Positions 1 to 48,199 of a stretch of DNA of 48,199 nt are shown in pieces (the stretch's first letter is position 1; each line of letters starts with the position of its first letter). A program made the position numbers and the translations under genes. The notes beneath the pieces were generated by a model. The model saw only the letters and a program-made list of their open reading frames with translations. It did no database searches and had not been told where the DNA came from. Source of the DNA: Limisphaerales bacterium (GTDB lineage: Bacteria; Verrucomicrobiota; Verrucomicrobiia; Limisphaerales; SIBE01); the NCBI GenBank assembly GCA_044225505.1, contig JBGAIN010000053.1, positions 1-48,199 on the forward strand, in the 5' to 3' direction.

Positions 1-25
1 GGTTTCAGCAGAGCGGCCCGGCAGG

Positions 26-76
26 GAAATGTCTCACACAATGAGAACAATTTGTGGTCAAAGTGTGAGACCTTTC
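26..76. repeat. Long imperfect palindrome (REP-like), copy 1
   Basis: GAAATGTCTCACAC (26-39) and GTGTGAGACCTTTC (63-76) are inverted repeats with 1 mismatch; the interior is partly self-complementary; same arm sequence as 1481-1526. Confidence 0.8.
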
Positions 77-146
77 ATGAGCGCCTGATGCTCTGGCACT
101 TCTGTTCTCCCCAATCGGACCCATCGCCCCCCCGGACCCGGTCCAG

Positions 147-536
147 TCATCCTTGGCTGTTGATTCCATGGACCGTGCCGCACTCTGGTCCTCGAGAGGT
201 TTTGCCCGGCTCTTTCGGTTTGATCACGCCCACGGCGAGATAGGCTTCTCGAATTGTCATCAGCGGGGTCAGGCGCTCGGTGTGGGTGGATAGGCACATG
301 TAGCGATGGGCTGTCGCCCGGCTCAGCCCGCATTCCTCCGCCAACGCACGGTCAAAATCGCCGTGCCTCAGCAGTTCTTTCAATTGCACCAAAGCCCGCC
401 CGCATTCTATCGCGTTCCGAACTCGAACGGGATGAAGCCGTTCGGAGCGTGCGGCGGCGGCGCACTTGCGAATCGCATCGATGACCGCGGTGCGCTGCAG
501 GTCCGATTCTGCCGACGTGGATGGGCTGGTCGTCAT
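147..536 (-). CDS. DUF3102-like small protein
   Basis: AIECGRALVQLKELLRHGDF...GLSRATAHRYM resembles the DUF3102 pattern; ATG at 536 lies 4 bp after the stop of the upstream gene, so the longer ORF-track start was rejected. Confidence 0.65.
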   Translation of the reverse strand: MTTSPSTSAESDLQRTAVIDAIRKCAAAARSERLHPVRVRNAIECGRALVQLKELLRHGDFDRALAEECGLSRATAHRYMCLSTHTERLTPLMTIREAYLAVGVIKPKEPGKTSRGPECGTVHGINSQG

Positions 537-540
537 GAGG

Positions 541-1116
541 TCAGATGGAATGGACCAACGATGAGACCGTGGAGTGCCCCGCACGATCCGTCGCGGTAAC
601 TTCGATCGTAAGCGTCTGCCCTGGCGCCAAATCGGTCTGCGCCCGGTAAATCCAAACCTTGGAAACGCTCCCTTGCGCCGGCGCCGCAAAACCTTCCTCG
701 AGGCGAGTACGTTCCGCATTGCGAATAACCACGCCCACTTGGACCACCTTGAAATCATCTCCGGTCAAGATTAGCAGCGAGTCTCCCACCCGACCGGAGT
801 ATTGGCCCCCATCGACACTGACGATGACCGGGTCCTGGAGAAAGTCGGACATGGCCAGATCACACGTCCGCATCTTGCGATTTTGCGCTTCGCTGGCATA
901 AACAGACTTCAGAGTCGGTTCGCTGAGAACCCCACGAACATAAGGGTGGGCAAGCTTCATGCGACGTTGTCCCTTCGCTTCCGGTTCGGTCGATTTAGCG
1001 GTTTGCACGCCGACACTGCGCACAGTGACCGTGCCGTTGGGCTGGTGGGCGAAAACCAAGCCGCCCAGTTTACCACGGAGACGTCCATTCGGGTCAGACG
1101 GATTAACAGTAGCCAT
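541..1116 (-). CDS. Conserved hypothetical protein (G-x-L-R-G-K-L-G N-terminus, C-terminal Ig-like beta domain)
   Basis: MATVNPSDPNGRLRGKLGGLVF... N-terminus resembles DUF6266-type N-termini; ends in a beta-rich ...IEVTATDRAGH domain; start set at ATG 1116. Confidence 0.75.
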   Translation of the reverse strand: MATVNPSDPNGRLRGKLGGLVFAHQPNGTVTVRSVGVQTAKSTEPEAKGQRRMKLAHPYVRGVLSEPTLKSVYASEAQNRKMRTCDLAMSDFLQDPVIVSVDGGQYSGRVGDSLLILTGDDFKVVQVGVVIRNAERTRLEEGFAAPAQGSVSKVWIYRAQTDLAPGQTLTIEVTATDRAGHSTVSSLVHSI

Positions 1117-1204
1117 GTTTGATGGAGAGATATTGTTTGTTGATGATGATCGGGAGTGGAATGGATGTGTTCGAGAGGGAGGCATTCTGGCCGGGTCATT
1201 CGAG

Positions 1205-1248
1205 GCAAGGCCGGTGCAAGGCCGGTCCAACGCCGGTGCAAGGCCGGT
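1205..1248. repeat. 4 x 11-bp tandem repeat GCAAGGCCGGT
   Basis: gcaaggccggt gcaaggccggt ccaacgccggt gcaaggccggt; degenerate CCGG-containing units continue to about 1300. Confidence 0.85.
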
Positions 1249-1480
1249 CGCGGAACGGCTTTGCTCCGGGCTTGATCCGGTCTAACACCCGGTTTGGCCC
1301 GCTTCGATCTCGGGGATTGGAGTGCTCCATGGACACTCATTCCATCGGTCACACCAATTAGTATCCCTATCTATTACTGTCAATCCATAAAGCTCGTCTC
1401 ATTCAAAAAACTATTCCAAAGCCGCTCTGGCAGCTTCGCTGGAACGCCGCATCCCCCTCCCAAACAACCGAAAAAATGAG

Positions 1481-1526
1481 AATGTCTCACACTCTGCGGC
1501 CAATTGGCGACAGAGTGTGAGACATT
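1481..1526. repeat. Long near-perfect palindrome (REP-like), copy 2, flanked by direct repeats
   Basis: AATGTCTCACACTCTG / CAGAGTGTGAGACATT perfect 16-bp arms around GCCAATTGGC; CCCCTCC(C)AAACAACC occurs at 1454-1469 and 1537-1551. Confidence 0.85.
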
Positions 1527-1837
1527 TCAAGAGCCTCCCCTCCAAACAACCAACACCAGACAACGCCGGGCTCCATGATCGACGAACCCGTCATGCTCCG
1601 CATCCTTGATCATGAGCCGCTGCAAGTCAGCGTGACGAATCTGTAACTGCGGTGAAACAACTCGACTGAGCGCTGGAATTTGCTTGGTTGTGGGCAGTAT
1701 CGCTCATACCGTGGGGACATCGTTTAGGAGTCATTGACTCCGGAGAAGTTCCCGCGAATCCATTAACGTCCTGGGCCAATATCCATGATTGGTTGCCCGG
1801 GCAGGGCAGAAACAATCCGCCATCGAGAGGGGTTCAA

Positions 1838-2710
1838 ATGAAGTTGGAACATGCCAAAGATTCAGTTTCGACACGGTCTATTCTTTCGCAGACAGGGGAG
1901 ATGCGGAAACTCAGAAAAAGGGAACGAAGATTGGCCTTTCGGAAGAATGAGGGAGCTTGCGGTAGAGAAATTTGGCAACCGGGATGGCGAGGGTTTACTC
2001 TCATCGAACTGCTGGTGGTGATTGCAATCATCGCCATCCTCGCTGGCATGCTTCTGCCTGCGCTCGCTCGGGCCAAGGAGAGCAGCCGCCGGATCAAGTG
2101 CCTCAACAACCTGCGCCAGATTGGAATCGGCATACATCTCTATGCCGACGACAATGTGGACCGCGTCGTTGAAGCGCGCTTCAATCAGATTCAGATCTGT
2201 TTGAATCCACCGGAAGAACGCGCCGCCGCGAGCGTTGGACTCAAGGCGGGCGATGCCAAAGGGCAGATTTGGACCTGTCCCAACCGGCCGGATTTTCCAC
2301 AGTACGAACGGCAATACGATCAATGGGTGATCGGCTTTCAATATTTCGGAGGAATCACGAATTGGATTAACCCGGCTGGAACCTTTCCCTCACGGAGCCC
2401 AGTGAAGACTTCCCTTTCACAGCCTGGTTGGACCTTGGCGGCCGACGCCAATATGAAAATCGACGGCAAATGGGGCGGCGGCCGCGATAGTGCCTATAAG
2501 GCGATGCCAGCGCACCGAAGAACGAAAACGTCGCCGCCCGAGGGTGGAAACCAGGTCTTTATGGACGGATCGGCGCGTTGGGTGAAATTGGATCGGATGC
2601 TCTTTCTTCACAGTTGGGCGGCAGACGGAACGCGGGATGCATACTTTTTTCAAGAGGATATTGGAGACAAACTTCAAGCCAAGATCGAGTCTCTCCGTCC
2701 CAAACTGTAG
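1838..2710 (+). CDS. Prepilin-type N-terminal cleavage/methylation (pseudopilin-like) protein with H-X9-DG-type C-terminal motif
   Basis: [51 protein letters not shown]. Start 1838 or 1901, both with purine-rich RBS. Confidence 0.9.
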
Positions 2711-2740
2711 TAAGGGTCCCGCCAACATTGGCTTGCCCGA

Positions 2741-2839
2741 TTCGTCATCGACCATTTGGCTTGGGGTGCTTGTTCCTCCTGGAACGAGGACGACGTCGGG
2801 CGACGGGGTCTCGGCCAGAGTGTGAGAGACACCCATCAA
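2741..2839 (-). pseudogene. DJ-1/PfpI family fragment
   Basis: SHTLAETPSPDVVLVPGGTSTPSQMVDDE resembles the DxxxVPGG region of DJ-1/PfpI proteins; no N- or C-terminal part is visible. Confidence 0.5.
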
Positions 2840-2963
2840 GACCCTGATCCCTTGTTTCTTTTACGGCACGAACATTGCTAGCCTCCAGCTTGGTGCAGGC
2901 TGAACTCCCGCTGGGGGCTTGAGAATGAGTCACGGATCGGTCGGAGCAGTGCCCGCCGCAACT

Positions 2964-3761
2964 ATGCGCACGCCCCGATTTGCCATTTTGATTGCCGCCG
3001 CCGCTCTCATGCCGAGCGCGTTACGAGCGCAACTCACCATTATTGCCAACGAAGATTTTGTCTACACGGCCGGCACCTTAGCCGGCAAAAATGGCGGCAC
3101 GGGCTGGTTGTCGGCCTGGGTGCGCGATTACGGTGCGGGTATTAGCCTGGCCGTTTCCGCCACTGGGTTGACCTATACGGGGTTGGACACCAGCGGCGGC
3201 AGCCTGACCTGGACGTCCGGTGGGAATGGCATCAGTGAAGCGTCCCGAACCCTTCCGCTGATGGACACGGGCGTTGTCTATCTCCAGTTTCTCAGTCAAT
3301 TCGGATCGAGCAGCGGCGGCGGAACTCCCAATGTACGTTTATTAAACTCCGGCACGTTAACGGGCGGCTTTGGAGGGAACGGCGGAACTTACGGCACGAA
3401 GATGTCCATTCTCAACGCCAGCCTCAGTGCCGCAGCCGACGGTTCATCCTCCAGTTCCGCGAATTTATCAGCGCTCAATCTGGTGGTGGCGCGAATCGAC
3501 TATGCAAACCAGAACACGAAGATGTGGGTGAACCCGAACTTATCGACGTTCGATTACCAGAACCCACCGACCGCCAACGCGACCTACGCAGGCTTAGCGC
3601 CAGCCTTCAACGGGATCGCGCTGTATACGAGGAACCCGGGCAAGTTCGACGAGATAACGGTCATGACCATGGCGGTGCCAGAACCGGCCAGCGCGAGCTT
3701 GGCCATGGCGATTCTAGTGCTGCTCGGCACGGGCGCTCGGGCGATCTACCAGCGCTGTTAG
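2964..3761 (+). CDS. PEP-CTERM sorting domain protein
   Basis: Signal peptide (MRTPRFAILIAAAALMPSALRA), Gly/Ser/Thr-rich body, C-terminal VPEPAS + hydrophobic helix + basic residues. Confidence 0.9.
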   Translation: MRTPRFAILIAAAALMPSALRAQLTIIANEDFVYTAGTLAGKNGGTGWLSAWVRDYGAGISLAVSATGLTYTGLDTSGGSLTWTSGGNGISEASRTLPLMDTGVVYLQFLSQFGSSSGGGTPNVRLLNSGTLTGGFGGNGGTYGTKMSILNASLSAAADGSSSSSANLSALNLVVARIDYANQNTKMWVNPNLSTFDYQNPPTANATYAGLAPAFNGIALYTRNPGKFDEITVMTMAVPEPASASLAMAILVLLGTGARAIYQRC

Positions 3762-4087
3762 ATCGCGACGCCAGCCCATCAATGGCACCACCGCAGCCAT
3801 CGGTCGGCTACAAAGCAAGGCCGCAGCAGGATTGCCGTCGCCGTTTGGCCACTCCTTTCCATCCCCGGGTTCCGCAACTTCCTCGCCCAGAAAGGTCAGC
3901 GAACCTGGAATCCCGTTGGTTCGCATTGGACTTGCTGAAGTCAGCAGTTAGGGGCACTATTGTCCTGCTTTCCGGAAGCATCCTGTCCGCGGAAATGGGC
4001 TAAGCCCAACCGGCTGATTCACGTTAAGTCAACCTGACTTTCTTGCCCGATTTGGCGGACGCACGGGCGCAACGAGGAAGTAAGGTT

Positions 4088-5368
4088 ATGGCAACAGTTT
4101 CACGGGGGCTCCCACAGAAGCCCCATCTCGATGTTCCCAAACGCGAAGCGCGAGCACTTCTAAAAGCTTGGCAATCGAGGCTACCCGACGCGCTCGACCG
4201 AATTCGCAAGCGACATCCGAGATTCCGTCATGGGGATGACGCCGCGATCAGGGCGGGGAAATTCCTTCTGAATGACGCCCAGCTTGTCGTCGCACGCGAG
4301 TATGGGTTTTCCACGTGGACAGAGTTGAAGGAGCGGATCAACGCGAACACGGTCGCAGGGCTTTTGCAGGAGGCGATGCGCAACAATGATGTCGAGACCG
4401 TCGTGAGGCATTTGAAGGCGAATCCCAGCCTGCTGCACATTCCGTTACGGAGCGGCAATTGGGGACCGCCCATGAGCCATGCGGCGAACCTCGGGAGGCT
4501 CGAGATCATCCAAGCAGTGTCAGCGCTCGGAGCCCAAGATCACCAGCATGCCTTCGATCGAGCCGTACTCCAGGGCAAGCTGGAATGTGCACGTTGGCTT
4601 CACGCGAACGGCGCGAAATTGTCACCAGGCATCGTGATGGGAGCGTGTGAAACGTTGAATCCGGCCGGGCTCGGTTTCTTAGCTGACTTGGGGGCGCCGT
4701 TCACCGATGCCAAAGGAAATCGACTTGCACCACTCGCATTGGCCTTGGAGACGTATGGGCGGAATCCCATGGGGAAGCATGCCGTGCTCGAGATTTTCGC
4801 ACGGCAGGGCTATGTGTGGCCGGACACACCGATCATGGCGTTTCATCGCGGTGACCTAAAGCGGCTCAAAGAGTTTCTCCAGGATGATCCGGACCTGACT
4901 CGGCGGCGGTTTAGGACGGTGGAGATTTATCCGCCCGAATTGGGTTGCGCCAAGGACGGCCGATCGGGAATGCACTGGACGCCCATTGACGGAACCACCC
5001 TGCTGCACCTGGCGATCGATTTCGATGAAGTTGAGATTTTCGAATCTCTCTTGGAGCACGGCGCGGACGTCAACGCGGCGGCGAATGTGGACGCGGCAGG
5101 CTTCGGCGGGCACACGCCGATCTACAACGCCGTGGTCAGCCATGGGAGAAGCCAGGGATCGATGGCGCAAACGCTGCTGGAGCGAGGCGCATCGACAACC
5201 GTACGAGCATCGTTGCGAAAGTTCCTCGATTGGTGTGAAACGCCCAGTTGGCACGAAGTGCGGAATGTGACACCGGCGGAATGGGCGCAAACCTTTCCAG
5301 ACCAAGGGTGGGTAAACTCAGAAGCCCTGCGACTGGTTGAATCCAAGGGCGGCGCGAGGTCGAGTTGA
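4088..5368 (+). CDS. Ankyrin-repeat protein with N-terminal AQLVVAREYGFxxWxxLK domain
   Basis: GTTLLHLAIDFD..LLEHGADVNA and GHTPIYNAV ankyrin motifs; GAGGAAGTAAGG RBS before ATG 4088. Confidence 0.9.
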   Translation: MATVSRGLPQKPHLDVPKREARALLKAWQSRLPDALDRIRKRHPRFRHGDDAAIRAGKFLLNDAQLVVAREYGFSTWTELKERINANTVAGLLQEAMRNNDVETVVRHLKANPSLLHIPLRSGNWGPPMSHAANLGRLEIIQAVSALGAQDHQHAFDRAVLQGKLECARWLHANGAKLSPGIVMGACETLNPAGLGFLADLGAPFTDAKGNRLAPLALALETYGRNPMGKHAVLEIFARQGYVWPDTPIMAFHRGDLKRLKEFLQDDPDLTRRRFRTVEIYPPELGCAKDGRSGMHWTPIDGTTLLHLAIDFDEVEIFESLLEHGADVNAAANVDAAGFGGHTPIYNAVVSHGRSQGSMAQTLLERGASTTVRASLRKFLDWCETPSWHEVRNVTPAEWAQTFPDQGWVNSEALRLVESKGGARSS

Positions 5369-5557
5369 CAGGCCTGGGTAGCAGGCAGCCGCGCGGCTTG
5401 ATTATTCGTCGCTCTGAGACAATAATTCCATGCTGCGCGGTCTGCCGGTGGCTGCGCCATCGCTAGACGCCCGACTGGTCAGGTGGCAATTGAGCCTAAG
5501 ACAGTTCCCAAAGCCACTTGATGAGATCTGGACTGCCACGCCACGAAAGGATTTTGT

Positions 5558-8377
5558 ATGGTCAAAAACTGTACTCGATCGTTTAACCTGGCCCCGACAA
5601 GCCAAGACGGGAGTTGGAAGATTTTCGCATCCCGCTGGAGGAGTATCAGCCTTGGCCTCGCGCTGGCGTCGGTTCCAGTGGGCGGAGAGGTAGTCATCAA
5701 CGAGATCTTCTACCACCCTCCCAATGACCTGGAGGATCTTCAGTTCATCGAGGTTCACAACGCCGCAACGAACCCTGTCGATCTGAGCGGTTGGAGCTTG
5801 GCAGGAGGGATCGAATCAAACTTTGCGGTGGGCAGTTCGCTCGCTGGCCAGGGGTATTTCGTACTCGCGGCTAATCCCGAACGATTTCAAGAGTATTACG
5901 GGTTCTCGCCCGCTGGCACATTTCGCGGGACATTAAGCCGGAAAGGCACGCGAATCAGCCTCTTGAACGCGCAGGGCCAGCGGATTGATGATGTCTCTTA
6001 CCAGGACTCGCCTCCTTGGCCAGCCGGTGCGGATGGCTACTCGGCTTCCTTGGAGCGGATCTGTCCTTCTGCAGATGGCAACCTATCGCAAAACTGGGCG
6101 GCTTCTCCTTTGCCGAGAGGGGAAATCAAACCGGCAGGGACTCCCGGGCAGAAGAACGCAAATTTCGCCGCATCTCTTCCTCCGCTCATTTCCGATGTCA
6201 GATTTTCACCCGCCAGTCCCAGACCCGGGGAGGAGGTCACCGTGGAGGCGCAGGTGGACGACGCTAGAGGCGCTCGCGAAGTGACCCTTCGATACCGCCT
6301 TGCCGCCCCGGGCGGCCAACCCGCAGAACTCACCTTACCCATGACCAAACTGGACCGACAGCGTTGGACGGGGAAGATCCCTGGCCAACAAGCGGGGCAA
6401 CTCGTTCGATTCCGGATTCAGGCTGTGAATCAACAGGGAGCGGAGCGATACCACCCAGGCGCAAACGAGCCGCAACCCGCGTTTTCATACTTTGTTGCGG
6501 ACAAACCCGAGGGTGCACGGATTCCACTCGCGTTCATTCTCAACACCGATCAGAACGACCAGCGATCTATCGAGCAGCATCTACAGGCGACCAGTGGAAC
6601 TTCTGACGGGCAGCAACTGCGCCTGTATGCACAAATGCAGATGGAAGCGGCGCTGCAACTGAGCCCACTCTGGTTTGAGCTGGCGGTGGTGCAACAATCT
6701 TCATTCGAGCAGATGTCCAAACTCCGGCCGGTATTCGTGGCCAACGCAGCCGAAAGGGATCGACTGATCGCCGAGCCGGTGAAGGCGAGTGACTATAAAG
6801 AGGCGCGGGAAAAAATCGGGCAAATCGCCGACGCCTTCCACCAAGGGGTCGCCAGCGCCGTGAAGCCGCTGCTGAACGACGCGCAATATGCCAAGGCAAC
6901 CGAGCTCTTGCCGCAAAAGAAAGCCTCGCGTGGACCGCAGCCGATCACCCCAGACGCGTTGCTCCGGCGCTTTCTCAAGCTGGAAGACACGTTCTTTAAG
7001 TTAACGATTCAGTTCGAATTGACCCAACCGGTGTTCCAACAGATCGCCGAAATTCACCGCGCGGGTGTGTCTCGCCGGGCCGAGGTGACACCGGTCGTCC
7101 AGGCCCTCACCCAGGGACAAGGTGAACTCGCCGACGTGCATGACAAACTCGACGCCATCCGGACTTCGGTGGGCAAGCAGGTGGAGAGCCTCCTGACCCG
7201 GGAACAGAGAATCCAGTGGAAACGTTGGCTCAGAGAGAGCGAGTCGGCCATGGCCGGAAAAGTCCGGACGCCACCGCCCAAGCGACCCCAGGGAAGTTCT
7301 GCCTTCGTCTATATCCCCCCGGAGACTGGCGCGCCCGAAGTCTACGACTTCATCACGGTGACGGAACGGAATTCGGGGCTCAACGTGCATTTCCTGGACG
7401 CCCAACACTTTCACGAGATGAGCACGATCAATCTGTTCTACGAGGTCAACGATCGTTTTGTCCTGGCGGAACCTTTGGCGTATGAGTTGTACCGCCGGGT
7501 GGGAGTTCCCGCCCCAACGGCCAACCATCTCCGGCTGACCGTAGACGGCCGGCCATTAGGGCTTTATTTGGCTGTTGAGCAGCCGAACCGAGCGTTCCTC
7601 AGGCGCCATCGCCGCGATGCCCGAGGGAATCTCTACAAAATTCTTTGGTATGGCCGGAGCGTAGAAGGGCAGCACGAGAAGAAGACCCATCGGAAACAAG
7701 GACACGAAGACTTGATTGAACTGCTGAGCAGGCTCGAGCAGTCGCGCCACGATCCGGATGCGCAATGGTCGCTCATCGAGAAACACTTTCACGTTCCCCA
7801 AGTCATCGACTACTTCGCGGTGAATATGTGCCTCTCTCATTGGGATGGGTTCTTCAACAACTATTTCGCCTATCACGACGCTCGCGGAACGGGCCGGTGG
7901 GAAATGTACCCCTGGGACCAGGACAAGACCTGGGGATTCCACGACGGTCTCAAGCCAGGCCAGGTATTCTACGACATGCCCGTCACTTTTGGGATGGAAG
8001 GAGATCGTCCACCGGGGTATCCAAAGGACCGACCCGCTCCACGGGGCTTTGCCGGCGACACTGCTTGGTGGAGACCAGGCGGCCCTTTCTCCAAACCGCT
8101 GCTGGCAAACCCACACTTCCGCAAGCAGTTCCTAGGGCGAACCAAGGAGATCCTACAGACCGTCTATTCCGAAGAGGCGTTTTTTCCAGCGATCGATACG
8201 CTGGGCACCCTTTTGGCTGAGGAAGTCCGCTGGCGCGCGAGGATTCTGAACCAGGACCCCGATCAGGCGGGCGCAATGCTGCAGGATAATCTTAAATCCC
8301 TGAAAGAGCACCTGACCCGGCGCCGACAGTTCCTCCTCGAACAGGAAGAGATACGTTCCGCCTCACGGGACGGTTAG
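5558..8377 (+). CDS. Lamin-tail domain / CotH kinase family secreted protein
   Basis: VVINEIFYHP...FIEVHN...VDLSGWSL (LTD); C-terminal LAYELYRRVGVPAP, HWDGFFNNY, WEMYPWDQDKTWG (CotH-like). Confidence 0.88.
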   Translation: MVKNCTRSFNLAPTSQDGSWKIFASRWRSISLGLALASVPVGGEVVINEIFYHPPNDLEDLQFIEVHNAATNPVDLSGWSLAGGIESNFAVGSSLAGQGYFVLAANPERFQEYYGFSPAGTFRGTLSRKGTRISLLNAQGQRIDDVSYQDSPPWPAGADGYSASLERICPSADGNLSQNWAASPLPRGEIKPAGTPGQKNANFAASLPPLISDVRFSPASPRPGEEVTVEAQVDDARGAREVTLRYRLAAPGGQPAELTLPMTKLDRQRWTGKIPGQQAGQLVRFRIQAVNQQGAERYHPGANEPQPAFSYFVADKPEGARIPLAFILNTDQNDQRSIEQHLQATSGTSDGQQLRLYAQMQMEAALQLSPLWFELAVVQQSSFEQMSKLRPVFVANAAERDRLIAEPVKASDYKEAREKIGQIADAFHQGVASAVKPLLNDAQYAKATELLPQKKASRGPQPITPDALLRRFLKLEDTFFKLTIQFELTQPVFQQIAEIHRAGVSRRAEVTPVVQALTQGQGELADVHDKLDAIRTSVGKQVESLLTREQRIQWKRWLRESESAMAGKVRTPPPKRPQGSSAFVYIPPETGAPEVYDFITVTERNSGLNVHFLDAQHFHEMSTINLFYEVNDRFVLAEPLAYELYRRVGVPAPTANHLRLTVDGRPLGLYLAVEQPNRAFLRRHRRDARGNLYKILWYGRSVEGQHEKKTHRKQGHEDLIELLSRLEQSRHDPDAQWSLIEKHFHVPQVIDYFAVNMCLSHWDGFFNNYFAYHDARGTGRWEMYPWDQDKTWGFHDGLKPGQVFYDMPVTFGMEGDRPPGYPKDRPAPRGFAGDTAWWRPGGPFSKPLLANPHFRKQFLGRTKEILQTVYSEEAFFPAIDTLGTLLAEEVRWRARILNQDPDQAGAMLQDNLKSLKEHLTRRRQFLLEQEEIRSASRDG

Positions 8378-8422
8378 CGAGAACGCTCCGCGCCCTGTCG
8401 GAGGCCATGATCGGCGGACTCT

Positions 8423-9646
8423 CTACCGCAAAGGCAGAGCCAGGCAGACCAGATTGCCGGCAGCGTTCCGCAGGTAGAGGCGTCCATTGGCCAGGGCGGG
8501 AGTCGACCAACATCGCCCACCGAGAACCTGGATTTGAGCGATGGTTTGGTAGGCGGTGGGAGTCGCCGCGACGACGTGGAGCACCCCATTCTCCGCCAAC
8601 GCCAGCAAATGGCCGTCCGCCAGCAGAAGCGTCCCTAAACCAAGAATCGGCGAGGCCCATTTCTCTTCGCCTGAATTCCAGTCCAGGCATTTGAGTTGCC
8701 GATCATCGAAACCGTAGAGATAGCCGTTGGCAAGCACGCAGCTTCCAAAGTAGGTCCGCATGGCCTGGTTTCGCCAGAGCTGCTTCGGTTCCGGACCCGC
8801 CATGTCAAACAAGGCGCAGCCAACGCCATGACCGCTGCAAACAAAGAGCTTCCCTTCCGAAAAGAGAACGTCGGAAGCGTTCTGATCCCAGGTTGTCTTC
8901 CATGGAATTCTCCAGAGGACCTCTCCATGCGCCACGGCGGCCGCCACAACTTCGTGACCGCTGACAAATGCGAATAGGTTGGTGCCGTGAACGTTGAAAA
9001 CCGAGGGAGTCGAGTACCCGGAATGCCCGGGGCCATTGCTCCAAAGCGTCTCTCCAGTAAGTTTGTTGACAGCCAACCCCGCTGGGCCGACGGGGATGAG
9101 CAGCCGGTCTTCGGCGACCACAATCGAGCCAGCGAAGCCCCACCAGACGTGATAGTCGTCTTTCGTCAGGGTCGGATTTGCGAACTGTCGCGACCAGAGC
9201 ACTTTCCCGCTCTCGGCGCTCAGGCAGAAGCAATGTCCGAATTTACTGAGGCTGTAGACCCGTTCCCCGTCCACGGTGGGCGTAGACAAAGGACCACCCT
9301 CAAAGCTCTTCGGATCGAGAGGACTGGCATAGGAATGTCGCCACAGTTCCCGGCCTGTTTCCGCGTGCAAGCAGTAAAGAGTGTCGACGTCCTCCCGATT
9401 CCCAAGCGCATAGAGACGCCCGCCAGCAATGACGGGAGAAGAAAAGCCTTTGCCAACATTGCTCTTCCAGGCCACAACTGGATTCTTGGCTGCCAGTACC
9501 CAATCAAATCCCGCTTCGACCGAAATGCCATCACGATTCGGCCCACGCCATTGAGTCCAATCCGCTGCGTAGCTGCCCCGGGGTGAGGTCAGGATAGGAA
9601 TCACCAACCCCATGAGACAGCCGATCGCCCAACCATACGTCTTCAT
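8423..9646 (-). CDS. PQQ-binding-like beta-propeller repeat protein
   Basis: Signal peptide then ADWTQWRGPNRDG; repeated G-x-x-x-W and STP motifs; ends WSTPALANGRLYLR. Confidence 0.92.
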   Translation of the reverse strand: MKTYGWAIGCLMGLVIPILTSPRGSYAADWTQWRGPNRDGISVEAGFDWVLAAKNPVVAWKSNVGKGFSSPVIAGGRLYALGNREDVDTLYCLHAETGRELWRHSYASPLDPKSFEGGPLSTPTVDGERVYSLSKFGHCFCLSAESGKVLWSRQFANPTLTKDDYHVWWGFAGSIVVAEDRLLIPVGPAGLAVNKLTGETLWSNGPGHSGYSTPSVFNVHGTNLFAFVSGHEVVAAAVAHGEVLWRIPWKTTWDQNASDVLFSEGKLFVCSGHGVGCALFDMAGPEPKQLWRNQAMRTYFGSCVLANGYLYGFDDRQLKCLDWNSGEEKWASPILGLGTLLLADGHLLALAENGVLHVVAATPTAYQTIAQIQVLGGRCWSTPALANGRLYLRNAAGNLVCLALPLR

Positions 9647-9743
9647 ACGTTGGGCAGACTATCCAGTAACCCCCGGACCAGGTCAATCGGAGAGCCGATT
9701 CCTGCGCTTGGATGTCCGAGGCATTGTCGGCAAAGGATATCCG

Positions 9744-11004
9744 CAGGGCAGACGCATCTAAAATATTTCAGGAGAGTGCTGACAGCCGCTAAGGCACTAG
9801 GCAAATTTTGCCTTGTACCAGGGACTTATGTATAAATAGAAGAGGATGCAAAAGCATCCTACTCTAAGTTTGGTGGAACAATTCAAAGAGATGCCCGGTC
9901 CGCGTCGATCGCACCAAGGATCATTCGCTGGTCGATATTCTGGTGATCGCCGTCTGCACGTTGCTCTGCGCGGGAGAAACCCTTCAATGACATGGAGGAT
10001 TTCGGAAAAGCCAAAGAGGACTGGTTCAGAACGTTTCTGACGCTGGCCAACGGCATCATCTCACGATATTCAACCGCGTCTTTGCGGCACTGAATCCCAA
10101 AGAGTTTCTGGAGTGTTTCCTGCGCTGGACGCAGAGCCTACGGCAGGCCGTGCATCAAGAGATTGTCGCCTTGGACGGCAAAGCCTTGCGGCGGGCGATG
10201 AATAAAGAATCTCAAGTATGTGGTCAGCGCCTGGGCTGAAAGCAATAACCTGGTGCTAGGAGCATTGAAGGTGGTCGATAAGAGCAATGAAATCACGGCG
10301 GTGCCTGAATTGCTGCGCGCGTGCTCGAACTCAGCGGCTGTATCGTCACCCTTGATGCGATGGGCTGCCAAAAGAAAATCGCCAAGGAAATCATCGAAGC
10401 CGACGCCGATTACGTGCTGGCCCTCAAAGGCAACCAGGAAACGGTGCATGAGGAAGTCAAAGCTTTCTGGATGCGACGATCCTGGAGGCGCAAGCCCCGC
10501 GGCCAACCGCCGCTCCTGTGCCCAAAGCCGCCGCCACTTTGGCCACGTTCAAACGGTAGAGAAAGATCATGGCCGCATTGAAATCCGAGACTATTACCAA
10601 AGTGATCAGTTGGCTTGGTTTGCCGATCTGGACAAGTGGGAGGGACTCAAGTCGGTCGGCGTGGTCGAGAATTCACCCGCGAAATGGATGGAGTCAAAAC
10701 GGTGGAGCGCCGCTACTACTTGGCCAGTTTATCTCTGAATGTGGAATTGTTCGCGCGAGCCGTGCGCGGCCACTGGGGCGTGGAAAACAAACTTCATTGG
10801 GTGATGGACGTCTGTTTTCACGAAGACCAAAGCTAATTACGCGCGGTCACGCCGCCGAAAATCTTGCCACAATGCGGCGACTTGCACTGAACATGCTCAA
10901 AAGGAGACCACCAAAAAGCGAGGCATCAAAGGAAAACAGCTCAACGCCAGCTGGGACCATGCCTATTTGCTCCGACTATTGGGCGTTTAGATGCGTTTCC
11001 CCTG
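9744..11004 (+). mobile_element. ISAs1-family insertion sequence with a frameshifted transposase
   Basis: IRs CAGGGCAGACGCATCTAAA / TTTAGATGCGTTTCCCCTG (17/19); perfect 10-bp target duplication AGGATATCCG (9734-9743, 11005-11014). Confidence 0.95.
9846..10990 (+). pseudogene. ISAs1 transposase pseudogene (multiple frameshifts)
   Basis: Motifs split across frames: [70 protein letters not shown]. Confidence 0.92.
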
Positions 11005-11082
11005 AGGATATCCGACATTGCGGTTGACTTTTACCATCGACTGAAAGGATACCACAGTTCCCCAGGCATAGGATTGAATCAC

Positions 11083-12492
11083 CTAGTCAGCGGCTGGTAT
11101 CCGTCTCCGCGAGTTCCGGTCCCCTAGCGGCACCAGAGCGCAAACGGTAGTTCCTTTGCCGGGCGCCGAACGGAGGGTGCAATGGCCTCCGACCATCTGG
11201 ACCCGCTCCCGCATGCCCAGGACTCCCAACCGGGTCCGCTTCTTCCCAGTCAGCACGTGATCCACGTCAAATCCATGCCCATCGTCGGTAACGCTCAGTC
11301 GAATTGAACCCTTCACTTTCTCCAAAGCCACATGGACGCGCCGGGCACCGGCGTGTCGGACGATATTGGCGAATGACTCCAGCGCGACGCGATACAAAAC
11401 TGTGCTTGTAGCGCTATCCAGCTCGGTAATCCGTGCCGACCGTGAGGAGGTGAAACGAATGCGGATGCCAGTTCGCTTGGTAAAGTCCTGCATGAAGGAT
11501 TGAAGCGCAGGCATTAGCCCCAGATCATCGAGGACCGTTGGGCGCAATTCGCGGGCGAACTGATGCACTGCTGCCACCGACTTTTCGACCAGGCGCTGCG
11601 TTCGTGCGATCTCCTGCTTGAGTTCTGTCGGATTCACTGTTTTCTTTTGGCTCAAAGCGACCAGATTGACATTGATTCCCACCAACGTTTGGGCGACGTG
11701 ATCGTGCAAATCGCGACTGATGCGCTTCCGTTCTTCTTCCTGCGCCTGGAGAAGTTGATGGGACAAATGGCGTAACTGCTCTTGCATAGTGCGCGATTCC
11801 TCTAATAACTGGACTTGATGTTCCTGGTTTTTCTTGAGCGCCGTTTGCACCTGCCGCCGCCGACCAATTTCCCGTTCCAACCTCTCACTGGCCAGGGCGA
11901 GAATGCTCATTCGGTGCTGAGCTGCTTCGGCCCGCTTGAGCGCCGAGAGGTCCGAGACGGCCAGACGACACCATTTCGGCGCGCCGGGCGGGACGACCGC
12001 GGAGATCGCTTGAATGTCGACCCAGCAGGCTGCTCCCGCATGGTTGACGAGTGAGACTTCACAGATCTGTTTTGCAGGCCCTCCGAGTGCCTTTTTCAGA
12101 AAGGCCGTAAAGGCTGGGCGGCTCGAGGGCACGACAAATGCGTGCAACCGCTGGTTGACCAAACGAGCGCGCCCCACGCCGAGCATCGCTGCCGCGGTTA
12201 AGTTTGCTTCCAGGATGCGCCCATGTTCATTGACAGAGAAATAACCAACCGGGGCGAAATCATAGAGGTCCGTATATTTTTCCAACGACGCCTCCATTTG
12301 ATTCCGCGCGGCTTGCAGCTCCTCGTTCTGCATCTCCAGTTCTACTTGGTAGACCTGAAACTCGTGGAGGAATCGTTGCGGATCGACCTTACTCCCTGAC
12401 AACGCCGCATCTGTGGGATGCATCTTCAGGCGAGCTTCGGCATCCCGCCGAAGGCCAACCGCGTCCATTGAGGTCTTTAGTGTTTTTTTCAT
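11083..12492 (-). CDS. PAS-domain sensor histidine kinase (HisKA_3, NarX/UhpB type)
   Basis: YTDLYDFAPVGY PAS; QEEERKRISRDLHDHVAQ H-box; DDGHGFD, GVLGMRER, SAPGKGT ATPase motifs. Confidence 0.93.
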   Translation of the reverse strand: MKKTLKTSMDAVGLRRDAEARLKMHPTDAALSGSKVDPQRFLHEFQVYQVELEMQNEELQAARNQMEASLEKYTDLYDFAPVGYFSVNEHGRILEANLTAAAMLGVGRARLVNQRLHAFVVPSSRPAFTAFLKKALGGPAKQICEVSLVNHAGAACWVDIQAISAVVPPGAPKWCRLAVSDLSALKRAEAAQHRMSILALASERLEREIGRRRQVQTALKKNQEHQVQLLEESRTMQEQLRHLSHQLLQAQEEERKRISRDLHDHVAQTLVGINVNLVALSQKKTVNPTELKQEIARTQRLVEKSVAAVHQFARELRPTVLDDLGLMPALQSFMQDFTKRTGIRIRFTSSRSARITELDSATSTVLYRVALESFANIVRHAGARRVHVALEKVKGSIRLSVTDDGHGFDVDHVLTGKKRTRLGVLGMRERVQMVGGHCTLRSAPGKGTTVCALVPLGDRNSRRRIPAAD

Positions 12493-12695
12493 TGCATCGA
12501 CTCCCCCGGAAGCTCGAGACGAAATTGCGACCGTTGGCTCGTCATACTCAGTTGATAACTTCGAGAAACGGAGCGTGTATCCCGAGTTGCCCTGTCAGAA
12601 GTCCCCTACTCAAAGACTCCAGAAAAGCCGCTCTAAGCTGACTTTTCTCAAAAGAGCTTGATCATGCCGTCCGTGAATCCAGAGCGGACGGGTTC

Positions 12696-12993
12696 TCACT
12701 CTTTAGGATCATACATATTTTCACTCATGACAACCGCCTTAATCGTCGATTTGACTTTGCCAGCAAAAACGGCCGTCAACAAATTGATGAAACCAGGCAG
12801 GTCGCCCGGAGAAATGAAAAAGTTCAGTCGGCGCTTGATCAGTCGGGAGCGTTCGACCCCAAGAAGCTTGGGACCAGTGAGGTTGGCATCAACAATGGTA
12901 CCTTCGCGATCGAGCGTTAAGTAAGCCACTGGGGCGAAATCATAGGGATCGCTGGACGTTTTAAGCGCCACCTCCATTTCATTCCGAGCGCTC
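12696..12993 (-). pseudogene. Truncated PAS-domain paralogue fragment
   Basis: SARNEMEVALKTSSDPYDFAPVAYLTLDREGTIVDANLT aligns with AARNQMEASLEKYTDLYDFAPVGYFSVNEHGRILEANLT of the neighbouring kinase; no kinase domain follows. Confidence 0.7.
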
Positions 12994-13019
12994 AAACGTT
13001 GAACCAGGGACCATCGTGC

Positions 13020-13640
13020 GCGCCCAGGGGCTTCTCGACCGCGGCCACCCAACTCGACACGAGCGAGTCTATGGAGAAGTTCATGGTCTCGGGCTTGGCG
13101 GATGCTCCTCCCGGCTCTGTGGGCGATGAAGATGGTGGCCATGGACCGAGCCAGTCCGTCGCAAGCCCTACTCGGTGGTGTTCTTCGACGAGATCGAGAA
13201 GGCGCCCCCAGACGTGATCAACTGGCTTCTGCAAATCCTGGACGAAGGGATGCCAACCGACAATGTCGGACGGGTCGTGGATTATCGGAACGCCATCTTG
13301 CTGCTAACCTCTAATGTCGGAGCGGCGAACATCGGAAAGCAGTCCACGATCGGGTTTGAGGATAGCGGAACGGACAATTAAGAAAAGATTGAAGAGTCAG
13401 GTTCTCGAAGAGGTTCGCCAATTGTTCCGTCCTGAATTCTTGAATCGCCTGGATCTGCTGATTGTCTTCCGCCAGCTGAGCCCGTCGGACTTGATCGAGA
13501 TTCTGGGATTGGAAATTGCCCACCTTGTAGATCGGCTTAAGGGCCGCAACATTCAGCTCAAATTAAATAAGGAAGCGGTAATATTCCTCACCGTAAAGGG
13601 TCATGATCCTCTCCATGGCGCCCGGCCCATGCGACGGACG
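13020..13640 (+). pseudogene. clpC: ClpC/ClpB second AAA+ domain fragment (frameshifted)
   Basis: [24 protein letters not shown]...[33 protein letters not shown] in three different frames. Confidence 0.8.
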
Positions 13641-13863
13641 CCCTCGCAGCCATCCGAGCGCTTACCGGCAAGATCATCGGGCGTGGAGCCTAACCGTCGA
13701 AGAGGCGCCCTCGCTCTCGAATTGCTAAGGCCACGCCAACGACCGCAACCAGCGGTGGCGGACCGCCCGCATCATCGTCTTTACGGGCCGCGCTTAGGAG
13801 CGATGCAGGGCAATACCCCATAGCGTTCGGCTTGTTCGTCGCCGAAATTGGACCCCTCGACTG

Positions 13864-15774
13864 ATGGCTAAGCTCAAGAGCAATACTGCGACCTCCAAAG
13901 CGCTCGTCGGAATTTGGACGATCTCGCTCACGGTCTCCATCCTAGCGACGCTCTATTTGGCGCGCGAGGTCCTAATTCCGCTGGCTCTTGCCGGATTGCT
14001 GACCTTCCTCCTCGCGCCGCTTGTTACCCGAGTGGAGCGATGGCTTGGACGTGTCGGCGGGGTCCTGTTGGTCGTGGTATTGATCCTGGGCGCGACAGGG
14101 TTGGGCGGCTGGATTCTCAGCCGGCAATTGGTCGATCTCGCCACCAAACTGCCGGATTACAAGGAGAACATTCGGTCCAAACTGCGTGCGTTCAAAGTGC
14201 CTAGCGGCGGTCGGTTTACCAAACTATCGCAGGCCGTCGAGGATCTAAAGAAAGAGCTTCCGGGAGCCGACTCTCCTAATCAAGTCCAAGTCTCTGAGAA
14301 GGTTGAGCCGTCTCGTGCAGCAGATTCAAGCGTCAAGCCGGTTGTGCCAGTGCAACTCGTGGACAGCTCACAAACCAACCCCATCCATGTTGTGCAGGTC
14401 ATTGTCGCGCCGTTGCTCAGTCCGCTGGGGACCGCTGCGCTCGTCCTGCTCTTGGTGATCTTCATGTTACTTAAACGCGAGGATCTGCGGAGCCGACTCA
14501 TACGGCTTGTTGGCCAAGGCCGAATCAGCGCCACAACACGCGTCATGGACGACGCGGGGCGGCGCGTGAGCCGTTATTTGCTCATGCAGCTCCTGGTCAA
14601 CGTGACGTATGGCGTTGCCGTAGCCATTGGACTTTACTTCATTGGTGTGCCAAATGCGGTGTTATGGGGTGCCTTCACCACGGTGTTGCGCTTCATCCCG
14701 TATATCGGCCCGTGGATCGGGGCGGCCATTCCGATCGCCCTGTCACTTGCGGTTTCCCAGGGCTGGATGATGCCGGTGCTTACCGTCGGGCTGTTCGTCG
14801 CTCTTGAATTGCTCAGCAACAATGTCATGGAACCCTGGCTTTATGGCTCGAGCACCGGCGTCACACCCATCGCGCTGATTGTTGCGGCCATGTTTTGGAC
14901 ATGGCTCTGGGGACCCGTGGGCCTCGTCCTCGCGACGCCGATGACCGTCTGTCTCGTCGTCATGGGACGGCATGTTCCTCGACTTTCGTTCCTCACGGTG
15001 CTGCTGAGCGATGAAGAAGCCCTGACTCCGGCCGAAGACTGTTACTACCGCCTTCTCACAGTGGGTGAACAGGACGAAATGGAGCTTGTAGAGGCCTATC
15101 TCAAGACCAACCCATTGACCGCGCTTTACGATTCGGTGTTTATTCCCGTCATCACCAACGCCGAGATCGACTATCGCATGGAGCTTCTGGACGACGACCA
15201 ACGCGCGCTGATCGAGCAAAGTCTGCGCGATATGATCTCCGATCTCGGTGCGGGCCCGCGAGCTTTGCCGGAGACAAACGAGAAACCCACAGGCGTCGAT
15301 CCCGCTTCGCCGTGCCGTGTTTACTGCCTTCCCGCACGAGCGCCGCGGGATGAACTTGCTGGCACGATGCTCATGCAGTTGCTCCAGCTACAAGAGTTCG
15401 ACGTGCAAAGTGCCTCTACGAAATTGGAGGTTGATGACTTGATCACGCTGGTTCAAAAAGCCGGCGTCGACATCGTCTGCATTTCGGTCGTGGCACCGTC
15501 TACAGTCCTCCATGCGCGCTATCTTTGTCTCAAGCTGCGTGCGCGCCTGCCGAAGCTGAAAATCGTTGTGGGTTTGTGGGGTGCAACCGAGAATATTGAA
15601 GGCTCGATCCAGCGAGTGCGCGATTCGGGCGCCGACGAAGTCGTCACCTCTTTCGCGGAGGCCGTGCTGCGATTGCAGAAACTGGCATCTTTGTTGAGGA
15701 CGCCAGCCATAGACGCGTCCTTGCCAAGCAGTGCGGCCGAAATTTTCACACAGACCGCCGTCGGTTCCCGATGA
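13864..15774 (+). CDS. AI-2E family transporter with C-terminal soluble (B12-binding-like Rossmann) domain
   Basis: Multiple TM helices, LRFIPYIGPW, NNVMEPWLYGSSTG, WLWGPVGLVLATP; C-terminal DELAGTML...VDIVCISVV. Confidence 0.9.
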   Translation: MAKLKSNTATSKALVGIWTISLTVSILATLYLAREVLIPLALAGLLTFLLAPLVTRVERWLGRVGGVLLVVVLILGATGLGGWILSRQLVDLATKLPDYKENIRSKLRAFKVPSGGRFTKLSQAVEDLKKELPGADSPNQVQVSEKVEPSRAADSSVKPVVPVQLVDSSQTNPIHVVQVIVAPLLSPLGTAALVLLLVIFMLLKREDLRSRLIRLVGQGRISATTRVMDDAGRRVSRYLLMQLLVNVTYGVAVAIGLYFIGVPNAVLWGAFTTVLRFIPYIGPWIGAAIPIALSLAVSQGWMMPVLTVGLFVALELLSNNVMEPWLYGSSTGVTPIALIVAAMFWTWLWGPVGLVLATPMTVCLVVMGRHVPRLSFLTVLLSDEEALTPAEDCYYRLLTVGEQDEMELVEAYLKTNPLTALYDSVFIPVITNAEIDYRMELLDDDQRALIEQSLRDMISDLGAGPRALPETNEKPTGVDPASPCRVYCLPARAPRDELAGTMLMQLLQLQEFDVQSASTKLEVDDLITLVQKAGVDIVCISVVAPSTVLHARYLCLKLRARLPKLKIVVGLWGATENIEGSIQRVRDSGADEVVTSFAEAVLRLQKLASLLRTPAIDASLPSSAAEIFTQTAVGSR

Positions 15775-16087
15775 GCGTCTGTCTCCCATAGGCCTCTGCC
15801 ACTCCCGCCAGTTCTCCGTTCACTACAGACTCTCTGGGTGTCACGGTCAATAGCGGCGCTTTCGTCGAGGATTTGAAGCGTAGGGCAATACCAGGCGGGC
15901 TCGGACAGGAAGAAATCATGCTCTCGGCTCGCACTGGACGGGTCTTTTGATAGCGCCCCGTCCTGGTTCGAAGCCAAACTGGTAAAACCCGAGGCAAGGC
16001 ATTTGCCAGTGGAGGACCCGTGGTAAGTCAAAAGCTGACGGCGAACATCCCGGAGTCGCGCTGTTCCCATCGCCTTCGAGGGGAATT

Positions 16088-16273
16088 TCAGTTATCCCGC
16101 TCGGGTCGATCCGCAGAGCTCTGAGGCGACGTCTCGTCCCCAGACGCAGGTTCTCCACCGTCTTGTGCGGAAGAGTCGTTTCCCCTGCCCCAGTCTATCC
16201 CATCCCAACCGCTCCGGTACGCCTGGAGATCGCGACCACGCTCGGGACCTTTGCCTTTTCCGTTCTGGCTCAT
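16088..16273 (-). CDS. Small hypothetical protein (NGKGKGP...YRSGWDGIDW)
   Basis: 61-aa ORF with a GKG-x-P-R ... Y-x-x-x-W-D-x-I-x-W pattern that looks conserved; recognition is from memory only. Confidence 0.45.
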   Translation of the reverse strand: MSQNGKGKGPERGRDLQAYRSGWDGIDWGRGNDSSAQDGGEPASGDETSPQSSADRPERDN

Positions 16274-16587
16274 TGATTCAATCACTACTCGCTCAGGGTC
16301 GACTCGCTAAATGGAAATCATGTTCACAGCGACCCCCCCCGGGCCCGTTCACCACTGTCCGCGCCAAAGACAAAATGGCCCCGGCCCGGACTGCAACCAA
16401 AAAATAGACTCTTGAACGCGCCGTTTCAATGAGCTTAGCAACGATGAGTTCAACACCAACGGGCGGCGGGGAAAGGCGAAGCCAGCGCTGGAGAGCGGTC
16501 TCGAGAACTCCCCCAAAGCGGCACTGCTCCAGTTCAATTCCTGGGATCACGCCTCGTTTCCGATCAAGCTATGCGCCACGGCCAAAC

Positions 16588-17934
16588 TCAAACGCCCGTA
16601 GGGATTCCGTAGGACTTAAGCTTGTTGTATAGCGTTTGACGCCCAATGCCTAAACGCCTCGCCGTTTTCAGTTTATTGCCTCCGGTCTCGGACAAGACTT
16701 CTACAATCGCGGCGCGTTCGCGCTCTTGAAGCACGGAAAGATCGTCTTCTTTTCCCGTCTCCTCACGCGGAGAAATTGAAAGGTCCCACCGGTTCACGAT
16801 CGTCCCTTCGGCCATTAACACCGCTCGCTGTATCTCATTTTGCAGCTGTCGCACATTCCCAGCCCAATCGAAATTCCGCAATACCGAGGAGGCGCCCGGT
16901 GAGAATCCCGTCAAGACTCTTCCAGCTTGCGCAGAAAACCGCCGCAGAAAACTCGAGGCCAACGGGACAATGTCGTCCCGGCGTTCTCGGAGCGGTGGAA
17001 GGTAGACGGAGATGGTACTGATTCGATAGTAGAGGTCCTGCCGCAGTTTGCCACTCTTGACCGCGTGCTCAACGTCCAGGTTGGTCGAAGCAACAACCCG
17101 GCAGTTCGTTCTATAGCTGGTTTTCCCGCCCACGGGTCGGACCTCTTTTTCTTGTAGAACTCGGAGCAACTTGGCTTGGGTATCGATCGGCATCTCCGCC
17201 AGTTCATCCAACAAAAGCGTCCCTCCATCCGCTTGTTTGAACAGCCCTTCCCGATCCGACTGGGCACCGGTGAATGCACCTCGCACCGATCCGAACAGCT
17301 CGCTCTCGATCAGTTCGCGGGGCAAAGCAGCGCAGTTGATTTTGACGAACGGCCCTTTGGCCCGCGGGCTCAAAGCATGGATCAGATCTGCAATCACTTC
17401 TTTCCCGGTGCCGCTTTCGCCCGTCACGAAGACGGAGACTTCACTCGGCGCGATCCGCTCAATGGTCCGGATGATTTCTTTCATCGCGGTGCTTTGGAAA
17501 ATTGGCGATGCACCACCGCCACTCAATGTGGAGAGGGCTTGTCGCAGGGTGCTAGCCTCCTCGGACAATTGCTTATGTTCGATGGCCCTGGCCACAAGCG
17601 TGGTCAGCGATTTGAATTCGAACGGTTTTCTTTGGAAGTCGTAGGCTCCCAACTTCGTCGCGGTCACGGCCGCATCAATAGTTGCATTTCCCGTAAGAAC
17701 AATGACCTCCGTGTACGGCCACTGTTTCTTAATGCCTGGCAAAAGGTCCAGGCCATCCGCGTCGGGGAATTTGAGATCGAGCAAAACCACATCCGGCTGC
17801 GGCCCTCCATAGCACGCTTTCAGCGCTGCAGCGTCACCAGCCGCCACGACCTCGTAGTCTGACTTTCGCAATAGCGTCGCCAGTATCTCGCGGATAGGTT
17901 CTTCGTCATCTACAATCAGAATTCTCGAGCTCAT
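16588..17934 (-). CDS. Sigma-54-dependent response regulator (NtrC/AtoC family)
   Basis: ILIVDDE receiver, GESGTGKE Walker A, ESELFG, GAFTGA, Fis-type HTH GNKLKTARRLGIGRQTLYNKL. Confidence 0.96.
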   Translation of the reverse strand: MSSRILIVDDEEPIREILATLLRKSDYEVVAAGDAAALKACYGGPQPDVVLLDLKFPDADGLDLLPGIKKQWPYTEVIVLTGNATIDAAVTATKLGAYDFQRKPFEFKSLTTLVARAIEHKQLSEEASTLRQALSTLSGGGASPIFQSTAMKEIIRTIERIAPSEVSVFVTGESGTGKEVIADLIHALSPRAKGPFVKINCAALPRELIESELFGSVRGAFTGAQSDREGLFKQADGGTLLLDELAEMPIDTQAKLLRVLQEKEVRPVGGKTSYRTNCRVVASTNLDVEHAVKSGKLRQDLYYRISTISVYLPPLRERRDDIVPLASSFLRRFSAQAGRVLTGFSPGASSVLRNFDWAGNVRQLQNEIQRAVLMAEGTIVNRWDLSISPREETGKEDDLSVLQERERAAIVEVLSETGGNKLKTARRLGIGRQTLYNKLKSYGIPTGV

Positions 17935-18314
17935 AAGCACAGATCCAACATCGAAAGACTGGCACGACGGTTTTGAATGGATCGATTTAACGACCCATTC
18001 CCAGACATTGTGTCCATGTATCGGCAGGACACTCAGAGAACTTTAGGACTATTATTTTTCGGGCTGGAAAACAGAAAACCTGGGCTTGCGGTTAGGACGG
18101 CTTCGAAAATGCCGAATTTGCCGGTAACTTTTCGCTGTCGTATTCCCTGCCAGTCTTCGACATGGAGCAACTCGCCCTCGCTGCCCTTAAGTTCCATTCG
18201 ATCTGGAGACCCAATTCCCGCGACGGGATCGCTGCCAGCATCGCTAGCAGTGAAACAAAAGTCGAATTTTCCCGCTTTCTCCACAATCTTAGATACGATC
18301 ATCGAGTTCGACCC

Positions 18315-19952
18315 ATGCCGCACTTTGCCAAGTCAATCCAGAGCCTGCTGAAATCCGCCACGCTGGTTCTCGCATACCTTGGCTGGCTATCGGCCAGCGC
18401 GTCTTGGTCCGCCGACTTTTTTGTTCGCGCGGACGGCTCAGATTCGTCGCGAGGCACGAACCGGGAGGCAGCGTGGCGCACAGTCGAGCGGGTCAACCAG
18501 GCTCGCCTGAAACCTGGTGATCGAGTTCTGTTCCAAGCTGGCGAAACGTTCGCAGGAAATCTGCGTCTGACGTCAGACGATGCGGGCACGCCGGACCACC
18601 CAGTGACCATTGGCTCGATTGGGGAGCGCCCGGCCGTCTTGTCGGCTGGTCTCGATACGGGAATAACGATTGAGAATGCCAGCGGCATTCGGATTGAGAA
18701 CTTGATGATCGTTGGGGCAGGCTCGACCCAAAACACCGGCTATGGGGTGTTCTGCGATAACACGTTGACGAACGGAACCATGCTCGAGAATCTGACGATC
18801 AAGAATGTCGAAGTGTTCGGATTTGGGAGACAAGGACTACTCATTACGGGCGAATCGAGAGGTTTCCACCATGTTCGCGTTTCTCACTGCGTCGTTCGCG
18901 AGAATCTCTTCGGCGGCATTGAGATCGCTGGACGCCTGCCCTGGAGCAGCCCTGGTTGCGCTCACGCCGACGTGATTGTATCGGACTGCCTTGCCTACGA
19001 TAATCCAGGCGACCCCAAATGCTTCACGAGGCACTCGGGCAGCGGCATCATGCTGCTTCAGGTGGAAGGCGGCTTGATCGACCGATGCGCCGCCTGGAAC
19101 AACGGCTATTCCAACGGGTCACAAACCGGCGGCCCCGTCGGCATTTGGACGTGCGCGTCCAAGCGACTGACGATCCAGCACTGTGAGAGTTTTCGCAACC
19201 GCACCACGGGCGCTGACGGCGGCGGATTCGATATCGATGGCGGCTCTGAAGATTGCATACTCCAGTACAACTACTCTCATGACAACGATGGGCCCGGGTT
19301 GATGGTCTACACCTATCCCTACGAGTCCCGACCTCATCGCGGAAACATCGTTCGCTTCAACGTGAGCGAGGATGATGCGCAGAAGGGCCGTCGTTATGCC
19401 GGGATGTGGGTTCGTAATGACGATGACGGGATGACAGACTTGGAAATCTACAATAATACCATCGTCGTTGGCTCATGGACCGACCAAGCGGTGAGTATTT
19501 ACGGAGAAGGACTGGAAGCATCCTTGCGCAACAACCTCTTCTTGGCACGTGACGGCGCCGTCCCTTTGCGCGTTGAAAAACCCCACGGCAAGCTGCGGTT
19601 CGAAAACAACCTCTATTGGCGAGAAGATTCGCGGGTGCAGGTTATATGGGACGGAAAAACCTACGAAAACCTGGAACATTGGCGAGTAACAACAGGTGCC
19701 GAATCCCTGGACGGAAAGCCCACAGGATTATTTGGCAATCCGAAATTAACCGCCCCTCTTCCACGGATCCAATTCAGCCGGCTGGCCAATCTTGCGGCAC
19801 TTCGAGCGTTTCGCCCTCTGCCCGGATCGCCAGCCAAGAACGGAGGCGTTAATCTGAGCCGGAGATTTGAATCCAATTTTGTCGCCAAGGATTTTGCCGG
19901 AAAACCACTCCCGGCGACAGGACCGTGGCCCCTTGGAGCTTTCAGCGACTAG
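18315..19952 (+). CDS. Secreted right-handed parallel beta-helix protein
   Basis: Signal peptide, FFVRADGSDS..G, LKPGDRVLF, DGGGFDIDGG, ILQYNYSHDNDG, IYNNTI, NNLYW. Confidence 0.85.
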   Translation: MPHFAKSIQSLLKSATLVLAYLGWLSASASWSADFFVRADGSDSSRGTNREAAWRTVERVNQARLKPGDRVLFQAGETFAGNLRLTSDDAGTPDHPVTIGSIGERPAVLSAGLDTGITIENASGIRIENLMIVGAGSTQNTGYGVFCDNTLTNGTMLENLTIKNVEVFGFGRQGLLITGESRGFHHVRVSHCVVRENLFGGIEIAGRLPWSSPGCAHADVIVSDCLAYDNPGDPKCFTRHSGSGIMLLQVEGGLIDRCAAWNNGYSNGSQTGGPVGIWTCASKRLTIQHCESFRNRTTGADGGGFDIDGGSEDCILQYNYSHDNDGPGLMVYTYPYESRPHRGNIVRFNVSEDDAQKGRRYAGMWVRNDDDGMTDLEIYNNTIVVGSWTDQAVSIYGEGLEASLRNNLFLARDGAVPLRVEKPHGKLRFENNLYWREDSRVQVIWDGKTYENLEHWRVTTGAESLDGKPTGLFGNPKLTAPLPRIQFSRLANLAALRAFRPLPGSPAKNGGVNLSRRFESNFVAKDFAGKPLPATGPWPLGAFSD

Positions 19953-20290
19953 TAATTCGGCAATTTATCCGATGACGTAGGTGGCCAGACAGGCAATGGA
20001 TGGATGGAGTCTGACGGGTTCTGCTCGTTGAAAAAGCTCCCTCGTTGCGAAACGCATCCGAACAACGACCGGGACACGACGCGGCCCGGATCTTCACTGG
20101 AGCCTCGGGCAGGCCGCCGTATATTTTGGAACCGAAGCCTCCTCTATCGATTCCAACACCTCAGCCTTAGAATTCTCAAAATTCTAATCGTTGACAATGA
20201 CCTCTTCGGGACGAATTTAACATGCTCGGGCTGACATCCCAGAAGGTTGGAGACAGCTTGGCACATGTCAGACACAAAGGAGATGGGACT

Positions 20291-20776
20291 ATGAACTCTA
20301 GAATCGATCCCAGGACGGTCTCGCCCAAGACAATTAAGGCCATGTTGGGGCTGGAGAAATATCTCCACCGCTCCGGCCTGGACCCGCGTCTGTTGAATTT
20401 AGTGAACATGCGCGTGTCGCAGATGAACGGATGCGCCTACTGCATTGACATGCATTCGAAAGATTTGCGGGCTGGTGGCGAGTCGGAGCAACGCGTCTAC
20501 GAGCTTGACGCGTGGCGAGAAGCTCCCTTTTACAGTGAAAAGGACCGAGCGGCATTGGCGTGGGCTGAAGCCGTGACACGGATTGAAGCCGGGCATGTCC
20601 CGGATGCGGTCTTTAAGGAAGCGCGCGATCACTTCAAGGAAGAGGAATTGGTGGATCTCACCTTGGCGGTGGTGGCCATCAACGGGTGGAACCGTCTGAA
20701 TATTGCTTTTCGCACCGTCCCAGGTTCCTATCAAGCTGGGCAGTTGGCGACCTGGCTGGCGCAACTCCCCGATTGA
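20291..20776 (+). CDS. Carboxymuconolactone decarboxylase / AhpD-like protein
   Basis: RVSQMNGCAYCIDMH, AALAWAEAVT, INGWNRLNI; AAGGAG RBS upstream. Confidence 0.93.
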   Translation: MNSRIDPRTVSPKTIKAMLGLEKYLHRSGLDPRLLNLVNMRVSQMNGCAYCIDMHSKDLRAGGESEQRVYELDAWREAPFYSEKDRAALAWAEAVTRIEAGHVPDAVFKEARDHFKEEELVDLTLAVVAINGWNRLNIAFRTVPGSYQAGQLATWLAQLPD

Positions 20777-20888
20777 GATGTCACGAACGTTCGCGGTTAA
20801 TTCCCGTGGCGAATCCACGGGTTGGGTGAACCACCGGTAACGGCGACTAGGTTCTCAATCCCACCGAGAAACCCCAACGGACGCTGCC

Positions 20889-20907
20889 AGCCCGGTTTGG
20901 CCGGGCT
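20889..20907. terminator. GC-rich hairpin between convergent genes
   Basis: AGCCCGG-tttgg-CCGGGCT; no clear U-tract. Confidence 0.35.
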
Positions 20908-20961
20908 TGCCGGCTTATTCAGCCACGCTTCTCGCGCTGCTATGGCTTCGGATCTTAGCTT

Positions 20962-22620
20962 CTAACGCCTTATATAAACGGCTTGGAAGGTGCGGTTTGC
21001 GTCCACGGTTGTGGTAATCGCGTTGGAGGTACTGAGATCAACTCCATCTCGTTGCCACTTCTGGAAACGGTAACTACCAACGATTTGAGGGGCACTCAAA
21101 CTAACAGCAGTTCCCGCCGAATAAGTCCGCGATAAAGGCGTCGATCCCGAGCCTTGCCGATTGAGATCCCTGGGGCTCACGCTAATCGTAACGGTCCCGC
21201 TCGGCCCCGAAGACCGAATGGTAAATGTATACGATGGCGGAGATTGATAAACCGCTGTCAGCGTGTGAGCTTTGTCGACGGTCACCTGCACGGTTCGGCC
21301 GGATCCGAAATCAACGCCATCTTGCTGCCATTTCGAGAACGTGTTGCCGCCCACAGTAGCACTCGCCGTCATGCTTACGACGGACATTTGATCATAGGAA
21401 ACACTGAATGGAGTAACTCCAGAAACCACGCCATTGTGGTCACCGGGGTTCAAAGAAACCGTAGCGCCGGAGGTTGGATTCACCGACCTGACACTGAGCG
21501 TAAGAAGAGGCGGAACATAGACCGCCGTCATCGTATGCGCTCCGTCCATCGTCACCGTCGTCCTCGCCGTGACGCTGTAATCCACCCCGTTCTTCTGCCA
21601 CTTCGAGAAGTTGTTCCCTTGGGACGTGGCCGGTGCGGTCAACGTCACGACCGTCCCTTGATTGTAAGTGCGCGTGAAACTCGTCGACCCGTTCCGCGCT
21701 CCGCTGTTATCCGCCGGACTCACCGTCACCGCCACCAAACTCGCCGGATTCACCGAATTCACGGTCAAAACTTGCGTCGGCGTCGGGGTCACGTAGACCG
21801 CCGTCATGGTGTGTGCCCCGTCCATCGTCACCGTCGTCTGCGCCGTGACGCTATGATCCACCCCGTTCTTCCCCGTTCTTCTGCCACTTCGAGAAGGTGT
21901 TCCCTTGGGACGTGGCCGGCGCCGTCAACGTCACGACCGTCCCTTGATTGTAGGTGCGCGTGAAACTGGTCGATCCATTCCCTGCTCCACTGTTATCTGC
22001 CGGACTCACCGTCACCGCCACCAAGCTCGCCGGATTCACCGAGTTCACGGTCAAGACCCGAGTCACCACCGGGGTCACGTAGACCGCCGTCATGGTGTGT
22101 GCCCCGTCCATCGTCACCGTCGTCTGCGCCGTGACGCTATGATCCACCCCGTTCTTCTGCCACTTCGAGAAGTTGTTGCCTTGGGACGTGGCCGGTGCCG
22201 TCAACGTTACGACCGTCCCTTGATTGTAGGTGCGCGTGAAACTCGTCGATCCATTCCCCGCTCCACTGTTATCTGCCGGACTCACCGTCACTGCCACCAA
22301 ACTCGCCGGATTCACCGAGTTCACGGTCAAAACTTGCGTCACCACCGGGGTCACGTAGACCGCTGTCATCGTATGCGCTCCGTCCATCGTCACCGTCGTC
22401 TGCGCCGTGACGCTATGATCCACCCCGTTCTTCTGCCACTTCGAGAAGGTGTTCCCTTGGGACGTGGCCGGCGCCGTCAACGTCACGACCGTCCCTTGAT
22501 TGTAGGTGCGCGTGAAACTGGTCGATCCATTCCCTGCTCCACTGTTATCTGCCGGGCTCACTGTCACTGCAACCAAACTCGCCGGATTCACCGAATTCAC
22601 GGTCAATACCCGAGTTGCGG
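20962..22620 (-). repeat. Tandem ~276-bp coding repeats (VLTVNSVNPASLVAVTVSP...MDGAHTMTAVY)
   Basis: Four near-identical 92-aa units plus two diverged terminal units; further copies lie at about 23270-23760 and 24410-24680. Confidence 0.9.
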
Positions 22621-25600
22621 CGGCGGTCAACACATACACCTGGAGTCGTTTCAACGAATAAGACGCAGCGTTTTGTGCGAATGTGCAATAGGGGGTTTCC
22701 CCAGATTAGTTTCCGATGCCAATTTCTGCAACGTATCCGACGTGTCCTCCCCAACCGTTGAACGCAAACAGAGTTTGTCGAGACGAACTATTATGGATCT
22801 GCATGGAAGCATATCCGTCCGTCGGGTGCGCACTATCACCCCAATCGTAGAGCGTTCCGCTCGCGTTTGGCACACCGGCACTATTCGACGCGTTGTAATC
22901 GCTTGGCCAAAACTCCAGGTTGCCTCCGGTCAGGCCGTCGCCAGTTACGATCCCAGCAACACTCGAACGGACGTTCATGTTCGCCACTGCGCGTTGGAAA
23001 AAGGCCCCGGTCTGTGCCGCAGGCACCCCAATCTTGGTTACGTCCGTGGTGAATGCATCCATGGATACCCACACGTACTGTAAGGCCCCGCCGTTAGGCT
23101 GTAGTTCCAAGTAATAGCCAACTCGACTGAATGTCCCGATGCTCGAGTGATTGTCCAGCTGATAAGGAACTCCCGTGGTATTGTAGTTCGCCTGGTTGGG
23201 CAGGTCTAAGGAATAGACCAGGGTGTAGTTCGCCGCTTCGGGAACGTTTTGCGGCGCTTGCGCAGTCACGGTGTAGACCGCTGTCATGGTATGCGCTCCG
23301 TCCATCGTCACCGTCGTCTGCGCCGTGGCGCTGTAATCCACCCCGTTCTTCTGCCACTTCGAGAAGGTGTTCCCTTGAGCCGTTGCGGGTGCCGTCAGCG
23401 TCACTACCGTCCCTTGATTGTAGGTGCGTGTGAAACTCGTCGATCCATTCCCGGCCCCACCGTTATCCGACGGACTCACTGTCACCGCTACCAAACTAGC
23501 CGGGTTCACCGAGTTCACCGTCAACACTTGTGTCACCACCGGGGTCACATAGACCGCTGTCATGGTATGCGCTCCGTCCATCGTCACCGTCGTCTGCGCC
23601 GTGGCGCTGTAATCCACCCCGTTCTTCTGCCACTTCGAGAAGGTGTTCCCTTGAGCCGTTGCGGGTGCCGTCAGCGTCACTACCNNNNNNNNNNNNNNNN
23701 NNNNNNNNNNNCACCAAACTGGCCGGATTCACCGAATTCACCGTCAGCACTCGTGTCGAAGACGCCGTCAAGGCGTAGACCTGGAGCCGCTTCAATGTAT
23801 AAGAAGAAGCATTTTGAGCGAAGGTCCAATCCGGATGCTGACCGGAATAATTGCCCATTCCGAGATCGACGAGAAAGCCGGCAACTCCTCCCCAGCCGTT
23901 AAACGCCAAGAGCGTCTGGAGAGCAGTACTGTTGTGGATTTGCATCGATCCATAACCGACGTTGCTCACGGCGGCCGCGTCGCCCCAGTCGTAGACCGTG
24001 CCACTGGCGTTGGGCACTCCCACGTCATTGTTAGGGCTATAATCGCTTGGCCAAAACTCGAGGTTGCCCCCGGCAAGGCCGTCGCCAGTCACAATCCCCG
24101 CAACGCTCGAACGCACGTTCATGTTGGCCACCGAGCGTTGGAAGAAGGCACCGCTCTGCGCGGTGGGAACGCCAATCTTGCCCGCATCCGTCGTAAAAGC
24201 GTCCATGGACACCCACACGTATTGCAGCGGCCCGCTGCTGGGCTGTAGCTCTAAATAGTAGCCAACCCGGCTAAATGCTCCGATGCTGGCATGGTTATCC
24301 AACTGGTAGGGCACTCCCGTAGTGTTGTAGTTCGCCTGGTTGGGCAGGTCCAGAGAGTAGACCAGTGTGTAGTTAGCTGCCTCCGGAACATTCTGCGGCG
24401 CTTGCGGGCTGACCGTATAGACCGCTGTCATCGTGTGATTTCCGTCCATTGTCACGGTCGTCTGCGCATTGACGCTGTAATCCACCCCATTCTTCTGCCA
24501 CTTCAAGAAATTATTTCCCTGGGCGGTCGAGGATGCCGTCAAGGTCACAACCGCGCCGGACGCGTACGACCGACTGAACGAAGTCACGCCATTTCCCGCC
24601 CCGTTGCTGTCCACCGGAGACACCGTAACGCTCACCCCGCTGCTGGGGTTTGAGGAATTAACCGTCAACACCCGCGACGACGTCCCGGGCAAAACGTAGA
24701 CTTGAAGAGTCTTCGCCACGTATCCGGACGCGTTCTGCGCGAAAGTCCAGTCCGGGTGCTGCCCCGAGTAGTTCCCAATCCCGAGATCGACCAGGTAGCC
24801 TGGATCCGACCCCCAACCATTGAAGCCAAACACGGTCTGTTGTGCCGTGCTATTGTGAACTTGCATCGAGCCGTAGCCGACATTGTTGGGCGCCGCCGCA
24901 TCCCCCCAGTCGTAGACCGTTCCGCTGGCATTAGGCACACCGACCTCGTTATTCGGACTGTAGTCGCTCGGCCAGAACTCAAGGTTCCCGCCGCTCAATC
25001 CGTCGCCCGTCACCACCCCGGCCACACTCGAGCGCACGTTCATGTTGGCCACGGGCCGTTGGAAGATCGCGCCACTGGACGATGCAGGGACTCCAATTTT
25101 CGTTGCATCGGTGGTGAAGGCATCCATCGACACCCATACATACTGCGCCGTTCTGCCAGGCTCCTGGAGTTCGAGATAGTAAGCGACTCGAGTGAACGAT
25201 CCGGCATTGAGATGATCGTCAAGCTCATAGGGCACGCCGGTCGTGTTGTAATTCGCCTGCCCCGGAATTTTGAGGGAATAGACGAGCCGGTAACTGGAAG
25301 CCTCCGCCACCGGGCCCGAAGTGAAGGGAGCGGTTGATCCGGGAGCGATCATATTCTGCTGAGGCGTGCGGTCGACAACGCCACTCACTGTGAGCAGATA
25401 CGATGCGGAAGAGGCCTGTTCGCTCGTCGTTAAAGTCACCACACGCTTGGACGCATCTAAGCTAGCTTGAGTGACGGTAACCCCTCCATTAATGCTGAAA
25501 TTATTCACGACAGCCGATGCATCGGCAATCGGTTTACTAAAAGTCACTACGGCATGGTGAAGATCCACCTGGCCAATCACACGAAGTATGGCCGGGGGAT

Positions 25601-26291
25601 CACTTGTCCCGTTCGGACTGACAATTTGGGTCACCGCCGGAAACCAAGTGTTGCCCACCTTGTCATACCCCGGCTGGTTGGGGTGGACTCCATCCGACAA
25701 ATCCGCCGCTCCACAGCAACTGCGCAAATCCACAAACGAAACCTTTCGCCCGAGCGCCGCTTGCTGACTAACGACCGCAGGAATAAAAGGGTTGTAGCTC
25801 GATTGAATCACACCGTCCCAGACGTCCGTCCTTAGTAAAAGATTGGCCACGACGATCCTTGTGTAGGGTCGGATTGTCGCAATTCGAACAATGAGACTCT
25901 CGAGTCGGTTGATCGCATTGGGCGGGTCGTTATTCTGCGCAAAGTCGTTGGTGCCGATCAACAGCAGGATCACGTCCGGATCGTCAATTTCACTGACCCA
26001 AGTCTCGAAACCAGCATCGATCTCGTCGATTCGATATCCACCATGTCCTTCATGATTTAGGTCTGGCAACCCGGGCACAGCATTGGCGTCGCTCTGGGAC
26101 CCGACAAAATCAATCGTGTAACCCGCCGCAAGCAGGGCATTATACAACCGCGTTCGGTACGCTCCTTCAAAATTGCAGCACCCCGACGTGATCGAATCAC
26201 CCAAAGGCATGATCCTGACCGGCAGCGACGCCGCGCTGCTCAGGCCAGCCGTCGCAAGGACAATGGCTAAGATTAGTATAAACCGTCTCAT
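20962..26291 (-). CDS. Giant secreted SGNH/GDSL hydrolase with Ig-like domain, 3 copies of a ~205-aa domain and ~9 copies of a ~92-aa beta repeat; interrupted in this assembly
   Basis: IMPLGDSIT, HEGHGG, LLIGTND, DGVHPN SGNH blocks; ORFs 23496-26291, 22706-23680, 21851-22654 and 20962-21861 carry contiguous pieces; breaks are an N gap (23685-23711), an in-frame TAA (22706-22708) and a 10-bp duplication (21861-21880). Confidence 0.85.
23685..23711. other. Assembly gap (27 N)
   Basis: Run of n inside the tandem repeat region. Confidence 1.
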
Positions 26292-26354
26292 ATCAAGATG
26301 GAGACAAAGGCCGCCGTGTAGGATCTAAATTCCGCCGGGTTGCGGTGAATCGAG

Positions 26355-26966
26355 TCAGCGCAGAATGTCAGAGTCGGCTTCTGGAAGGTCGGTTCCATCA
26401 ATCACGGTGAGCAGGCGAGCATTGGCCGCTACCCGAATGGACACTGGCGCTGGGAGATTCGATGGCACGTCAAAATAGACAAGCATCCGGCTTGTTCGAG
26501 GCACTTCGTTGCCTTTCCCCTTGCTGTTCGCCGCAATCGTCATCGTAGGCGTGATATAGTCCCCCCCCTTGCGCACCAACCAATGCTCCGCAGGATACTC
26601 GACACCATTAGCGTCCACCAAGGTCGCATCGGGTTTCCCAGCCCAGAGCTGTGTATCAGGAGCTTCAGTTGTCGCCCACCGGCTCCGGACTTCAATAATG
26701 ATAAACTGCCCTTTGACCGCTTGACGAGTTACCTTCCGATCGGTACCGCGCTTGCCGTTCTGAAAATCTGGATAGACCTCGGAGACGACAGGCCGCTTGA
26801 TGGCTCGCACCGATTCGATCAGCCAGCCCCGAGCGGTCACGGCGGCGACCGCCGCCGCTCGAGCGGCCGACTGATCCGCCACAACCTCAGCCCCCCGGAC
26901 CGCGACACGATAGCCGGACGCCCCGATCACGAGCAGCGTGGTAAGAGACAAAAGACACTTATTCAT
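26355..26966 (-). CDS. Secreted hypothetical protein (DUF4352-like beta fold possible)
   Basis: Signal-peptide-like MNKCLLSLTTLLVIGA; FIIIEV, TLVDANGVEY and LVYFDVP pattern. Confidence 0.65.
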   Translation of the reverse strand: MNKCLLSLTTLLVIGASGYRVAVRGAEVVADQSAARAAAVAAVTARGWLIESVRAIKRPVVSEVYPDFQNGKRGTDRKVTRQAVKGQFIIIEVRSRWATTEAPDTQLWAGKPDATLVDANGVEYPAEHWLVRKGGDYITPTMTIAANSKGKGNEVPRTSRMLVYFDVPSNLPAPVSIRVAANARLLTVIDGTDLPEADSDILR

Positions 26967-27388
26967 TAGAATGCGACGATTTTTGGATAACTGGATTAAC
27001 TCCGCATTCAATGTATCCGTCTCGAATCGGTTCGCAAGGTGGAAGATTACGTAAGCCCTTCGCCCCGAGGTAAACGCTCTAGCCCATGCCAGGTCTGGCC
27101 ACACCTGGCAAGCTGCCCCAGGTGGACAAACTTTAAACGATCAAAGTTCGTCCGGACGGGCGTGAAGATGCGCAATGTCTCGAATGCAACCCTCGCTAAG
27201 GACAAGCCTTACGGAAACTAGCCCCGTCCGGACCGAATCGATCAGATCGCCAAAACCGCAATTCTTTGCATCCCGACCTTCGAGCTAGATTCTTACAATT
27301 GAGAATCACGCGCCACGGGATCGCCTGATGGGAAAAAAGTTGAACTTCAAATATCCGCTTCTCAGTTTTCAACCTTCAGCTTTTGGCC

Positions 27389-29629
27389 TTAATTCACCCA
27401 CGGTCGGGCCTGCTTGATGACAAGCTGGCCCTGGCTCGTGACCTTGTATTCGATCTCCATCGCGAAGCTAGCGGCCGTCGCCTGATAGCGGGTGCGAAAA
27501 TTCTGCAGAATCGTTGTCAAGTAAGAGCGGAGCTGGTTGAGGTGCGTGGGTGACAGCAACCGTGTCCCTTCCGGAACAAGGTTCGATGCGCGCATGAGGG
27601 TCGATCCGGTTCCCGACGCAGCTAACAGAACTTCCTCAGGCACGGAAAGCACGTTCGGATTGGTCACAAGGTCTTCCCCAAGCTGGGAATTGAGGTAGTA
27701 ATTGCCTTGGGTTTGGTAAAGCGGATCCTTTGTCACGCCAACGCCATTGGCTTGCTCATCCGAAAAGTTGGGATAGACCAGCACCCCCATTGCGGCGGCT
27801 AGGTGATCAACCCGGTAAAACTCGCGCTCCTCGAATGCCCGGTAGTTCCAAAGACTCGCGAAGACTTGTTTGATCGTTTTCGACAAATGCCCCTCCTCCG
27901 GATGATGGGTGAACGAATCGTAAAGCCCCGCGCCATTGAACCCTGGCAAATCCTCGTTGTTGGTACTCGACCGACATCGGATGGAAGTCTCGGCCGTGTA
28001 TTTCGATTGCAGTTCTGTCAGGTCGGCCATCATCCAGTCGGGCATCGCTGCGTCTTTGATCCGCTTGCGAAAGGCCTCCAGCTTGATCTCTTGCACGTCA
28101 GCGCGGTCGCGGAATGCCGGATCTTCCATCATTGAAATCGCTTCAGCGTAGAGACCGTTGAACTTCATAAACTCGTCGTAAAAGTAAAACGGCACCGCAA
28201 ACCCGTCCGGAATTGTCCCTTCCGGGAATCCGAAAGTGCGCATCGTAGCGACATTGGCCGCCTTCACCCCGACGCTGGTCGAATCCGCAAACGCCACTGC
28301 ACTGAGCGGCCGAATTGTTGTCACGGCGAGATTCCGGACAGGTATTTGAGTTTCTTTGGGCCTAAGGTCGGCGAAATAGGTATCGAGCTCCTGCACCGTC
28401 GCTTCGCGAATTTCGTAACCGTCTGAATCCACCTTGTAGAAAACATTTTTGCCGATCAGCCCGGCGATCGCGGGATTGGTGGAAGCCCCAATGATGAAGG
28501 AGTTCGGGCTGTTATCCTGGATGGCGCGCAGGTTGACGTGGGAGAGCGGCGTCTGCGGAACTTCCGTGATAATTCCTGCCACACGCGACAGCTCGTTCGG
28601 CAGACTTCGGAAAATAACAATGTCCCGGGCGCTGGGCAGTTCGCCAGCGTTCATCAAACGGAGCCGGCCGAAAGCTTGGGCGAGATGGAGCGGGAGATAG
28701 CCAATGTCTTTCGGCAACAAGTCTGCATCCAGATAAACCGGAATGCGCGAGACCGCATAGAGCGCCTTCTCCTGGCTGACGCGGGAGATCGCCGGTCCGA
28801 TCGGATGATATCCCAGATTGTTTTTCACGACGGGAGCGTTTGCCGCCACCAGTTCCTGCGCCAACTCGATCCGGTCGAAGGGAAACGAGTCATTCGGCTC
28901 AAACTCAATCGTGTACAAGCCAGGTTCACCGCTTGGCGCCCGGAGTAGTGGATGGAACACCATCACACCACGCATCGTTCCCGACGTGGTCCCGCCCCCA
29001 CGCCCACCCTGCACGATGCCAACGGCGCGCATGAAACTGGGATGGCTCCGATGGGTGACTGTGTTTATGAAAAAAAGCTCGGGTTGCGCTGTGTTTGCTT
29101 TCTCGATTTGGAATTTGACGAACTCCAGGCCTTTCAACTGGGTATCGATGCCCACGGAATCTCCCTGGTAGGAAAGTTCCTTGAAGAGCGCGCGGTCTGG
29201 AATCGAAGCCGTGCCGTTTGAGAAGGCGATTTCCTTGGCCGGATTCAGCGGACTAAGTCGGACGGGATTCTTCAATTCCGTGACGTCGTCAATACCGTCT
29301 CCGTCGGTATCCGCTGGAGCGCTGATCAAATTCTCCACAATCCGATAGTATCCGCCCGCGCCTGAAGCTCCCAACCCTTCCGTCAAGTCCAGGATTCCCT
29401 CGGTCCCGAGCGCCATGGCCACCGGTTTATAAGAAGCCGGCTTTAGAGTCTGACTTCGAAAAAGGACGTAATATCGGTCTGATTTGGACGCAATCTGGAA
29501 TCGCAGCCTGCCGTCGCGTTGGATGGCCGCCTGGAGCAATCCTTCGTTCGCGGCGAGCTCGCGCGGGCTTGCTGCCCAAGCCAAGAAGAGGAAGAAAAGC
29601 AAACGGAGAGAATCTCGAATTGTGGTCAT
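27389..29629 (-). CDS. Signal-peptide-bearing PEP/pyruvate-binding (PPDK_N / PEP synthase ATP-grasp) domain protein
   Basis: GVKAANV, IPDGFAVPF, RCRSSTNNEDLPGFNGAGLYDS, VFASLWN, EIEYK, IKQARP; N-terminal signal peptide; no phospho-His domain after QARP. Confidence 0.88.
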   Translation of the reverse strand: MTTIRDSLRLLFFLFLAWAASPRELAANEGLLQAAIQRDGRLRFQIASKSDRYYVLFRSQTLKPASYKPVAMALGTEGILDLTEGLGASGAGGYYRIVENLISAPADTDGDGIDDVTELKNPVRLSPLNPAKEIAFSNGTASIPDRALFKELSYQGDSVGIDTQLKGLEFVKFQIEKANTAQPELFFINTVTHRSHPSFMRAVGIVQGGRGGGTTSGTMRGVMVFHPLLRAPSGEPGLYTIEFEPNDSFPFDRIELAQELVAANAPVVKNNLGYHPIGPAISRVSQEKALYAVSRIPVYLDADLLPKDIGYLPLHLAQAFGRLRLMNAGELPSARDIVIFRSLPNELSRVAGIITEVPQTPLSHVNLRAIQDNSPNSFIIGASTNPAIAGLIGKNVFYKVDSDGYEIREATVQELDTYFADLRPKETQIPVRNLAVTTIRPLSAVAFADSTSVGVKAANVATMRTFGFPEGTIPDGFAVPFYFYDEFMKFNGLYAEAISMMEDPAFRDRADVQEIKLEAFRKRIKDAAMPDWMMADLTELQSKYTAETSIRCRSSTNNEDLPGFNGAGLYDSFTHHPEEGHLSKTIKQVFASLWNYRAFEEREFYRVDHLAAAMGVLVYPNFSDEQANGVGVTKDPLYQTQGNYYLNSQLGEDLVTNPNVLSVPEEVLLAASGTGSTLMRASNLVPEGTRLLSPTHLNQLRSYLTTILQNFRTRYQATAASFAMEIEYKVTSQGQLVIKQARPWVN

Positions 29630-29803
29630 AGCAATTCCCTAACGTCGCGCCCAACGGGATGCGCGACACGCGGTCGGAAAGAACTTACACGATTCTGGTT
29701 AAGAGAACATTAAGGTTCCGCATTGTGCGATTTGCTCGCACTTCCCAGACGGTAAATCGACGTTCTCAACCAGTCACCTTGGCTGGCTTCGGCCTGGGTA
29801 AGC

Positions 29804-31084
29804 TCAATTTCGTTGAATCCGATAGAAGCGAATGGGTGTGTTCTCCGTGGAATAGAACCGCGTCACGACATTTCCAGTTCCTGTAATCGTTTGTTCGATT
29901 GTCGCCCAGGCAGCTAAGTCGGCAGAACCCTCGATTCGATAACTGACCCCCGTCGCAGCGTTGAACCGGAATTCGATCGCAGTGCGAATGGAGAGATCCG
30001 ATTCCGGAGTGCTCGTCGCCACGTTGGGGTTACTATTATGCAGTACTTCAAACCCGTCATTGAAGCCGTCCCCATCCCCATCCGCCTTGAGTGGGTTCGT
30101 GCCGGTGTTAGCCGCTGTCACGAACGTGCCGGTGTTCGTTTCGACACCGTCCTTTAAACCGTCGCCGTCCGTGTCGGGATTTACTGGGCTGGTTCCGGTT
30201 TTCCCAACGTCCACGAAGGTGCCAGTGCCCGTCTCGGCTCCATCGTTGAGTCCGTCGCCATCGGAATCCGGATTGTTGGCAAACGTGCCATTTTCGTATT
30301 CCGCCAGGTTCTTCACTCCGTCGTTGTCCAGGTCTGAACCGCTGTCGTTGGCGTTGGCGTTAAGTCCATTGGCTTTCTCGTAAATGTCAGGAATGCCATC
30401 ACCATCGGAATCCCCCGGCTTTCCGGTCTGTTCGTTAATAAACCCGTAATGATGAAACGTGTCGCCGTCGGCCACCGCGTCCAGCTTGAGGACGAGCGTA
30501 CCTTCAGCTGGACCGACATATTCGTAACTGATCATGGCTCCCGGGTTACCGGCGTCCGTAGCTTCAAATGCGGTCGGATCCGCTGGATCCCGGGCCACGC
30601 GCGTGCCATCGCGGCCCAACCGCGTCTTCACGTTCGGCGCGTCGCTCGCCGTGACATCAATGGCAGCATTACCCCAACCGCTGACGAAAAAGGAGAGCCT
30701 GTAAGTATGAGCTTCCCGCAAGCCGGTCAGCGTCAACGTCTGAAACCCATCCGCGGCGCTTCCGTAGTAAAAGTCAGTCAGCAAATCGCCTACTCCCGTG
30801 CCGGCGAAGACCCCCTCCCCATTGTTGATGAAGCGGCCTGTTGGACCTGTCAGGCTGTAATTGGATCCGGTCATTCCTTTGGAAGTGAACTTGACCCCGT
30901 TGATGGTGGCCGGGGCGGCATCATCACCAAAGTCGACGAGATGCGTGAAGATCTTGGTGGAATCGATGCCTGTTTCCGCATCGTCGCCCGTAATGTTGGT
31001 GAAGCTCCAAGTCCCAGCCAATCCAGGAACGGTCGTTAAGCTGAGGGCGAGGGCGATCGATGAAAGAAGTCGAGAGTACTTCAT
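29804..31084 (-). CDS. Secreted protein with Ca-binding DxDxDG (thrombospondin type-3-like) repeats
   Basis: Signal peptide MKYSRLLSSIALALSL; DSDGDGIPD, DLDNDG, DSDGDGLND, DTDGDGLKD, DGDGDGFND; C-terminal YRIEGSADL..W...RFYRI domain. Confidence 0.85.
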   Translation of the reverse strand: MKYSRLLSSIALALSLTTVPGLAGTWSFTNITGDDAETGIDSTKIFTHLVDFGDDAAPATINGVKFTSKGMTGSNYSLTGPTGRFINNGEGVFAGTGVGDLLTDFYYGSAADGFQTLTLTGLREAHTYRLSFFVSGWGNAAIDVTASDAPNVKTRLGRDGTRVARDPADPTAFEATDAGNPGAMISYEYVGPAEGTLVLKLDAVADGDTFHHYGFINEQTGKPGDSDGDGIPDIYEKANGLNANANDSGSDLDNDGVKNLAEYENGTFANNPDSDGDGLNDGAETGTGTFVDVGKTGTSPVNPDTDGDGLKDGVETNTGTFVTAANTGTNPLKADGDGDGFNDGFEVLHNSNPNVATSTPESDLSIRTAIEFRFNAATGVSYRIEGSADLAAWATIEQTITGTGNVVTRFYSTENTPIRFYRIQRN

Positions 31085-31370
31085 AAAATTTCCTGTGTGA
31101 ATGGTGAAGAACCGAGCATGTCCCAACGCCGTGGCGCCGTCGAGAAGAATGGAATGCGTTATCGCGAAGTTTATCCAACCTTCCTAAATCGGAAGCGACG
31201 GCCCCGTTCAGCCGTATCCATTCGTTTACCCTCTCCTCGGCCTTGCCTTTAGATGGAGGTCCAGCCGCCGACCAAGCGGGCGAGTCTCTTGACGAGTCCA
31301 GTAGATAGCTTCTTTCTTCTCAGGACAACGCGTTGGGTCACGTCGATTCGACGGGTGCCCACGTGCAAAT

Positions 31371-34300
31371 TCAGGGTGCGCCGGAGGCCGAGCTCCAAAC
31401 GCCCAGTTCGTCATAACTTGCAGATACCAGCGCACCATCGTCCCGGAAAGCAAGCGCGCGGACTTCATGACGGTGACCGCGTAATCGACCAACACGATGC
31501 CAGGACTCGACACTCCAGAGAGCAATGTCCTGCGACTCCGCCACGGCCAGGGTCTTGCCATCGTCGGAAATGGCCGTCGCAATGACCCCGCCCAGTCCGG
31601 AGTCCAACGCGGACGGCGCAACGCCGTTTTTCAAACGGTGGACTTGCAGTGAGCGTAGCCCGTTGCCGCCAGTAAACACCGTCGAACCGTCGCGGGAGAA
31701 AACAGCCGATGTTAGGATGGTTTCCGCTACCCGATTCTTCGCCAACAACGCGCCTTCGGCAAGATCCCAGGCAAGCATCCAGCCCGAGTAATTGGCGATA
31801 GCGAGACGCTGTCCGTCCCTTGAAAAAGTGGTTCCGCCAGCAATGTCGTAATTATAGGTGTCTCGGAAGTCAAAGGTGCCAATCTCGCGTCCAGACTTCA
31901 CCTCATACAAGCGCAAGTTCGGCCAGGCCGGAAAAGCCAACCGCGTGCCGTCGCGGGAAAATGCCATCCGGCCAGCGCTGATCGGCTCGCCAAGCTGAAC
32001 TGTCCACGTGGCCTTGTTGCTCTGAATGTCCCAAAGAAACAAACTCACGCCGCCTTTATTCAAAGTGGCCAAGGCCGCGCGACGGCCATCCGGACTAATC
32101 GCTTCCTGCAGGACATTGGTTCCTGGCAAGTCGCAGCGCGTGACGTCGGTCAATGTGCGCGTATCCAAGACGCCAAAGGTGGCGTTGGTAAAAATGGTGA
32201 TCAAATGATTCCCAGCCGAAGACAGGCTGAACAACTCCGACCGATTGGCAGTTAACAAGAGTCCCGGTGGCAGCGGCTTGATTCGATTCCCACGCGGCGG
32301 CGCGGGATCTCGAGGCCAAAGGCGGACTGCTTCGTCCCCGCCGGAAGCCATGATCGTCTGCCCGTCGGGGGAGAACGCGACGGCGTTGACGGAGCCTTGC
32401 ATCCCGCGCAATTCGTGATGAAGCTTTCCGGTGGCAGCGTCCAGCACTTTCACTTGCTCGGTTTCATCAATGAATGCCAGGAGATCCCCCTGGGGCGACA
32501 CAATAACTGGCCACACGTCTATCTTAGGAAGCTGCACTTTGAGAAGTTCTTTGCGCTCAGCGATGTCCCAAACCCGTAGGGTGCCATCCAACGCCGCCGA
32601 AACCAGGCGTTGGCCATCCGGAAAAAAGCAGAGCGTCTGAACGACGTTCGTGTGACCGACGAGAAGGCCGACATTCGTTCTGGCTACGTAGTTCCGAAGG
32701 TGTATCTCGCCATTGGGGCTGCCGCAGTAGGCCAACATTGGCGCCGAGGATGAAAAGTCGAAGCCCAGTGGGGCAATTTTGCTTCGGAAGCCAGGGAGCA
32801 AAGCAGTTTCGCGGCGCGTCCCTAAATCAAAAAGATGAATGCCATCTCCCACTTCTTCGTAAGCGAGAAGACGGCTATCTGGTGAAAACTTCGTCACTTT
32901 CCTGGGAAAGCGGTTGGTCGAAAGCACGGAATCGACGCCGCCCGTCGCCAAATCCCAAAGGCGCATGGGATGCGCGGCCGGGGCCAGACCGGACCCGCAG
33001 ATCGCGACGAGCCAGCGTCCGTCCGGCGACGACGCGGCATCGACCACGGGACCGTCCTGAGGGAGTAACTGGACCTGCTGACCGGTCGGGACATGCCAAA
33101 TGCGCACCGTTCCGTCGCGTCCGGCGGACCACGCCCTGTCGCCATCAGGAAGAAATCCGACAGCAGTGACGATCGAGGTCGCGTGTTTTCCGAGAATCCG
33201 AAGCTCGTTGCCTTTGGTTTGCTCCAAATAGTAATGCCACTCCCAGCCGCGCAAATCATGCTCTAGAGAGGTCGAAAGCAGCGAACTGCGGCTCGGACGC
33301 GGCTTATACCTTTCGAGCAAAGTGCGGGCTTCACCGATTCGGTTGTCGTCGAGCGCCAGTTGAGTGAGCAGCATGTCAGAGGAATAGGCGTTTTGTTCTG
33401 CACGATAGCGTGCGATGGACTCAGCGTTGCGGGCGCGGCTGAACTGGTAGACAATGAGAGGAGAGGCGGCCAAAATAATGATGAAGAGCAGCAGAGCCAC
33501 GGCATAAGCAAGGGCCAGGGCCGGATTACGCCGAGACCAGCACATCAGGCGCGCGCGGCGAGTGATCGGACGGGCTGAAATCGGTTCGTTGTTGAGAAAA
33601 CGCTGCAGATCCTCAGCGAGGAATTGCGCGGATCGATATCGTTTTCCTGGATCTTTTTCCAAGCATTTCAGGCAGATCGTTTCCAGATCGAGCGGAACGG
33701 CGGGATTGCCCTCGCGAGGGCGCGCCGGGTTCTCGTCTCCAATGGCGCGAAGGGTCGCTGCCAGAGTGGGTTTGAGAAAGGGCGGCCTCTCCGTGAGGAG
33801 TTCGTAAAGAATACACCCCAGGCCGTAGATGTCGCTCGAGGTCGTCGCAGACGCGGCTCCAGCCGCAGCGATTTCGGGCGACAAATAAGCGACCGTGCCC
33901 AAGATGGAATGAGTCAAAGTCAAGGAGCTATCCTCCGCCAAAACTCGCGCCAGGCCAAAGTCGCTGACAAACGGCTTGCCTTCTGCATCCAGCAGGATAT
34001 TCGCCGGTTTCAGATCACGGTGCAGAATGCCATGCCGATGGGCGAAATCGACGGCGCTGGCGATTGCGATCAGCAACCGAGCCGCTTCTTCCGGGCTGGG
34101 GCGACTGTGCGCAATGCGCTCCCGCAAAGTGCCGCCTTCGCAATAGCGCATCGCGAGGAAGTGATTTCCTTCGTGCTCTCCATATTCATAAATGGGAACG
34201 ATGTGGGGATGTTCCAGGCGAGCCGCGGCTGACGCCTCGGTGTGAAATCGATGAATGAAATCGCGCGAAGCCACGGGACCACTCGCGAGCAGCTTCAGCG

Positions 34301-34556
34301 CGACCACGCGATTCAGCCCGAATTGCCGTGCTTTGAAGACTACAGCACTGCCCCCCCGCCCCACCTCGGTCAGCAATTCATAATCGCCGAAAAACCGCCC
34401 CGTTAAGAGTGATGCCACCGGCGGCCCAGGACGGACAAGCGAACCCAGGCATTGCCGCACCAGACATTGAGGACAAAGGCCTTGCGGCGCGTTCCGCGGA
34501 ATGGGTGCTCCGCAATCCGAGCACGGGCTGGCTGGTTCTGGGGCACTGGCCGGCAT
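31371..34556 (-). CDS. Ser/Thr protein kinase with TM segment and WD40 repeats
   Basis: N-terminal CxxC...CPxC, GRGGSAVV, VALK, HRDLKPANILL, DFGLAR, GTVAYLSPE, DLETICLKCLEKDP; many WD40 repeats. Confidence 0.96.
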   Translation of the reverse strand: MPASAPEPASPCSDCGAPIPRNAPQGLCPQCLVRQCLGSLVRPGPPVASLLTGRFFGDYELLTEVGRGGSAVVFKARQFGLNRVVALKLLASGPVASRDFIHRFHTEASAAARLEHPHIVPIYEYGEHEGNHFLAMRYCEGGTLRERIAHSRPSPEEAARLLIAIASAVDFAHRHGILHRDLKPANILLDAEGKPFVSDFGLARVLAEDSSLTLTHSILGTVAYLSPEIAAAGAASATTSSDIYGLGCILYELLTERPPFLKPTLAATLRAIGDENPARPREGNPAVPLDLETICLKCLEKDPGKRYRSAQFLAEDLQRFLNNEPISARPITRRARLMCWSRRNPALALAYAVALLLFIIILAASPLIVYQFSRARNAESIARYRAEQNAYSSDMLLTQLALDDNRIGEARTLLERYKPRPSRSSLLSTSLEHDLRGWEWHYYLEQTKGNELRILGKHATSIVTAVGFLPDGDRAWSAGRDGTVRIWHVPTGQQVQLLPQDGPVVDAASSPDGRWLVAICGSGLAPAAHPMRLWDLATGGVDSVLSTNRFPRKVTKFSPDSRLLAYEEVGDGIHLFDLGTRRETALLPGFRSKIAPLGFDFSSSAPMLAYCGSPNGEIHLRNYVARTNVGLLVGHTNVVQTLCFFPDGQRLVSAALDGTLRVWDIAERKELLKVQLPKIDVWPVIVSPQGDLLAFIDETEQVKVLDAATGKLHHELRGMQGSVNAVAFSPDGQTIMASGGDEAVRLWPRDPAPPRGNRIKPLPPGLLLTANRSELFSLSSAGNHLITIFTNATFGVLDTRTLTDVTRCDLPGTNVLQEAISPDGRRAALATLNKGGVSLFLWDIQSNKATWTVQLGEPISAGRMAFSRDGTRLAFPAWPNLRLYEVKSGREIGTFDFRDTYNYDIAGGTTFSRDGQRLAIANYSGWMLAWDLAEGALLAKNRVAETILTSAVFSRDGSTVFTGGNGLRSLQVHRLKNGVAPSALDSGLGGVIATAISDDGKTLAVAESQDIALWSVESWHRVGRLRGHRHEVRALAFRDDGALVSASYDELGVWSSASGAP

Positions 34557-34598
34557 GCGTGGATTGTGCGGCGTCCGTGCAACGGCGGAAATGACAAA

Positions 34599-36542
34599 TT
34601 AGGGGAACGCCCCGGTCAAATGTTCGCCCGACGGCGTAAGCGCAACCACCAATCGGAAAAATGTCGCCCCGCCCAGTTCCCTCGCCAGAACACGGGCGTG
34701 AGCGGTGCAGGAGCCGTCCTCATTCAGGGAGAGTTCGCGACCGTCGAGGTGGATCAATCCATCCCACGAGTGAAGGTCTTTTGAGGAAGCGAGCGCGTAG
34801 GACAGCTCTGAGGATAGAGGGCGGCGGAAAGTGATATCCAGCACTCCGTCGCCCTGAGATTTATCAAATTGAATACCCAACGGCGGCGCGACAGATAAAA
34901 CCAAAGGATTAGTGCCTTGAGCGAATTCCAAGAGATTGGGCTGACCGTCGCCGTCCGGGTCGGCGCTGTCGGCGGAGATTGAGCTTGTTAAATTCGTGAA
35001 GTATTTAGCGCGCCACGCCTCATAAGAGAGACTTGCGGGGAACAGGTCATGGCTGGGCCACTGTGAAATGTGGTCTACGGACGTTTGCAGGCTGACCAGA
35101 GCGGTCCACGCTGGAGAATGGTCTGTTGTGTTAAAAGTGAACGCCAGGATCACCCCATTTTTTCGGTGCATCGCGAGATCAAAATTGCCCGTATCACCCC
35201 CCGTTTTGTACCAAACACCCGTACTTGGGCTGACCGAATCCCAGCCAATTCCGTAGTAATCGCCCTGCGGGCCGGGAAACTTGCCTCGGGTGAGCATGGC
35301 ACTGACCGAGTTTGTCGAAAGAATGTCAGGGTAAGTTTTGTCGCCATCGATCGCAGCAACGAACCGGGCAAAGTCCACCGCTGAGATGAGCCAACCGCCG
35401 TCCGCAGCATAGAGAGATACAGGCCAGGCATACGGGAGGTCGAAATCCAATGGCCGGGGTTCATACAGGGCGTAGACCCCGGTGAGAGTCAGGCTCGGAT
35501 GCAAATAGTAGACAACCTCGCCCGCGCGTCTCTCGGCGCGCGAGTTGCCACCGACGCGCATGCGTGTGATCTGCGCCTGCGCCAGGAGCTGACGCGCGGC
35601 CTCCTCGTAGGACACGCCACTGCGTTTCTCGACGAGTGTTCCCAGCAGGTCATACCCGAAGTTAGAGTAAACTGTCATTGTGCCCGGGGTAAACTGCAGA
35701 CGTTTCCCGAGGACCCAGCGAACGAGGTCGCTCGGCGTGGGCTGAGTCGTTAAACTCAAATCCCGCGCGATGGTATTCGGCCAACTCGTTGGATCAAAGC
35801 CCCTCTGGCCTAAAGGACTAAGGGCGGTGTCACTATTCCAGCCACCTGAATGGTAAAGTACCTGTCGGACGGTGATATTTGTCCAACGGCTGTCGAAAGT
35901 CGCACCGGGGTAGAGAGGAGGCTCGAGCTCGAGAGCATGGAATATGGACTCCTCCAGGTTCAATTTGCCTTGCTCAACCAGCTTCATGACGCTGGCGGCG
36001 GTGATGGTCTTCGCCAGACTCCCGCTCCGGCACAGAGAGTCCGGCTGATACGGTTGACTGTTTTCGACATCGGCGAAACCGTAGCCGCGCGCAAAGACCA
36101 AGCGGCCATCTTTAACCACGGCCAACGAACCACCAGGCAAGGTGTGGTTAAGCATCGCCACCTGCATGTTGGTATCCAGCCGAGCCAACTCTGGAATGCG
36201 TGGTCCGGTCGGCGCTGGCCAGGCGCGAATCATAACGCGGGCGACTTGACTGGTCGCCGTCCCGCTATTGTCAGAAACAATCACTTTGTAAAGGCCGTCA
36301 TCAGCCAATTGCGCATTTGCGATGACCAACGTCCGATTGGTCGCCCCTGGAATGAGCCGGTCGTCAAACTGCCACTGAAAGCCGGAGGGAGTGGGTCCGG
36401 CGACGGTCACACTGAGTGAAAGCCGCCTTCCCTGCCATTGGAACTGAGTTCGGGGTTCGGAAGTGATCGTGGGATTCGAGCGCGCGACGCTCACTCCAAG
36501 TTCTATCAGAATCAGCCAAGTAGCCACTCGTCGATACGTCAT
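34599..36542 (-). CDS. Secreted serine hydrolase (beta-lactamase/AmpC-like) with N-terminal Ig domain
   Basis: SLAK (SxxK), YSN and KTG motifs; Ig domain FQWQF...DDGLYKV; C-terminal DPDGDG and sorting-like domain. Confidence 0.9.
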   Translation of the reverse strand: MTYRRVATWLILIELGVSVARSNPTITSEPRTQFQWQGRRLSLSVTVAGPTPSGFQWQFDDRLIPGATNRTLVIANAQLADDGLYKVIVSDNSGTATSQVARVMIRAWPAPTGPRIPELARLDTNMQVAMLNHTLPGGSLAVVKDGRLVFARGYGFADVENSQPYQPDSLCRSGSLAKTITAASVMKLVEQGKLNLEESIFHALELEPPLYPGATFDSRWTNITVRQVLYHSGGWNSDTALSPLGQRGFDPTSWPNTIARDLSLTTQPTPSDLVRWVLGKRLQFTPGTMTVYSNFGYDLLGTLVEKRSGVSYEEAARQLLAQAQITRMRVGGNSRAERRAGEVVYYLHPSLTLTGVYALYEPRPLDFDLPYAWPVSLYAADGGWLISAVDFARFVAAIDGDKTYPDILSTNSVSAMLTRGKFPGPQGDYYGIGWDSVSPSTGVWYKTGGDTGNFDLAMHRKNGVILAFTFNTTDHSPAWTALVSLQTSVDHISQWPSHDLFPASLSYEAWRAKYFTNLTSSISADSADPDGDGQPNLLEFAQGTNPLVLSVAPPLGIQFDKSQGDGVLDITFRRPLSSELSYALASSKDLHSWDGLIHLDGRELSLNEDGSCTAHARVLARELGGATFFRLVVALTPSGEHLTGAFP

Positions 36543-36687
36543 TGTCTACTAACTCAGGAATTGGGAGTGCGAAGTAACGAAGTATTTTGAGGTCAAGGAC
36601 CGGAGGCGGGTGGATCCTCGAGACTAAGAGTCGATTCAACGCGTCGGCGGCCTTGGCCGGAAGAAGCAGGCCGCTCCGAAACATTCC

Positions 36688-37437
36688 TCAAGCCTTCAAA
36701 GCCAACGCTGCCAAGAAAGTGCGCAGTTCCGATTCGAGATCCTCAGGGTTGCGAACCGTCTGCAGAATCTCTTGCCGGATAATAGTGCCAAGGCGATCGC
36801 GCATCCGCTTAACCGTCATTTTCGCCGCACCTTCGGTCATGCTCAAGCCAACGGCGATTTGGGCGTAAGTTGCCAAAGTATCATTCCCCGTGAGAAAGCA
36901 TTTCAGGCCTTCAAAGAGCTCGCTGCGCCCGGATCGTGCAAATTCCTCCTGGAGTCGACGTAAGCTCTGGTCGAGAATCGCGAAGGCCCAATCGCGATCG
37001 AATTGCGTGATAGAATCATCGCCAGCCCCGCTGGAAGAGCAAATCTCGGTCAGGACAGTATCGAACTGCAGGAACTCAATTTGCCCGCCGCGTTTGAGCG
37101 CTGTGCGGCGATCCTGTTGATCGGCGAGGAAGTATTTAACCGCGGAGAAAAGAAAGGATCGGAAGCGGCCCTGCTCGGGGTTGGCGCGAGTTAAGGTGCG
37201 CTTTTGCAGGAGGTGTTCAAAAAACGCCTGAGTGAGATCTTGAGCCTCTTCAACGTTCGGCGACCTCCGGCGAATGAAGCCGTAAACGGGCTGCCAATAG
37301 GCCCGGCAAAGTGCTTCCAGGGCTCGAGCCGAATCAGGGTGCGACGATTGAGCTGCCGCGGCGACGAGACTCCAGCGAGTCGTCAGGAATGCATTCGGAA
37401 TCGCGTCATCGAGATCCGGAACTGGCATGTTCTGCAT
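36688..37437 (-). CDS. ECF-type sigma-70 factor (kinase-associated PVC type)
   Basis: FLTTRWSLV, ALEALCRAYWQPVYGFIRR, AQDLTQAFF, GRFRSFL, KRGG, FDRDWA, region-4 YAQIA..L.MTEGAAKMTVKRMR. Confidence 0.92.
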   Translation of the reverse strand: MQNMPVPDLDDAIPNAFLTTRWSLVAAAAQSSHPDSARALEALCRAYWQPVYGFIRRRSPNVEEAQDLTQAFFEHLLQKRTLTRANPEQGRFRSFLFSAVKYFLADQQDRRTALKRGGQIEFLQFDTVLTEICSSSGAGDDSITQFDRDWAFAILDQSLRRLQEEFARSGRSELFEGLKCFLTGNDTLATYAQIAVGLSMTEGAAKMTVKRMRDRLGTIIRQEILQTVRNPEDLESELRTFLAALALKA

Positions 37438-37726
37438 TTTGACCGCCATCCCGGAATCGTGCAAGCTTCTCAGTGACCCTGTTTTCCAAATCCCGGACCC
37501 TTTGCTCCTGATCCTGCACCAAGGGACTCCCCGGCGTAAACTGCGCCAGCAGCTTCTTGAGCTGATTCCGTTCGGCCTCTAAGCGCAGCGATTCGATAGA
37601 ACGTCCTTGCGCGGACGCTTGCTCCTCAACGTTGATTGCCGGAGATCGTGCAGAGTAATGCCCCACACCAATACCGGCTGCCATTCCGATGGCAATGCCA
37701 ATAACCAAAGTGACTGTTGCTCTCAT
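37406..37726 (-). CDS. Hypothetical membrane-anchored coiled-coil protein (distal cassette ORF)
   Basis: GAGAGG RBS, N-terminal TM helix, LRLEAERNQL...P.VQDQEQRV coiled coil; starts just after a degenerate attC. Confidence 0.65.
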   Translation of the reverse strand: MRATVTLVIGIAIGMAAGIGVGHYSARSPAINVEEQASAQGRSIESLRLEAERNQLKKLLAQFTPGSPLVQDQEQRVRDLENRVTEKLARFRDGGQNAEHASSGSR

Positions 37727-37759
37727 ATTATTCCTCTCGATTACAAAGTATCCCGAGTA

Positions 37760-37852
37760 ATCTGACGCCAACAGAACCGACAGCGGCCCGCTGGACGAGC
37801 CGAATACGACAAGTGCAGACTCGCCGCAGTTCCGTTCACGGCGGGGATAGGA
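37760..37852 (-). other. Degenerate attC-like site
   Basis: Minus strand TCCTATC-cccgc-CGTGAACGGAACTGCGGC...GCCGCTGTCGGTTCTGTTGGC-GTCAGAT; same layout as the other sites but both core sites are mutated. Confidence 0.5.
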
Positions 37853-37870
37853 GAGTCGAGTTGCTGCTGC

Positions 37871-38602
37871 CTACTGGCCATTCCAGGAGTAATCAAATGG
37901 ACTCGGTGGGTTATAATGATACGCCTGCCCAGCCTCCCCCTTCACACCGTTCCAGAAAACTTCTTTCGCCCCGACGTGACCGTCCACGAAGGCAAATTCG
38001 TTTCTTGACCGGTTAAATATCAGCTCCTGCTTTGCCGGATGGTGCCACGAGAACCCAACAAAGCCGGACGCCTCGCCCAGTTCAATGACACGCTGTGGGC
38101 TTCGGATTGTGTGCAGCTTTACCCCAGCTATCCCAGGCAAGATTTCATTGGTTTTCTGGTTCAGACCGTTGAACAAATAGCTGGAAAATCCAGGAGCAAG
38201 GGAATGTGACGCTGCAAGCCTCACGGGCATGTCGCTGACGAAACCGATGACGAAGGTGTCGCGTGGGCAGATAAACACCTTGTCTCCAGGCGTGGAATTG
38301 GTCTGGTTGCCCAGATACGGCTGAATCATATATCGATAGGTCTTCCAGATCTCCACGCTGGGCGTTCCGAGCACGTCCACTAATCCTATTGGTGCGGTGT
38401 CTTTGAAGTCTCCGGTGTAAAGCGCCATAGCGAGGCTAAGCTGATGGAGGTTATTCACGCAGACGCCCAGTTTCGAGGAATCCTTGGCCCGCAGAACGGC
38501 TATGGCAAGTAGGCTAGCCAGCACCCCAAGCACGGACACCACGACTAACATCTCAACGACTGTAAACCCTGGGAATGGCGCTCTCCTTCCAACAGTTTTC
38601 AT
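37871..38602 (-). CDS. Cassette-borne prepilin-type (pseudopilin-like) protein with H-X9-DG-type motif
   Basis: GFTVVEMLVVVSVLGVLASLL, CVNNLHQL, FICPRD, SYLFNG, NEFAFVDGHV. Confidence 0.88.
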   Translation of the reverse strand: MKTVGRRAPFPGFTVVEMLVVVSVLGVLASLLAIAVLRAKDSSKLGVCVNNLHQLSLAMALYTGDFKDTAPIGLVDVLGTPSVEIWKTYRYMIQPYLGNQTNSTPGDKVFICPRDTFVIGFVSDMPVRLAASHSLAPGFSSYLFNGLNQKTNEILPGIAGVKLHTIRSPQRVIELGEASGFVGFSWHHPAKQELIFNRSRNEFAFVDGHVGAKEVFWNGVKGEAGQAYHYNPPSPFDYSWNGQ

Positions 38603-38619
38603 ATTCGAGCGGTCTCGTC

Positions 38620-38742
38620 ACCTAACGAAGATATGCGACCGCCACCGCGAGTAAAGCGGGAGTGTGACTGGCGTGACCGAGTTCTCGGTTCGCGGAAAAC
38701 AGAGTGAGGCAGCGGTGGTTCGTCGTCATCGATTTGTTAAAC
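38620..38742 (-). other. attC site
   Basis: Minus strand GTTTAAC-aaatc-GATGACGACGAACCACCGC...GCGGTGGCGGTCGCATATCTTC-GTTAGGT; canonical RYYYAAC/GTTRRRY ends, 4 bp after a stop codon and 17 bp before the next ATG. Confidence 0.85.
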
Positions 38743-38746
38743 TTTT

Positions 38747-39391
38747 TCACTCCTGGAACGGGCAGGAATGTCCTCTTAACATCTCGTAGTGGTGGAGACG
38801 GCACTTTACACTTACCCTGATTCGCTTCCGGCTGCAACCGGCAGTCGAGCAAACCTCAGGCCCGACCTCATTACCGAGCGACTCCCAAAACTTCCGATAC
38901 ATGTAGCGATTTAACTCTTGCGATGCCGGATGGACGATTTCCTTAATGGATCGGAAATTGGGATTCAGCCAATATGGTTCAGGGCCTTCACGGATAAGTC
39001 GACTTAGGAAATCGGTGAAGTTCTTCGCGATCACACCCGCAGTCCCTATTGTATCGTGATCGCAGTCCAGAATGTTCTCCGTCGTCAAATCGATGGCGAT
39101 ATAGTTTCCGTCACGAGCGTCAAGGAAAGCGATCCAATGTGCGGGACATCTGAGCCCACCGAACTCGCCCGCCTGCAATTCCCCAACGTTAGTCAATTCA
39201 TCAATCTGCAACAGGCGATAGCGCCCCTCGAACAGCTCTACAGCCCCAGCATTACAGCAAGCGACTTTGAGATCTTGGGGGATCGAAGAGCCGGACAGCG
39301 CCTTGATCCGGCCAACCTTAAGCTCGACGTCTTCCGGAAACCGTCGAGCGTCCTGTTGCTCAAGCAAGGCAAGTAAACCGGTCGCCTCCAT
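38747..39391 (-). CDS. SMI1/KNR4 (SUKH) family immunity-like protein, cassette
   Basis: IPQDLK, WIAFLDARDGNYIAIDL, ILDCDHDT, VIAKNFTDFLSRL; C-terminal Cys/His cluster. Confidence 0.8.
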   Translation of the reverse strand: MEATGLLALLEQQDARRFPEDVELKVGRIKALSGSSIPQDLKVACCNAGAVELFEGRYRLLQIDELTNVGELQAGEFGGLRCPAHWIAFLDARDGNYIAIDLTTENILDCDHDTIGTAGVIAKNFTDFLSRLIREGPEPYWLNPNFRSIKEIVHPASQELNRYMYRKFWESLGNEVGPEVCSTAGCSRKRIRVSVKCRLHHYEMLRGHSCPFQE

Positions 39392-39392
39392 A

Positions 39393-39515
39393 GGCTAACA
39401 CCCAACTAAGCGACAGCCGCTGAGAGCACAAGCCTGATCGCGGAGCGCGCGTCCAATTCCCCGCCCGCCCGGGACCCGAGACGCGTTGCGGAAGTTCGAC
39501 TCCAGTGCGTTCGAC
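39393..39515 (-). other. attC site
   Basis: Minus strand GTCGAAC-GCACTGGAGTCGAACTTCCGC...GCGGCTGTCGCTTAGTTGGGT-GTTAGCC, followed 1 bp later by ATG. Confidence 0.75.
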
Positions 39516-39533
39516 GAGATTTTCTTCATTGCG

Positions 39534-40370
39534 TCAATTCGCTCGTTTGATCCCGAAGTAGCCATCGAATTCGCCGCCTCTGATTGCCTCGATGATGCGC
39601 GACGGTGAATCCAGACGGCTGACGCAACCGCGAGCCGTCCTCACGGCGTGAATCTCTTTCATCATGGAAAGGCCACTCCATCCAGCCGACGTCGCAGCAG
39701 AACTCGCCAAAACGTCAAATTCACCCGGCGAAACCTTGCGGATGCCGCAAAGGGCATACAGCTTGGCTTCGGGGCGACCGTGCGTGACGATATTCGAGAA
39801 CAGCTCCACGGCATTGGTTTGCATAGCTATGAACAAAACTGCCAGAACCTCGTTGGGCGAGATTGAATAGTATCCCCAACCGCCCGGTGCAAACAGGTTA
39901 GCAGAGGACAAGTAGCTCATTGCCATTTCCACCGTTGGGCGACCTAAGCCTCGTCCAAACTCCACGTGCCCGCTTGGATCAACCGTTCCACCGTAACCAA
40001 CGAAGGTAGAAGGCGGCGGCCGAATCGATACAGCTTGGACAGACAAAGGAAACGGCGGTTCAGCCAATCGGCACAAGCGGTTTAGCGAGTCCCAGTCCTC
40101 TTGGCTCAGGACCGTGCCTCTCAGGACAATAAACGGGTGAGAACTAGCATCGCAGCAATAGCCGACAACGCGAACGTTTTCGAATCGCCGATTGGTCTCT
40201 AGCTGTGGTTGAAACATCGTCACGAACCGCTGAACGCTCCTCTCCTTTGCCTCTGCCATCTTCTGCCGTATTATGTTCCAACCAACGAGACTGGCGTAGG
40301 CGACTGTGATAATGACCACCGCCAAGCAACTGCCGCGAACAACCTTCGAGTGACGAACGAGGTTTATCAT
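39534..40370 (-). CDS. Hypothetical membrane-anchored protein, cassette
   Basis: ATG immediately follows the GTTCGGC core site; N-terminal TM helix; the ORF-track extension to 40508 reads through the attC and the upstream gene. Confidence 0.75.
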   Translation of the reverse strand: MINLVRHSKVVRGSCLAVVIITVAYASLVGWNIIRQKMAEAKERSVQRFVTMFQPQLETNRRFENVRVVGYCCDASSHPFIVLRGTVLSQEDWDSLNRLCRLAEPPFPLSVQAVSIRPPPSTFVGYGGTVDPSGHVEFGRGLGRPTVEMAMSYLSSANLFAPGGWGYYSISPNEVLAVLFIAMQTNAVELFSNIVTHGRPEAKLYALCGIRKVSPGEFDVLASSAATSAGWSGLSMMKEIHAVRTARGCVSRLDSPSRIIEAIRGGEFDGYFGIKRAN

Positions 40371-40467
40371 GCCGAACGACGGAACTGAGCGGCGCGGGCG
40401 GTCCATGGCTCCCGAATTGCCAACCGACGTGGCCCACCCACATTCGCTCCAGTGACCTGGCTTGGCT
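40371..40467 (-). other. attC site
   Basis: Minus strand TGA-AGCCAAGCCAGGTCACTGGAGCGAATG...CCGCTCAGTTCCGTC-GTTCGGC-ATG; fills the whole intergenic space. Confidence 0.8.
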
Positions 40468-40782
40468 TCACTCGACCTCGACTTCGATTCCGCCAATCCA
40501 TTTGGCAATGAGATTGTATATCACTGCGCCGAGTGCGCCAAAGACAAAGCCCATCACAGCATAAATGATTGGCATACACAGTGCGAACCCAACGCCAAAC
40601 ACCATCATTCCAGCGCGCTGCTGAGCGGGTAACTGCGACCCGATCATCGGCATGATGAGAAACAACGGGACAACCAGGAGCCCCATGATTCCGTAGAGGA
40701 TGGCGAGCATCTTACCGAGCTGAAGCGGTGCGATGCTCTTAATTCTTCTTTTGATAGACAGTGGCGGAGGGGTATCGCTCAT
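40468..40782 (-). CDS. DUF3566-like membrane protein, cassette
   Basis: RIKSIAPLQLGKM...two TM helices...IYNLIAKWIGGIEVEVE. Confidence 0.8.
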   Translation of the reverse strand: MSDTPPPLSIKRRIKSIAPLQLGKMLAILYGIMGLLVVPLFLIMPMIGSQLPAQQRAGMMVFGVGFALCMPIIYAVMGFVFGALGAVIYNLIAKWIGGIEVEVE

Positions 40783-40791
40783 AAGGCATTT

Positions 40792-40827
40792 GCCGAACCG
40801 TGTTTATCCGACAGTCCGTTGCGTAAC
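40792..40827 (-). other. attI-like recombination site
   Basis: Minus strand GTTACGCAACGGACTGTCGGATAAACACG-GTTCGGC; core site with no hairpin partner, resembling class 1 attI1 (GTTACGCAGCAGGGCAGTCGCCCTAAAACAAAGTT, quoted from memory). Confidence 0.55.
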
Positions 40828-40893
40828 GTGGCCAGGGATTTGAGGATTCTCAACGACATAAACCCGTCCTCACCAATTCCCTTTCCCTGGACC

Positions 40894-41103
40894 TTAGCAC
40901 CTTTGGCTTGTAGACTGCAATTTCCAAAGGGCTGCTTGCGAGGCTTTCCCCCCGATCCTCCATCCCTTCTTCAAAATTCGAGCACGTTCGAAGGGGTTAG
41001 TCGCGCGGATCGCATATTTGCACGAAAGCTGCTCCCGCAGCTTTCGGTTCAGTTCTAGAATCTGCCGCTGGCTTGCTCCACTTATCAAGAGACGATATCG
41101 CAT
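40894..41103 (-). CDS. Possible small basic protein
   Basis: 69-aa ORF MRYRLLISGASQRQILELNRKLREQLSCKYA...; no firm family assignment. Confidence 0.25.
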   Translation of the reverse strand: MRYRLLISGASQRQILELNRKLREQLSCKYAIRATNPFERARILKKGWRIGGKASQAALWKLQSTSQRC

Positions 41104-41263
41104 TCTGAGCGCCTGACCGTTTCTGACCCTTGGGGCCGGACGCTTCGCCCCGTCGGAACTGAGCCCCACCCTCGAAGCAATTCAGCATTCTGTCATGCAA
41201 AGCTGCGAGCCCCATGCTCGCGACCCAAATATGCGCTTCTGCGGGACTGCCCCTGCCCCTGCC

Positions 41264-41350
41264 TTGGGCGCACCAGATTTCGAAACTTCGTTCCCTCTCG
41301 CTGGCTCAGCTCCGATCTGCCCCCAATGCGGCCGGGAGATGAATATGGTC
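41264..41350 (+). pseudogene. Relic of the IS91-family transposase C-terminus
   Basis: LGAPDFETSFPLAGSAPICPQCGREMNMV vs LGAPDVLASFPLAGSAPLCPRCGSEMKLV (47546-47632): 21/29 identical, ungapped. Confidence 0.85.
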
Positions 41351-41674
41351 ATCGACCATCTTGCGCTGAAACTTCGCTACAACAAAGGCTGCCGGAACAA
41401 CACATATCAAGCCGGTCAACGCCCACTGTAGCAAATATCTTCCGACTCCCGGCAGTGCCGGATTCGTCCAAAAATCCAGCAAATACGCTCTCGCTCCAAC
41501 AGAATAGAGTATCGAGAAAATCACGGCAATGGCCGCGGCACCGAAGGCTCCCCCATATGCCGCGCTGGATGATGGCTGCTTCTTTCCCGCAATTTGTCGG
41601 CGACAAGTGATTGCGGTCAAGATGGCAGTCAGTGCTACCGCCAAACCAAAATAGATAAAGACGAAGTATGTCAT
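41306..41674 (-). CDS. Hypothetical 3-TM membrane protein (cassette; 3' end runs into the transposase relic)
   Basis: MTYFVFIYFGLAVAL...; ATGA overlap with the upstream gene; the last ~14 codons are antisense to the transposase relic. Confidence 0.65.
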   Translation of the reverse strand: MTYFVFIYFGLAVALTAILTAITCRRQIAGKKQPSSSAAYGGAFGAAAIAVIFSILYSVGARAYLLDFWTNPALPGVGRYLLQWALTGLICVVPAAFVVAKFQRKMVDDHIHLPAALGADRS

Positions 41675-42015
41675 ACGCCACTCATCGAAACCAACACCTT
41701 GACTGCCCACACTGATAACAGAGTGCCCAGAGTCACCGGCAAAAATGCCGCCGCCAATGCCCACCACTCAATCAGACCAAACGGTTGCTGCTTCCCCTGA
41801 TCAACCAGAATCATACAACCGGCAAAACAAATCGCTGGAGTTATTACCACCGTAAGCACCCACAATAAAGGCGTCGCTGACCAATCGACTTTCAATCCGC
41901 TGGTCGCATAGTATTCGCAAGCCGCAGCAAGCCACAGTCCCGAACAAACGATCAGCGTAACAGAAAGCGCCGGCCTGGATACTCGATTGCGAAAGACGCT
42001 ATGCGTTGTGATCAT
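41671..42015 (-). CDS. Hypothetical 3-TM membrane protein, cassette
   Basis: Three hydrophobic segments; starts 5 bp after a degenerate attC. Confidence 0.65.
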   Translation of the reverse strand: MITTHSVFRNRVSRPALSVTLIVCSGLWLAAACEYYATSGLKVDWSATPLLWVLTVVITPAICFAGCMILVDQGKQQPFGLIEWWALAAAFLPVTLGTLLSVWAVKVLVSMSGV

Positions 42016-42020
42016 ACGTG

Positions 42021-42091
42021 TTTCGACACCACTGCTTAAACATGCTCACGCGCAAATCGGCGCCGTGTTTCGGTGAACCGCTTGGTTCGAT
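42021..42091 (-). other. attC-like site, distal half degenerate
   Basis: Minus strand ATCGAAC-caagc-GGTTCACCGAAACAC...; ATCGAAC is the exact complement of GTTCGAT at the start of this cassette (44057-44063). Confidence 0.6.
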
Positions 42092-42152
42092 AAATTCTTC
42101 TCTCACGGAGGCACCGAGGCTCAGCGCGGCGGAGGTGAAGCTGGTCGGCTAA

Positions 42153-43969
42153 CCTAAGTTCCCGAACATTTTGAGAGAAACATCAACTTTGTTGGGGTTT
42201 TGGCAAATAGTGTAGCAAGTAATATGTTTATACTGCCTGCAATTGTCTTTGACCATGCTGGATGCATTGTCTACTCTGTAGCCCGTGTTCGTCCAAGCCA
42301 CGACTTCATCGCGCAAGAACGGCAAAACCTATGTCTCTTACCTAGTCCGGGAGTCCTTCCGCACCCCGGATGGCCCTCGCTCCCGCACGATCTGCAACAT
42401 CACCGATCTGCCCCCCGCCACGCGCGATCTGATCATCGGCTCTCTCAAAGGGCAGGATTTCCTGCCTGCGGAGCAGGTTCAGTTGCATGAGGCTCTGGAT
42501 TATGGCGGCTTGGCCGTTCTGAACGACGCTTGGTCGCGGTTCCGGTTGGACGAACTGTTCACCGGCATTGGCTCTCCTCGCCAACGAGGCTTGCTCCGGT
42601 CTGTGATCTATAGCCGTCTGCTCTTTCCCTGCGCCAAACTGTCTGTGGCGCGAAAGCCGCGGGCACCTGGTTAGCTCCAGCTTGCGGCTGAAAAGCCGAT
42701 GAATCCTTCGACGAAGACGATATCTACGCCGCCATGGACCAGCTCAATGGCCATTGGGTCCATTTGGAGAAAGCGCTTTATCAACGGGCCTTTCCCCAAG
42801 CGGTGCGTCTGGTCCTCTACGATCTGACCAGCGTCTATTTCGAAGGCGCTGGGCCGGAGCACCTGGCTCAATACGGCCATAGCCGAGATCACCGCAGGGA
42901 TCGGCCGCAAATCATCCTGGCGGTGGCGACGGACACCGAGGGCCTGCCTTTGCATGTGTCAGTTTTGCGCGGCAACCGCAATGATACGCAGACGCCCAAG
43001 GATTATTGCACACGTTGCGTCGGCGTTTTGGAATCCAGGAAGCTACTTTCGTGTTTGATGGCGGGATGAGCAGCCAGATCAATCTGGAGGCGATGGACGC
43101 AGCGGGGCTGGGGTGCGTGACTCGGCTTTCGGCAGTTACCTTGCACAGCCTGGTGGAGGAACTGGGCTTGGAAAAGCAGCTCGAATTGGGCGACCGCCAA
43201 AAGCTCATGGAGATCACCCACGAGGGCAAACGCTACGTGGTGGCCGGTGGCCAATGGCGTCAGCAACGGGATCGCGAGCGCCGCCAAAGCAGGATCGACA
43301 AAGCCGAAACGGAGTTAAGACGCTTGGCGGTGGTTAAGCGCCAGAAAGTGGACGGGCAAAAACTGGCCAGCCAGGTGGGACGGACTCTGCAACGACTCAA
43401 GGCGCACAAATATTTTAGCTACAGCGTCGATGGGCAAGGAAGTTGATCTGGGAGCGCAAGGGAATTGATCGCCCAAGAGGCCCAGCAAGACGGTTGGTAA
43501 GCTGCTGCACACCAACCAAACGGCGCAGCAATGTCCCACCGAGCAGGTCTTGGGTCACTATAAGGGACTCCTGGATGTGGAAGAGGCTTTCTGCGAACTC
43601 AAGAGTTACCTGGAAGTCCGGCCTATTTTCACCGGCGCCCCGACCGGGTGATCAATCATGTGCGCCTCTGTTTTCTGGCCTATTGGCTGAGCGCGCGTTT
43701 AGGAGGAGAATGGCGCGCCAAAGGCGAAACGGCGGAAGTTCCCCGAGTGCTCCGCCACCTGCAGACCATTCGCTTGGGCCGACTGCAAATGGGCTCCAAG
43801 GTCCACCAGACCATCCTCACCCAAGTGCCCACCGATCTGAACGAGCAACTCCGGAAACTCGGCTTGGCTTCCTTGTTCGCCTCGCCGCCAAAACAGTCAT
43901 TGTAGCCCGATCAAATCGAGAAACCCTCGGTTTTGTTGGGCTTTTTATCCCACTGAGGAGGAAGTCAGG
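42153..43969 (+). mobile_element. IS1634-family insertion sequence, decayed
   Basis: Ends CCTAAGTTCC / GGAAGTCAGG; (G)CTAA duplicated on both sides; exact boundary uncertain by 1 bp. Confidence 0.85.
42285..43905 (+). pseudogene. IS1634 transposase pseudogene (several frameshifts)
   Basis: KNGKTYVSYLVRESFR, LVLYDLTSVYFEG, YGHSRDHRRDRPQI, FVFDGGM, HVRLCFLAYWL in different frames. Confidence 0.9.
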
Positions 43970-44056
43970 CTAATACGACGCACAAACAACCAGCAGCCCT
44001 CGGTTGCGGCTGAGCCGCGCTGAGTCTTGGTGCCTCCGTGAGAGCCATTCTGCTTC

Positions 44057-44146
44057 ATCGAACGACGGAACTCAGCGGTGCCAGGCCAGCAGTTATCGTT
44101 CGAGGTTTAGTCGGATCGCGGTGCTCGATGCATGCGGTTGTTATCA
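44057..44146 (-). other. attC site
   Basis: Minus strand TGATAAC-aaccGCATGCATCGAGCACCGC...GCACCGCTGAGTTCCGTC-GTTCGAT; overlaps the toxin stop codon; distal end nearly identical to the 40371 site. Confidence 0.7.
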
Positions 44147-44649
44147 GCCGTGTCCAAGGACCTTTCGTCTGATGGCTTCCGGGTCTTGTCTGAGATCCAT
44201 GACCGCCACTACCACAAGCCGGGACGGCTGCACGGAATATAAAATGCCATGCGGAAAATCCCGAACGAGCATTCGCCGATACGCACCCTCATAAGGCGGA
44301 GCCATCTCCGGGTTTTGCCGCAACCGTGTGAAGGCGCCGTCCTGGCCCTTCCTGGTAGTCTTTAGAGCGATCGGAAGCGGACTGAATGTCGACGTCTGCC
44401 TGCTGGAGGAGGTTCAGCTCGATCGTGAGCGCGAGCCGAGAATCCTCTCCTGAACGGTCTCTCAGGTCGTGAACTTACTGGGATTTTGCCGGAACTGCTC
44501 CATCCGGCGGTCCAGCTCTGCTAGAATCTCTCTCGCGAAACAGGCACCTCCGAAGGATGCGCCTCAAGGTCATTCCACAACTCCGACACCAGTAGGAGCT
44601 TTTCCGAGTGAGACATATTCTGCACCTGTGGAAAGCGCTCAAGAATCAT
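44144..44649 (-). pseudogene. Degenerate toxin-antitoxin cassette: TIGR02574-type addiction-module antitoxin + RelE/ParE toxin
   Basis: Own translation, not in the ORF track: MILERFPQVQNMSHSEKLLLVSELWNDL...ILAELDRRMEQFRQNP (frameshift, TGA in place of W); toxin RQNPEMAPPYEGAYRRMLVRDFPHGILYSVQPSRLVVVAVMDLRQDP (ACG in place of ATG, frameshift). Confidence 0.8.
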
Positions 44650-44730
44650 GACGACATTTTAGACGATGTTGTAAACTCATGACCATCGGTAAGGCATAAG
44701 GCCCGTGAGCTCCGTCCCGCCGCGCGACAC

Positions 44731-44856
44731 CGCTAACAGAGAACTGAGCGACTGGTGCTGAAAAGGCAAGCGACAGCGTGAATGGCTCCTGCAAATCGAC
44801 TGCACGCGTGGAGCGCATCGGTGCGGCGCCAGTTCGTCTCCTGTGTCTGGTTCGGC
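44731..44856 (-). other. attC site
   Basis: Minus strand GCCGAAC-cagac-ACAGGAGACGAACTGGCGC...GCACCAGTCGCTCAGTTCTCT-GTTAGCG; 4 bp after the DUF4259 stop. Confidence 0.85.
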
Positions 44857-44860
44857 CCTT

Positions 44861-45268
44861 TCATCTCAGTCTCCCCTGCAAATCGGTTAGGTGATTTTTC
44901 CACTTCCCGAACTCCTCACTCTCGCCCCAACGCTCCAAAAGCTCCGAAGGCTTCGTCAGTATCCGCGCAATGGCGCGAATGGCTGAATCAAGCAGTTCGT
45001 TGCCTGGCGTGAGTGGATGGTTCGTGACCCATCTATCTAGTGACTCGGTGTAGGCGTTCCGCACGTAGAACCTGCCACGGAGGCGCGCAAGTGCATCCGC
45101 GGCAGCTATCGCCTCTTCTGCGTCCGAAGCTGCGAGGTAACTGATCCCAGCCGCATGGACCTTTTCGATGGTCTCGGCAATGAAGGACAAGTCGTCACTC
45201 TGCTCTAGGTCGTAGTTCCAGTCGCAGGCCGTATCGTTTCCGAATGGGTCACAATCCCAGGCACCCAT
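44861..45268 (-). CDS. DUF4259 domain protein, cassette
   Basis: MGAWDCDPFGNDTACDW...AIAAA...SELLERW...W...L.DLQGRL. Confidence 0.88.
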   Translation of the reverse strand: MGAWDCDPFGNDTACDWNYDLEQSDDLSFIAETIEKVHAAGISYLAASDAEEAIAAADALARLRGRFYVRNAYTESLDRWVTNHPLTPGNELLDSAIRAIARILTKPSELLERWGESEEFGKWKNHLTDLQGRLR

Positions 45269-45285
45269 AACATTGTTGTGTTTTG

Positions 45286-45410
45286 GCCGAACGGTAAGCC
45301 GAACAACTGCCGCTGGCAACGCCAGCTTGGCACTTCGCGGCGATTCCGAGTTTTCCGAAACTCTCTGAGCTGAGACGCGTGCGGCAGCTCGCTCCGGCGA
45401 TTGGTTGAAC
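45286..45410 (-). other. attC-like site formed by the left end of the recombinase-transposase element
   Basis: Minus strand GTTCAAC-caatc-GCCGGAGCGAGCTGCCGC...GCGGCAGTTGTTCGGCTTACC-GTTCGGC; no cassette ORF precedes it. Confidence 0.8.
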
Positions 45411-45498
45411 TAAGCCGCTCCGCGCGGCGATGATTCTCGATCACGTTCGCGTGGATCGGGCGCGGATTCACAAGGAGAGATTACTACTATACGGGTGC

Positions 45499-46554
45499 AT
45501 GAACAGCACCAATCCTTCCTCCACCGGAACTCCCAACCTCAACCCACAGCCGAGCGCCGACTCAAAACCTAAAGTCAGTGCGTGGGGACCCAAGTCGACC
45601 CTGCCTCCGGGCATCCGGACCACGGCCAAGGAGTATGCGAACCCTGTCGATTACAAGCATCCCTACGAATCGATGGCCAGCTTCGCAAGTTTTCTGGCCC
45701 TTCGCTACGACGCCAATCGCACTCGTCATTCCTACTATCGCCAACTTGGACTCATCCAAAAACACTTCGCTTGCGATCCCGCGGCCATCACCGAAGCCCA
45801 ACTGCGCGATTATTTCCTCATGGTCAAGCTACAGAAGCATTGGCGACCTAAGACCATCCGACAGGCCGTTGCCGCCGCGAAGATGTTCTTCGTCGAGTTA
45901 CTCAACCACAACGACTGGACCGTCTTTTCCCAGATCCGTTCCAAGGATCACGACACCCTTCCCACCGTCCTCACTCGCCAGCAGGTCCACGATCTCCTAG
46001 CCCACATTCGACTTCGCCGCTATCGCACTCCCCTCAAGCTCATCTATTGTTGTGGCCTGCGTTTAAGCGAGTGTCTGGGGCTGACCATCCACGACATCAA
46101 GGGCAAAGAAAACAAACTGTTCATTCGTCAGAGCAAAGGTCACAAAGATCGCGTCGTCCCCTTGCCCACACCGATGTATTTAGAACTGCGCCGTTACTGG
46201 TCTTTCCACCACCATCCCCTGTTAATCTTTCCCAACGTGGGACGCGGCGATCGCCATCCCGAAGGTCTGGCTAAGCGCATGCGTCAGGCCACACACCCGA
46301 TGCCCACCTGCTCCCTGCAGCGCCTTTTAATCGTTGCCCGCAAAGAGCTCAACATTCCGGGTGCCTCACCGCACACGTTACGACACAGTTTTGCCACGCA
46401 CCTTCTGGAAGCCGGCGCCCACCTTCGCACCATTCAAGAGTTGCTGGGCCATTCCCAGATCACCAGCACGATGGTCTACACGCACCTGACTCATCAGAGC
46501 GCTCAAGACACCTTGCGTCTGATGGACGAGCTTTGTCGAAGCCTGCCGCGCTAG
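45499..46554 (+). CDS. Tyrosine recombinase/integrase (IntI/XerD-related, no IntI-specific insertion)
   Basis: GLRLSE, KGHKDR, HTLRHSFATHLLE, IQELLGH, TMVYTH give the complete R-K-H-R-H-Y set; N-terminal SAM-like domain; start at ATG 45499 chosen over 45430. Confidence 0.95.
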   Translation: MNSTNPSSTGTPNLNPQPSADSKPKVSAWGPKSTLPPGIRTTAKEYANPVDYKHPYESMASFASFLALRYDANRTRHSYYRQLGLIQKHFACDPAAITEAQLRDYFLMVKLQKHWRPKTIRQAVAAAKMFFVELLNHNDWTVFSQIRSKDHDTLPTVLTRQQVHDLLAHIRLRRYRTPLKLIYCCGLRLSECLGLTIHDIKGKENKLFIRQSKGHKDRVVPLPTPMYLELRRYWSFHHHPLLIFPNVGRGDRHPEGLAKRMRQATHPMPTCSLQRLLIVARKELNIPGASPHTLRHSFATHLLEAGAHLRTIQELLGHSQITSTMVYTHLTHQSAQDTLRLMDELCRSLPR

Positions 46555-46576
46555 ACAGAGTTTCTCCACCCTCAGC

Positions 46577-47713
46577 ATGTCCGACCGCCCCACCGTTTTG
46601 GGGGCGCTGCGCCGTTTTCTACCTCAGTTCCTGAGCACAAAGCCTGCGCTTTCTCCTCAGCAACGTCGCGCCCTCCGGGCTATCACTCATTGCCGCACGG
46701 CGGCCTTGGGCGGCAACGCCTTTGCCTGCGACTGCGGCCAATGGCACTTTGCCTATCACTCCTGCAACCACAAAGCCTGTCCCCAACGCGGCGCGTTGAC
46801 CACGCGCCGCTGGGTTCAGCGCGAGTTACATAAACTTGTTAACGCACCTTACTTCCTGGTCACCTTCACTCTGCCCGCAGAGTTACGCGGCTGCTTTTTC
46901 GGCCCCGCTGCCAAGCAAGCCTATGACCTCTTTTTCACGGCCGTCTCGGGCGCTCTGGCCGAAAAACTCGCTGACGACAAACGCTTGCGAGCCCAGGTCA
47001 GCGGTTTCACCGCCGTCCTTCATACCTGGAATCAACGCCTGCAATTCCATCCTCATATTCACTGCTTAGTCCCAGGCGCCGGGCTCGATGCCCACGGCCA
47101 GTATGTCCAAGTCAAAAACCCGGAGTTCCTGGTCTATTTGCCGCACCTCCAGAGCGCTTTCCGCCAGCACATTTACCAACTGTTTAAAGAGCACGGTTGG
47201 CAGGTCGATCCGGCCGTCTGGGGCAAAGACTGGGGCGTGCATATTCAACCCGCCGGCTCCGGCGCTCCCGCTCTCAAATACCTGGGCACTTACGTCGCAC
47301 GCACGGCCATCACCGACGCGCGCCTTCTGACCGTCACCGATCAATCCGTCACCTTCCGCTGGAAGGATCGATCGGATGCCAATCGCATCAACACGAAGTC
47401 ACTCCCCGGCGTTGAATTCCTCAGCCGCTACTTGCGTCATGTGCTCCCCACGGGGTTACGCTCAGTTCGTTACTACGGCTTCTGCCATCCCACAGCCAAA
47501 GCCAAGCGTCTGCAAGTCCAACTCCACTCCGGAAAAACAGTCAACCTGGGCGCCCCGGATGTGCTCGCTTCGTTCCCTCTAGCTGGCTCGGCTCCGCTTT
47601 GCCCTCGATGTGGCTCGGAAATGAAATTAGTCGGCTCGGTTAGCCCTGGGCACAAGACGCGCGGACCACCGCTTCGCCCAACCTTGATCTCTCGCATCTC
47701 CACAGCCGCATGA
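46577..47713 (+). CDS. IS91-family (Y2 HUH, rolling-circle) transposase with zinc-binding domain
   Basis: CRTAALGG, YHSCNHKACP, LVTFTLP, VLHTWNQRLQFHPHIHCLVPG (HUH), YLGTY (YxxxY), EFLSRYLRHVLP, VRYYG, C-terminal CPRCG. Confidence 0.95.
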   Translation: MSDRPTVLGALRRFLPQFLSTKPALSPQQRRALRAITHCRTAALGGNAFACDCGQWHFAYHSCNHKACPQRGALTTRRWVQRELHKLVNAPYFLVTFTLPAELRGCFFGPAAKQAYDLFFTAVSGALAEKLADDKRLRAQVSGFTAVLHTWNQRLQFHPHIHCLVPGAGLDAHGQYVQVKNPEFLVYLPHLQSAFRQHIYQLFKEHGWQVDPAVWGKDWGVHIQPAGSGAPALKYLGTYVARTAITDARLLTVTDQSVTFRWKDRSDANRINTKSLPGVEFLSRYLRHVLPTGLRSVRYYGFCHPTAKAKRLQVQLHSGKTVNLGAPDVLASFPLAGSAPLCPRCGSEMKLVGSVSPGHKTRGPPLRPTLISRISTAA

Positions 47714-47998
47714 ACAGCGCGCGTTGCCAAATGGTCTCCTCACGCGCTCGCAGCCTTTTTGCCCTGGCGCAGTCCATTGGGATTCCATCTGCCCGCGGCC
47801 GATCTCGACACCACTTTCTGGCCACCTTCAGGTCCTTGAGCCCCTGCGCTAAAGCTCGCGCCTCTGCCCGCTTCTCCGTACCCATCCCTCCACGAGAGCT
47901 GAAAAAACGCATCCACCACCTCTTCCGGTTCTCTCGCCAAAAATACAACTGCCATTGTCGGCTCTGAGCCGACTGGTTTCATCAAAAACATCGGGCTT

Positions 47999-48073
47999 GT
48001 TCAACCAGGGGCGTATTTGCTGGCTCCGCTCGCAAAGCCTCGCTCCGCAGCAATACACCCTTCTGCGTTCGGC
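47999..48073 (+). other. attC-like site formed by the right end of the element (opposite orientation to the array)
   Basis: GTTCAAC-cag-GGGCGTATTTGCTG...CAGCAATACACCC-ttctgc-GTTCGGC; stem with one unpaired T and one mismatch. Confidence 0.75.
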
Positions 48074-48199
48074 ACACGAGTATTCATTCGAATGAACAAG
48101 CTACCGACGCGCTCGCTGATACGCGTGTCTGATTTTGTCCACTGAGGTGCCTCCCAGACACGGTTGCGGACCTTCATAACTGCCCGTCGAAGGTCATCC

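Follow-up and report, generated by a model that had tools for sequence, protein, structure and literature searches.

An integrase-bearing IS91-family element in the R'' box of a chromosomal integron attC site: a candidate self-moving parasite of cassette arrays

Some mobile DNAs enter their targets at single-stranded sites defined by a hairpin: in the integration of CTX-type phage DNA by XerCD and in the transposition of IS200/IS605 elements, one strand is integrated, replication completes the product and insertion is strand-specific. Within the IS91 family, ISShvi3 and others presumably constitute a subgroup with an upstream phage-integrase-type gene, going by the ISfinder grouping. One printed remark, in the portion of the text that was available, places ISShvi3 beside an attC site, and our literature search found no paper describing attC targeting by such elements. 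C-attC introns are described, in the accessible part of the source, as inserted opposite to the cassettes (PMC9229058). For IS91 and ISCR elements, the available passages of two papers place terIS on the upstream side of the transposase gene and oriIS on its downstream side (PMC13393415, PMC5737581), the latter giving canonical IS91 a 17-bp oriIS downstream of its coding sequence.

The window analysed here, 48,199 nucleotides from a Limisphaerales bacterium, is the whole of contig C122. It contains a mobile unit (45405..48067, plus strand; 2,663 bp) that comprises a left end, a recombinase gene, a transposase gene, a non-coding tail and a hairpin of its own. All sequence features listed in an initial annotation, made from the letters alone, were found in place, and ORF reading together with Pfam searches confirmed that both genes are intact. 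The tyrosine recombinase (45499..46554, plus strand; 351 residues from a conserved ATG) matches Phage_integrase (PF00589, 4e-32) and SAM_4 (PF13495). Its best NCBIfam match, TIGR02249, reaches 165.8 bits against a cut-off of 265 and falls into two stretches that skip model positions 178-230; the Xer equivalogs are likewise below cut-off (XerD 149.1 versus 329.6 bits, XerC 141.9 versus 335.15). The recombinases in our alignment A6 all share the residues R, K, H-x-x-R, H and Y, while a segment of 28 residues present in the genome's own IntI is absent from four element recombinases in an alignment, which bears out the proposal that the protein is IntI-like yet lacks the IntI-specific insertion. 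By its sequence, the enzyme is thus Xer/IntI-like, yet not an IntI. The transposase (46577..47713, plus strand; 378 residues) exceeds the cut-off of the IS91 equivalog NF033538 (304.6 versus 125 bits), matches Y2_Tnp (PF04986, 1.3e-42) and Zn_Tnp_IS91 (PF14319, 3.1e-22), and carries the catalytic motifs FHPHIHC and YLGTY of an IS91-family HUH/Y2 rolling-circle transposase. Judged on these sequence features, the unit is an intact member of the integrase-bearing IS91 subgroup.

The borders of the unit, G45404|T45405 and G48067|T48068, were set by comparison with a second copy in the same genome, on contig C201: likeness to that copy begins at GGTTGAAC on the left and ends with the right site's GTT. 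A further genome holds two copies (L034 and L036), and these part ways directly after the same GTT. The left end, TGGTTGAACTAAGCC (45402..45416, plus strand, with GTTGAAC at 45404-45410), and the right end, GGCTTGTTCAACCA (47994..48007, plus strand), are inverted copies of 14-15 bp with one indel, and bringing them together would form a 7-bp GTTCAAC/GTTGAAC box extended by GGCTT/TAAGCC. The left end is kept as GTTGAAC[T/A/G]AAGCCGC in C201, L032-L037 and the Salinivibrio copy L110, and takes the related form TGAACGAAGCCGC in an Acidobacterial clade. The two ends are structured and unlike, a feature of IS91 according to the available part of PMC13393415, with a small GC hairpin on the left (GCCGC..GCGGC, 45414-45428, following GTTGAAC) and, on the right, a long hairpin accompanied by a conserved motif. 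This motif, AAATACAACTGCCAT (47941..47955, plus strand), lies in non-coding DNA 228 nt 3' of the transposase stop codon; the form AAATACAA[C/G]TGCCAT is kept in C201 and L034-L037, L035 included, with variants in L032 and L033, and it is a candidate oriIS-like site.

The insertion point of the unit is AA|C in the R'' box of an attC site of a chromosomal integron, and the unit's genes run against the direction of the cassette array. There is no common repeat in the flanks, GATTGG| and |TTCGGC, which on rejoining yield a single attC; insertion was therefore without target duplication, as is characteristic of the IS91 family. Joining 45404 to 48068 restores an R'' box, GCCGAAC, that is the exact complement (7/7) of the R' box GTTCGGC. 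The C201 copy is inserted likewise, in the R'' box and backward to its array, and the box restored there, ACCTAAC, complements its own R' box in 6 of 7 positions. To the right of the unit, host DNA (48068..48199, minus strand) consists of what is left of the split R'' box and of the last part of the upstream cassette, where the contig ends.

Host attC sites were located with two home-made covariance models. R2 was trained on the attCs of this genome; R1 is type-specific and was built from five sites of one attC type, since a MAFFT alignment of eight mixed attCs (A3) was too poor for modelling. Energy-threshold attC scanners were dropped in favour of these models, as they missed most real sites and did not tell the strands apart. 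The left hairpin (45286..45404), whose top strand is the minus strand of the window, scores 116.7 bits with R1 and 65 bits with R2 on the minus strand, against 19.3 bits on the plus strand; its minus-strand boxes are GTTCAAC (45410..45404) and GTTCGGC (45292..45286). It is of the same family as a site adjoining intI on contig C60 (C60:70643-70768) and sites on C132, C156 and C273, and by its sequence is an ordinary host attC of an array with a DUF4259 cassette. It belongs to the cassette whose gene sits right of 48073, and the insertion has severed it from its own R'' box. The DUF4259 gene itself (44861..45268, minus strand; PF14078, 8.4e-31) has its own attC at 44731-44856 (minus strand; 38 bits with R1, 61.8 with R2), and the models place further minus-strand attC-like sites at 40371-40466, 39393-39515 and 38620-38742. 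The polarity of the arrays is taken from the intI-anchored array on C60. That contig carries a true intI (C60:69303-70238; 267.6 bits, the cut-off being 265) and C311 a second, broken one, so that a classical intI is present in the genome, whereas the initial annotation had suggested that the unit may nucleate arrays without one.

The left hairpin differs in every copy of the element and is therefore host DNA, whereas the right one is the element's own. The right inverted end and hairpin together span 47994..48073 (plus strand), with 47999-48067 belonging to the element and TTCGGC (48068-48073) to the host. The hairpin consists of an R''-like GTTCAAC (47999-48005), two stem arms (48008-48022 and 48048-48060) and a GTT (48067-48069), which opens a plus-strand GTTCGGC (48067-48073). 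Compared with the C201 copy, its arms are identical at 39 of 40 and 23 of 23 positions and the loop differs in length, while 1,928 nt of the interior are 78.4% identical; the hairpin is also kept in relatives from other genomes. This near letter-for-letter conservation identifies the hairpin as part of the element. At the equivalent place, relatives in Salinivibrio, Acidobacteria and Caballeronia carry a hairpin of other sequence.

As an attC, the right hairpin scores weakly: 13.2 bits on the plus and 4.2 on the minus strand with R2 (13.1 bits in C201, 20.7 in L036), against 38-65 bits for the host attCs adjoining the element and 43-47 bits for three further down the array. R1 detected no element hairpin at E <= 1, with 150 of 1,830 candidates scored, and Rfam at gathering thresholds gave no match anywhere in the window. 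Folding energies are no better than those of shuffled sequences at the right site (z +0.92 plus, -0.13 minus) or at the left (z -0.73 and -0.18). At the right site, the minus strand folds into the expected hairpin at -12.5 kcal/mol and the plus strand into another shape at -9.4 kcal/mol; for the Acidobacterial relative L043, the corresponding values are -29.6 and -26.0 kcal/mol. Covariation in the close clade is thin, with a compensatory change in 1 of 16 pairs. Given the weak scores, and bulges near the R box read by eye, the attC strand polarity of the hairpin could be argued either way. Of the proposal that the element ends in an attC hairpin on each side, it thus holds that there are hairpins on both sides and that, by the strands the covariance models prefer, they face outward; the left, which scores strongly with R2, is not the element's, and the right, which is, scores only weakly in these home-made models.

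The ends and the right hairpin recur, with the same placement, in the C201 copy, in Verrucomicrobial metagenome-assembled genomes and on a Salinivibrio replicon. An attC-like match on the opposite strand abuts the left end in six of eight copies tested at E <= 0.01 (the window, C201, L033, L035, L036 and L037, of which L036 and L037 may be one insertion); the left ends of L032 and L034 gave no attC-like score. Among 37 left ends from a metagenome sample with enough flank, 12 have an abutting match, 11 on the opposite strand and one (L152) on the same, and 25 have none with R2, a model trained on this genome's attCs; none of 37 chance occurrences of the same 15-mer is so abutted. The distribution of the element is patchy among kin (2 of 40 relatives, 0 of 12 within the same family). 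Every copy has the same two genes in 2.5-2.7 kb, so that cassette capture, which had been suggested, has left no sign. Nor does the orientation of cassettes flip across the element where it is visible, as had been expected of arrays running both ways from it: attC-like sites flank C201 on both sides on one strand, those beyond the L032 and L034 copies share one strand opposite to the element, and the Salinivibrio copy has every neighbouring gene on the strand opposite to its own. Rather than a platform for cassettes in both directions, the element is a parasite of their array.

Distant relatives, 31-37% identical, share with the element both genes, the ends and the hairpin at the right end, and in 78 of 80 relatives' loci the recombinase gene immediately precedes that of the transposase. 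In Acidobacteria, such relatives are present at sites other than attC, in 7 to 9 near-identical copies per genome; four multi-copy Acidobacterial genomes searched held no TIGR02249 match above cut-off, and R2 found no attC-like site in 72 distant loci. Since these relatives keep genes, ends and hairpin and multiply in genomes in which the search gave no integron integrase, the family probably moves itself. The initial annotation was therefore justified in seeing a self-contained recombinase and HUH-transposase unit tied to attC sites, and IntI-independent mobility of the family is plausible.

We consider it rather likely that the unit is a self-moving IS91 element that homes to attC R'' boxes, with either the recombinase or the transposase as the enzyme making the joints. 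The steps of this route are all ones that we infer from sequence. The element would move itself without IntI; its HUH transposase would nick the right end, and rolling-circle replication would release the strand antisense to the genes, on which the hairpin would fold slightly better and both junctions would read ...AA|C. An attC in folded or otherwise single-stranded form would then receive this strand in its top strand, again at AA|C. The strand and box used would be those that IntI leaves unused, and this would account for the constancy of the backward orientation. The joints could be made by the Xer/IntI-like recombinase acting on the folded hairpin, much as XerCD acts on CTX phage single-stranded DNA and IntI on attC, or by the Y2 transposase on its own, as in canonical IS91, where the same core, GTTC, is the target; we lean slightly to the former, with the two nearly in balance. 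Against the proposal as a whole, the junctions (G|TT, complementary boxes) are exactly those of IntI-type products, and the genome as well as that of the Verrucomicrobial relative G004 carries IntI. The junction base in Acidobacteria, A or T and varying on both sides among 99.9% identical copies, is not predicted by a simple single-strand cut-and-join model.

A broader reading, which we hold only tentatively, is that the integrase-bearing IS91 subgroup forms a distinct hairpin-homing class, in which a single-stranded circle made by the HUH enzyme would be joined by the element's own recombinase, through its attC-like site, to a folded host hairpin, the target being the top strand of integron attCs in one clade and other small palindromes elsewhere. 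If so, there would be an IntI-independent route via the attC strand left unused by integrons, and insertion would leave two attC-like sites in place of one.

Clearly less likely than the homing element that we favour is plain IS91 rolling-circle transposition, with the Y2 enzyme cutting GAA|C-like sequences, the complement of canonical GTTC, at both ends and target, and the recombinase serving another job such as multimer or circle resolution or regulation. The full IS91 equivalog transposase with its catalytic motifs and the lack of target duplication suit this explanation, and canonical IS91 requires oriIS and a CTTG/GTTC tetranucleotide, as stated in the part of PMC5737581 available. The right flank reads GTTC in two of the six copies read (the window and L036), but GTTA in C201, L032 and L110 and GTTG in L034. 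In a contig of public run X15, a C201-type right end is joined with a left end, which counts for the homing element that we favour as well as for this explanation. The junction, absent from the present assembly, has a depth of 7.2, close to chromosomal depth, and instead of a circle may mark a tandem of copies head to tail, as would suit rolling-circle concatemers. No empty-site contig (45404 to 48068) is listed among the Logan contigs of the runs, a level at which rare empty sites are invisible. A tetranucleotide, however, cannot account for the use of R'' only and in one orientation (the opposite strand in 11 of 12 scored metagenome ends and in all six scored genome ends), because R' offers the same GTT on the other strand; further, the recombinase adjoins the transposase across phyla and the two-arm hairpin resembles a recombinase site.

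It is improbable that the unit is an ordinary integron cassette, with the right hairpin as its attC, moved by host IntI and trapped after a rare top-strand insertion. Its G|TT borders, the perfectly complementary R''/R' boxes that a circular form would have, the weak plus-strand attC score and the intI genes in this genome and G004 are compatible with that origin, and backward insertions, being hard to excise, could accumulate. Yet all scored insertions but one are backward, at R'' rather than R', relatives multiply away from attC-like sites in genomes without IntI, and the hairpin, at 13 bits against 38-65 for host attCs, has arms that are nearly invariant between 78%-identical copies, as those of host attCs are not. 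Although two outward-facing hairpins and an IntI-like C-terminus had suggested a platform with attC ends that captures cassettes and seeds arrays both ways without IntI, we judge this highly improbable given a left hairpin of host DNA that changes with each copy, the lack of passenger genes in any copy, the single strand of the flanking sites at C201, L032 and L034, and the presence of a classical intI. The same evidence led us to reject three other readings: an element with two hairpins, a cassette that contains an IS, and a turning point of the array.

If the element homes as we favour, this would assign a function to the unexplained integrase gene of the whole IS91 subgroup, and would reveal that attC structure is also read, on the opposite strand, by a second enzyme system independent of IntI. 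The element would also be a third kind of attC-specific integron parasite, beside the IS1111-attC elements and group IIC-attC introns. In annotation, such units should then not be named cassettes, nor their hairpins counted as array attCs. Compared with known systems, the unit resembles the integrase-type IS91 subgroup in combining an IS91 equivalog transposase (zinc finger, HUH, Y2) with a recombinase gene directly upstream, and IS91 at large in its structured, unlike ends and the absence of target duplication. Canonical IS91, by contrast, has one gene and a 4-nt target, whereas this element uses one base of a structured site of ~60-130 nt in one orientation, a site that its own end resembles. 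With the IS1111-attC group and the IIC-attC introns it shares the position of a small mobile element inside attC in fixed orientation, but their enzymes, a DEDD transposase and a ribozyme with reverse transcriptase, are unrelated. CTX/XerCD and IS200/IS605 offer an analogy only; those systems depend on host Xer or a Y1 HUH enzyme rather than on an element-encoded enzyme pair. Like the products of IntI acting on attC, the insertion involves a folded imperfect hairpin with R and L boxes, a G|TT (AA|C) crossover and a single exact junction without duplication; unlike cassettes, which enter at R' (G|TT, top strand) in array orientation, the element lies at R'' and opposite to the array, and it has its own mobility genes, with a recombinase that fails TIGR02249 and lacks the IntI insertion, and relatives that live without integrons.

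At the right end of the window, which is an entire contig (C122) of the 9.0 Mb, 342-contig host genome, two intact genes lie on the plus strand. The first encodes a tyrosine recombinase (ORF 45430-46554; start ATG at 45499, conserved in a second copy of the element) with Phage_integrase (4e-32) and SAM_4 domains in Pfam, and the second a transposase (46577-47713) with Y2_Tnp (1.3e-42) and Zn_Tnp_IS91 (3.1e-22) domains, assigned in NCBIfam as IS91 equivalog (304.6 bits, cut-off 125). The recombinase stays below all NCBIfam cut-offs, reaching 165.8 bits against the 265 of the integron integrase in a match split into two stretches, as well as 149.1 for XerD, 147.4 for XerA and 141.9 for XerC. The inverted ends and the two hairpins that the initial annotation had described around these genes are present, the hairpins at 45286-45410 and 47999-48073; its reading of both as element ends holds only for the right one. 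The second copy, on contig C201 of the same genome, is 78.4% identical to the window element over 1,928 nt of the interior (recombinase 77%, transposase 78% at the protein level). On the left, the similarity stops at GGTTGAAC, and the DNA further left is unrelated, which excludes the left hairpin. On the right, it includes the hairpin arms (39/40 and 23/23 identical, around a loop differing in length and sequence) and stops at GTT. The same right end is retained in seven loci of other genomes (transposase identity 65-76%), as is the left end in those reaching the left boundary, and in two copies within one genome (L034 and L036) divergence starts directly after GTT. Because these limits are shared with C201 and the relatives, we place the unit at 45405-48067; on this comparison, only the right hairpin is part of the element.

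The left hairpin and the first attC of an array on contig C60 share one attC type; this array has a true intI (C60:69303-70238; 267.6 bits against a cut-off of 265), and its cassettes and attCs lie to the right of that gene, on the opposite strand. As this intI-anchored array gives the polarity, the top strand of the left site is the minus strand of the window. A covariance model built from five sites of this type (R1) matched at least 21 genomic sites at E <= 1, with 150 of 1,830 candidates scored, and a further model (R2), made from 36 matches, tells the strands apart, scoring the left site at 65 bits versus 19.3 on the other strand. In this part of the window, attC-like matches were found on the minus strand (45286-45410, 44731-44856, 40371-40466, 39393-39515 and 38620-38742) and none on the plus strand. 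The genes between them, amongst them a DUF4259 and a SUKH-1 protein, are also on the minus strand, bearing out the proposed minus-strand array starting at the left site. Within this array, 41204-41350 resembles transposase residues 303-352 (48% over 50 aa) and 41265-41343 is 77% identical in DNA to 47547-47625; the fragment probably represents what is left of a further IS91-type copy. At 42200-44000 the array is interrupted by overlapping broken plus-strand ORFs, which by eye look like a frameshifted DDE transposase and gave zero Pfam matches at 1e-3. Elsewhere in the genome, plus-strand R2 sites flank the minus-strand intI of C60 on both sides, beyond the usual one (4910-8888 and 10644-11856 of C60:60000-72350), and a second integron-integrase gene, disrupted by stop codons and matched in two pieces (C311:23515-24440; 176.7 and 68.8 bits), lies close to an attC-like site (C311:26244-26369).

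Joining 45404 to 48068 restores an R'' box, GCCGAAC, that is the perfect complement of the site's R' box GTTCGGC. Rejoining the ends likewise on C201, where the element splits the attC of a GNAT cassette, yields ACCTAAC opposite R' GTTAGGC. In both copies, the insertion point is thus the AA|C of the R'' box within a host attC; the element genes run against the array, and the rejoined boxes show no target duplication. Just right of the window insertion, in the DNA of the upstream cassette, lies a 14-nt perfect palindrome, TTCATTCGAATGAA (48083-48096). An R2 match on the opposite strand abuts six of the eight left ends tested at E <= 0.01 (window, C201 and the relatives' loci L033, L035, L036 and L037, the last two of which may represent one insertion), while L032 and L034 gave no R2 score at this threshold and are hairpin-like by eye. 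The initial annotation had raised the possibility of arrays running both ways from the element. On C201, attC-like sites on either side share one strand, and beyond the unit in L032 and L034 they likewise lie opposite to the element; since a single strand is kept, the array does not turn at the element.

To sample left ends more broadly, metagenome contigs were scanned with the left-end 15-mer. Of 80 loci, 41 were taken as element ends by a small GC hairpin or a downstream recombinase match (a few may be chance), and 39 as chance occurrences. A flank of 130 nt or more was available for 37 element ends. In 12 of these, an R2 match (E <= 0.01) stops precisely at the GTTGAAC box, 11 on the strand opposite to the element and one (L152) on the same strand; the 37 chance loci with flank have no such match. 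The other 25 ends gave no R2 match, which does not imply non-attC targets, as R2 was trained on the attCs of one genome. For L152 (409-534; 23.2 vs 11.1 bits) and L149 (316-407; 17.2 bits), the abutting match scores higher on the strand of the element itself, which may reflect either forward insertion at an R' box or a wrong strand call.

In outline, the right hairpin is an attC: GTTCAAC and a short spacer lead into an imperfect stem of 13-14 bp, with one base more in its 5' arm, around a variable loop, and GTT follows. With filters off, R2 favours the plus (element) strand in all three copies tested (window, 13.2 bits vs 4.2 on the minus strand; C201, 13.1, and L036, 20.7, each with no minus-strand match), far under the scores of the same genome's real attCs and, in the window, with an alignment using hardly more than the boxes. 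Folding energy is unexceptional in the window (z +0.92 and -0.13), the expected hairpin being the optimum on the minus strand (-12.5 vs -9.4 kcal/mol), and one of 16 pairs shows a compensatory change in the close clade. Comparison provides a stronger argument than scores and folding: the conserved right inverted end is followed by a hairpin of quite different sequence in Salinivibrio, in an Acidobacterial clade (z -4.25 and -5.33; 0/200 shuffles fold as well) and, by eye, in a Caballeronia plasmid copy. In public runs X1, X2 and X15, matched to window 47993-48069, a right-type hairpin occurs with other DNA on both sides; this arrangement is absent from the present genome and presumably stems from a further relative within the same communities.

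One IS91 subgroup carries an integrase gene. Among the relatives of the present element, 78 of 80 loci have a recombinase gene immediately 5' of the transposase. Acidobacterial relatives (31-37% identity) form 2.5-kb units in seven to nine near-identical copies per genome, with ends of the same kind and a short target consensus, ..GCCGAC|WT.., that is not attC-like. Their insertions (L043-L109, ends near 2936 and 5438) often fall inside a small imperfect palindrome, GATTACT...AGTAATC, and the junction A/T varies on both sides between 99.9% identical copies. R2 detects no attC-like sites in 72 distant loci, plasmid-borne pairs in Sinorhizobium and Caballeronia are surrounded by ordinary genes, and a close transposase occurs in 2 of 40 host relatives (0 of 12 within the same family). 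In the four multi-copy Acidobacterial genomes searched, all TIGR02249 matches stay under the cut-off (best 126.5 bits), and the recombinases of the elements themselves are among the common two-piece matches. This distribution speaks for self-mobility of the family, short of proof for the window copy, whose genome has an IntI. The proposed IntI-independence thus finds backing in the family, not in a lack of classical intI. We consider the unit self-contained, attC-tied and probably IntI-independent, and abandon the two-ended cassette platform.

On the strand antisense to the element genes, the sequence at either junction is ...AA|C. In IS91 and ISCR elements, the transposase gene is preceded by terIS and followed by oriIS (PMC13393415, PMC5737581); with this layout, rolling-circle displacement from the right end would free the antisense strand. 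If integration is single-stranded and strand-specific, into the top strand of attC, the constant backward orientation would follow. The joints could be made by the element's recombinase, given the two-arm layout of a recombinase site in the right hairpin, or by the Y2 transposase, as GTTC, the canonical target of IS91, is the same core; the sequence does not rank the two. In one X15 contig (matched to window 48063 to 45403), a C201-type right end is joined to an element left end, a junction absent from this assembly. Because its depth (7.2) is near that of the flanks, a circle and a head-to-tail tandem are equally likely. In the same run, depth over the C201-type hairpin is roughly double that over the element body. 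The portion of the literature covered by our search contained one remark on ISShvi3 beside an attC and no account of IS91-type elements targeting attC. In recombination by IntI, attC is cut on its bottom strand, at the R' box; the joint of this element lies at the equivalent AA|C on the attC top strand.
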